A stretch of DNA of 64,000 nt, taken from NCBI GenBank assembly GCA_047495785.1, contig JBLDXI010000032.1:1798001-1862000 (forward strand), written 5' to 3'. The notes under the pieces were generated by a model. That model searched no databases and was not told the origin of the DNA. It saw only the letters and a program-made list of their open reading frames with translations. Source of the DNA: Lepidodermella squamata. Taxonomy: Eukaryota > Animalia > Gastrotricha. The translations under genes were made by a program, and so were the position numbers. Every line of letters begins with the position of its first letter. Position 1 is the first letter of the stretch. Below, one piece after another: positions 1 through 64,000 of the stretch.

Positions 1-516
1 GAACAATCAAATTGTCGGTTATAACAACACCCTTGCAGGATTGCAGAGTAGACTAGACGCTGCCGTTGCCGATACGATGAACCTTGAGTCGCAATGGAAT
101 CACATTAAAAACACGGCTGCCAAGAAAACACTGATGCTTGGGAAGATCAAGGTTGCGATCAACAACCTGTACGCTCTCGTTCAGCGCAACATCAATCTAC
201 CAACAACACTTCCGGGCGTTGATGAAGACGACGACAATGGCGACACTGGCGAAGGTGCTCCTGGCTTTGCTCAAACGCAAGACGAACAGCTTGACAGGGT
301 TGGTTATTGAATTTATCGTGATTACTCATGCATGTTATTATCTTGATCGCTAATTAGGTGCGCCAATACCTCGTCAATTTGAATGAAATTGTCGGCGAAG
401 TGAAACGAGTACAATCCCATGCTGTAACGACCGCACCTGTGTCAGAGGAATCGGGTCGCCAAACCAAAACGCCTAACCGCCGAGGTAACAAGAAGAGGGA
501 CCAGTCCTTCATGTAA
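1..516 (+). CDS. CCDC42: CCDC42/CFAP73-family coiled-coil protein, 3' end (runs off the window start)
   Basis: Contains HIKNTAAKKTLMLGKIKVAINNLY...EQLDR, resembling the CCDC42/CFAP73 C-terminus. Short GT-AG intron ending at 357; last exon VRQYLVNLNEIVGEVKR...FM, TAA at 514-516. Confidence 0.75.
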
Positions 517-1626
517 AAACTGAAATGATATTTTCAATATGAAATCATAAATTTTATGCGAGCACGCTGTGTTATTAGTCTCTTGCTCGTAATTTTTGTT
601 GTATGAATAAAGCGTTTTTTGCATACATAATGAATTTTGACTCAGGCGTAGCAAGTTAAACAAAAATTGTAGCGAGCCAGTTGTATTGCGAAACCAGAAA
701 AAATAGGCTATAGCTGGTTACTGAGAGCTCATCGTAATACTTCAAATATAACTGATGCGCTAAGCTTCCCGCTGTTTTTTTCTAGAAAGAGAGGCATCTG
801 CGGGCAATATAAATAATCCATCGCGCGCCTTATTTTTCAGCAACGAATATAACGAGCTCGGATTCCCGTTTGGATGAATAGACCGCAAACGCACGTCGCC
901 GTTTTAAATATAATTATGCTTATTATCCATCGGCCTTGTGCTCCCTTGTATTTTTTTACCCTGTAATATAAATGAATAGTTGCAATATGCTTGCTTGCTA
1001 AGGTGGATTTCGGATATAAAAGAATTGACCGTTTTTGACGTATCTTCTATTTATTATACTAACATTTCCAAACAATGTAAGTGGTTAGTTTGACAGAAGA
1101 TTTTGCCAATTTCTATCATAATAATTCACCTGGATAATAAGCGACTGCACACAGATTCCATGTGACTACATCAGAATTGTTGGCGGTGATCAAAATGATG
1201 ATGGCAAAGTTTATGTGAACACATCACTTGGATACGTTTGCATATGAATAGATATAAACATAATCGAAACACAGCAATCACGTGTGTATTATAGGGTTTG
1301 AATTACATTAATTCGAAGACTTGCTTAAAGCGTAATTTATAATAATAATAATACAGAACAACCTCACATATCGAAACGGGCACAGGCAAAAAATCAAAGT
1401 CGCGTTTACGTATGATCACACACAGTTAAACCTTGCATGATAATACGCGATGACGTGCTACGATTTATCCAGGAGGACGAAAAAGCGGACTACATGAAGA
1501 GAGGAAATTAAAATTTCGGCCTATTTTAGTCATTCACCTACAACTGATACAACATTTTGCGTGTTTTGATAATTTCTTTTGTGACGCTAGTTAAAATTTC
1601 ACCGTGCGTCGTCGTTTTACGAGGCT

Positions 1627-3438
1627 TTACGCGGACGAGGCGTCGAGGTCGAGGCCGAAGCCCAGCTTGTGGCCACCGTGCGAGAAGTTGCGCACATCGA
1701 CAAGGCCAGACAGGGTAAGCTTGATGCCCGGGCGCAGAGCCTGAACGTAGGCGATGCCTAGGTGGCTGTCGCTGGTCAGCTTCGTCTTGAGATGGGCGTC
1801 CTTGTCCAGCTGGTACTTGGCACCGAAGCTGAAGCGGGTACGGCCAGACGGGTTCAACCAGGCCAGGGTGGCTGCGCCTTCGAGGCGGTCGCTGATCTTG
1901 TGGTAGACCGAGCCTCCGTACTCCTGGCAGTCGTTGACGTAGGTATGGAGGGTGAAGTCCGAAGCGCAGTAGCCGAGGCTGAAGGCGTTGCGGGTCATCT
2001 TCGAGCGGAGCAAGTCCAGACCGACTTGAACACCACCCAACCAGCCGTTGTAGCCGACAACAGCTCCGGCGTTGGTGTTCGCGTTAGATAGGAATCCTCC
2101 GGTCGAGCCAGCGGCGGCCGGCGCCAAGTCAGTATCGATAGCGGCATGGACAAAGTCGTTCTTCAACGCAACCTTCACCTTGACGTTCTTCTTGCTATTA
2201 ATAAAAATAAGAAAAGTTAATGATGCGGAAAACAAATTGGTAGAAGTTAGTATTAAAAATTAGATTCAGAAGAGATAATGCGTGAAGTGGGGCGTACCAA
2301 CTTTCGGACGGTTCAGACGCGGCCTTGAAGCGCCCTCGAACGTCAACTCGACACTGCAATTTCTCAAAAGACGGGAACGAGGTTTTGTGCGATGCGTTCA
2401 CGCCGACTTGTCGCACTATTGACAAGTTGCTTTGCGCAAATAGAGACATGTTTAATCATTTGGTAACACTCGTGCCACCATCGGCAACAGCTGAATCAGC
2501 CGATTAACGAGTGGGTTGCCTTTATAGACGGACCACGTTCGGAATCAATAACGCAGCTGGTTTCGGCTTCGCTGCGCCTTATATAGTGTGCACCATCAAT
2601 GCCCGCAACGACACACGTGAGTTTGGGTGCGCTTCCCGGCGGGGCATTATTAGCGCCTTACAAAGCAAAGATGTGGGACGCCGCGTAATAGACGCCAATC
2701 ATTTCAATATGTAAACAATCTCTTTACAGAAAACCTCAATGTAAACGACAAGATGACCCTAAGAAACTCGCTGCGCGGAAAATTTATGGTGTCAACTGCG
2801 TACATCTTTTCAGTGGTCAGCTATTGACGGCGATTTCGGAGCGAACTCTCGGGGCATTGAAAGAGGCATTTCAAAGAACACGCAGCAGACTTCAAGAGAA
2901 CGCCGGAGTAGCATCAATTGACAAGACAAAACAAATAGGTCATAGTATATCGGGGTATCGTGAAATAAACTCCACGGAAATAGAAAGCGGTTTAAAAAAA
3001 AATGAAAGCTTACTCGGTAACAGGAGACAGAGCGGTTTCAAGGCCGACCTTCAAGCCCTTGACAAGCTTGTCTTCGACGGTGGCTTCCGTGGTGATGACA
3101 TTATCAGTGTTCCACTTTTCGGAAACCGAGATACCTGAGAAAAAACGCGTGATGCCTTTTCTTTAGAGTAAATTAGAACGAGCATACCGTGTTCCTTCCA
3201 AGCATGCTTGGTTTCGAGATGGCCGTAAGCGGCACCAGTGTCATGGCACTGGCTACCTTCGACCTTGAACTCAACACCGCTCTTTGACTTGGTAGTGGCA
3301 TTGACCTTCCAGGAGCCGTAGTCTATAGCAATAAAATTAGTAAAGCGAATGACTTCTGCATAATTACTTACTGAAGTCCTTTGACAGCAAGTCGCGGGAA
3401 ACCTTGCCAAGATCTGCGAAGTTCGGTGGAATCGGCAT
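1627..3438 (-). CDS. VDAC: Voltage-dependent anion channel (mitochondrial porin), 4 coding exons
   Basis: Exons 3438-3372 (MPIPPNFADLGKVSRDLLSKDF), 3322-3188, 3134-3014 (SEKWNTDN) and 2194-1627 (...YVQALRPGIKLTLS...GGHKLGFGLDL). All junctions GT-AG and in frame. Confidence 0.96.
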
Positions 3439-5010
3439 TGTGATTAATTAGCAGTGGGATAAATAACGGCTTATATAATAATAACTTATTTCCTACCATT
3501 AAATGCAGAAGTCATAGGAGCGTGTTCACAACGGGGGCAATTTGCTGGCATGGCAGCGAAAAAAAGCAAAAGCGTGAATAAGAGAACAGTAACCAATCAT
3601 TACATACAAACATGACACTGGTTAGCAGCTTGCATATTATAGATAATAACGGGTGGGAAATGGCGTTTTAAAAATATTCAAATTCAAAAAACTGCTAACT
3701 GCTTGGCACGACTTAACCTAGATATCGACTAGCAGCAATACGACGTCCTGAAATACCTCGTACACGTATCAAATAAGCAGTTGCCTGCTGCCTACAAGCG
3801 CTAATGCAAGGGCTGAAAGCAGATTGAGTCAGTTCAAATACTAAAGTTTTGATTAACAGTTAAAATACAAGAGAAGAAAACAGTTCAACGGTCGACGCTT
3901 GTGGTTTAGGCCCTGAAATCCTATGTCCCATAAAACACGTGAATTCAGTAGCTAAATGAAAATAAAAAGGAAAGTAATTTACAGATACCGCAATGCATTA
4001 CATGCTCAAAGCAGGATTGTCAGTTTAGCAAAAAATCATTATGTATCGTGTAGCAATTAACCATGTCCTATTTCTCAGATGCCAAGAAACACGAATATAC
4101 ACTCAAAATAGCGTCGCTTCTGCGCTATTTTCGCATCAGTAAATTTGTTATAATAACACAGTATCTAGCAGTAGCAACAGGTGCTGGGCAGTAGCCCTCA
4201 CCTGCGCAAGAGCCCACCGTAAGAGGGCATTGATGCCGAAGGGCCATTCAACTTACCGCCGCGCGATGTGAAACCGCCTCGTTTTTAGCATCAAGCGCGC
4301 GCCACTTGCAAAACTTGACAGATATTAATCATAATTTGATTAAATAGATATTAAGCATACAATATTGTATGCAATAGGAAATATTTTTTAAAGCATGCTA
4401 GAAAAGCGCGCGATCAAAGTGTCCGCTGTCGCTGGTTCAGGGCTCGGGCGCCGCTAACGGCAGGCTTTTTACGTGCGGGTGCCGGGCGCCGTTGTGTTGC
4501 TGGGCGTTAATCTGCCTCCAAAAACTCGCCAGGACCTTCGTACCATTGCGTGATCATAGATTTACCTTGGTAAATTTCAAATTGAAGGTATCTTTTGGCT
4601 GCGGACGTCGTGGGAGCAGGCTGGAGCAGAAAAAGTGGATGGATGGATTATGGATTTAAAGCCCAATCACCATTTACCATCTCTGGTGGTAGCCATGGGC
4701 TGAGGGTTGATATGATAGAGCAGCCCGCTCATCACAAGTGATGGTTTTCACGGGTGCTATCCGTCAGAATTAATTTATGATGTGTTGAAGCTCGAGGCTG
4801 AAAGAGAGCAATACGAAGTGGTTTAATCACGTAGCAAAGCAGGGCATTGCACGTATCGCCATTGCTTGATTGCTTGAGCTGACCTTGATCACCATTTTTA
4901 CTTTCATTTCGTCGCTAGAAATTAGAGGAAGCAATACCCGTTCGTACGATGTTCACTTGTAAATAGGAGAATGTTTCTGTGCCTAGGAATTTACTGTTAC
5001 TGTCAACATT

Positions 5011-5873
5011 ATGTCTGCTGCTGAACCAGACTTTGAACGTCTTGCTGCGGCTCAGCCTTCGACTGGTGCCGGCCCGCAACCTAACACTTCTGTGAAACAC
5101 CCTCTTCAGAACCGTTGGACGTTTTGGTACAAGCAACCTCAGTCCGGCAAGAGTGCTGATTGGTCGAAAGCTTTAGTGAAAATAGTCGATATCGATACCG
5201 TTGAAGACTTCTGGGCGTTAGTCTCTTCTGTCGAGTGATGCTGAATTTTATAAAACTTGAACTATCGTTTTAGGTTGATCAACAACGTGAAAGATCCTGC
5301 TAGCCTTCAAAACAACAGTTCATATATGCTCTTCAAGGTTAGTTGTAAAACATTTTGAAACATTGAAAACACTATTATCTCTCTAGACTACAACGTTACC
5401 CGAATGGGAACACCCCGACAATGCCAACGGTTTAAAAGTCGAAATCCCTGTCCCACCGAAATTGGCCATGAATAAATCTGTAAATGATATGTGGGAAGAA
5501 CTTCTCATGGTCTTGATCGGCGAGCAACTTGGAAATGCATCTGAGTATATCAACGGTGCGTGGGTCAATATTCGTGCGAAAGGCAATCGCTTCGAAATCT
5601 GGATTAAGCAATCTTTACCCAAAGAACTTCTCAGCGAAATGTGGTATGTTGAGATTTTCAATTTAAGGGGTACTTGAACGGCGTATTCTTTTTGTAGCAT
5701 CGGTCTTAAAGGTCTCCTACAAGAAGCTCCATCTCTCTCATCGGTTGGCAATGCGCTCAGAATCACTTGCACGGTAAATTCACGCATATTATTTACTGCG
5801 TTTGGTATAATTCAATTTTTGATACATTCTACAGCGATTAGGCGGAAATAACGATACTTTGTTCGAATGTTAG
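5011..5873 (+). CDS. eIF4E: eIF4E-family cap-binding protein, divergent, 5 exons
   Basis: KHPLQNRWTFWY, DTVEDFWA, YMLFK, PEWEHPDN, LIGEQL and NIRAKGNRFEIW motifs. Last exon 5835-5873 ends in TAG. Confidence 0.9.
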
Positions 5874-7766
5874 TCAGTTTTTATCGGTCCGTGGTATTCC
5901 AATTCGAATCAAGTGCAAAAGCCCGGCTTCTTATGAAACGCTCTTTCTACAATTGGTGTCGTTGCCATTTATTGAAAACATTTTCGCTGACGAGTGTCTT
6001 CAGTGTGCACGCTTACCACAAGCAAAGACATTGAATTTGTATGTATACTATTATGATGCATATGAAAATATAAATACGTTCTATGTTGGGGGTTCTTGAA
6101 GCGGTTCAAATTCTCTATTAGTTTTTTTCCCTTCTGCGTACTAGTTGCAATAGAATCATTGAATGATATGAGACCCGTTTTCGTTTTGTACAGTTTGTCT
6201 TGATCGACGCTCAAGCGTCCCAAATCGTACACATCTTGTCTTCTTGAGAGAAACTGATGTACTGCTCTTATTAAAGCTAAAATGAATGTTCTTAATGAAT
6301 GAAGGTGAATACGTCTTGAGCCTTTGATATAAAAAAGCATTAAAAATTCGAAAAGGCTGGTTTGATATTCCACACTACGCTTTCGCTCACTGCGACTACC
6401 GATGGTTATCATTATTAATATTATTATTATTATTTACTACGTTGCTATGTATTCTGAGTCTGCGAGTCGCCAGATCGCATTCTTTCCGACTCAGCTGAAA
6501 ATGAGTGAGCGGGACCGGCTGATAGCGATTTCTCAGATTAAACATAATAAAAGACAAATGTCGTAAATACGTATAGTTTATTGTTGTTGTTTTCGTCTTC
6601 CAAATTCAATTGTGTAAGCTTCAGTCAAACACGAACAGAACATTACAACATAATTCGCGCATTAAAAGACATCCCAAAATTATATTTTTGTTGCTTTCCA
6701 TGTGATGAAGATAATAATAATTAATATGACGGTTCCGGTATTTTACAGAAGTGCGCCTCAGGGCACATGCGCATAAGTTAGGTATCTGGGCGCAGAGGAA
6801 GTTAGGGTTATTATTCATGTGGGATAAGGAGTGAACGGAAGTAAATCAGAAACTCGTTTCAAAAAAGCATTTCAGGTGTGACGTCGGCATTTAAAAGCGC
6901 TAAAATAGCCCACTCCACTGAATCAATTAATACAATTCGAATAAATGAAAAAACTATTGCAATAATTTTTCTAATTATAGAAATATATCATCAAGTCGTG
7001 AGAATAATATTAACATTTGCTTTTACTTGGGCACAGATGAATGGGCGATAGCTATAAAGTGATTGCGCGTGTCATCTTTTTGAGAAAAAATAAACGAACG
7101 AACACGTTTGCCTCTACTTGAATAAAACTATCACGCAGACTATTTCTCAAGCTGGATTTACGCAGTCATAGAATAATAATAAAGATTATATATGCATAAC
7201 AGTTGATCCACGAAAATTGTTATTGTTGCGATTAGAGCTAAGAAGTGAGTGTGCGGTCTCGCGCCAGCGATTGGAATCATCGCGAGAGTTCCACGGACTA
7301 CGAAAAGAGACGCAAATCGACAATATCGATATAGGTATAAGTAGTAATCAAAGTATAAACAGTTTTTTCCAACTAAGTTATTATTATTTGGAGCTTTCAA
7401 TTGAAAATAATCACGTTTTTGCTGATAGAATTTCGTGCAACGATGAAAAAGGTGGTTTATTGACTCGTCTCCCCGAAATTGTTTGCGTTAGCAAGTAAGC
7501 CCTGAAGAGCTTTCTGAATGAATAATAATAATAGTAATAGAGATAAGTCGCATTTCCCCCAAGTGACGAATATACGATTAAAATCCTCGGCAATCGGATT
7601 TTTGACAATACAAGGTTACAGTAATAAAGTTGGTCACAACAGTGAACAAAGCGCAAAGAAAGAAGAGCAAGAACTTTAATAACAGTAGTAGTACTTTTAG
7701 TAGAAGAAGATTTTCAGTGAAAACATTTGTTTCGAAGGTGTTATTTTAAAGACTCCCGATAAAATT

Positions 7767-10700
7767 TCAAGCTAGAAAAGGGTTCGTCGTTGCATTGGCA
7801 GGTGGGCGCATCGACCCGCTGGGAGTGCCGTACATCGGCGTGGCCGCGCTCATCGGCATCATCGGCGCCTGTTGGCCACCAGCCGCCGGGGTTGGTTGCA
7901 GGAGTCCGGAGAACCCGACCGGGGCGTAGCCCGCGCCGTACTGCGGCTGGTCTTGCTGAGCGAGCCGGCCGATCGGCATCTTATTCTGGTGCGAAGTCTG
8001 CGCCGAAAACGGGTTAGCAGTCTGGTTCGAGCCGGTAGTTAGCGCGAACGGGTTCGATGTTTTGAAGGATACCTGCGACTGAACCAGCTGGTCGAGGTTA
8101 ACCAGCCGCGCGTTGTCGCCCAGAAAGTCTTGCGCCGTTTTCGGACGGGGTGGTTGCGGGTTCGCTGGCAAGTTATTCACCCCATTGTTGTTGCCGCCGA
8201 TCGAAAGGTGCTCAAACGACCCGGATAACTGGTTTGAATTATCATTGCCGCCGAACAAGCCGATCGGCTGTGAGTGGGAGACGGGTGAGACGCCCTGGCT
8301 GCGGGTCTGGTGGCTACTGTCGGGTTTCAGCGGGGAGGCCCATGGGTCGCTCGAAATAACAGCAGCGGCTGCGATACTGGGAGCGGCGGGTGCCGGGGCG
8401 GCCCACGGGTCTGGCGCGGCAGCGTACCGGTTCGGCTCGGGAGCAGCAGGAACCGAACCCCACGGGTCCGACGAGGTGGTTCGTGAAGCTGAGGCAGCAG
8501 CTACCGGCATAGTCGCAGCTTGGCTGGGTCCACTTGCCCATGGGTCGGCAGCAGCAGCAGCTGGAGGGGAGGCTGTGAAACAAAATAATTGGTTTCAATA
8601 GGCAGTTAATACCAATAAAATTTGCTACTAGATGAATTACAAATAAACCCACAAAAGCTCGTATAAAAATCATCGATTAACTATCAGACTATCAATTGCG
8701 AAATTTGTCAATTTTTTATAGCCAAAACCCTGGATTTACTGCCGCAAAATTTAGCCTTTGGCGTGAGTTTTCTTCGATTCTCCAATCTTATTCGAAATCA
8801 TTTAGCATCAGTCTTAATCAAAATAACGTCGACTATTGGTTTTGCATTTTCTAGAAAGATTATTCATTTTCAGATATTATTCATAGGCAACATCAGCAAG
8901 CAAAACATGAATAGAGCTATTATTCTAATGCGCCTATTTACTGAATGATGATTCATCAAGTCATAATAGACTGTACCTACAATTTGACCTAGATTTTCGC
9001 CCCTAAAAGCCTGCCAAGTTGGGTGCACCATAATATAGCAACTGATCAGAATGGGTTTCTCCTTTTTCTCGAAGAATTATGATCCAACTTAATTAAATGA
9101 TTTGTTTCGGAACTTTTTTAATAATTGACAATGAACAATGAAACTTACAAAATGGGTCGCCGAAACTCTGATTGGCGCCGGTTGATCGAAGTGGAGTGTT
9201 GCCAAAGCTGGGCGCTGCTGATGGCCCCGCGCCCCAAGGGTCGGTCGACTGGAATGGGGCTTGTTGGTAGCTGGAACCGCCGAACGCGCCCTTGGGCTGA
9301 AAGTCTGACGTAACATCGACTAGAGATGGCTGGATAACGGCAAACAAAAAAATTAATTAAACAACAAATAATTACCGTCAACAAATGTTACGAGGCAAAA
9401 TAATGAGGTTACAAATGAGAAGTAGAATTAGATCGTGGAACACCTTTTGTTTAGCGTTTCAACCTGCAGTGAGCCCGCTGCTAAAATGCTAAATGCTTTG
9501 TTAACTCTGCGCCGGCTGTCAAGTACTGAACAAAAGCAACATAAGTGCACGTTGTTAATAATGATTTAGACGCAAAATTTTTGCAAGGTAACGCAAAGTT
9601 TTAGTATAATTCCACCGCGAAAAAGAACACCATAACAAAATAACGCTCGTAAAAGTTCAGTAATAATATGAATAATTTAATATTAAGCCCAAAAGCACAA
9701 GGTGAGCGCTACAGCAAAGTGATGATCACTTAAAGTAAACAAGATCGAAAGAAACACCACCGGTGCATAAAAAATTTGGGCCTAGATCAACTCACCACAG
9801 AGCCAGCTCGTCGCCGGTACTAAGAGACCATAGCATTGAGGTTAAATTATAATGTGAGGCATTCAATATATTTAAAACGTGATTTTTTCACGATGAAAAA
9901 TCAATTTCTGGACGCTAGGCATAGATTCAAACGGCAAAAATTACCTCGTTTTGGCTTTGTTCAAGAGCCATTTCAAGCCGAAGATTGTCGTTCTGAATCT
10001 TCTTCACATCGCGATCGTGCTCTTCTTTGCTGAGCGCGAGTGCCAATTGCAGCTGCAGTTCTTCCTCGCCGGCTGTTTGCGGCCGAGCAATTTCCAATTC
10101 GTTGGACAGTTTCCGCGCCGCAGCACCCGCCTGAGGCCGGCTGCTTGAGCCTGCGCTTTCACGGCCCAGTTCATAAGTGCTCTGACTGCCTGTGAGTCCA
10201 GTCTGAAAATGACGACGAAAAATTTATCAAAAAATCCAGCTTAATTTAGCTGCCCGAAAAAAATAGACAAAGCGGGTGTGAGTGCGGATGGCAAGCGTTT
10301 GTGCGCAGGTGTATATATATACGGAAAAGCAGGTAGAAAGCATCCCGAAGAGAGCGAAAAACAAGGGACAAACATGTGACCGCGAGGAAGGCTGCAGGCT
10401 ATTGCGGCCACCGCCTGGGGTGCCCGACGCCGCACCGCCGTCCATGCCATCGATAGGAACCGAGTTGGCACTGGAAGGTCGTGGAGGCTGGCCGTTACCG
10501 AACTCGTCACCCAACTCCTAGCCACGCCAAACGATGTTGTGGAAAGCAAATCACGCATAGATAAAAGGGAGACAAACAACAACAAACAATGCATTTAATG
10601 AAGCAACAAATTAAATTCAGGTGTTAAATTTTTTACAAGGCGAGACACTACGTTTAAGCAACGCAATTAGGGTTTTAGAGGACAACATTCAGGGTGAGAG

Positions 10701-11277
10701 ACAACTAAAATTTAGCGAAAAATTGCTGGTTATAACATACCCCGTGGCTGCCGTAATTGTGTCGCATCCGATCACGGGCTTTCATCGCTTTTTGCCTCTC
10801 GTTCTTCAAGCGATCGTCGTCTTTCAACAACGCGACCAACTGCTTCGCCCGTTCTCGCACATTTTTACCCTGGTCCTTCTCCGCCTCCCAGTACTGGAAA
10901 GTTGTCAGTGTTTCTATGGCATAAATATTTTCTTTGCATTGCTGGGCGACTTTGTCATTTCCGGTCTGAAAAATGCGAAAATAATAGCTAAATATTCCAC
11001 CTTAATTAAAATTATTTCTTACTTTGACGAGGTAATCTAGAAGGACTAGTGCCTTGTAAACATGTCGCCAGTTTTTGCCGTGGTCGTTAATTCGACGCCA
11101 GATCATCTGCATAATTTCGCCGAAAGCAACCACGTTATTTGTCATCTCGGCGATTTGCGTCATCAAGGTGGAGGACGGACCCCATGGATCGTTCGACGTC
11201 GCCTCACGCACTTTCACCTGCGCCTCGCTGTAGTTGTAGACAAAGTTTTTGAAATTCCGCCGCACTGTTGTGGCCAT
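7767..11277 (-). CDS. EPN: Epsin (ENTH domain, two UIMs, DPW repeats, NPF motifs)
   Basis: ENTH domain (NYSEAQVKVREATSNDPWGP...GKNWRHVYKAL); UIM (EEELQLQLALALSKEE); DPW repeats; LVNLD clathrin box; three NPF motifs ending TNPFLA. About 6-7 exons. Confidence 0.95.
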
Positions 11278-11644
11278 ATTGTTGGGTCGAAATAGTAAAA
11301 AACGGTCAAGACAAGCTAGCTAAGATGTGACGAATAATTTAATTAGTGTCTTCAATATCAACAAATGTTTAAAACATTTGATTCTAAAAATATAAAAACA
11401 CGCAATAATTATTATTATTCAGGTAATCGAAACTAGAAGGGAGCTTTATTCGGCGAATAACAATAAGAGTGCGTTGAATGTGTTATTACGACACATCTCT
11501 CGAATAATCATCTTGACTTAAACAACCTAATGCGATTGGTATAGAATACCAGGTATTGTAAGTTCAACTCGGGTTGCCTGTAATTAACACATGTTTCGGC
11601 CAATAACTTGTTGTTATCGTCGCAATCGTATTTCGTCGGGTTTT

Positions 11645-12100
11645 TTACATGCCGTAACGGGAACGGCACTGCTTCCACGCGTCCTGAAAGCCTTGGCACA
11701 AGGTGATGTCAGCCTGGCCCTTCGAACAAGTCAAAAACTGGTCAAGCTCGTAGCTGCAAACGTCTTGCTGTTGTGGTTGTTGGTAAGGCTGGGGCGCGAC
11801 TGGTTGCTGAGCAGCGGCCACGGCCGGCTCGCTATTTCCACCGCCGCTTCCGGTCAAGGCATGGCCGATGGTGTGACCAACCGCAGAACCGACCGCCACA
11901 CCGGCGGCTGTGGTCGCCATCTGGGCGAAGAGACCGGGTTGACGGGGAGCAGCCATAGCCGACGGGGCCTGCTGCATCGGCATCGGAGCGGCTTGAGGAG
12001 CCACGGCAGGCGCTGTTTGACGAACCGGGGCAGCCGGGGCCGGAGCCGATCGGCCACTTGACATCGTACGGCCACCTCCACCACCACTACGGCGCGGCAT
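11645..12100 (-). CDS. CHCHD2: CHCHD2/CHCHD10 (Mix17) mitochondrial protein, intronless
   Basis: QPGLFAQMATTAAGVAVGSAVGHTIGHALTG helix plus twin CX9C motifs. Confidence 0.95.
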   Translation of the reverse strand: MPRRSGGGGGRTMSSGRSAPAPAAPVRQTAPAVAPQAAPMPMQQAPSAMAAPRQPGLFAQMATTAAGVAVGSAVGHTIGHALTGSGGGNSEPAVAAAQQPVAPQPYQQPQQQDVCSYELDQFLTCSKGQADITLCQGFQDAWKQCRSRYGM

Positions 12101-12433
12101 TGTAAAAATTAAAATTCAACTGTTTCAAAAATCTAAAAATAGTTAATAACAATTATGCGAAAGCAATCTTTACTATATTATAGTTGATTCGTCATAACTT
12201 TAACTTTAAAAGACCAATGGCAAGTAGTAGAAATCATGAAGAAATAAACATGCACCCTTGATATCAACGAAAAATCAGTAGGAGCACGATTACCGCTTTT
12301 AGTGGTAGAAATCATTAAACCGATCAAAATTGCATTTCCCACAAAAAAAACATAGTCATAAAGATGAGCAGGTGTATTTTGAATACACCAGTGCTATTTG
12401 AAAAATGAAAATGTGTATCACCGATTTTAGAAG

Positions 12434-13402
12434 TTACTTCATTTTAACATCGCGAGTAAAGTCGTACTCAATTGTCGGGATGACTGCTTGCATGAATTTA
12501 AGGAAGACAATGAGGTACAAATGAACCCCAATGGATTGTGCTTGAGCGTCGCCCGACTGACTTTCGAGCGATGACATCGCTTGAACAAGGCGCTTCATCA
12601 CTTCTGCATGACGACATGGATGAATCGAGGCCATGGTGACTTGGCCTGGTAGGTGCGGGTGGCTTTCCATCGTTACAGTTTTATCAGCGTGTTCTTCGCT
12701 GATGTCCTCGAACATTTCCCGCTGCGTCAACAACTTTTTGCTCTCACTGTAACCAACAAGCCACATTCTGGGGGTGTGGTAGTAGTTATCGTAGGTGATA
12801 TACAAGTCATAAGTCCGAACTTGTTCAACCGCTCCGTTATCAACGGCGCTAGCAGTAAAAGAACCAGCATTAGCGCGATTCAACGCGTTTGCAGGATCGT
12901 TATCTTCGATTTCGGCAGACTGTTCAAAATCTTCCAGCTCAACAGGTGGCAAGCTTTCGTTATCACTGTCTTCAGCAGGAGCTACTGGTGCAGAGGCTGT
13001 TTCGGCAGGTTTGGCAGCAGTTTCATCAGGCAACGCATGTGTCTCTTGCGTGGAACCTTGAGTGCCATGCGTAGCAACCCATCCTCCATCAGGATCAGCG
13101 TCTGAATCAACTATCTGTTCCATGGCAGCAGCATCATAACTGCCCAAAACTTGCTTAATTCGCCGATAACATGGAACAGAGCGAGTTACGAGAAACTGTT
13201 TATCATTAGGAAGATAGCTCTTCAATTTAGCAGAATCGCCAGCAGCCCACTGCCAAGTGGGGCAATGATAAACCAAATGATCACCCGCCGCAACAAATTC
13301 CTCCGGGGTGAGAACTCCGTTTTCCGCAAATTGGGAGCTGGTAAGCACGGAAACTAGATGCTCGCCAGCAAACGCGATCGCTTTCTGTTTAATTGAGTTC
13401 AT
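12434..13402 (-). CDS. ATG3: Autophagy E2-like enzyme ATG3, intronless
   Basis: GVLTPEEFVAAGDHLVYHCPTWQW, RTYDLYITYDNYYHTPRMWL, catalytic HPC(RHA), FLKFMQAVIPTIEYDFT. Confidence 0.97.
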   Translation of the reverse strand: MNSIKQKAIAFAGEHLVSVLTSSQFAENGVLTPEEFVAAGDHLVYHCPTWQWAAGDSAKLKSYLPNDKQFLVTRSVPCYRRIKQVLGSYDAAAMEQIVDSDADPDGGWVATHGTQGSTQETHALPDETAAKPAETASAPVAPAEDSDNESLPPVELEDFEQSAEIEDNDPANALNRANAGSFTASAVDNGAVEQVRTYDLYITYDNYYHTPRMWLVGYSESKKLLTQREMFEDISEEHADKTVTMESHPHLPGQVTMASIHPCRHAEVMKRLVQAMSSLESQSGDAQAQSIGVHLYLIVFLKFMQAVIPTIEYDFTRDVKMK

Positions 13403-13509
13403 AATTTCTAAAAGAAAAGGTAGGGGTTAGGGAATTCGACTCTCATGCTTTACTAAATTGCGTAAAAGAGAAAATGAAAGCAGCAGCTAAATTGAGCGAA
13501 TAAAAAACT

Positions 13510-14055
13510 TCAATTGATGTCAACTGACGAGGCTGATACTCCGTTCGAAAGTGATTCACCGGGCCGCTGGCGAAGCCGCAGCAGTTCCTGCTCAACAGTC
13601 AGAGCCAATTGCTGCAGTTGAGCAGATGAATTCTGAGGGAGCTGAGGTTGAACTGGCAAGGAGCCGGATAGAGAGCGCGACAAAGAGAGTCTTTTATCCT
13701 TATCTTGGGGTTGACTAGCGGCAAGAAATGAAGAGCAGTCCGGAAGTCGACGCAACACACTCTCTTTCATTTGATCATCGCTTGGGTAAGGTCTGCGCGG
13801 ATCACCCAGCATCCATCCGGTAGGGGCTTGAGTAGCATGGCTTGAGCTGATTAATCGTGCAAATTTAACCAAGTCATCGACACAGAATTGTGCACGCCAT
13901 GCCTCGGCAATGACATCAAGTCGCTGATGTGCTTGAAATAAAGCACGGGATAACACTGACTCAGATTCAGCCAATGCGGCATGAAGATTTCTAAACACAG
14001 CAAGGCGCTTTTCTAACACAGCTAACACAGCCGCATTTTCTGATTCGGCAGCCAT
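13510..14055 (-). CDS. MED4: Mediator subunit 4, intronless, divergent
   Basis: DLVKFARLISSSHATQAPTGWMLGDPRRPYPSDDQMK matches the MED4 signature. First true ATG at 14055 (MAAESEN). Confidence 0.85.
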   Translation of the reverse strand: MAAESENAAVLAVLEKRLAVFRNLHAALAESESVLSRALFQAHQRLDVIAEAWRAQFCVDDLVKFARLISSSHATQAPTGWMLGDPRRPYPSDDQMKESVLRRLPDCSSFLAASQPQDKDKRLSLSRSLSGSLPVQPQLPQNSSAQLQQLALTVEQELLRLRQRPGESLSNGVSASSVDIN

Positions 14056-14447
14056 TCCTCCACAGCAACCAACGGGGAAAGATAGCAGAAAATGTACAGC
14101 GTTCGAGCGCGAAGTTTTCCAGAAAGAATTTCTTCCACTCAACGTCAACTGACTTCCCTTCGGATTGAGGCTTTCGGGGCTGAGGCGCAAAGGCAAAGGT
14201 AAACGTCGATTCAAGATTATTCATCAAAGAAAATTTATTCGTCAATTCTGCAAAAAACTAACAAAACTAATAAAATTTAGTTGCACAAATGGGAGATAAT
14301 GCATTGATTTTGCTGCAGTTAATTTTTTGCATTCACGGTTCGCTGAGCACGCTGAGCATGCACCTTTTAGTCTTCCTGTCAAACGCTTATGCTGGGAGCG
14401 ATGGAGGGCTTGTCGCCTGGAAAACCCGCTTCTGTTAATTCGGAATT

Positions 14448-14453
14448 ACTTAC
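14448..14453 (-). promoter_or_regulatory. Candidate 5' splice donor (GTAAGT) of a non-coding leader exon upstream of MED4
   Basis: Perfect GTAAGT on the minus strand, about 200 nt upstream of the ttttttgcag acceptor at 14249-14248. Confidence 0.45.
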
Positions 14454-16409
14454 ACATTCGATTGCATAGGAACAGTTGTGTCGTAAATCGAATAGCAAGC
14501 GCTCATTCAAGCGAATTCAATCGAACGACTATCGTTTGGGGGTGGTCAGCTGTTCATTGGCATTGATGCTTATTTTAGTAGCCTTCTTCGAAGCAATCGA
14601 CCCTAACGATAAAGTTTACACACTTTAATTACGAAGCCTTGATTATCCAAGGTCGAATTAATGGATAAAGCTTTCTTGCTTGCTTCATCTCGCAAAAATG
14701 AAGGCGACACTTTCAAATCGCTTATCAGCCATGCCCGTTTTTGTCAGCCCCATTGATTGCAGTAACATAATACAAATAGGTTAACTTGTGTTTTTGAGGT
14801 CAAAACGTTTGATATCGGACAAAAATCGGCTGCAAATCACCGCATTACCAGAATTCTTTTGGTATGAACAATCATCCTATGTGTACTAATTCTGCATTTT
14901 TCTCACTTGACTGAATAAGCTGATACCACAACGTTCCTCAAATCACGCAACTTACTTGAGGTTGTCAACTACTTGATGATATATATCTATCTATCTAGGG
15001 AGATTTGAAACAACTGAGAGTATTTCCTTCCAAACAGAATAAATTTGCAACGAGGGAAGCCGATAAAACGTTTTGACAAATACTATCGATATTTTATCAG
15101 TTTAGAGCGAATTTCTCCGAATTTCTCATTCCAAATCCAATGTTAGGTTTCGGTGCTAGCTATAACATGAGACATGGCATCGTATCATTTTTGTCAAATG
15201 AAATTAGGTGTTGCGCTGCCATGAGTGTGCATCAGCTGATAGAGCGAGCACTCGTTCGATTCTCAAAAAAGAAAGGGCCCAAATAACTTGCCACGTCTCA
15301 CATATTCATGGCACGTCATATTCCCTCTGGGGGTCGAAAATTGCATAGTATTTTACTGTATTTGTTCCACTGTATTTTGATGAACGAACTTGTCGAATTA
15401 TTCGTTACATTTCTATGCAAGCTCTCTGCAAAGCTTCGGCCGGTAGCCGTTAGAGTGAACTTATTTGTTAGCTTAAACGCCTCTGATCTTATTCTTCGGA
15501 AAGCATCGGCATCTGCGATCTCTTATTCGTGGAAGTAAAAGTAAGTATCATTTTCCAAAATCATTTTCGATCAAACGGCCCTCATATTATCTCATTATGC
15601 TCTGAGTGGCTTTCTTTGGTTGGAAGTGTAGTGTCTTTATCTAGAATAGTGTCTTGGATGGTTTTCAGATTTCTGAATTTAGCTGCTCAAGTTGTCGATT
15701 AATAAACACAACAATCGAATTAATTATATACGTGTGGGCTTGCAATAAGAAAGCATAACAGCAGCATTTTATACTATACAACCAGGAACCTGGAGCGTCT
15801 TATAATCATGAGATATAAGAGGATGAAACAGCAAAGTGTATGCAAACCCCAGTCTCGAGCACCAAGAAGATCAGTGCAAAGACTACGTATGAAAGCGTCA
15901 AGCCATTTTCCTCTTATAGGGCGGTTTCCCTCCATTGACAAAGAGCGATGCGCAGTATCTATTAATTCAAAGGGTGACAAATAAAAAATACTGTTGACAG
16001 GTGTATTATATCACGAGCACGCTGCTTTTTGATAGAATATGGTAAACAAACAGAGTTTTTGCACGTCCTGAATGCGTAGACGTAGACGTAGACATGGGAC
16101 ACACTTTTGAGTTCATTTCTGCTGCGATACTTTTTATTAAAGTATAAAGATGCTGCGGTTTCTACTACCTATAACTTTGTAATGGTATTATCAAAAATTC
16201 ACCTGAGACATTCATATTGGCCTTTTTTGTAATAAGACGATTACCAGGATTCCATATTCAGCTTGCGTCATTTCTACAGTTCGTTCATGTGGGTTAAACA
16301 AACGTGGGACTAAGTTTACTTTGCTTCATAGCATTTCTGAATCATTTAACCCCCAATTTTTTCATCGTAACTGTTTTCGCTTGAATTAAGAATGTTTATA
16401 ACCTAAAAG

Positions 16410-18580
16410 ATCAGCCGCAGAATGTTACCGAACGAGAGCGAAACGGCAGATGATGTCGTTTACAAACTGAGCTCGCCAGGCGATCTGTTCCTGAAAAATA
16501 TATTCAAATTCCTCAACAGTTCGTCCGAATCAAGAAAGCTGTCCAGATCACGTAAGGCAGGAAAAGAAAGGCATTCAGGTCAATTATTGCTTCATTTATT
16601 AGAATTGACAACCCTCCTACAATTTCTGGGGAGAGATGGAATAAATGGCACGGGCAGTGATTGCTACTCGGTGGATGAGCTTCTAGATGACTACAACATA
16701 AGCCCTTATAATGTCAGCATTTCGGCCGAGACTTTTCTCTCCATTTGCCCCGCTCTGGTTCAAAAGCAGCTTAGCGACAACTGTAACTTCCATCATGGGA
16801 GATCTTCCACAGCGATGCAGCATTTGCAGCCAGGGACATTAGCTGAGCGTAAGGTTGCACATCTCAAAATAGCGAGGGTGTAGCATATTTTCTTTAGAGT
16901 ACGGTTACGGTACCGCAGCAGTGGCAATCATTAGCTTTATTCCAATTGTGCTTTTCTTCATTATTCCTAAACCTAGCCATCGTTTATACCCTTACATCAT
17001 GAACATGCTAATGTAGGTAATAAGTCTCAAATGGATATTGTCGTACATTTTTGCGTTAATAGCGCCCTGGCTACCGGAACATTGATCAGCGATGGTGTTC
17101 TTCATTTGATTCCCCAAGCTTTAGGATTCAACGTCGTTCTTTCAGTTGCACCTGATCATAATTTTCAAGTCCGTTTTTCCGATACTCTTCTAAAACAAGT
17201 GATGCTACTGGGGTCTATTTACGCGATGTATCTGTAAGTTTCACCATCAGATATAAGGCCAAAGATTTAAAGATTCATCGTTATAGGTTCTCTCTGTTGA
17301 TGGGCATTCGCGAAAGGGAACAAGGAGTTGTTGGACATGGCCATGGCCACTCTCATACTATGGCACCTGAGTATCCGGAACCTGAGCCGCAGCCTGCTCC
17401 AGTCAGGCGTAACAATATGGATAGTGTATCATCCGCTCCATTCATACGGGCGACGGATTGGTCAAACGAAAACACTGTTACAAGCATTACTCAGCTGTCA
17501 GATTTCAAGCCAGGCTACAGGACAAGGGCTGAGACGGTCAGCGAATACGTTGAGAAAACGAAAAGCCTTGAGGAGGATCCGGACGAGGATATTGAGGATG
17601 AAGTCAAGTATCAGTTAGTGGAGAGACTTGACACTGCCTCGCCAGGGTTGGAGCCAATTGCCACGCCAATCGGTCAATCAAGAAGGCACATACCGTTCGT
17701 CACCATGACGAGTGTTCAAATCCGAAGTAAGAAATTTGGCATTATTTCTGGATCTTTTTCTTATAATCACGTACAACTAGAAATGCATGCATATATCCGA
17801 CAGTGGCTGAAAGGTGAGAATTTGACTTCTTTTAATATGATTTCTTTATACCCAGTTTTTGTGGAGAATGCGTTCCCAAGAAATCGTTTGGCTACGTTGT
17901 GATTCTAAGTAAGTTCAAGAGAGTAAAATCGACTTGTGATTATGAAAACCTCTTACCTCTTAGGCGATCTCATTCACAACGTCATGGATGGAGTTGCTAT
18001 CGGGGCAGCCTTTTCGAGGAATCCTGTGAGCGGCGTATCAACTACAGTGGCTATAGCTTTTCATGAGGTGAGAAGGGTTTTATTTTTTTTCAAAGGATCC
18101 TATCGACGCTCGTGAACTTAGATTCCACATGAAATCGGGGATTTCGCTGCATTGATAACATCTGGCGTAAGCTGGCGTGGTGCAATGACTTGGAACATAT
18201 TGCTGTCGCTGACATCTTTCGTAGGTCTCTACATAGGTCTTGCGGTTTCTACCGACGAGCCCGTCCGCCGATGGGTATTCGCATTCACAGCCGGTATATT
18301 TCTTCATCATGCACTCAGTGAATTCGTAAGTTAACTCTGGTCCACGTCTGCCGTAGTCATAAGTTATTTCTTTCAGCTTCCTGAAATGATGCATATTCCG
18401 AAGCATTTTTGGAGATACTTTTTCCTGCAAAATTTCGGATTACTCCTCGGCTTTTCAATTATGTTTTTGATGTCGATTTTTGAGGAATCACTTCATCACA
18501 AAATATCGATGTCATACGCTTCTAGCAGCCTTTCAAAATCCGGTGACTTCGAATTTTCGCCAGGGCGTGAACAATTTTGA
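16410..18580 (-). other. No supportable gene on the minus strand; antisense ORFs here are shadows of ZIP paralogue 1
   Basis: ORF 18080-18430(-) overlaps ZIP transmembrane exons and has no recognisable motifs. Confidence 0.3.
16410..18580 (+). CDS. SLC39A: SLC39A/ZIP LIV-1-type metal transporter, paralogue 1 (start exon uncertain)
   Basis: CPALV (PAL motif), YGYGT TM1, LATGTLISDGVLHLIPQ, GHGHGHSH loop, GDLIHNVMDG (TM4) and FHE|IPHEIGDF (TM5, split by an intron). Confidence 0.93.
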
Positions 18581-19168
18581 GCTTCGCTTTCTAACTAAAA
18601 CAAACCGGTTACTCTTTTTTACATACTATTTTAGCCCGTATAACGCCATATCTAATCCTATTTTTGTGACGACAGCCAAAGAATAAACCATGGAATTGAG
18701 TTTTTGCTATTCGCCGTTGGAGAGAACGAGACCCCGGACCTTGTAGACAGCGTAGTCTTGATACAAAGCACCTCATTACTTTTCGGTTTTTGGGTGCCAC
18801 TTGTCTAAACCTAGGCGTCGATTTTCAAAGAGGTATTCCACCAGAAAAGCAAATGCATGAAAGGCCATTGATTCTGAAGCATAAAGCGTAATACGTGGCG
18901 GAAGATAAGTATAATTGATTCGTGAATGCTTCCAGCTTCGTCGCCCTCAAAACATGCTCGCGCTCACACGTTGAATAGAAAGTGTTAACTTCATTCTGCC
19001 AGCAGCACTTCGCAATATTTTCACCTCAAAGGTGCCTATAGGTATTGAGGTCGCTTATTTTTTTTCGACATCCTATTCAAAGCTTAAGTGTCCCAGCCAC
19101 AAGAATCGATAAGACATAAACACCTGTTTTGCTCGTTCGCTTCCGAACACGAGTATTCTCAAAATAGG

Positions 19169-21444
19169 ATGGGGTTTCTTGGTACGTGTTATGTGCTCTT
19201 CACAGCGATCGCTGTGTCACGAGCAGCTCAACCTAGCGCCCCGGTACGTGATTGGAATGTTTAAGCATGCAATAATCAGATGGCTATGTTCTTCACAGGT
19301 GCAGCCAAGCAACCCAAAACCAATGCTTCCAAAAATGGTTCCATCAGTCAAAAACTTTACCAATATTACGGTGGAGAATCATACGGTAGTTCTTGGTCCA
19401 GCAGGAGAGCACTATCTTCAAGACATTTTTAAATATCTGAACGGCCCAACTTCATCGAAGTCTCTAACTAAATTTCGTCAGTCGCATAGTCGCAGCGTTT
19501 CTCGAGTAACATTATTGTACATTTCAGAGTTGGCGAATCTGCTGAAAGTACTGGAGAGAAATGGAACAAACAGTACAGGTGGCGAATGCTATTCTATCGA
19601 CAGACTGCTTCAGGAATATGAGATCGACGTAATCAACGTCAACATTTCTGGGGATACTTTTCTGTCACTGTGCCCAGCCTTAATTCATCAGCAATTAACG
19701 AATGAATGCGACGATGATTACTTGAAGTACCTGAAAATAACTACTCCTGTTAGCCCGCCACCAGCCATTCACGAAAGTTAGTTGATCGCCTCTTACCTTT
19801 TAGTTCCATTTTGAAGTTTTTCCCTTCAGAATATGGCTACGGGACAGCGGCTGTTTCAATCATCAGCATCATTCCAATAGTCTTGTTCTTCATCATACCG
19901 AAACCTGACCACAGGCTCTACCCGTTTATCATGAATACCTTGATGTTAGCTATAAATCTAAAAAGTGAGTGGGTAACGTGAACTTATTTTGCAGAGCCAT
20001 GGCGGCTGCAACTCTTGTAAGCGACGGGGTTTTGCACCTGATTCCACAAGCCTTAGGGTTCAACATGGTTGTGACAATGTCCGGTTCCGACCATTCAGTC
20101 GTCAAGTTTTCCGACACGCTATTGAAACAAGTTATGCTATTGGCTTCGATTTATGCCATGTACCTGTAAGTCTTGATTTAGGAAGCTACAGTTTATCATC
20201 TTAATGTTTTTACAGGTTTTCCTTGCTAATGGGAATTCGTGAAAGAGCTCAGGGCACAGACACAGAATCTGTTCATGGACATGGCCACAGCCACGGACAT
20301 GTTGACCATCACCACACACAGGCGGCTAGAAAAGCTCATGAAAACAGCATTTCATCCTCTGCGCCTTTCAGAATTAACGACTCGACGAATGACATGACCG
20401 TTACGAGTATTTCCCAGCTTTCGGATTTCCGCTCTCGCAGCGCTACTACATGCGAACTAGTAACTAGTAAGGCTAGCCTTGCCGAATCACAGGAGGATAA
20501 CATTGAGCCTGCTGACTCTGAGGATGTCCAAGATGGTTTGAAAGAGGATCAAACAGGAATGGATTCGGAAAATGCTCCACCACCATGCTACGAACTGAAG
20601 GCCGATCACAAACATGTATCTCGGCGGAAGTCGATAATCGACACTACTATTTCGAAAATCAGGGGTAGTCCTTGAATTTCCAAGTGAAGGTGCATATATC
20701 ATTGAATTTGTCACTAGGGTCAAACGCGCACATCAAACAATGGCTCAAAGGTAGTACGGACATACGGATATGTTACCCTAATTTCATGTTTTTTCAGAGT
20801 GTGTACCCAAGAAATCTTTTGGCTATATTGTGATTCTCAGTAAGTCTTAGTAGTCTATAATTAAAGAGATCAAAGAAGTTGGCGAATTTCTTAGGCGACT
20901 TGACTCACAATGTAATGGATGGTATCGCAATAGGAGCAGCATTTTCTAGGAACCCAGTAAGTGGCATTTCTACAACCATGGCCATTGCTTTTCACGAGGT
21001 AAATACTTCGGTTGGACATCAAACTGGTTATACTGGTATATTTCTCAAGATTCCGCATGAAATCGGAGACTTTGCGGCCCTTATAACCGCAGGGGTCACT
21101 TGGCGTGGCGCAATGACTTGGAACATTGTACTATCCATGACAGCTTTCATTGGTCTATACGTCGGACTTGGCGTTTCAACCGATGAATCAGCTCGGCAAT
21201 GGGTTTTCGCCTTTACTGCCGGAATCTTTTTACATCATTCGCTTAGCGAATTCGTAAGTGAACACGAAACTGCTTGAAGTCGTGGCTAAATTTTCAGTTA
21301 CAGCTACCGGAGCTTCTGCATATAACTGATCATTTCTGGACTTACTTCGCTCTTCAAAATTTTGGATTGTTGCTCGGTTTCTCGATCATGTTCCTGATGT
21401 CCATATTTGAAGAATCGTTACACTACAAAATAAGCACTTCATAA
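19169..21444 (+). CDS. SLC39A: SLC39A/ZIP LIV-1-type transporter, paralogue 2
   Basis: Signal peptide MGFLGTCYVLFTAIAVSRA; CPALIHQQL; HGHGHSHGHVDHHH; GDLTHNVMDG; FHE|IPHEIGDF. Same intron pattern as paralogue 1. TAA at 21442-21444. Confidence 0.94.
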
Positions 21445-21818
21445 GCGACAGCCTTTCAGTCGAACTACATAAATATAAAAATAATCCAAGTTGCGCATTG
21501 GGCAACTTCAAAACTGACTTCTCTTGTACTAATACTGCAATTTAGTTCCAAAACTTTAAAATTGACAGGTAAATTTTAAGTTCCAGTCAACTTTTGATAC
21601 CGGTTTGACACGTCAATAAACTACAATATTTTGATCACGAATGGCTGACACTATTGCGTCATGATTAAAACTCCAAACTTTCACCTATTCGCGAGATTTC
21701 GTCGAAAGGTTAAGCCCGCGCATGCAGCAACGTTTTACACGTTTTTGCTGTCAGAAAAACAACAAAGCATATACAGACAACTATTCGAATTGCAGCTCAA
21801 ATATTGTCAGATAGACCG

Positions 21819-23993
21819 ATGGTTTCGCCTGAGATATTTCCGAGAAATATTTTACGCAACTACTTTGTTGCCACAACTTCAACACTGCTTTTCTTCGCAT
21901 TCGCAGAGCTTCGATTGTCCCTCGCTTTTGAGCAGGAGAGTGTGAATGCTACCGAAGTCTTAAATTCAACATACCTGTTGGTTATGGATGATCAGACGGT
22001 ACGTTTTTCTATTTCAATAATCAAGGTAAGCTAGCTCCTTTGTTCAGAAATGTAAAGCAGCCAAGACGCTTCTGGAAAAGTATGATTACGACGAAGATGG
22101 GTTGGTTGCGGTAGAAAACTTGACATTGATATGCCCGGTGCTCGTCAATGAAGATTTATTGTCAGCAATTTCAACGGCTGATAAGTGTGCGGTTGACCTG
22201 ATTTCTGCCGTTAACGCTGATGTCTACGACAAGAAAATGACCTCTGTTGCTGAGCGTTTTGGATACGGCACTCTTTCCATCGTAATCATCAGTGCTCTCC
22301 CGGCCGGACTGTTCTTCATTATACCGAAACCGAACCATCCGAAATATCCTTTTGTAATGATGAGCCTGATGTAATATTTAAACCTTAAACAGAACCTTGA
22401 TTGACATTTCATTGATTCTTGTCTTAAGCTCTTTGGCCATGTCGACGCTGGTCTGCGATACAACAATGCATCTAATTCCCAAGGTTCCTAATGGGAATAT
22501 TTGAATATTGCTGATGTATCTCTTTTTGAAGGCCTTTGATTTCAGGAAAAATAAGGTTCAGTATGCAGGAGGAGCGATAGTCATCACTAATAATCTGCTG
22601 AAAGAGTTGCTCATGTTATTACCCATCTACATTCTCTACATGTGAGTCGCCATCTACCAAAGGAAGTGATTATCATGCTGCTCTGTTGATACAGGCTGGA
22701 AATGCTCATGGGCACCAGGCAGCATATAATGAACCACTCTCACTCTGGCAGTGGAGATGATCGAAACCCAGAATCAATCGAACTCGGCAAATCGCAGTCT
22801 TCATGCGAACCAAGCAATGTGGCATCTCGTAGATTTAGTATTGAACTAGGGCCTGGCACTCATATGACAAAACTGAAGTCACAGATTTCGGTCAGAAAAC
22901 CCTGTTACCTCTCGCTATATATGTTTCATTGGTGTCCCAATTTAGGAATTTGATAGCCCAAACGTCTGCCGTGTAGCTGTTCCTTACAACGACAAGCCTA
23001 ATGTTAATGAGGACCAGATGAATCCAGCGCGCCGAGTTCGCACAACATCATGTGTCAAACATAGGGGTATTAAATGCCTGTTCATTTTCAGCAGAAAAGC
23101 TTTGCTTATCTGGCATTCCAGGGTTTCAAAAATATGCTGCAGCCTACATAACAGGTGAGAACTCGCTTCGTTTGAATCTTATATTCGCAAAAGACATTTT
23201 TCGCCTAGACTGTGCCCCAAAGAAAGAACTGGGCTGGGTAATTATAACTAGTAAGTTTACCCCGTTTACTCCAATACAAGTTCTTTTAATTTCTTCTTAC
23301 CTTTCCCAGCCGATGCGACTCACAACGTAAGTTCTAAGTTCACATCTCCCTTCTTTTATTGAAAAGAAATGTTTTCATTTCAAAATTAGCTGTTGGACGG
23401 CATGGCTATCGGTACTTGGATCTTTGATGTGCCAACGTAATGCATGCTAAATCTCTCTCATATAGGAGCTGCCTTTTCTACCAGTGTTTTAAGCGGTGTT
23501 TCGTCATCTATAGCTGTGGTGAGCTTATGACAATGCAATTAGAACATTTGAGCTATTCCGTAAAATAGCTTTTCCAGGAGGTTCCTTTCGAAATCGGCGA
23601 TTTTGCTGCTCTCATTAAGAGCGGGGTCGCGTGGAGAGGTGCAGTGTCATGGCACCTCTTCCAAACCATTATCTCTTTCATCGGGCTTTACATTGGACTG
23701 GGTGTTTCAACGGACGACAGCGCTCGCCAATGGGTCTACATTTTCATAGCCGGTGTTTTCCTGCACCACGCGCTGTGTGAATTTGTATGTCAAGAGATTG
23801 CTTTATACTTCTATGAGTTTATAAAAATCTTGCTATCCGTCAGATGCCCGAATTGGTTCACATTAAGGAAAAATTCTGGACTTGCCTGCTACTTCAGCAC
23901 ATTGGAATTATAATGGGTTTTGGTGTGATTTTTATCATCACGATATTTGAAGAACCTCTGCATTATTCATTCAAAATGACTCAGCAACCCTGA
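21819..23993 (+). CDS. SLC39A: SLC39A/ZIP LIV-1-type transporter, paralogue 3 (variant metal site)
   Basis: Hydrophobic N-terminus; CPVLV; FGYGT; TDATHN|LLDG; LFQEVPFEIGDF. TGA at 23991-23993. Confidence 0.92.
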
Positions 23994-24467
23994 GCCTTTT
24001 CGAGCGAAGTAAAAATAGTATAACAAACTAGTTCATGAACTTTTTATAGTATCATACGTGCGAAGAACAACACTCCAAGCCTGGCAATCGAATGACGTCA
24101 ATCAGTTGGAGTATTAACTCAAGATGAATGCCATCGACTAAAGCCGGTACGTGCTAACGTCAACTACAGCCTCGCCACTGGGTTATATAGGTCCTGAAAT
24201 AATTATGTAGTTGGGAACTATACACGTGTTAAGCTACTGGATACGAATAATTGCTGTGGCGTATACGGTATGTGAGGGTGTCAAGTAATAATTGAGCAGA
24301 ATAAAGCATGCATTTTTTGTGATGTAGTTAACAGTTAACAACCAAAAAGGTAGCTATTACAGCAAGAGTGTTGCCACCCTGTCAGCAAGCCAAAGTAGTT
24401 GAAGCTTATAAAACATGGCTCATTGGTTCCCAGGCTATTGTAGGCATTAGATTTGGTTCCAGCGAAA

Positions 24468-26729
24468 ATGGCGTCATTTTTGTTGTCGTCGAAGTTCTCA
24501 GCAACGGCAATCTTTTGGTTTATAGCAACGCTGAATATCAATCTGACTGCTTCATACGACACTTCAGGTGGATGTCCTTTCAATTGGTATCCAATATTAA
24601 AACACGCTTCTCTTCGTTAACTAGCTCACAACGCAACTGAATTTTCTGATCCCGAGGTATAATGCCAAGTTAACGTATTCTGTTATAGTAATTTCAATTG
24701 TTTCCCAGAAATGTTTAGCGGCAAGAGCAATGCTAGACATTTACGACCATGATTCAGACGGTTTAGTTTCGGTGGAAAATCTGACGGCCATATGCCCGAT
24801 TGTCTCGGATCAGGAACTAATCCGGGTTCTCAAGCACTACAACGACTGCAGTATTCAATTTATGAAAAATGACGATGACGATATCTACCATAAAAAGATG
24901 ACGTCCATATCGGAGCGCTATGGCTACGGAACTCTGTCAATTACCATCATTAGCATACTTCCAGTTGGCCTATTTTTCATCATTCCCAAGCCCGATCATC
25001 CAAAATACCATTACGTCATGGTTACTCTCATGTGAGTTCGGTGTGCTTTTTTTATGCAGGATTGAATATTCTACGCAGATCTTTGGCGATGTCCACTTTG
25101 GTATCTGATACCGCTCTCCATCTCATCCCGAAAGTTCGTATTTTCTTACGGATAGAAGAGTTTTTGTTAATTGGCATTTTCAGGCGTTCGATTTCAGGAA
25201 AAGTAAAACTACAACTGCCGGTGGTGTTATTGCTATAACTAATACCGTCCTCAAGGAGTTACTGCTGCTTATGCCTATTTACGTTCTTTACTTGTAAGTA
25301 TACCCTGACCACATAGCGCATTGAACCAGCCTGTAATTTAGATTTGAAATGCTTATTGGAACCCGGCAGCACATAAACAGCGGCGACTCAGACCATCATG
25401 GCAGTCATCATGGTGATGCAGGTGAGCATTCGCATGTAAAGAGCACGTCAAAGAGGCCCCGTAAAAGTCATGGTCAGCGGAAACTAAGCATGGCTTTGGC
25501 CATTAGGGATCTTCCTCTGCCGGACTTCACGGTATCATCAAATGAGCCGCTGCCTGACGCAGTAAGTCAACGCAGATTCAGTATAGCTCTTGGCCCTGGT
25601 AGTCATCTGACTAAGATGGCTCCTATCAGCACGATTTCTGTTCGTTCCATACGTTAATTCATTTTCCCAGTCACAACAATAACTTGGATCACAGGAGCTG
25701 GACGAAACAGCTGATAATGACACCAGACATAAGCCAGCAACGAACGGCACAATATCTGTGAAGCCTAATCGGGCTCTTCATGTGCGACGCGTTTCGACAT
25801 ACCTTGGAAGTAGTTTGACAAGTAAAACCAAAATGAAAAATTACACTGATGCATAAATCCCAACTTTTTGATATAAGGGTTCCGAGAATTGGCAAGGCTT
25901 TACATCGCTGGTATACATTTTCAAATTTCGCTGAAATGCGTTTGTCATGTTGAAATTTCGATAGATTGCATACCCAAGAAAGGCCTTGGCTGGGTTATCA
26001 TAATCAGTAAGTTCGACTTCATTCGATCCGCTTGTACCTAATCGTTTGGTTTTTCAGCCGATGCTACTCACAATGTAATAATTTCAATCTTTTTCCAATG
26101 TAAGACTTTTCTATTTTGATTTCAACAGCTACTAGACGGCCTCGCGATCGGTATGAAATATCGAATTTCGAATATCACTCTTGGCTATCGCATACTTTCG
26201 TTAGGTGCTGCGTTTTCAACAAGTGTTCTCAGTGGTATCTCAACTTCCCTCGCCGTAGTAAGTTGTTCAAAAAATACTCGATGTACCAAAAATTCTCTCC
26301 GATTTGATAAGGTCTTCCAGGAGGTACCTTTCGAGATCGGAGATTTCGCTGCTCTAATCAATGCAGGCGTTGCATGGCGCGGTGCAGTAACATGGCACGT
26401 ATTTCAAACAGTCATGTCATTCACTGGTCTGTACGTTGGCCTCGGAGTATCGACTGATGACTATGCTCGCCAATGGGTCTACATATTTATTGCCGGGGTT
26501 TTCCTGCACCATGCTCTTTGCGAATTCGTAAGTCGAGAAAGCCTTATTCCACATCGTTATGACTGCTCAGCCTTTTCAGATGCCTGAGTTGGTTCATATA
26601 AAGGAGAACTTCTGGACCTATTTACTGCTGGAGCATGTTGGAATCATCATTGGCTTCGCTGTCGTATTCATCATCACTATTTTCGAAGAACCTTTACATT
26701 ACTCTTTCCAAAAAGCCCAACAGGGTTAA
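24468..26729 (+). CDS. SLC39A: SLC39A/ZIP LIV-1-type transporter, paralogue 4 (variant metal site)
   Basis: MASFLLSSKFSATAIFWFIA signal; CPIVS; YGYGT; His-rich loop; TDATHN|LLDG; VFQEVPFEIGDF. TAA at 26727-26729. Confidence 0.92.
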
Positions 26730-27366
26730 AATTAGAAATTATTGTTAAAATAACTCGGTTTTTTTATGAAATGAAAGCAATTTCAGCTTTATTTCCGAAT
26801 CCTTTGCAGTAACAAAAAGCGTCAGCATGCCTTATCGCGAGAAACAGAACAATTTTACACACTTGATACTCCGGAAGACACCGCGTGTTTACAAAAGCGT
26901 AGGAAGCAGTTACTTTATTTCACGATCCGGTCATGTTCGCACATTTTACACGTCGTTATCGTGTTTGCATAGCCAGTAGCTACTGAGTATTAAGTCAGTC
27001 AGATGATAGACTCCGCCTCCTCCTAGGGACTATTCCACGGCGTAGTTATTATACGTCAGAAAGCGAAAGCAGTTTAAACAAGACCGAATTGAGAAAACAC
27101 TTGATAGCCTTATACTTATTCCTTTAGAGAGCAGTAATTGAGCTAAGAAAATTATTGGGCAACAAAGCGGCAGCGACCGTCAAAATATTGTTGACTTCAT
27201 GAGATAAATGTGCAAAAATCAACAGCAAAAAAAACATATTTTGCTCTTGAAAAATCCAGCTTAATTTTTACAAAAGCAAAATATTTCGTTTTTTTGCGCT
27301 CGTCGTGTGGCGATAATTATTAAACAAATGCGATGAAAAAACTCAAACAAAACGAATCAAAGAGAA

Positions 27367-30201
27367 TCAAGAGGAAAGATACGGGTGTGTCTGGGCCATA
27401 TTTCCCAGAAGGGGTTGTTGATGCGGGTTGTACATGCCCATATTGCCCATGTTACCCATTCCGGGCATGGGTGGCATTCCGCCACCACCGCCAGAGAATC
27501 GCCCGTGGGGCGCGAGAAGCGGCGCTCCGGCTGTGGAAGACGATCCGGCGAATCCGCCCGGCATTCCACCGGGCATGCCGATATTCGATGGTGACATAGG
27601 GCCGTTCTGAACGCCTGAGTTTTCGTTTGACGAGCAGCAGGCGCAACACAGGCAGCGGCCCCAGGCGTTGAGCGTTTTACGAGACCAGACCCAAAATGCA
27701 GTTGAAAGACCGACGCCGACCGAGCACAGGTTTTCGAGCAGGAGAACTGTGAAATCCGGGCGCATAACTCCGGCGGTCGCAGGGGTTGGGCAAACTTCTT
27801 CACCGCTCGGAGGCATATAACACCTGCAGAATAATATAATAACAGCGTGAATACAACAGATTCTGGTAAAAAACATTCACATATTTCGGACATAAATTAT
27901 GGAAATCCAACAACATTAAGCGTTCGGATTTACAGCGTGTCCCAAAAGTAGTGCAACTATTTTTTAATTTTTCAATTAAATTAACCCTACCGAGAGAAAA
28001 GTCCGACTTTTATCTGCGATTGAACCGAAGAAATGAAAAAATTTATGAAAAATCCCGATGGTAACTGGTACGGTAATTTTCGGTATTTTACCCGTTGAAC
28101 AAAATTTCTCCGGACTTTTTTTAATCCTTTTAACAACTGGCATACTTGATTACCATTGTTTTAATTTTTTGAATTTTTTTAAATATTTTCTGGCCATTAG
28201 ATGTGAATTGGTCTCTCATTTTAGAGTTTCTGAACCCTTTTCTGTGTAATTTCTTTGCTTGCGTTACTTATGGGACACGCTGTAAGCATATTGATATAAA
28301 AGGAATTAAGTCCTAATTTATCAAACACAATTTGCCTGCTTTCAAAATGACCAAAATGAATATAACGTCCTCCCAGGATAACGTGTTTGCCGAGGAGCCA
28401 AATTTTGAATAATTATCTCACCCAAAAATGAATTTTCCTAATTTTCGGGATTCCCTGAATATTATCGAAAATCCAAATAAACCCAGCAAATTCTGTGCGG
28501 TTTTCTGTATTAAGGTCCTTAGATTATGGACCATCCAAACTTCGCATATTGGAAAATTCAGTAATCGAATCCAAAATTCACGTGATCCAATAATCAGATT
28601 AATGGCTTACTTTTGGTCGAAAAAGATCCGCATATAGGCATCCTTGTTGGCGAGTTGAAAGAGTGAAGCAGCGGCTGTAACTGCCGACGGAATAGTGAAG
28701 AGAAGGCCCAGGACCCCGATCCGAGCCATCAACCGCTCAAGGCGATCCGTCCTCGCTCCGTCCGCCTTCATCACCGTCCTGATGCGGAAAAGCGAGGCGA
28801 AGCCGGCGAGTAGCAGAAAACCACCTAGGCAGAGGCAAACCAGCTGCGGGGTGATGTAAAGAGCCCGGGCTAGGGTAGGCGCGAAAGGTGATGAGAAAAC
28901 CGCGACTCGGCACAGACCGGAAACCGGGTCGCCTTCAACTAGTCCAAGGGCGAGAATGACGATCGTAGCAATAACCGGTAAAGCCCAGGCGACAACGTGG
29001 AAAAAATGAGCGACACCCTCAATCGCCTCGTGGCCCCATTTCATACCAGCGGCGAGAAACCACGCCAGGGCCAAAATAACCCACCAAATCGACGCGGCCA
29101 TTGTGAAGAAGTACAAAAAGATGAAAACGACCGTGCAACCTTCATTCCTCGTACCCTGCGTGATCAAGATGTTTCTAACCGGATTAGCTGAGCTAGTAGC
29201 AGAATCGACAAAATCGAACTCGGTGCAAGCGACTGAATTTTCGCCGAGAGAAAATGCGACAATGTGAACGATGGAGATGGCTAGGTAGCAGACAGACATG
29301 TAAATTATGGGCCGTTCCGGGTAACGGAAGCGCCGAATGTCCATGAAAAAGGTCAGCAGGGTGAAGAGGGTCGAGGCGCAGGTGATCAGGGCGATTCCCA
29401 GCATACTCAACCGAAGGGTGCTCTTTTGATCAGGCGTCGTGTATAACCTTTCAACTGACCTAATTTAAACAAAATTGACCAATTTTAATAAATTAAATTT
29501 TTCCATTTTTACCTGCAAGATAATCCGCAATCTGTGACTGGATGTTGCTCGCGGCCATTCAGTGGCATGATTAAGCTGTAATCCATACCAGGTTTCGCTT
29601 TCATGGATGTATGCGGGCAGTTGTCTCCGGTGCCGTGCTCACCTGAAGTGCCATTGATGTTATCGAAACCACTTTCGCCGTCCGCATTCGGAATTTCGAT
29701 CGGCGGAATACAGAGGGTGACAACGTCGGAAGAGCTAACACCGTCGCCGGTCGCCGCCAGCAGACTTCCCGGCATTTGACGGGGCAAATCGTGGCATTCC
29801 AGTGGCTTCGGCCACGGCACACCGAAACTGACGAGTAACTGCTCACAATTTCGTCTAGCGAGTTGGCATAGCTCGAAACAAGGCTGCATTAAGGTGGTTC
29901 CGCCGCTTTTCGACGGATCAGTAACGCAAGGTGGCAGATACAGCGTGCAAATGAATTGCTGAAAATAAGGACTGCAATTCACGTTGAAAAGCGGTTTGTA
30001 CTGAAGCAGTTCCTGGTAACTTTCAGCCTGTAATTGGTGGCCAAATCGATTTGGCCGAACTGTCATGTTATACACGGTGTTTGTGCAAATTCCGGGTTGT
30101 AGATGAAGTAGCTGCTCGCAGCGAGATGACTCCTCGCCATAACTGACTGATCGAACAATTTCAGGCAGAAAAACAGCAACAACAAGATAAACAGTCAACA
30201 T
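27367..30201 (-). CDS. FZD: Frizzled receptor, Fz1/2/7-like, 3 exons
   Basis: Exons 30201-29513 (signal peptide and 10-Cys CRD), 29459-28611 (RFRYPERPII, ITQGTRNEGCT, AAGMKWGHEAIE) and 27823-27367 (PDFTV...WVWSRKTLNAW, the KTxxxW motif). Confidence 0.95.
27933..28282. mobile_element. Tc1/mariner-type MITE in Frizzled intron 2
   Basis: Terminal inverted repeats CAGCGTGTCCCA(A/T)AAGTA...; TA immediately flanks both ends (27931-27932 and 28283-28284). 350 bp, non-coding. Confidence 0.85.
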
Positions 30202-32795
30202 TTAGACCAGTCAACAAAAAATCTATAGGTAAAAATGCAACAAAATAGGTGATTTTCAACGATGAGAGGCGATACTGCGAATAACAACATCAATACGATG
30301 AAAAATGAAAGCCTGTGGTGAGGCGCCTTGGTAGAATGCAATGATGGTGATTAGAATCACTGCGCGTTTCGAATCTGCTACTACTATCATCATTCCAGCA
30401 GACTTCTCGCCATATTAGGGGCCGAGCGCCGCCGCACTAATAATGTGTTACCACCAGCGCTGGCAAAAAGGCGGCCGTGAGGCGAACGAGTTAATCCGGA
30501 GCGTTCATGGCGCAATCAAATACATATAAATAAGTTCAGATATAAATTGCATTAATAATATTATAGCGTTATTGTTCGAGCGGTAATGATATTACACAAC
30601 GCAGTAAACGCTCGCAACACACTACCAGCTCTCGTTGAGTACACATGCGCGCGCGCTCGCAATAATTGCTAAACGACGCATCGGCGCGCGCACAACAACG
30701 CCAGTCTGACTGATAACGACAATTTTACACTAAATAGGAAGTTGGTTTTTAAGCGTGCCATTTCCCACGCTGGTGCGCGATTTGAATACATTTGAAATTA
30801 AAGCCCATCAGAATCAGACGAAAACAAAAACATGGCCTTTGTCACGAATACAAAATGGTAATTGAAGACATGGGGGAAATCCCACATTAATAACAAAAAA
30901 TCCGAAAACAGCCTACATTCATAAGACTATCCTACTGTCCACCAAGCTATTATAATGTTTTACACTCATTAGAAGTCAGATCATGTCGGTCCTTGATTAT
31001 CTTATTAGAGTGAGTCCAGAAATAAATTCTGCCTAGGCCGAATTAGTATATGAGCTTGCGAATTCTCGCAATTATTCGCCCATAGAACAAAGCAATGTAA
31101 AAAAGGGCGTTATTATCATCAAACCTCTTGGTCAGATATTCGTCGAATTTACAGGGGCTTTACACTGTTTACGTCGTCGATATCGACCAACAGCTCAATT
31201 CGGCGACATCGACCGAAAAAGATATTTAATTATACGAAATTAGCATGTACCAAAACGTAAGTAATCCATGTCTTGAAATACAAATGCCGAACAAGTGCAA
31301 TTTTGAATTAAAATGTAACAATATTCTATGACAAATCTTAACAAGACGAATAGAAAAGCGATCAATCAAATACCGAATGATTTTGTAAATCGAAAATTGA
31401 AGACAAAACATGGTGGGACTGATAATTGGACCAAAGTGCTTCGGCATGAAAAGCCATTGCCTCGCGCAAATGGGTTGGAACTCAACTGAACTAGTCGATA
31501 GAGGATCGAGAATCGAAATCTTAATTAGGTCGTTGATTGTCGATTATTGCCAAAATTCTATGTATTAGAGCGGCAATTTGCAATATAATTATTATGAAAA
31601 ACACTATAGGACTATTGTCAACATCGATAAAGTCCTTTCAATGCGAAATGAATAATGAATAAGAGTAGAAGATAGATGTGTTTCTTGAGATGATGACGCT
31701 TATCATAAGAAATTTAAGGTAATTTCATGGATTTTTTATTAACGTTATATCAAGGGTATTATTTGATTTAGCGTTGTATAGCGGATCGGTAATCGGTAGT
31801 AAAATTAGAAAACGTTTTCGCTTCAGAATGGCTTCAGAAACCGATAGTACCACTGCCGTCTGTGATTAGCCAAATAGGCGATTGGCGAGGTTAAAACCCG
31901 ATACATGTGTTCCCATATAAAACTGAAAATGAAGAAAACCCGAAGAGCACCGAAATCTCGCAAGGCGAACGTGGATTGTGTCTGATTTGGAGTCTAACCA
32001 GCGATAAGATCTTCGCAACTACCCGTCCATTTCCGCAGCGCACTCACGAAGATTCAATTGAGAAAAGCACAAAGCTCAAAAGCTAGCATCTACGACAGTT
32101 AGAGACCTCAACGACAGCAAGATATATGCGTGTTCACTGTTCACTGATTCCCAACAGCTGGCAGAAAACAGCTAAACCCACAGAAATCGAGCAGCGGCCA
32201 GAGGCCGGGCGAACAAATTCCGCGCGAAAATTTTTCGAAAATTTTACATTACGCATTTTCGGAACATATCATGCTTGAATCAACAGTATATTTAGCACTT
32301 GGAAGAAAAAATTGTTTCACGATAATATGACCATGACGTCACTAAAGACATCACCTGAGATGCGGGCAGAAATGTTTTTGGGGGAGCTGGGGGATGATGA
32401 GCCGGCTTAGCCAGGATGAGCCAGCCTGCCAGCGTCAGCGTCAAGATTCGGCATTCAGTGGCTTGATCGAATGTTTTCTGCTTCTTTGTTCTCTAACTGT
32501 CCATTGTCCATTGTTTTCATTAAATCCAATGTAGCTTTTTCTCCTCAACTTTTTAACCTACGCTGAATGGTGCGTTGAACGGTCGAAAATCCGCAGCCTC
32601 TACGCTACTGCACACTTATTACTTTTACTGGTGAGTAATCCCCTTCTCTTACTTCTGAGCACCTCTCTTTGGTGGATGTTTGATGAATTTCCTGAAAGCT
32701 GCGATTTCACTGCAAATAGGAGAGACCGCTTGCTTGTGTGGAAAGTTTGGAAAATCAAACTTTGATGTACATTTGCTCTAGGTTTTGTTTACGGA

Positions 32796-33134
32796 ATGAA
32801 TAGGTTTGCTCAAATCGCCTTTTACGGGGCATTAGCCAAAGTCAATCTAACACCAGTCAAGTCAATGAAGGTCACTTTTGATCCGTTTCACCCCGGGTCA
32901 CAATCGGCTCGAGAGTTCCTCTTTCACATGAATTCCAAAAGGCGCTTTCGGACTAACCCGCGATTGATTTTCAAAGCTGCAGTTGTTAACGATCGATCGG
33001 CCCCTATTGTTGACGTTACTTTCAACGATGGACAACAGCTGTTGTTGAAGACAGAACATCTCTCACCCGCTGAATGCGTCGAAAGTCTAAATTTGATTTG
33101 CCTGCAAAAGATCGAAGCAGAGTCTAAGAAATAG
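32796..33134 (+). CDS. MRPL53: Mitochondrial ribosomal protein L53, intronless
   Basis: VKSMKVTFDPF...SAREFL...RTNP...V(V)NDRSAP.VDVTFNDG..LLLKTEHLS matches the mL53 family pattern. Confidence 0.88.
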   Translation: MNRFAQIAFYGALAKVNLTPVKSMKVTFDPFHPGSQSAREFLFHMNSKRRFRTNPRLIFKAAVVNDRSAPIVDVTFNDGQQLLLKTEHLSPAECVESLNLICLQKIEAESKK

Positions 33135-33193
33135 TGAAAATTTTGCATTCATTACTATCATAATTTGTTGCAATATAGGTATTTTAACTTGAA

Positions 33194-35017
33194 ATGTTTC
33201 GATCAGTGTCAGTCCATATGCGGAGGCATCTCCGTAACGTCGCTAAACCCAGTGTTAATGCTCGCTGTATTTCATCAGTGGTTTCCAAACGCAATCTCGA
33301 AATTGAGGCTGTGCCAAAAGATAGCGCTCTGACCAAATTTTCCATCCAGAGTCCTAGTCGGACGTTCTTTACCACTGCGAGAATTTGTGGTATGTTAACA
33401 GATGCAAATTTTGCTCAATTCTATGTATAACTTTGAACAGCTGATCTCAAGAAATTCGCCTGCCCTGGTCTACCTGAATCCATCTCAGATGGAGGCATGA
33501 AGTATTTGAAAAAGCTTGGCGATCCCGTAGCTGTTGATGACACTGTATGTGAAATCGAGACACAGAAAACTGCTCTTCCTGTTCGTTCCGACGTCGCTGG
33601 CGTTCTAACAGAGTGGCTTGTAGAAGACGGCGCGACTGTCGTCCCGGGTCAGGAACTCTTTACTGTCGCTGTTGGCGCAGCCGCTGGTTCTGCTCCTGTT
33701 AAAGCAGCCCCCGCTCCCGCAGCCGCGGCTGCTCCTCCAACCCCCGCGCCCGCGCCAGCCCAGGCGGCCAAGCCAGCTGCACCTCAGCCTCAGGCACCTG
33801 TTTCGACCGAGTTTCCGCCGTCTAAGCCTTTGGCCAGCGTTGCTGCGCCCAAAGCTGCCCCCGCGTCTCTACCGACTCCCGCCGGAGTGCCAGATGGCAA
33901 GCCGGAAGGCGGCCGAACTGAAAACCGTGTTCGCATGACTCGTATGCGCCAGACCATCGCTTCGCGGCTTAAAGATGCCCAAAATACAGTGAGTTTATGA
34001 CATAACTAATCAATTATACCATTGATTATCTGTGTTTAGTACGCTATGTTGACGACATTTAACGAAGTCGACATGACAGCTGTTTTCGAAATGCGAAAGC
34101 GCTATGCTGACGCGTTTCTGAAGAAACACGGCATCAAACTCGGCTTTATGTCGCCGTTCATCGTTGGCGCTGCTGCTGCGCTGCGTGAAATGCCAATCAT
34201 CAACGCCGTCATCGATGGCAATGAAATCGTGTATCGTGATTACGTTGACGTCGGCGTCGCCGTCGCCACCCCGCGCGGCCTCGTTGTGCCTGTCCTGCGC
34301 AACGCTGACAAATTTTCGCTGGCAGATGCTGAGCATGCGCTCTTTGCAATGGGCGAAAAGGCGCGTAAAGATGCTATCACATTGGAAGACATGGACGGCG
34401 GGTAAGCTAGCAATTACTTAATTGACGTGTGCGCTTTGTTAAACATTGGATAAATATTTCTAAGCACAAGTGAGATTCAGATTGGCTTAGTTCCTCAGTT
34501 GCTGGCATCTCTTGCCTAGTTGTATAACAATCAAATATCAGCAGTATTTGGGGGTAAAAAAATCACAAAACAAAATTTTATTTTGAGCAACTATGATCCA
34601 CCTCAACTTTTCCATCGGAATAATTTGAAATCGCGTGTAAATTAAGAAATTCTATCGATTTCCTATTTTTCCGGATCTGCGTTTTCTCATACTTGAATAT
34701 AATTTTGTATGATTTTTTTCCATTGAAGCACATTCACCATCAGCAACGGCGGTGTTTTCGGATCAATGTTTGGCACTCCGATCATCAATCCACCTCAATC
34801 AGCCATTCTAGGCATGCATAACATCGTCGAGCGCGCCGTCGTTGTTCGCGATCCTGGCGCCCCCGCTTCCGCCGCCCCGAGGATAGAGGCCCGGCCAGTC
34901 ATGTACCTTGCTTTAACCTATGACCACAGGCTGATCGACGGTCGTGAAGCAGTTACCTTCCTGCGCAAAATCAAGGCAGCCGTCGAAGACCCGCGACTCC
35001 TCTTGTTGGGATTATAG
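33194..35017 (+). CDS. DLST: Dihydrolipoamide succinyltransferase (OGDH complex E2), 4 exons
   Basis: Mitochondrial presequence; lipoyl domain (PESISDG...EIETQK); Ala/Pro linker; [16 protein letters not shown]; [14 protein letters not shown]; [17 protein letters not shown]. Confidence 0.96.
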
Positions 35018-35643
35018 ACTCATAAATGAGAAAACAATCGAAATAAAAGCAGATTATAAAATTCTAATATTATTGCACTATATACGACCCGTGTTCGGCT
35101 TCTCTCCTCGACACCGAAGGCTAATGAAGGCTTTGTTGCGTTGCTGCTTTACTTCGAGCACTCTAATTTCGTCCATTATTGAAACAAAATGTAAATCACT
35201 TGACACGTGTTGATCTTTTGCCTAATATATAGTTGTTCTTTCAACCGGTTTCTTGCAAAACGGCATTCAATAAGGTCAAACGTGGGTGATGTCTTACGCT
35301 GCCTTACTCGTCGTCTCGTTTTGTTTGACTGTCATCAGTCCTGGATTTATTGTGAACATATTTTGTTCGGGCTGATGATAAAAAACTCGCGAATAACCCA
35401 TCTAGCCATTATTGCTGTGTGCCCTCGTTTGCAATTTTCTCCACTTAGCGTCTTGAACCCAGTTTAACTGAGCAAAGCTGATTTATGTCGTATTATACCG
35501 TGGGATGAAAGAATGATGTAAATCTGGTAAAATGAGCTGTATAACTTTGTTCGGGCAATAGATCCCTAACGTTTTTCAATTAAAAGAGAAATAACATCAA
35601 CATTGAAATATTGACTTTTTATTTCAAATTGCCACTGGACTTG

Positions 35644-38600
35644 TCAAATGTATGACAACATGCTCAGAGAATAATCGCCATCGATCTGCAAAATTTGACA
35701 AACAGTTGGAGGCATTAATTGGATCAGTTTGACTTACGTCGAATTTGGTAGTTTTATCAACATTGGTAGCGTGGGTTTTGTAGTAATGCATCAAAGTAAC
35801 GATTTGCTGCATACAGGCAGCTATGTGCTGCACATCCGGATCGGTTTGCTGATAGATGAAAACCCGTTTTTAATTTCATTTTACGAACAAAGCCGTCGAA
35901 ACTCACCAAATCAGCAATATCGTCCCGAGCTACTGCTTCGGGTATTCGCCCCGGAGAAAACAACCCTTGATTCTGTTGATTTTTGAATATTTTTCGACAC
36001 CAAAATATCAAACTTGATCGAAATTTACCTTCGAATCCGTCGACGAGCCGCCTTTCAGGGTACCATCCAACCCGCACAACTTTCCAAGAAATTTCAGTTC
36101 AGTTATAGTGAATTCTTTCCAAGACGTCGACGGCTGCTGAAGAACAAGGCGCAATTCCTAGATATATTGTTGATTGGAGATACATAATTGGAAATTACCG
36201 AAAAGAGTACCTGAACGTTTTTCATTGGCGCAAGAAATTGCTCAGCTGAAATAGTGTGCCGCTTCTCGGCTCCATCTAGCTCATGAGGGTTTGCCTGCGT
36301 TAAATTCGGTAGATTGAAATACGGCGATTGAAAAATTGCGAACTCACCATCAGGGTGAATTTTTCTAGACAGAGCGTCCATGGACCTGGTAAACACGATC
36401 GTGTATATTTTATCAATATTTCAATATTTCAACATATTATAGAGACTGGGCAAACAAGGATTTTCACTGCTGTGAATTTGGGTTGCATGTCTTGCGCCCA
36501 AATTGTGAATTTGTCTACAGAGCCGCAATATTTGACTGAATCTGACTAATTTCCCGATCGAAGCAAAGCCGCAATAACGACAGACTTTTGTTTGGTTCAA
36601 TAAAAAACGGTTCAATAAAAAAATCTCCAATTTAAGATTGACGCACAATAGCGTGTTGAATGTTTATTGATCCTACACCAGCCAACAACGTTGCAAATTT
36701 CACCTAGCTATATATCACTGTAAATATTTCTTTGAATGATGGAGGTTTATGTTGCTGCTTTCGTTTTAATAGCAATGAAAATTATCGTCTCTAATGGAGA
36801 TGAGAGCAGTTCCGAGAATTCAACGAAATTATTTGCCGACAGGATTACCGCTAATTTTTACAACCTCTGTCCAGCGGCTAAATCGAGCTACCTGCCGATG
36901 GAAACCCTGCGTTATAACAAACTTAATGGAAGCGATAAATTGCTTCAGGTGGCCGTATCCGTGTTGCTTTACAATTTCATCGAAATCAGCGACGTTGACC
37001 GGAGAATGTCAGTGGTAGCAGAGATGAGTTACGGCTGGGAATATCCATGTCCGAAATTCACCTGTGAAGAATTGTTGCAGGGTGGCGATCGAGTGGTGTG
37101 CAACCACCCAGAGCTGCACTTTGAAGCTACCTCAAGCATCTGGCGACCCCTACTCGTACAAATAAACCCCTATGAGACCGCTCGGCCAAGTAGCGACGAA
37201 TTATCACCCATGGCGATATCAATTTATCCGCTTGATCCATCAGCTTCCTGGCAGCACTTCAAGCGTTTTAATTCTGCTTGTAGAAGGTTTATGTTTCGCC
37301 GTTTCCCATTCGATACTCTCAATTGTTCACTATTGTTCGACTCTGAAGACTCACTGGTTGACTACTACGATGACATTTTCGCTATTGACGCAAGTAGAAA
37401 GGAATTTATAACAGATATGGAAATATGGAAATTGGTTGGTTTGTTCCCTAGAAAGCTATCAGTCAAGCCAACAGGTAGCGATACCATGTACAGCCGAATA
37501 TTTTTCATACTGCTGTTTCAACGGAAGCCTGATTTTTACGTCTGTAACATATTCCTCCCGACTATATCCCTTTTCCTCGTACAGCTAATAGCTCTCCTCA
37601 TTGATCCTTGCACCGTAGACAGGCCGAGTCTAAGCATGGCCGTCGTTCTAGCCTACGCGGTGACGTTGCAAATGATCTATGACCTGATTCCAATGACAGC
37701 TGAACCCGTCTATCTCGTCTATATGGTCGTTACCAAATTCGTTGTTGGCGTTTTCATCACAGTATACATGCTGATTGCTTGCCAACTAAGCAAAACGTCG
37801 GAAAAACGATTTCACTTTGTTCTCGAGAAACCATCCGTTGAATTGAATATATCTCTAACCCGATGTTTAGATATTTTCGTCTTTCTCTTTTGCTTGTTCA
37901 CTGTACTTGTTTCAGATATCTTATACTTTCACTTCATGATTAATGACATTTAATATCCAGTATTATTTTGTGTGACCGTGTTTGTGTTTAATGCAACACT
38001 GTCGTGTTTGCCCAGCCTCTGCGTATTTTCCTCTTTCCTGAATAGAATTGATATTAGTTGAAGTTGAGTACAAAAATAAATTGAGTCAAAGGTTAGAGAA
38101 TTAATTTGTGAGGACAGGTAAAAAAATGACGATGACCTTGGCGGTGGGATTTCTTCCTGCAAATAATTATTTGCTCAGCAGCCAGAAAACGTGTTAACTT
38201 TTGATGCTTTCAAAACAAATGATTATTTCCAGTTTGATAGGAGAAATGTTTCAAGTAGCAGTAATTATTTCGGCATGAAATATTAAAGATAAGTGATGGA
38301 CGTTAGGTATGTGATACAATTATATCTCAGCTAATTAGCAAACTTATAGGCCAAGTTGGCTACCTGCGTGCTTTTTGCTGTAGAAGCCACCGAGCTTTAC
38401 TGTAAAATTGACAACATATTACCATCACCAAGTAAAAAGGGCCCATGGTTAACCGAAAAAGACGTTTCATAATATTGCTTAAATGTTACCTTCTGCTTTC
38501 TGCTTCACCAGGATACTCAGAACAGCTGTGAAACTGTTACGAAAACTGATGCTGTCGATCTGAATATGAGATAAAGCGGTTTGAAAAAAACATGTTGTAA

Positions 38601-38746
38601 TTAAGACAGTCTACCTCAACTCCACAGTAGCCGTGTTCGAGTCGAAAGGTTATGTCAATCACTGACAAGCCGGCGGGAGACGATGAGGTGGACCCTGTCA
38701 ACTTGACAACATATGCAGGTTTCGAAGCAAAGCTCAACTCCAGCAT
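35644..38746 (-). CDS. NICN1: Nicolin-1 (tubulin polyglutamylase complex subunit), 8 exons
   Basis: Not apparent from the ORF track. Spliced exons: 38746-38615 (GLSVIDITF), 38559-38490 (SISFRNSFTAVLSI), 36385-36348 (PWTLCLEKFTLM), 36294-36211 (ANPH), 36157-36029 (ELRLVLQQPSTSW), then three more exons ending KFD|IDGDYSLSMLSYI*. Collinear with the recalled NICN1 sequence throughout. Confidence 0.88.
36736..37953 (+). CDS. Divergent Cys-loop (pentameric) ligand-gated ion channel subunit, intronless, nested in NICN1 intron 2
   Basis: Signal peptide; IWRP; Cys-loop CRRFMFRRFPFDTLNC; QRKPDFYV.N..LP pre-M1; four hydrophobic helices; LIP at M2-M3; very short M3-M4 loop. Confidence 0.88.
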   Translation: MMEVYVAAFVLIAMKIIVSNGDESSSENSTKLFADRITANFYNLCPAAKSSYLPMETLRYNKLNGSDKLLQVAVSVLLYNFIEISDVDRRMSVVAEMSYGWEYPCPKFTCEELLQGGDRVVCNHPELHFEATSSIWRPLLVQINPYETARPSSDELSPMAISIYPLDPSASWQHFKRFNSACRRFMFRRFPFDTLNCSLLFDSEDSLVDYYDDIFAIDASRKEFITDMEIWKLVGLFPRKLSVKPTGSDTMYSRIFFILLFQRKPDFYVCNIFLPTISLFLVQLIALLIDPCTVDRPSLSMAVVLAYAVTLQMIYDLIPMTAEPVYLVYMVVTKFVVGVFITVYMLIACQLSKTSEKRFHFVLEKPSVELNISLTRCLDIFVFLFCLFTVLVSDILYFHFMINDI

Positions 38747-39615
38747 GTCAGAGTCCAAGAAATAAATTGCTCTATGATCAACAATGTGAGATTGCAAATA
38801 TGAAAATTTGCTTTTTCCAATGCGATATATGCAAATGAATCGATTTCCTCGTGCAAGAAGGAGTTTTGTAAGAAAGTCAGGAGAAATTATAGTGGATGGC
38901 TTGCAACAGTCGACTATAGTGCCGCTATAGGGACTCGGTGACTTCAGGTCATTGACTGATGTGAAGCGACATCTATTTTAAATGCGGAGTCTAAAGGCGA
39001 ACCTAAAGGCGAAATCGTTTCTCTAATGGTCGGAATCCCAGAAAAGCCAGCAAACATGTCAGCTTTGCATGGAGAATGGAGATCAGTTTTGCAGCCATTG
39101 AAGTTTCCTGGGACGCCATTTGGCCAACCAACGATGCTGACCTGATGCCATTGTCATCCAGTCGTCTGTGGCTGGAACTTAGCCGGTGCCCTTACCTTCC
39201 AGTATCAAATATAAAGCTAATAATCAGGTTAACAGCGATATTAGCATAGCTACAATGTTTCGCCCTGACATTTCAACTAGATTTTCATTTAACTTTCATA
39301 GATACTGCGGTTGCTATGTAGTGGAGATGAGAAGCGCCAGAAAATTCAACTAAGAAACCGAAATATAACGCAAGGCATGAAGATCAGGCATAATTATGGC
39401 ATAAGTATTTCCACGGACGCAATTCCAATTCCTATGTATCATTCTTTTCATCGTTAATAGTCATATGACCAATCAAGTTCTTGAACCTTTTCAACTCCAT
39501 AAAAAAATGAAGCAAATGAAGAAGTTCAAGAAATTTACTATCGTATTCCGTTTTTAATGAAACATCCAGTAGTTGGTTGCTGAGGATATTCTGCTTTTAG
39601 GAAGATGCCTAACCA

Positions 39616-39636
39616 TGGATGGATGGATGGATGGAT
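39616..39636 (+). repeat. (GGAT)n microsatellite
   Basis: About five GGAT units in tandem. Confidence 0.8.
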
Positions 39637-40746
39637 GTATGTTAGACCCTGACACCAATTCTGGTGATTTAACAGGGCTTGGGTTGATAAGTTGAATTGA
39701 ATTTGATAAGTTAGACTTGTCACCGATAATTTGGTGTTAGGCGCAGAGTGGCACAATAGGATACAAAAATAAATTATAAAAATAGAGCTATGATCTATTT
39801 GGTCCATTCAGACACCTGCTCGATGAAGAATTGCTGCAAATAGGCGGCTTTGCGACAGGCTTTCTAACCAGCTGGATAGGCTGTGTTTGTCGATAAGGAC
39901 GCTTTATTATTTATTTATTCCATTAAATTTTGAATATTTATTTTTGAGACATTCCGATATGAAACTAAAAAATTCTGTCACAAAATAATATCTGGCGTTT
40001 ATTTGGCGAGCGATTTGCAGCTGTCGCGTGCATCGCCTGTGTCGTTGCTGCAAGGCCTGCGTTTCCAAAAACTAGGACTTTTACTACCTGATACTGGTAC
40101 CTGTGTCCTGTGCCTTGAGTATGGTATACTTTTTACTGAATTGAAACTCGCTATGTCTACCTTATACTATAGCTGACTTACCGGAGATGATTCTTTTTAC
40201 TTTTCTTTGTCGCCAGTGCTCATTCGCTGTGTTTAGGAACTAATGCATTGTATTACTGCCGCTCGTTTTTCTTACAAATAAACTTTTTTTACTGTTTTAA
40301 CCTCTGGATTCCACCTTATACAATAACTTTCAACTTGTCACTTGTCAACATTGTTTGGAATGCAGGGTGAAGGGCATTGCACCGTTTACTAAGAGCAATA
40401 AACGGACTTCGCTGCCATGCGCGAAATTCAATATAGTCTTTCGCACGGTTAATTTTTCACTTTTTACTGCTTATGGTCTACATTTGACCTGCTATTGGTA
40501 AAATATCTGCTGGATAAAATTTGCACGTTTCACCTTATGGGAATGACCACTTATCCAATGAGTATGACACGCTCGCCTAAAGCGTGCAATATGCTACTGC
40601 TCGGCGATATCCACCATTGCTTACTTGTTACTTACTGTAAAAGCTGATATTTTTCAGGGCTTATGTATCAGTTTCAGTCATCGATAATATGCTTTTCTCC
40701 TGTGTCATGGAATACTTTTTTATTTTAGTTTTTTGTTCATATAATA

Positions 40747-41662
40747 ATGGAGCCCATTGATGGAGGTGATGTTGGTTTAGCTAATGGAGATGAAAATGTC
40801 GAAAATCATCGGTCCCAGCTGTTCAAAACACACAGCACGGGCTCTGTGGGCTCTGAAGATTGCATGACCGACAGTCACGACGACGACTTGACAGAAAATG
40901 GCACCAGCAAAGTAGAAAATGGAGATCTGAACTCGGCAATTTCCCCATCTGACGGCATGTCTGGCAGTGATCTTAGCCTTATGAAGAAATTCGGAGGTTC
41001 AAAATGGGTTAAGTTGAACGTGGGTGGTAAAATATTTATGACCACACGTACAACACTGTGCAGAGATCCGAAGTCGATGCTATATCGACTCATTTCCTGT
41101 CAAGATGACACTGAGCTGGTACAATCAGACAAAGATGAAACTGGTGCTTATTTGATTGACCGAGATTCAAAATACTTTGGCGTTGTCCTCAATTATCTTC
41201 GTCATGGCAAACTGATAATAGACAAATTCATATCTGAAGAAGGAATCCTGGAGGAAGCTGAGTTCTATAATCTCGCTGGTCTGATTAAACTTGTCAAAGA
41301 GCGGATACGAGAACAGGACGAGTTGAAGAAGAAGTCTGACACTAAAGGTGTTTACCGCGTTCTTCACTGCTCAGAAGAGGAGCTGACTCAGATGATTAGC
41401 ACCATGTCAGATGGCTGGAAATTGGAGCAGCTATTGAAGTATGTTATCTTTCTGTTGACCTAGTACTTTATTATGCATTATTTCTCATTTCAGCATCGGC
41501 AGCTCATACAATTACGATGGAGGGTGTGACCGGGCCGAATTTCTGTGCATCGTTTCCAAGGAATACCCCTCGAGTGCGCCTAACGCCTCGACGAAAGACG
41601 AATCAACCGATCGAGGCCGTCTTCTCCAAAGTCGCGCCAGTCGTTCGAGTCGTCGTCAATAA
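40747..41662 (+). CDS. KCTD5: KCTD2/5/17 (Insomniac-like) BTB protein, 2 exons
   Basis: [60 protein letters not shown]|NIGSSYNY...EFLCIVSKE. Intron 41439-41493. Confidence 0.95.
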
Positions 41663-42578
41663 ATGCCAAATTTTTCATATCTTTGCAGTGCATATCCAAA
41701 AATGCTTAATTTATATGGCTAGCGTTGGTGTTATTGAATCTCGTCTGAACTTTGTCTGATGCCATGTCCTTCACCTTCTCGACTTCAAACCATTTTATAC
41801 TGATTTTGCGAAAAATTTAGACAAGCATCATTACCCATATTTTGGTTTAAATTTTCCAACTGCTTTCTTGACTGATTTTTCTAGTCAGTCGCGCAACGAC
41901 TTGGGTATGCTATAAACTTTTGTGTGCTGTGTGCAAATTGCTCATGAAGACAAAACATAAAGATTAGCTAATAATGACAACAAACATCAAACATGAAGTG
42001 CTCGTAAAATATTGTCTGATCTAGTCGCTTTTGTTTCATTTTTATATTTGATTTTCATTGTTATTTTACTTTTCGGTAATTGCGCTATATTTCTTATCGA
42101 AATGAGAAATGCGCACATGTTCTTCTATTCGTTTTATTATACATGGAAAAACGCCGTCGTTAACAGCGTAAACAAATTTATTACCGTAAAATGCCACATG
42201 TCGCTACTTCCTTCATTGCTTAATACACTCATCATCGTATACGCCGATATAACATCATTTTGTATCGTCGCTACCAAACTTCATTGAGTTTCGACTTCTA
42301 CGAAAAAATGAGTTCCGCTTTGAGTGCGGAAATTAAGGCGGCGCTTTTTTATACTTCATTATTAAATTGACAGAAGGCTATGTATTGGTCATATAACGTG
42401 ATAATTTTGTGTTGACACGCGTGCGTTTCTGTAAGACGAACTCTCAACTACTAAAAAGACAATGTCTTGCTGTTCTTGTCGTTTCGAAAAGGATGACTAA
42501 AATTAATTACGTAATAAAATGCGATTTATTAATGTTGGTTTCAATTTGCTTGTTAGGTAATTTTCTTTCTTTGAAATC

Positions 42579-43610
42579 ATGGGATTTGGCGGCGGACGTG
42601 GGGGACCACGAGGCGGAGGTTTGTAGAGGAAGGCGTTTAATTAATTACAGGAGTTGATTTTACGTCATTTCAGGACGAGGATTTGGAGGTGGACGCGGGG
42701 GCGGTCGCGGTGGCGGCCGTGGCGGTTTTAATAATTTTGACGCCGGTCCTCCTGAACACGTTATTGGTAAGTCGGTTTTCACCCGGAATAATGAGCTTCA
42801 TTAGCGATAAACGCGTGTGATAGAACTTGGCAAGTATATGCACCCGTGCGAAGACGATCTCGTCCTGAAAGCTACGGTCGGAGGCGTCCCTTATTTCAAC
42901 GCGGGCGTATTCCTCGAGAACAAGCAGCAAATCGGAAAAGTCGACGATATTTTCGGTCCCGTTAATGATTTCGTATGCGCTTCTTCTTGAAGAGTCGTCT
43001 CAAATTTCTACCTTTTTGCTTTTCTAATACGCAGTATTGCTCCGTCAAGCTAATCGACGAAGTGAAAGCGTCGAGTTTCAAACCTGACCAAACTGTAAGA
43101 TGATACATGCAATTAGAAAAACTTGTTTACACCTATCGTCATTTTTTCGCAGTTTTTCGTCGATCCTGCCAAATTGCTACCTCTCCAGCGCTTTACCAAC
43201 CCTCAACCTTCTGGCAGGGGCAGGGGTGGTGGTCGAGGTGGACCTGGTGGGCGAGGAGGTCCTCGCGGCGGAGGTAAAATGAGTCGATGAAAATCAACTC
43301 ATTTTCGCAATTTTTCTGTGATTTTTAGGTAGAGGCCGAGGTGGCCCTGGTGGATTCAGGGGAGGCGACCGCGGTCGTGGAGGTAATTTTTGGAAAAATA
43401 AATTTTGTGCGATTGAAAAGCTCACTCTTATTAAGGACGCGGAGGCGGTTTTGGCGGAGGTCGAGGCGGCGGATTCGGAGGAGGTAATTATTAAAATATT
43501 CTATGCAATATTTTTTCAATTTTGTTCCTTAAGGTCGAGGCGGTGGCTTCGGCGGTGGCCGCGGTGGTGGTGGCGGTTTCGGTGGCCCGAAGCGCGGTCG
43601 TTTCGACTGA
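42579..43610 (+). CDS. GAR1: H/ACA snoRNP protein GAR1, 8 exons
   Basis: N- and C-terminal RGG boxes; core GPPEHVI|[14 protein letters not shown]...[25 protein letters not shown]...[11 protein letters not shown]. Confidence 0.95.
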
Positions 43611-44071
43611 GTGGCCTGCAGTCATTAAGGCGCATTTGCTCAGAAGCTCAAAAAGTTTTATGTACCGATGTGCCGAATCATTTTTGTGCTACTACAGCCT
43701 TTTTGTGGTTTCAAGTCCGTTGTTTATTACACTCGCTGCTGAAACATTGGGAAAATAAAATAGCATAATTTTTTTATCGCCCTGTTGAGTGCTAATCGCT
43801 GACCAGCCAGACGTGAAAACTTGATATTCTCATGATATTCCAGAAAACAGCGTAAAACACTAAGTTCATATTCGGAAAACTGCGGGCAGCAAGATACCGA
43901 CCTTTAGTCCTCAATATTTTTCCTTGGTCGATTATTTCATGGTAAGCAGCAGAAGTCCTCCGCTCAACATCTTTTGCGAATCACGAGTAAACCATAATTT
44001 AGGCTGTTTCAATAAATTACAAAATTTGACACATTCTGGGTTTTTATTCGTCATTATCCTCCTAAATTTTG

Positions 44072-44275
44072 TCACTGAGGTTGTGGTGTAGGTGGGATCA
44101 ATGTAATCCAGGTATACGGTGCAGTCTGGGTCTGCTGCGTTGGGGGTGTTGGCGTAGTGGTCGTCGTAGTTGTGGCGGGATAAACGATGTTCTCGTTGAA
44201 AGCGATGACAGAAGAGACGATGGCTTTGTAGAGGGCAATCAAACACACGGCGATTACAAACCAATATTTATCCAC
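44072..44275 (-). CDS. Possible small secreted Thr/Pro-rich peptide
   Basis: ATG-initiated 67-aa ORF with a signal-like N-terminus and a TTTTTTTPTPPT tract. No recognisable family. Confidence 0.3.
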   Translation of the reverse strand: MDKYWFVIAVCLIALYKAIVSSVIAFNENIVYPATTTTTTTPTPPTQQTQTAPYTWITLIPPTPQPQ

Positions 44276-44858
44276 ATCGAGTGCCTCGGTTTTGTAGAAA
44301 TACCCAATAATTGTCGTTACGAGCGACGTGATCAGAATATTGGCTGCAATTTTTTTACAATTGGAAAAATTGAGTTTGACATTGAATCAACAATCATATA
44401 AAAAACTTGCCTACGAGCAGAAAAGCAGAAGGGTCGACCAAACCCCGGGCAAAGCAAATTATGGATGCTGCAATGAGAGCAAGTCCCGTTGCAACACCTA
44501 GCACCCGAACAGCAAAAGTCTAAATGCAATCGAAAAAATTGTCGATATATATTGATGCATATTTTCTCACGATTTTCGGGCTGATCGGATGATAAACTGC
44601 TCTTTCGTCAATTGTTTTGAATGCAGACGACATTCTTTAGCCGGCCAGGAGTGAATAAGGGAGCAGAATAGGGCTAGGATTTTGCCCGCTAAATGGCAGT
44701 GCTTATTTGATAATGAATTAGCAGTAAGAAAAATTGAGCCTGATAACTATCGTTTGTTATCTCAGTTGCGGATAGTGGGAAGCGTTCTCTATGATAGATA
44801 CGAAATACACAAGATTTTTCGACCGGCTTAGAGTTAGTGAACATCTAAGAGCTAAACA

Positions 44859-45446
44859 ATGGCAACGAAATCGCCTTTCAGTGGAGGATCATACGGTTCC
44901 ACGCCGAGTGCCCCAACTCCGTCTCAAAATGCATCCTTATCCGCGGCTGAGTCATCAATGTTGGACGGGATCCGAAATGTATAGAAAATAGAAATAATAT
45001 TTCTTATTATTTAAAAAAATTGTCCAAATTAAGGTTTACCGCTGATTTTCTAAAATATTAAAATGTTTTTCAGCAAAAGAAATCGACAATATTTATCCTA
45101 GTCGTCGTCCTGCTGTCTGTTTTGGTAATTTCCGATTTATTATTTTACGCCATTTCATATGATTTTCCAGGTTTCGGTGATTTTGGGTATCGTGGTGACT
45201 ACTCAAAAACCAGGTGCCGAGGGGCAATATTTCTGCTTGTCGCTTGGGCTGCTTCTTATGACTGTCATGGAACTCATTTTAGTAAGCAATTTAAACTCAA
45301 GTTATCGTCTAATGAGTAAATATTTGGTGTAGATTCGCTTTTCTATGAAAGATCAACTGCCATCGGCTTCTAACTGGGGAATATTCGTCATCGCAATCGG
45401 CTTACTCATCGAGTCAATTTTAAACGACGTTTTCATGTATGCGTGA
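44859..45446 (+). CDS. Small 3-TM membrane protein, TMEM243-like, 4 exons
   Basis: Four phase-0 exons join in frame: MATKSPF...|QKKSTIFILVVVLLSVL|VSVILGIVV...YFCLSLGLLLMTVMELIL|IRFSMKDQLPS...DVFMYA*. Length and topology resemble TMEM243. Confidence 0.6.
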
Positions 45447-45885
45447 ACTGCAGGCCATATATACTTGAAAACTTTCCGAAAGCCTCGAATACTTTGACTA
45501 ATTCAATAAAATTATCGGGTATCATATTTCAAACAGGTGCATGCGCCATCTCTGAAATCTCAGACAAGATAACGATCAGAAAGAAAAACAACACCTTGCA
45601 CTCGAGTTCTCAGAAACATGTAGTTTTATTAAGTAAATTATATGAATTGAGTCATCCAATTGCACCAAAAACTGTGAAGCGAACAACCTCGAGTTGTCTT
45701 CTGAGAATTTACACCTATGAGAATTGCTTGAAGAGTGAAAGCACTACAAAACACCTCAACCAGATACAATAGTTTAAATCACAATAAAATTCATCAAAAA
45801 ATTACAAGTTGAAGCAGAAACAATGAGACAGCAAAAATATAGTAAAATTTCAGATCAAATGCTTGCATTGCAGATTTTTGAGATC

Positions 45886-47132
45886 TCAATCTGAGTCAGA
45901 ATCACTAATGCTGCTGTCACTTTCCGAAGAGGACGACTCCTCTTCAGAACTCGACGAATCGCTCTCTTCTTTCGATGGCTCGACTTTTGGCAACTGCTCA
46001 ATGACTGTATAAATGATTGGTTCCTCTGAGATATTTCGCTCTTGCTTAGCGGTTGTAACGGCAGGTAACCACCTGTTATTAGATGGCTTCTCTTCGTGGT
46101 GGTTGACTTTTTCCCGGCGTCGTTTTGAAGGCGAAACGGATCCACAACCTGGCGGCGAGCGCCGGTCAGCTTTAGGCATGATTTCAATTTGCCGACTTCT
46201 GGTCGGTTTTCGTTTACGACTATCGATAATTTCAGTAACTATACGACGACGTATGGTGGTGGCACGCAGAGGGCTTCGCTCACGATCACTGAATCTCTCT
46301 TCACTTCCGCTGAAGTCAGCTCTTTCTTTGTATTGAAGGCGTTTACTTCTGCTAGATGGACCCGGATTTGGTTTTGGGGAATATCGATCCTCGTGACCTC
46401 GTCGAATCGGCGAAGGCGAAGAGTTTCGATAACGAAACTTTGGCCTGTAAGAAAGCAATGGAAAATTAGAAACCAGCAGGAATGTGAATTAGGCTTAGGA
46501 GTTCGATCTATAAGGTTTAGCAAAATCCATGGCAGTTTTACATACTTCCTCGCAATATCAATGAATGCATTTGAAGAAGAATATCTCGCTGATAAATTAC
46601 AGGCCGATTCTCTTTTTTCTATCCGGTGAATGCAGCCGAACAAAATCCATGAATAGATCGCGAACTTACTCAATTCCACGCTCTCTGAGTTTCAGAATAT
46701 AGGCCTGGTAGCTTGCAGGAGCTCGTCCGTCATCACGAATCGGCGTCGGTCGCGCAAACTCAATACGCAAGGGTCGATCGAAAACAACTCTGAATTACAT
46801 ATAATTTTTGCGATGAAAATGGCTTCATAACCACAGTTACCTTCCGTTAAGCTTTCGCTTGCACCTTTCGCAGTCAGTCTTGTTATGGAACACGACGAAA
46901 CCGAAACCAGGGGGATTTCTGCAAATTTATTGCAACAAAGCATTATTGGCATCAAAGAGTTTCGAGTGATATTGGAAACGAACCTTGCGACCCATACGTC
47001 TATCAAATCACCGAACTTGGAGAATTCCTTGTTAACATCGGATGTGATTACGTGTTCACTCAAATCACCAATGAATAAACGATAGCCGTCGTAGAATTCG
47101 TCGTAAATCGGCCGATCTGAAGTTAATGGCAT
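45886..47132 (-). CDS. SRSF3/SRSF7(RBP1)-like RRM protein with Arg/Ser-rich tail
   Basis: Exons 47132-46984 (RLFIGDL...DVWVAR), 46918-46841 (NPPGFGFVVF), 46789-46670 (LRIEFARP) and 46444-45886 (RS/SP-rich, poly-Ser acidic end). Confidence 0.85.
46546..46618 (-). other. Candidate poison (stop-containing) cassette exon in the SR gene
   Basis: Weak acceptor ...caccggatag at 46620-46619 and donor GTATGT at 46545. Inclusion gives E-KKRIGL-TAA. Confidence 0.55.
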
Positions 47133-47257
47133 GCTCGATACTATAACGATTTAACAATAACGCCAGCTCCTAGGGAAGAGCAAGATGTTGGAATGCATAG
47201 ATTAATTGTGATATCAAGCGCCTCGAATAAATAGCATAATCAAGTAATAGCTGCGCA

Positions 47258-48142
47258 TTATTTCATGGTCAAAGCTGATAGCTCATCTTTCAAACCCATA
47301 GCCTCGGACAATTTCCATGCAAAATCATCACATGTGCCCGTGAATGCCATGTCCCGGCCACTAGGACGTTTTTGCCAGTCAGAGAGTGCAGATGAAGGCT
47401 GGTCTAGCGAAACGAATACACGATCACAGTTAGGAGGTACCAAACCTGGCAGAGAGGAAAACGGCTGAACTAGTAATGAAGCACCAAAAATTATGAGCAC
47501 GTCAGCGCTTTTAATGTCAATTTGAGCGCGCTCGAAAAATTGATGCGGTAAAGCCTCGCCAAATAAAACCACGTCTGGCTTGACCAGGCCAGAGCAAACA
47601 TCACAGCGTGGAACGACAATTTCACCAATTGGGTGGCCTGTCTCACCGCCAACTTTAGCGTTCAACCATTGCAGATCATACGTTGATCGGCAATCCATGC
47701 AAGAGGCTGTTTGAAATGTTCCGTGAGCTTCGATAATTTTCGACGGCCTAATTCCAGCAGCCCTCTCCAGACCATCGACGTTCTGGGTAAAATGGCTCTT
47801 CAAAATTCCAGAATCATCAAACATTTTTAACAGATAGTGGGCAGGGGTTGGTTTGGCACTAAGAAGTGTAGATCTTATCGTGGTAGCTATCCGATAAAAT
47901 ATCTCTGGTTTCATTCGAAATAGGTCAATGCTAAAAATAGCTTCAACTGGCATTCCAGATGGCAGCAAACTTTGCACAGGAATACCATCAAACGTTCCAG
48001 ATTGAAGAATTGAGTAGAGCCCAGAGGGACCCCGGAAATCAGGTATTCCAGCGGATGTGGACAAACCTGCCCCGGCAAGAGTAACCACATTCTTGCCAGT
48101 GGAAGGTTTTAATGCTTCTGCAAGGGAGGCAAAGTCAAACAT
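47258..48142 (-). CDS. SIRT2: Class I sirtuin (SIRT2/3-like), intronless
   Basis: GAGLSTSAGIPDFRG, FTQNVDGLER, catalytic HG, CxxC...CxxC zinc site, VKPDVVLFGE, SLLVQPF. Confidence 0.9.
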   Translation of the reverse strand: MFDFASLAEALKPSTGKNVVTLAGAGLSTSAGIPDFRGPSGLYSILQSGTFDGIPVQSLLPSGMPVEAIFSIDLFRMKPEIFYRIATTIRSTLLSAKPTPAHYLLKMFDDSGILKSHFTQNVDGLERAAGIRPSKIIEAHGTFQTASCMDCRSTYDLQWLNAKVGGETGHPIGEIVVPRCDVCSGLVKPDVVLFGEALPHQFFERAQIDIKSADVLIIFGASLLVQPFSSLPGLVPPNCDRVFVSLDQPSSALSDWQKRPSGRDMAFTGTCDDFAWKLSEAMGLKDELSALTMK

Positions 48143-48639
48143 CGAAGTTCACTCAAAGTCTATCAACAGTCTAACAATCTAGTATTAAAAATTTAGTGGT
48201 TTAATGAGGAAGTCAGCCAATCCTTGACAGCTAAAACAATCCCAACAACATTCTCATAGCACAGCATTCGTAATTCGTTAGCCTTCAACCCATCCATATT
48301 CGATAACTAGAGGTAATCAAGGAAACTCATGACGGTATCAAGCAGGGGATTGGTTTTTTCGCACTCGAACAAACTGCGGACTACGGACCTAGATTTGAAA
48401 AAATACCGCGCAAACAAAATGAAAATTGTGTAAAATAATTTTCAAAACGGCAACACTAATATTTCATCAGATATTTAATTTATACGTTGAAAACCAAATG
48501 AACACACGCTTCGCGGGTTTTCAATTTTTTCAAATATTTTTGAACTTGAGCCTGACTCATTGCCAGGTCGTTTGCGGTTTTACGGTGTTCACGATGTATG
48601 ATGTCTCTAATGAAACGTGGTTTTCTCATGAAAGAGTTC

Positions 48640-48790
48640 AATGAGGTAATGAGTCACCATCGCGCCCATACATTACGTTTCGAGTTGTTGCCTGCAGGAA
48701 TGAATTGCCGAGTGAACTGACTTCACTGTCTTCGTCTGACATATTCAAAGTGCTTCTGAAAAGAAATTTTGGTATGATACCCGGTGTATG
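48640..48790 (+). mobile_element. Degenerate 3' end of a CR1/L2-like LINE ORF2
   Basis: Translates as FRVVACRNELPSELTSLSSSDIFKVLLKR, resembling the RVVxxWNxLP...SxxxFK C-terminal motif of these elements. Confidence 0.5.
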
Positions 48791-49013
48791 AAGACAAGTC
48801 ATTCTGTATATCCGTAGTATATGAAATTATAATTATCATATCATTTACTTACTAAAGTTCTTAGCTTCGCCGATGATACTACTCTAATTGCTAATAGCCG
48901 CGAATCTGCATGCATGGCAGAATGGCAATCAATCTGTTTTCTGAAATCGGTAAAATCGGTAAATGGAAGGCTCTTAATGATCACCTTAGAGCGGAGTATC
49001 TAACACCGGTAAA

Positions 49014-49622
49014 ATGAAAACTTTCTTCAACTATGCTAATGCTAGATTAAAATCCAAACCTTCTATTCCATCTCTCAAAAACCAAATTGGTGCTACTGTT
49101 GCTACTGTGGTTGCTACTGACGACAGCCGCAAATGTTCATTGTTCAAATCTTTCTTTCCATCCGTCTTCACTGTAGATAACGGTATTCCTATTCCATCAT
49201 TGGCCAAAACGCCCTCTTCTAAATTGTCTAGAGTATCTTTTCCTGTTAGAACTATTGAATCTCGATTGCGTGATCTCGACGCAAATTCTTCTATGAGGCC
49301 TGACGGTGTCCACCCCGCAATATTAAAGAAGCTATCTGATTCTCTCGCATTCCCTCTTTGGTTAATTTTTTCTAGAAGTTACGAATCCGGGTTACTTCCA
49401 GCTTGTTGGAAATTAGCTAACGTTGTACCTATTTTCAAAATAGTGGCTCCCCCTCTTCAACCGAAAACTATCAGCCCATTAGCTTAACCAGTATACCATG
49501 TAAAGTTATGGAGTCTTGTATTCGGATTGAAATGGTTTCACATCTCACTAAAAATAATTTTCTATCTCCCGAACAGTTCAGGTTCTTATCAGACCGCAGT
49601 GCCGAAATACAGCTACTCGACA
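49014..49622 (+). mobile_element. Truncated, frameshifted non-LTR retrotransposon (CR1/L2/jockey-like) reverse transcriptase fragment
   Basis: KTFFNYANARLK...PDGVHPAILKK...WKLANVVPIFK, then a shifted frame NYQPISLTSIPCKVME...LSPEQFRF. Confidence 0.9.
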
Positions 49623-50200
49623 TCATTTTAGTTACAAGTTAGCAATTCCTCAACATTCACTTTGTCCTAGGGGCTTTAGCTATGCTGTTAAAACAGCCAA
49701 ATAATGGAATATATTACCTGCTCAATCACTAGTCTTACTTCGCTCAATCTTTTTGCTAATTCGTGCAAGACATTTATCTTAGAAGACATCTTAGAAATAT
49801 GACAAATTGCAAATTTGGACTTTAATAAATGAAAATTATTATTATTTTTAATCACATTATCATCTAATGTATGCGTGCGTTGTGCGCCTCATCCAATAAT
49901 AAATATTCGTATATGCTGTTAACGGTCGCCTCACTTCTGCGCTTGATCCTCTCTTTGCCCATGTATAAATCCATTCCGAAATACCGTTATTCTTTTATAA
50001 ACTTGAAAATGGTGCAATCTGAAGGTAAAAAATAAAATGATGATGATGACAAATTAATTTGTTTTTGAGTTTACCCGTAAATTCAACCGCTGCGTTTGGA
50101 CTTGCAGCTGCCACCGATTGATTCCGACTAGGATTCGAAATTTTTGTTAGACGCTGGACGATTTTATATCAATAACGTTTAGTTTTATTAATGCGAGGCA

Positions 50201-53200
50201 ATGAATCTCGACGAATATGCTGTTTCGGTCGTTGCTGTGAGTTCTGGGAATAATTGTCTATTTGAATTTGATTGCATTTTGGTATTTTCACCAGGTCGAG
50301 TGTGCTAATAAACTCCTGGTTAAAGTTAATAATGCGGTTTTAGCCAACTGCATTAATGAGGCAATAAGATCATCGAAGGCTGAAACCGATTCGCGGCAAC
50401 CTTTTTTCAGCTCGAACGAAGTCATTGGTCAAACTGTCTTGGCGAAGCTTGCATCTGACGATGGCCCGTTCAGAAGAGCCCGCGTCCGACTCGTTCAACC
50501 TGCGAATCAGAACGCTTTAAAGTGTGTTTCACCTGATGCTCTTCTTATAACTTTAATTTCATTTTCTCGACAGGGTTGACTTCATTGATGACGGCGAGAT
50601 GGGGCAAACTGTGTCCCTCTCCTCGGTGCGCAAATGTCCGGAAAGCATTAGGGACAAAGATCCGCTGGTTCGCACGTTGCTTTTGTCAAATTTAAAGGTT
50701 AGTTGATTCTGTTACTGATGCTTATTTCTATCATATTTTTGGCACTAGCCTATTTCGTTGCAACCCAAAATCAACAGCGAAACTGGGAAAATCGAGTCGC
50801 TCCCGACCGTCATGCAAGACTGGACGCTTGCTGCAACGGATTATGTCGCCAACTCCCACGGTGAAGAAATTTATTTGTGAATTCTTGGTGTTTTTTCAAG
50901 GTTTTTTTTATTAAATTTAGGTCATGGCTTCTTCAATACTAAATGCAGAGCCAAAGTGCTGCAAACTGATGAAGACGGTTGTTGGCACGGGGATCTTCTG
51001 TATTGGAAGAACGGCTCTTATCAGTCTCTTGAGCGGGAGCTGATAGAGCAAGCGTATGCCATCAAGGTCGTGACGGAACCTCTCCTCGAAAAACCATCGA
51101 AGCCTCACAAGAACGGGAAGCCTGGTCCTACCATGGATCGGAAGGCAGCTCCTGTCAAAGCTGTGAGCCAACGCGAAATTCGGATGAACACATACGCTGT
51201 ATTCGGAAAATTATCTCCGTCGAAACCCGCAGATGAAGGGACCATCCAAAAATTCTCGACTTGGATGAACCGAGTCCATCAGTTTCAGCTAATGCCATAC
51301 CATGTAATTATCTATCATCGATACCTTGCGTATGATTGCCTTAATGATTTGATTTTTTTTAGAATTTTGTGTGGGCTGGAATCGAAATGGCTCGAAATAT
51401 GTAGGTGAAATATCAATATATTTTCCGCATTTTAAAACCATTTGTAATCATAGCTTTGTGACGATGCCTGTCGAAATGATGAACGTCGACGATGCTGGAA
51501 TTTCTTTGCTTCTGCCCCATATTTGCGACAGCTTTGAGGGCTGGGTCGCGCCTCGAGGAGCTTTGGGCGAGAAGCAGCTAAAGTGCCTTTGCATCGTGCC
51601 TAACGGCCCGATGGGCGCCAAAATGGAGAAGTACCTTCAGAATCCCAAGCACGGGCTGGGCAGAGCGAAATTTTTGGCGAGCTCAGTTCCTGGAGACGCT
51701 GCGGATTGCAATATTTTAATTGTCACCCCGAAAAGGTTGGACTTGTTGCTCAAGAACTCTGGAGCCTTGAAGCTTGAAAGCTTGAGTTGCCTATGCCTTT
51801 TAAACGTCGACGAACTGGTTTTGAACGAAGAGGAGCGCCAAATTTTGAATACATTCAGCAAGGAATTGTCACGCTTCCGGAATGTGATAAAAGCTCTTCG
51901 GTTATTCGGATCGAGCAAAATTTGGTCGCAGAGTGTTTCTCAACTCTACGACCAGTGGTTCAAGCCTCAAGACCCACTAAATTACTTTCTTGATCTGACG
52001 GAGGCATCGCTTTTTATCAAGGCCAAGTATACTGCCATCACCATGGGTCGCGATGTGTTACCCAAAAATTTGCTGAAAACCCTCCAACGTTTGAGGGATA
52101 ATCGCCATCGAGTCGCTCTGTGTTGTCACGACGATGACTTTGATTGGATTGCTGCCACTTTGCAAGAAGCTTCAGTTTCTGCTGTTCTACTTCAGCCGCA
52201 ATTTGCTGGCTTGCCGGGTGAACTGTCAAGCACCTATAACAGCTGGCTGGCCTCGCCTGAAAAACAAACCCTAGTCGTGCCAGACTCGCTCCTTCGCCCC
52301 GAGGTCGAGCTTATCAGGCCGCAACAACCTGTTGGCGCCTCAGTTATAGTCCACGTTGCGACAGTGGCTAGTAAACAAGTTCTGAATGCGCGCTTGACTC
52401 TGATGAAGCCGCATTGGACGACTAATTCGAAATCCGATTGTGAAATCGTTTTCTTGCTCGAAAGTTTACCCGCGAGTTTTTGCAATTTTGTCAACGATTT
52501 GCTGGAGCGTGCCGGGGTCGGGCGGTCAGAAACTATTGCGAGTTGGGGTATTGCAGTCTCACCTGTCTCTCCAGCTCAATCTTCACCGGCTGGCAGTCTA
52601 CAGGAAAAACTGAAGAGGCTGAAGGCTCCATCTAAATCTAACGCGTCCACCATTCAAGTATCGGCTAAACCCTCCGTTAATTATGCGTCTAATGAATTAT
52701 GCCGCGAACTGCTGAAAAGTGGTCACTGCTCGAAAACTGGCAGCTGCAATTATCGGCATGAATTTCACGCCGAACTGGACGACCCGAAGGTTGAGTCTAA
52801 GAAATGCGTCTCTGTTGAGCCGATTAAATCAGGTGGCAGAGTTACCATTCAAGTCTTGAACGTCGTTGATGGCAATCACTACATCGGAATTCTGAAGCAT
52901 CCGATCAACAGCTCGGAAACGGCTCTGCCTCGCATTTTACGCTTGCTGAAAGCGTGCGAAAAGTTAGCCACCTTAAAATTGCTAGATAGCCAGATTTAAT
53001 TTAATTTTTTCAGGGCTACCAAGTCGAATGAAACTGATCGAAAAGTCAAGTTGCACGAAGTCGTCGGTGTCCGCTTTGACCGTGGTGCTGTTTTGCGGCG
53101 AGCTCTCGTTATCGAAGACCTCGGGATCAGTGATAACAAGTTTTATCCGCGTTCTGCGATGGCAAAAGGCGAAGAGGCAGTTTGCCGCAGTTACCGTGTT

Positions 53201-56200
53201 AAGTTAATCGACCATGGGATGCTGCAAAAAACTGTAGACGGTGACCAGTTTTTCGAACTCGATGAAGCGGCAAGAGGCGAGCCGTGGCTCAGCATCGATT
53301 TGGTAAAATTCGAAATTTTAAGGTGGAATTTCTCGAAAACTAGTTTATTTTTAGTTCCTTTCCAATGTACGCCCAGCCGATCGAGCCTGGCGCAAATCTA
53401 CCGTCGAGGATTTGCAGAAGCGGCTGATCGGCAAAGAAGTCGAGGCGTCCGTAGCTTTGGTGCTGAGACATGAACTTCTGGCGACCGCCGTCGTTCAACG
53501 CGAGATTTGCTCAGCAATGGGTAATGAGCGGGCTGTTGTGACCGACATTCGAAATTTGCTAACCAAGGGTCAGCATGGCAACGAGGCAGTCCCGGGTGTC
53601 CCTAACCCTGAACACTTGCGCATGCTCGTTGAATTATGTGCTCGAGCCTCGATTTTCATCCCACCTAATACCGCTCAGTTGATCAAAGCTGTACCGCTCA
53701 AGGACGAGCCTCGCGTCGACCCGGCTTCGACCAATGAAAACGCACCAGTGAAAATCAAACCGCCTAGCTTCGAATTTGACGAAATGACTCTAGCTTGGCC
53801 GGATAAGAATTCGTTCGGTTCCGCCCGAGTTCGAATTTCGGCAGTCACCAGCCCCGATTCGTTTTTTGTTCAACGGATCGATAGCTTGGAAACGTAATTA
53901 AATAATTTACTTTATTTCGAGTGAAAAATTGATAAATCTTTTCCTCAGGCTCGATAAAATCGAACGCGACATCGCTGATTGGGTGAAGCAGGAGGGTGAG
54001 GTTGCGCCAATCACTTCATGCGACTTCCTCTCAGTCAAAACGCCCTGCCTCGCTAGGCTGCCCATTGACGGAGGTCAAACCTGGAGCCGCGTGGTAATTC
54101 GAAGCATCAACCAGGAAGATTTGACGGTAACCGTCTTCTCTGTCGATCACGGCGAGTTGGAGACCATTTCCATCAGAGACGTTCGTCAAATTAGCCGGCA
54201 TCTCATGTCGCACCCTGCTCTCGCCATCGAGTGCAAGCTCGCTCACGTCCAGCCACTTGCTTCTTGTAACGAGACAAATTTCAGCGTCGACTCTGGCGAT
54301 GAGTTGTGGCAAATGGTAAGGATATTGCAACAATTTATTTATGTTTCGAAAATTAAACCTAATTTCACCGATTTTTTTTTAATTTACCGTTAAAACCGGG
54401 AAAACCCGATGAAAGCTGGTTCGGTAATTATGGTTATTTTAGCCGATTGGACCGATTTCCATAGGATTTTTTATTTCTGTTGTAATTTTTTCTGGCCGTG
54501 AGATAGAAATAGCCTTTGATTTCAGATATCCCCTCAACTTCTCACTGAAACTCGTATTTTTACCTACGAATAGTTGTTGCTTCGACTTATCAAGACATTT
54601 TCAAATAAGTTTTGTATTTTCTCATGACCAGGGATTTACCGGAGATACAAGTCGTACTTTCCGCGCCCGCGTTGTCAGCAAATCTAAACGCGGCTTCTAC
54701 TGCCGAAAAGGCTGCAACGTAATCGAACTGTGGCCCGCTTTCGACACGGAAAAAGAACACCCGAGAAACGAAGCGCATAGTAATTTGTCCGCCTCAGCCC
54801 AGCTGATTCGACTCGGCGTTGTTCAGGAAGATTGGACCTTGATTTCTGTTAGTGAAGAAAAAACCTTACCGAAAATCGAAGTTTGACATTTTTTATATTC
54901 TAGAACTGCTTGAATCAGATGTCCTTCCAAAAGTTACCTCAATCTGATGAGATCGCCGCTCTGTTTCACCAGTTGCTACCTCGCCTCTTGAAAGATAGTG
55001 ACGACTCATCCGTGACGCAATGGATTTCGTCTTTCGATGGAAACTTGCTCAGTTTATTCGAAGTGGATGCCGACACGTGGATGCTAGTCGTCGAGTGCCT
55101 GACCGCAATACTCGAACATGGCAATACTGACGTCATCACATCAATTGCGCAAATATTCGAAATTTTAATACCCGAACAGCCGTTGAACATTGCGTTTGAA
55201 GAGCCAGAAATCATCGATCGGGCTAAATCTGTCCTATCCGCGGCTGCTGTTCGGCTGATACCGGCGGCAGTTTACTTGATTTGCCTGACTCTTGAGCCCG
55301 ATTCAGAGCTTATCATGGTCGACTCTCACGCCATGTGCTCGGTGCTCCGATTGCTCTTCAAGCACATCGTTGGCGAAAATGACGGCGGTTTGGACTGCAC
55401 GAAAGCTGTGACTCAAACCATCATTCATTGCGGCCTGATTCCTGCCCTTATCCGTCAGAGCACTGCGAACTCATCATTTTGTAAGTTATTCAAGACCAGT
55501 TCGACCTGTTCAACCTTATTTTTCTTTATTTTCAGCTGATGGCTCGAATGAATTTTGCTTCGAATTGCTCTGCGATTTGGTCAAATGTCCGGTATTTCCA
55601 CCTTGGCTGAGAAAAATGAATAGCTTGAAGCCGAGTAGCGGATATGGGCTTCATACGTTGATTCATTTGAACCCATGGCCTAGTATCGCTCGCTTAGTTG
55701 AACATTTGGCCGAAATCAAGGCGATTGTTTCGCTTGAGAGGCTTTTCGTCGCGCTCAGCGTTTTCCTGGGTAATTACCCTGACTACAACGAAGCTGTCCG
55801 TGAATCCGAGCTTGGGCCATGCCTGAAAAATCTCGTACTGGAAAAGTCAACGTCTGCCTATAAGAAATTGAATCTGCTCACTTTCTGTTTCCACGTCGAC
55901 GAGGCCTCCGCGTTCGACGAAGAAGTCGATTCGGATCGAGTTGGCGACAAGCGAATCCGCCCTAATTACCGCCTACCACCCTCGAACTGGTCCGAAGCGA
56001 ACGATGCCAGGCCGGCAACAGTCGCCCAAGACAGCGAAAGTTTCGGGACGATTTTGTGGTCGCAGAATTCGAAAAATATTCAGTTGTCGTTCGACAACGC
56101 TGCCGTGACAAAAGCGAATCTGCATCGCCAAATAATCGAGTTGCCTGAGGATGGCCGGCAAATATTGCGCCTGACACTTATAAATACTCACCGTTCTATC

Positions 56201-56590
56201 GACATCTGTCTGTTTGACCGTGTTGAGGTCCCTGAAGATATTCCGGTGAGAAACAAATTTTCTGGGGCTGAGCTTCTGCTCAAGAAACAGCGTCCTGGTG
56301 ACTGGTTGCACCTGGAGGCGCCTGGAAAGAGGGTGCGCAAGTTTAATAAATCCTCCTTAATTTTTTTATAATTTGACATTTCGCAGATTGCGTGCGTTAA
56401 AGTGAATTTCGATGACGTCGACTGGCTATGGGACGACGAGGATGAAGAGGACGAGGAAGATATCATTAATAAAGAAAAAATCAAAGAAATGCGTAAAGAG
56501 CAGTTGAAGATGGCTGAGCTCGAGGAAGAAGAAGCGAAAAAGCCTGCGCTGATAGAAGACTTCGGATGCGACGAAGATTTCGACTATTGA
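50201..56590 (+). CDS. TDRD12: TDRD12/Yb-family piRNA-pathway protein (Tudor, degenerate DEAD-like region, CCCH finger, two Tudors, CS domain)
   Basis: Tudor motifs (FRRARV...VDFIDDGE; RRALV...VKLIDHG; VTSPDSFFVQ...WSRVVI...VFSVDHGE); helicase-like ILIVTPKRL; CX8CX5CX3H finger; C-terminal p23/CS domain (ILWSQN...LLLKKQ...W..L...NFD..W) with an acidic tail. Confidence 0.82.
54345..54550. mobile_element. Diverged internal relative of the Frizzled-intron MITE, inside a TDRD12 intron
   Basis: cccgatgaaagctggttcggtaattatggttattttagccg (54405) aligns with cccgatggtaactggtacggtaattttcggtattttacccg (28054); both also have a downstream ttttctggcc...agat block. Confidence 0.6.
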
Positions 56591-58271
56591 CCTTGAAAGT
56601 ATTGCCCTTTTTCACTTCGAGAGTGGCTGACTAGTCTTCATAATGTGTAATTTCTGCTATCCGTTGAAAGTTTGTACCTCCAATAGACTTGGCCGTTCAG
56701 CGAATAATTCATATTTTCACGACTTTGATATAATCAACAATTTGTTATACGCTAAATCTGCACTGCTTGTTGATTAGGTAGTGTTGCCATCGATAAATAA
56801 ATCGTATGGGTCTGTCACGGAGCCTGTTTATGTTTCCAATACGATTCATCATGCCATGTTACTTTCCTTGTTGCCTGCTGACCGAGGTCTTTGAACTGAT
56901 TTGAGCAAAACGCCACAAAAATAATATTTTTATGAAAGTTATCTTCGATTATACCGAACTTACCTTGATCGCCTAGATATGTTATTATTGGTTGATTTGT
57001 TTGCGAAGATTTGCTCAAAATTTTGAACTTCAAAGTGTTTTTCTAATCGAAAACTTTCAAGACCTTTCAACTTTCCCCTTATGAATATTGAAAAAGCTGT
57101 TTTGCTAGTTTTCATCCCCTAACTGAGTGTTATGAATAAATCAGAATGAGTTCTTAATTGTTCATCTCCTCAATTTTCGGTACCATCCTTGGAAATGTCA
57201 ATATTCCAAATTACCTTGCGTCATGTTTTCTGCTACTCTGAATGTTGACTACATCTGAGTTAACGAAACCTCGATTTTTGCATTATTTCATCAGTGATCT
57301 TGCCTCCGTCTGAAACAATGAAGGCGCGAAGAGCAATCTCGGAATACAACAAAGTGACAGTTCGAAAATCTATTTGTTTATCTATGGTTGTTTCAGAATT
57401 TTCACGGGCCCAAGGCCTTGCAATAACTTTTCGCTTGTTGATCGGTTAGAAATAAAAAAGAGAATTATCTTGTCAAACTTGCGTGGGTTGTGGGAAAAGT
57501 GAAGTGCGTCTGTTCTTACGTAAAAAATGGAATATCACGCGATGTGTACCAGGTGGCGCAGATGTGAAAGCTTCTCATGAGCTGAACGAATCCCTCTGTA
57601 TTTTTTATTATCCGAACACGATTAATTCAGCCGAGAAAAAGACGCAAATTCAAAATCCCGGAATAAGATTTGTCAAGACTTATCAGATCATTAAAGCTCG
57701 ATGCTTGATTAATAAAATATCATAGACTGGAACAGTGACAGATCAGCACTTTTTACACAGTGTCACTAAAATTATTGAAGCTCGACGATTAATTCGAGAA
57801 CGGAATTTATAAACCATGATCAGATCTCTTCGAAAACAGGGCGTCAAAATCAACATCATGGCACAACGTAAGAATGCACACTTCGAAATTCAGAATTTAA
57901 TTTATAGCTACATGTTATGTGCATATCAGAAGCACTCACATCATTACTTTTATATTACTCATCTTTGAGATTGTCGGAAATTGGGAAAGTACACGTAAAA
58001 TATATAAACAAATGTGCTGAAATTGGACGATTTCTCATATTATATCGTATAAAAAGAAACGCATTCATACCCCACAGGAAACAAGTAATAAGTAGTAAAT
58101 GAGTCTCAGATTAATAACATGCCATTGCAGTAAAGAAAAATTATTGTATCCCATACTCACAGATAATTGGTTTTTCTATACAACCACTTTCTCAAACAAT
58201 AACAGCAATAAAAAAGCGAAGGCAAAGCTTTCATAACATGTAATTTAAAGATCGTAGATTGACGTAGATAT

Positions 58272-59455
58272 TTAAGGAGAATCGCCACTAGAATCGAGGG
58301 GACTTGCAGTCAAAGCACCGGTGTTCATACTTGAGTAGCCGCGACCCGGCTGCGCATTGTGCTCGTCGAGAGCGTTTCGTTCCTCTTTTAACCTGGAAAT
58401 GAATGAGCGACTCGTGTGAAAGCAAACTTGCTAATAGCATAAAATATAGCGCATACCTCTGAGGCCGGAAGTCGTCCACGTGCGATGTGGATGCAAATGA
58501 ACTGTTTACTGTCACCGGAATTGCGTCGTCAGGCGCGATATCGGAAAATAGCCGTAGAGCAGAGAGGACGCCGATAAGTCCGATGTACAAGTAAACTAAA
58601 CGAGAAAACAGCTTAAATCACTACCGTCGTTTATACAAACATTGACTCACAAAGGATGCTTAATTTATACAGCGACTTGTTAGCCTGAGTAGGGTGGTCG
58701 CCGGGTAAATCGTTAACCATACCCACAGTGGTCATGCTCACGAAGCAGTAGAAAAACGCATCCAAAAATGACCATCCTTCGATTCCTGTAAATTGTCAAA
58801 TTATTTATAGCTGTAAAACACCACCGATCGATTACTAACCAGCAAATATTGCAGCAGGTATCATCAACAAGGCTATCCAAAGCACCAGACAAACGACAGC
58901 GAAGTGTAGTAATCTAACTTGAATGTCGTTCAACTTGGGAAAATAATAACCCAGCCAGCTTTTCTGCCACATGAAGATCCTGTTGACTTGATGAACGCAA
59001 GCAGTGAAGAAGAAAAGAGTGAAAGGTACTCCGATGCAGATGAAGAAAACTGTAAACATTTTGCCGCCATCTGTGAGGTAGGTTGTTTGAGCATATCCAA
59101 GCGTGGTAATGATAGTACCAGCAAAGAAAATACTTTGGCCCAGACCCCAATTTGACTGCGATGAAGAGTTAGCGAAGTAGGTTATCTTCTGAAGGCCGTG
59201 GAACAACACAACTCTAGCAAAGTTGTCAACGTCCTGTTCGGTGATACTCGAGTTGCAGCTGCTGCGAATTTTACGGAGAAACAATTCACGTTCCTTGATC
59301 AATGTGCTCAGGCTAGAAATCTCAGCAGGCTCTTCTATTGACTTGAAAATAGCAGCCCCTCCGAGTAGAATGCAGAAATACAAAACAAAGAAAACTGTTA
59401 TGCATTGCCAGCTATGGTCGCGATACAGGTCGAAGAGCCGGCGTACATAAAGCAT
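58272..59455 (-). CDS. Two-pore-domain (K2P) channel, TWIK/KCNK1-like, 4 exons, with non-canonical filters
   Basis: GAAIFKSIEEPAE, cap cysteine, NWGLGQSIFFAGTIITTLGYA, LTDGGKMF, IGVPFT, WSFLDAFFYCFVSMTTVGMVNDLPGDHP, LYKLSILFYLYIGL. TAA at 58274-58272. Confidence 0.9.
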
Positions 59456-59538
59456 TTCAAAGTGTACACCCTAAACTGCCAAAATCGAATATGTACTAAG
59501 TTGCATGGCAATAACGGCCCAATAAGGCTTGGGTCGTT

Positions 59539-59702
59539 TCCAATTTCGCTGGTAGAAGTGCGCTCTCAGAGGGATCGCTATCAGACGGTCAACATTAAGG
59601 TTAAGGTTAGTGTTAGGGTTAGGGTTAGGTTGGGGATGGGGTGCCCTCTGAGCAATCTGAGAGGGAGCCCTCTGAGAGCGCACTTCTACCAACGAAATTG
59701 GA
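59539..59702. mobile_element. Palindromic MITE-like element with internal telomere-like repeats
   Basis: 35-bp inverted arms at 59539-59573 and 59668-59702 (one mismatch) around a core containing TTAAGG/TTAGGG units. Confidence 0.8.
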
Positions 59703-59987
59703 GGAGGCAAGATTGGTCGATTTTGGGGCTCATAAAACTCGCCAAAATAGTTTTCGCCATAAGCTTTTCTCTACTAGCAAATTGAGGCTGCCTCTTAGAC
59801 TGATCAACGAACTAGTCACAACCAAAGTCAGGTAGTGGCGCCCTAGGTGCTACCCCAAGAAAAATATCACTACTGATTTCCACACTATTAGCATTAACAG
59901 GGAATAGCAATATTTTACGCGGGCCTTGTGGCACATGTCCCATTTTTCGATAGCGACTGGGCAGGCGGAGAAGACTTACGGGGATAA

Positions 59988-61350
59988 TTACGCGGGCATT
60001 GCAGGATCAGGATCAGGAATTACGATTTCTCCTCGCCCTGACAGACTCAAGCTTTCGCCATAACGCGGAGCTAGTGAGAAAATCGCGAGCTTACGCTCTA
60101 GGAAAGTTTGATCTGGTTTACTAACTAAATCCCTACACCCGGTACTCCAGTTATTGCTGACTGTTTCCTGTTTCTCCAGGGTCCAGGCATTAGTACCTAG
60201 GCGCAAAGAGGGAAGAGGGACTTCAGCTGCGTCGAAAGTAGCTTCAGAGCTCTTTTGGCTTCGGAGAGAAAAAAAAATCCGAAGTAAAAAATATTTGCCG
60301 TGAAGATCAAATTTTGGATAATATTTTACGGGCTCGAAAATCAGACAATTTATTCTAGAGTGACTTTTATTAATAAAATGCATCGTAAATTAATCAGTTT
60401 CTGTTTTTTTGCGCGGGAAAATCAAAGATTAAACCGCAAAATCTCAACGAAGTCAACGTTCGGATGAATCATGAAATGTCTCATTTTCAGTCTTCTCGCT
60501 GGTGCTCCAGCCCTTAGCAGTAAGTAAGGATGGAATAAGCTGCGAAACGTTTTGTTGATCATGTTTCATGATGTTATGCTGTTTTTTGCGGATGATTGGA
60601 AGAACGATCAAAGCACGCAGGTTTGATGATCTGCAAAAAGTAAAAAGCAAAAAGTGGAAGTGGAAGTGTTAGATAGTTGTGACTTTGTTAGAAAAGCTAC
60701 GGGCTTGTTTGCCAACATAGTTTATAGAAATCGACGCCCCTTCTTCTAATCTGTCTGATTTGGGTAGGTAGCTGACAGGTAGCTGACTTGAGTCAACCGT
60801 ATAGCAATTTTCGCCAAACTCCCCAAATTTAAAATTTGAATTATGACGACCATGACCAATGCATTGTTCTTGGTCGTTAGCGACCGCTGCCGAAAAAGGT
60901 CGTCTATCAGTAGTTACCTTGTGATTCTCGTTGACACCAGCGTCAGATAAATATTTGGTGCGGCAATTGACTGCAAAACTGGAATTCAATTCTGACATTT
61001 TTTGTGATTTTTCGCCACTTCCACGCATCAAATGTAGCGGCAATCGCAACAGGAAATGTTCGAATGCAACATTCTGATCGAATGTGAATAAAGCTTCCCT
61101 ATAATCCCAAAAGGGACACAATAAAGAAGTTGCCAGGCGAGAAGCAGGTCGGCTATTTGCTACGAGAATTAGGAGCGCGGCATCAGACACGCTACTAATC
61201 TCGCAATAGTCAATTATAAAATTCTTATGATGCGTATCAGCAGTCCGCAAGCCGACACTGACTACCAGAAGATCGCCAAGCTTGATGGTAGAATCGCGCC
61301 TTATGGGTCGAACAGCGGTAACACGACTGCCATCGCGAGACCATCTGGGC
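59988..61350 (-). CDS. Multi-exon protein of unknown function, possibly ZP-C-like; ends unresolved
   Basis: Exon from the acceptor at ~61351 reads IKLGDLLVVSVGLR...FIIDYCEISS...LILVANS...VNCRTKYL, loosely like a ZP-C module. Further open exons at ~60630-60460 and ~60265-59988. Confidence 0.4.
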
Positions 61351-62773
61351 CTGCAATTAATATGAAGGCGAAATTTTTCAAATTAACCCCATTGTAATCA
61401 CTCACAGTCCAAGTTTTACTATTGGCCGTAGTCTACTGGTCTCATGGTCGGCAGATGTAGCGGCGAAGAAATTGGCAAAGGAGTGATTCGAAGACACTTT
61501 GAGTGCTTGAGCGCTGAAAATGATATAATTTCTAAAGGTTTCACATGAAGTTAGACCCAATGCAACCTCAACATCGTATTTATTAGTAAAATGACCAATC
61601 GCATCGTTGACGCAGATATTCTTTATCCAAGGTTCGAAGTTATGGATTTTGTGTATTTTATTATCCTTTTCACCATTTTTGTTGTTGTTGTATTGTTTGA
61701 GGTTTCATTTGCAGGACCCTGCGAAATGTAGCCTGTTTACGACGAATTCACCATTTGCGAGCTTAACAGTTTTCATCTCCTACACCGATACGTTGAAATT
61801 TGAAATAGATGACGGCAACTTGGTATAAGGCTCATTTAATTATGCATTTTGTTAACCTGTTTAATGTAACGAAAAATGAGCGGACAAGAAAAGCAATATA
61901 ATTTTTGTGTGAGCCGAATTTTGTCTATAGAATTTCTTCAAAATAATCGATTTATTTCAATCGCTCTTTTTGACGCGTTAATAGGCAAAAAATGACTTTA
62001 AACTCATTCACGGTGTGAACATAGTGAAAAGGAACCTTTCATGTATTTTTTCGCGCTTGCCGTAAGCTTTGCTTTTCATGACCTCCGGCGAGACTCGGGC
62101 CATCATGTTTTTTGAATAGATTTGAAAGTCTCAACTCGCACCGCCCAAGTGATTCAAAGCATAAAAAGGCCACTGTCAATGGTGTTGCGTAGCAAGTACT
62201 TGACGACGAACACTGATAAAAGCTACAGAAGCATTTTCCTAATTAATCTAAAGAGAAATATCTCATGCCCACATTTTTACAATCACCGATATATCATTGA
62301 TAAATGCACAAATACGGCGTCACTGTCTGCTTCGAAAATATATATACTCTTGAATGATGTCTCAAGTCGGATGAAGATACGATATCCCTATGAATATATT
62401 TTCTGCTGTAGGAGCCAATAGCTATTGGTAGCTGACGGCTTGATGCTCGTCATGTACTCGAATTTTTCTTCAAAGCGTGGCGATTTGGAATAGATCGATC
62501 TTTATTGTAGCTTCGAATAAACGATACAACGCGCATGCATTTTGGCGCCTTATTGTGGAAGTATGTTCCGCCGGTCGCAACTATATGGCTCCTTAGCAAC
62601 GAATCGATTATTTGCACCTGTATGCTAAATACCACCTCATATATATTTTGTATTGTGGGTCGGGCGAACAAAATGACGTGTTATAGCTGCAAAATACTAC
62701 GACTATAGGCTAACATAATTACTAAACATTTGAAATTTAGATTATTTTGCTAAGCTAATTTGTAACTTCTGGA

Positions 62774-64000
62774 ATGTACCCGCAAACGGGATCCCAGAAC
62801 CAGATGTTCCCCAGCGTGGTCGAAATTGTGATTGTTCGACCCGTTGGGGGTGTCCACCCGAGACTCTATCCGAAAAGCCAGAATCACAACAGTCGACAAA
62901 TTTTGCTGCCAACCGAAGGTGGTGCGACTATTCGCAGCAAGCAACAGCCTCAGCAGTCCCAGCTACCACCGTTAGGATCACAGGCCACAGGAAACCAAGG
63001 AGGGCCCTCGCTATCTAATGCTGGGCTACCGATGATCATTATCAGAGGATCGGACGGTAGAGTTATCCCAACCGACACAATTTGGCAAAGGTTGCTCGCT
63101 CTGGCTAGAATGCGTGTTAGCACAGGTAAAAATATAATAAGGCGGAATGATTATTTGCGCTGATAATTTTATAGGAATGCCACTTACGAACGCCGAAGAT
63201 TGGCGCTTGCCACATGTTCACGCTCCAGCTAAGCCCGATTATTCAAGGTTTATGCCTTTTACTTTGAGAAGATACTACACGTCAAGCGGGCTAACAGTTC
63301 GAACTGGCCACCACCCGGTATGCTATGAGATCCACTGCTACGTTTTCCTTAAATTATACTTATCATAGGGCTGGCCGACCTATTTGACTTCAATGACTCC
63401 GTCAATGAGTGGCATGCAACGTGTCCATCAACAACAGCTACAACAGCACCAGATGATTCAACAGCGAAAGCAATTGGAAATGCAGTTACAGCAACAGCAG
63501 CAACAACAACAAGATGGCCAAGTTACACAGTCCGTGCCATCCCTGGGCACTGGGAACAAATATTGGCCTATGGAAACCAGTTTTCACATAACAGCGCCCG
63601 GTCGTTCTCAGACTTACGCAAATCAGACATATTTCCGAACTCCAGAGGATCGCCGTATCGACACGGGCGTCCCTGCATTCACGCGAGGAAAAGAGCTAAC
63701 CCCAGAGTTTTCATACGGTGTGAAAGGTTATTGGCCAAGGCTCTGTTACGGTTGTCAACGTCAAAATACACCTCAGTAAGTTGTAGCTAAAATAGGGAAA
63801 TTTTATGCTGAATTTTACCTGCTGGTAGTTTCCATTTCGCCAAGACGATTAGAACCGGTGGTGGTTTTACTTACGTCAAGCGAGACATTCCTCGTTTAAC
63901 GAACGCCTCTAACAATCCGCTTCATTGGTACGTTGTTGGACCGCCGTCCCGCATGCAAAAGGACTACATCAGACGAAATCGCAAGTCTGCTGTCGTGCCG
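62774..64000 (+). CDS. Unknown multi-exon protein with poly-Gln tract (continues past the window end)
   Basis: Open exons joined by short GT-AG introns (about 63126-63174, 63319-63368, 63776-63828); polyQ tract; YGVKGYWPRLCYGC and FAKTIRTGGGFTY segments. Confidence 0.6.

Follow-up and report, generated by a model that had tools for sequence, protein, structure and literature searches.

A tandem pair of LIV-1-type ZIP genes without either TM5 signature histidine in the gastrotrich Lepidodermella squamata

[quoted passage not shown] ZIP8 and ZIP14 (EEXPHEXGD) miss one signature histidine and are still counted as LIV-1; replacement of the first histidine in these proteins has been linked to broader Mn, Fe and Cd transport. 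The second histidine is replaced in a natural LIV-1 paralogue, the Mytilus ZIP12-like protein (HELPQELGD; named members of the P0035 cluster from five species, the motif having been read in P0035 only). BbZIP of Bordetella (PDB 5TSA; TM5 QDxPEG), which is not a LIV-1 protein, has at the first TM5 position a Gln that coordinates metal at M1. The ligands of M1 and M2 in the transmembrane sites of ZIP proteins have been assigned, and in hZIP4 the H536A mutation reduced transport only moderately, while H540A raised activity more than 2-fold with lower affinity (PMC5573306). In ZIP8, H347A lowered the affinity fourfold and raised Vmax threefold, and E343Q still transported Cd (PMC12753238). E541 was found to be essential, and D504 and D544 modulatory (PMC13192868).

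In the window, that is, the whole 64-kb stretch of DNA that was analysed, a six-frame motif scan and direct reading revealed four tandem LIV-1-type ZIP genes, P1 to P4, all on the + strand, to which all coordinates below refer. Uninterrupted ORFs and GT..AG introns were found in all four genes, and an Rfam search of the whole window gave no match. P1 (16410..18580), whose first, signal-peptide exon is unlocated, and P2 (19169..21444; 603 aa; RNA joints 20839>20895, 20998>21050 and 21253>21304 in X1 contigs) both encode HNVMDG and the canonical FHEIPHEIGD that the sequence-only reading had ascribed to them. The latter is encoded as FHE (18059-18067 in P1, 20990-20998 in P2), an intron, and IPHEIGD (18122-18142 and 21050-21070, respectively). 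P3 (21819..23993) was modelled by homology to the RNA-defined P4 as 13 exons encoding 515 aa, and P4 (24468..26729) has 14 exons encoding 525 aa, as defined by X1 spliced contigs. The 72-codon TM5–TM7 exon of P3 (23569..23784) and that of P4 (26312..26527; bounded by the X1 contig joints 26257>26312 and 26527>26580) matched the Pfam Zip profile PF02535 with 38.7 bits (E 9.2e-10) and 38.3 bits (E 1.2e-9), respectively, at a cut-off of 35.1.

Scanning and direct reading placed the TM5 motif QEVPFEIGD at 23575..23601 in P3 and at 26318..26344 in P4, precisely where the sequence-only reading had reported a motif without both histidines; the residue preceding FQEVPFEIGD is L in P3 and V in P4. Five of the seven fixed positions of HEXPHEXGD are kept, and both histidines are replaced. 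The change common to P3 and P4 is not a matter of chance, because the proteins encoded by the TM5–TM7 exons are 86% identical although pS is saturated (0.87 overall). The intron of P3 and P4 lies four codons upstream of the position at which an intron interrupts the motif in P1 and P2. An origin of LFQE as an exonised intron end, CTTTTCCAGGAG resembling a polypyrimidine tract plus AG, was set aside in favour of a simpler reading: the segment has its residue-for-residue counterpart in the xFHE encoded by P1 and P2, with identical F and E, and with His and Gln codons that differ by a single base.

Retention of TM4 HNxxDG, also claimed earlier, was borne out. In both genes the motif reads THNLLDG and spans the junction between a 17-nt micro-exon encoding (T)DATHN, which carries the HN (23310..23326 in P3, 26058..26074 in P4), and a 22-nt exon encoding LLDG(M/L)AIG. 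This arrangement was verified by RNA in P4, where the 17 letters lie within the X1 joint 26006>26129, and the P3 micro-exon is homologous to it. Both proteins retain H, N and the bridging D in TM4, both Glu and Asp in TM5, and D...H in TM2. The equivalents of D511, E537, N508 and E541, reported as essential in studies of ZIP4 and ZIP8, are kept, as are those of D504 and D544. Of the 72 columns that are at least 80% conserved among 40 LIV-1 representatives, about 11 were altered in P3 and P4 but unaltered in at least one of P1 and P2; roughly half of them belong to N-terminal or loop regions that align poorly. Four such columns fall in the membrane core: the two TM5 histidines, one TM6 Asn replaced by His (codons 23653..23655 in P3 and 26396..26398 in P4), and one TM2 Gly, at which P2 also differs (Ala). 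Hydropathy peaks and alignment to relatives are compatible with a signal peptide and eight TM segments in P3 and P4, and P4 has kept the His-rich TM3–TM4 loop. In the PAL (CPALLxQ) region of the ectodomain, P1 and P2 read CPAL(V/I)xQQL, P3 reads CPVLVNEDL and P4 reads CPIVSDQEL; Cys-Pro is retained in P3 and P4, and the remainder has diverged.

P3 and P4 thus resemble hZIP4, ZIP6, ZIP10 and ZIP12 in the Zip core, TM4 HNxxDG, TM5 xExPxExGD (Pro, both Glu, Gly and Asp), D...H..P in TM2, an N-terminal ectodomain with conserved Cys and CP-x-L and, for P4, the His-rich loop. They differ in having Q and F in place of the two histidines, His in place of the TM6 Asn, and FLHH instead of the invariant FLY in TM7, the last being common to P1 and P2 too. 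As in ZIP8 and ZIP14, a natural LIV-1 departure has put an oxygen ligand in place of the first histidine, but this ligand is Gln rather than Glu and the second histidine is lost as well; moreover, ZIP8 has Q180 on TM2 at what we take to be the position of the D...H histidine, whereas P3 and P4 retain D...H. The Mytilus paralogue keeps the first histidine, and its Gln at the second position is possibly still a ligand. Loss of the second histidine in the laboratory mutants hZIP4 H540A/R and ZIP8 H347A/N left transport in place or raised it while lowering affinity, but these are single engineered Ala, Arg or Asn substitutions, whereas P3 and P4 pair Phe at this position with Gln at the first, a combination that selection has fixed. 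The HMMER alignment of the relative P0002 with BbZIP, which was the only route by which BbZIP was reached, pairs the first histidine with Q207 and the second with E211. P3 and P4 share a first-position Gln with BbZIP, whereas Phe stands in place of a Glu ligand able to bridge M1 and M2.

The QExPFE motif of P3 and P4 is a rare natural variant. The 150 nearest representatives in the library all lack it. Two metagenome scans yielded no instance either: one, with a degenerate DNA version of QExPFExGDFA, had 0 matches, and the 202 matches of the other, to the peptide patterns QWVYIFI and [VL]FQEVPFE, included no relative. Frequent occurrence among ordinary Zn-transporting ZIPs, which would have spoken against the sequence-only reading, was not seen in these sets. 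The contigs of the nearest relatives (L001–L005) carry single canonical ZIP genes and no tandem QExPFE copy. No orthologue of P3 or P4 was found in other species, and the conservation described here is consequently that of two paralogues in one genome. The stop-free ORF 26153-26584 (region 54-125) had no match in a word-index search of proteins, which covers only those of about 80–250 aa and so carries no evidence on full-length kin. The only PDB sequence matches of the 72-aa P4 exon were designed 'Pizza' repeat proteins, which we rejected as spurious.

Each P4 intron appears as a GT..AG joint in spliced X1 RNA contigs, and these joints are absent from the DNA run X2. P3 is also transcribed: X1 contigs lie over several of its exons and show splicing, with ends at 22484/22529 and the joint 21998>22053. 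All junctions of the P3 model, which was derived from P4 homology, are GT..AG and its ORF is intact; one loop exon (23092-23154) is doubtful, since it requires a 25-nt intron and is itself not covered by RNA, and skipping it preserves the frame. That both genes are intact therefore held up, with open ORFs, canonical splice sites, and splicing seen in RNA fully for P4 and partly for P3. In the phylogenetic tree, (P3,P4) was sister to (P1,P2,P0001) with support 100/95, and the two groups were nested (100/98) in a seven-row LIV-1 clade whose other members all have HExPHE. The stem branch of P3 and P4 was 0.50 long, versus 0.27 for P1 and P2, and the tips were short (0.09–0.14). Because dS was saturated for every pair, we report raw pN and pS instead of a dN/dS ratio. 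Across TM4–TM8, pN was 0.090 and pS 0.82 for P3–P4, and 0.097 and 0.81, respectively, for P1–P2; the P3–P4 pS of 0.82–0.87 denotes saturated synonymous sites. The duplication that separated P3 from P4 is old, and purifying selection acts on the two as strongly as on P1 and P2; the divergent synonymous sites and selection proposed from the letters are confirmed.

From these observations on sequence, splicing, transcription, descent, purifying selection and rarity we infer transport and a difference in its kinetics or selectivity: on balance, we lean towards P3 and P4 being functional, expressed LIV-1 ZIP transporters with a remodelled TM5 site. The pair descends from one old duplication of a canonical P1/P2-type gene, and along the P3/P4 stem the binuclear metal site was remodelled in its TM5 portion. 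The first histidine (H536 of hZIP4, an M1 ligand) gave way to Gln, the native M1 ligand of BbZIP (Q207), and the second (H540 of hZIP4, the M1 ligand nearest the exit) to Phe, which cannot bind metal. [quoted passage not shown] Phe, which is bulkier than the Ala tried in ZIP4 and ZIP8, could nevertheless block the exit. The sequence-only reading had offered either altered metal selectivity or a non-transporting partner; altered kinetics or selectivity appears to be the better-supported half, because published mutants tolerate the replaced positions and the equivalents of the essential residues are kept.

The other half would make P3 and P4 selected non-transporting proteins of the ZIP fold, either a metal sensor (a 'transceptor' without transport) or a regulatory subunit that heteromerises with P1 and P2. 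The absence of both signature histidines, with a non-ligand at an M1 position, would suit such a role, as would the tandem arrangement with canonical paralogues and the accelerated stem followed by constraint, as is typical when function changes; precedents exist in the ZIP6/ZIP10 heteromer (PMC9861476) and in hZIP4, which senses zinc for its own endocytosis (PMC7661102). However, every residue whose mutation is reported to abolish transport in ZIP4 or ZIP8 is retained, the replaced positions are those at which substitutions are tolerated or even activating, and the constraint on TM4–TM8 equals that on P1 and P2, which is above the obvious need of a scaffold. Published mutagenesis weakens this option, and we regard it as unlikely. 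If it were true, P3 and P4 would be the first natural 'pseudo-transporters' of the ZIP family.

Two further explanations concern the genes themselves. The main message might omit the nine bases encoding xFQ by use of the ttccag acceptor that had been flagged earlier, leaving a TM5 three residues shorter (AV-EVPFEIGD): TTCCAG|G looks better as an acceptor than gataag|G in P4 or aaatag|C in P3, and the P3 joint is not among the RNA joints listed. Yet the sole X1 contig over the P4 junction leaves ttccag unused and joins the upstream acceptor at 26312, so that VFQ is present in the P4 message, and with xFQ included the length of TM5 equals that of P1, P2 and all relatives residue-for-residue. Such skipping seems quite improbable, and either acceptor leaves the histidines absent. 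Incipient pseudogenes, whether decaying or drifting neutrally after duplication, might be suspected from the lost signature residues, from the uncertain P3 loop exon, and from a low-depth X1 contig that lacks 1 nt relative to the genome where exons 1 and 2 of P3 meet, but both ORFs have stayed open over 13–14 exons despite saturated synonymous sites, pN/pS in the membrane core is about 0.1, and the RNA of both genes is spliced. Both the signs of selection and the RNA already contradict neutral evolution and lack of expression, either of which would have told against the sequence-only reading, and decay is very hard to credit.

As probable transporters with a remodelled site, P3 and P4 do not overturn current views, and they should be useful to transporter specialists. 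A gene pair that has lacked both LIV-1 histidines for a very long time under strong selection is an evolutionary parallel to results from the laboratory, where H536 proved replaceable and H540 a brake on the release of metal. With two canonical and two variant genes, this one locus offers a four-gene comparison of the roles of these histidines in affinity, turnover and metal choice.

Scanning the window for motifs in six frames revealed four TM5 motifs of LIV-1 type, all on the + strand and spaced by about 2.7–2.9 kb. Exon models for the corresponding tandem ZIP metal-transporter genes, all on the + strand, place P1 at 16410-18580 (its first exon, with the signal peptide, was not located), P2 at 19169-21444 (603 aa), P3 at 21819-23993 (515 aa) and P4 at 24468-26729 (525 aa). 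The genes are of eukaryotic type in the DNA reading, their GT..AG introns measuring 47-63 nt, and the reading frame is uninterrupted in all four models. The gaps between these same-strand genes are only 375-590 nt (18581-19168, 21445-21818 and 23994-24467).

In P1 and P2, the sequence ...AIAFHE is followed by an intron and then by IPHEIGD. P3 reads LFQEVPFEIGD and P4 reads VFQEVPFEIGD, with the QEVPFEIGD part at 23575-23601 and 26318-26344 (+ strand), exactly where the sequence-only reading had placed it. That reading also had the TM4 motif HNxxDG retained in both genes. This holds, but is not evident from the DNA. The motif is split over micro-exons: a 17-nt exon encoding (T)DATHN (P3, 23310-23326; P4, 26058-26074; + strand) and then a 22-nt exon encoding LLDG(M/L)AIG. 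These result from three introns in the TM4-TM5 region of P3 and P4 (23209-23601; 25965-26344), located after HN, after AIG and after AV, the last being four codons upstream of the site of the single intron, after FHE, in P1 and P2 (17964-18142; 20895-21070). The HN...HEIPHE stretch is undivided, in one exon, at the loci of three metagenomic relatives (L001, L004 and L005).

Splicing was examined in a run of contigs (X1) that carry GT..AG joints absent from a DNA run (X2) and therefore represent RNA. All model introns of P4 match X1 joints, and the 17 letters of the micro-exon were found between the two sides of the joint 26006>26129. The P2 intron after FHE was also seen in RNA (20998>21050). 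For P3, X1 covers several exons and includes the joint 21998>22053 as well as spliced ends at 22484/22529; the TM5 joint is not among the joints listed. The P3 exon 23092-23154 has no RNA cover and would require an intron of 25 nt, compared with 47-63 nt for all others; the frame survives if this exon is skipped and 23066 is joined straight to 23209. At 22048-22052, where exon 1 of P3 joins 22053, a low-depth X1 contig (depth 4.9) reads AAAA in place of the genomic AAATG. The missing base would put P3 out of frame; an assembly error or a difference between strains could account for it. In X2, a second contig at about one third of the depth carries many substitutions and small indels in intergenic or loop positions (22971-23138, 24230-24651 and 21441-21557) and looks like a divergent second haplotype.

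The TM5-TM7 exon of P4 was used as the query of an exhaustive HMMER search of 1.84 billion cluster representatives, and motifs were read in the best 150 of 638 matches. The top match was P1/P2-like and just 59% identical (AFHEIPHEIGDFAAL). HExPHE was present in 115 of these 150, EExPHE in 7 and HExPQE in 3, and QExPFE, the variant that the sequence-only reading had singled out, in none. The other 25 comprised 22 without a locatable motif and three single readings (RQxPHE, MQxPQE and one spurious match). One representative with HExPQE, P0035, stands for a cluster in which the named members are ZIP12-like proteins of five Mytilus species, the motif being read in the representative only. Peptide patterns from P3 and P4 found no relative among JGI metagenome contigs, and a degenerate DNA pattern for QExPFExGDFA found none there. 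This apparent rarity is seen in libraries that are near-empty for Gastrotricha and in clusters at 50% identity that may conceal variants.

Protein identity is 61% between P3 and P4, 59% between P1 and P2, and 35-38% between the two pairs. In a maximum-likelihood tree of the TM4-TM8 region with 34 library representatives, the sister group of P3 and P4 consists of P1, P2 and the metagenomic representative P0001 (support 100/95), and all five fall inside a seven-row clade whose other members all carry HExPHE. Because of this placement, we infer that the Gln and Phe of P3 and P4 are derived, with a single origin older than the P3/P4 duplication. At 0.50, the stem of P3/P4 has about double the length of the P1/P2 stem (0.27), and the branches to the tips are short, at 0.09-0.14, the picture of a phase of rapid change that gave way to constraint.

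We compared 72 alignment columns that are at least 80% conserved in 40 LIV-1 representatives. About 11 of the 72 are altered in P3 and P4 while at least one of P1 and P2 keeps the conserved residue. The N-terminal part, where the alignment is poor, and the loops account for about half of these; four are in the membrane core, namely the two TM5 histidines, a TM6 Asn and a TM2 Gly. At the Gly position, P3 and P4 have Ser and P2 has Ala. The Asn, present in 120 of 127 representatives, is His in P3 (23653-23655) and P4 (26396-26398) alone of the four. The library representative P0104 (RQLPHE) likewise pairs an altered first motif position with His at this TM6 site. In TM7, all four genes read FLHH (approximately 18301-18306, 21232-21237, 23763-23768 and 26506-26511 in P1 to P4, + strand), as do P0001 and the related P0003; the Tyr of FLY is invariant in 40 of 40 other LIV-1 representatives. 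FLHH supplies two extra histidines, roughly a helical turn ahead of the Glu aligned with BbZIP E276 and ZIP8 D410. With the TM6 His and FLHH present, several potential nitrogen ligands remain in the P3/P4 pathway, and the TM6 His may compensate, as a ligand, for the loss of the TM5 histidines.

The HMMER alignment of the library representative P0002 with BbZIP, the Bordetella ZIP of solved structure, maps the first TM5 His to Q207 and the second to E211, in agreement with Zhang et al. 2017 (PMC5573306). In hZIP4, the M1 site of the binuclear centre consists of H507, D511, H536 and H540 (H177, E181, Q207 and E211 in BbZIP) and M2 of N508, D511 and E537 (PMC5573306). Transport is almost lost in D511A, drops moderately in H507A, N508A, H536A and E537A, more than doubles with lower apparent affinity in H540A, and is close to wild type in H540R (PMC5573306). 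In ZIP8, H347A, equivalent to position H540, lowers the affinity fourfold and raises Vmax threefold; the E343Q mutant, altered at the first motif position, still transports Cd but not Fe; and the protein cannot do without the M2 residues and the bridging Asp (PMC12753238). An essential role is reported for E541 and a modulatory one for D504 and D544 (PMC13192868). P3 and P4 retain the TM4 His, Asn and Asp, the Asp three residues before HN, both TM5 Glu and the Asp, and D...H..P of TM2. Their metal-site changes are limited to two residues, both at positions with known tolerance of substitution.

Synonymous sites are saturated in every pair, which precludes dN/dS, and raw proportions were used. 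Over TM4-TM8, pN is 0.090 and pS 0.82 for P3-P4, with 21 of 63 fourfold-degenerate sites identical, and pN is 0.097 and pS 0.81 for P1-P2. The similar pN at saturated pS shows that the variant pair is as constrained as the canonical one. This excludes neutral decay and bears out the earlier claim of selection on these intact genes; that P3 and P4 are pseudogenes is scarcely credible. The sequence-only reading also raised an alternative acceptor, ttccag, which would delete xFQ. For P4, the X1 contig across the junction uses the upstream acceptor (26257>26312) rather than ttccag, and VFQ is therefore in the message. A main isoform lacking xFQ, now a concern mostly for P3, is quite improbable, and the histidines are lost under either acceptor. 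Selection could also have maintained P3 and P4 as a non-transporting sensor or partner of P1 and P2, which we regard as unlikely.

Judged by descent and most motifs, P3 and P4 are LIV-1 ZIPs, although they miss two of the seven fixed positions of the strict signature HEXPHEXGD, one more than ZIP8 and ZIP14 do. We lean towards active transporters with a remodelled M1 site, in which His, Asp, Gln and water would take the place of His, Asp, His and His; the Gln is the residue that serves BbZIP as a ligand. Such a site should favour weaker binding and faster release, and the metal preference of P3 and P4 would probably be shifted.
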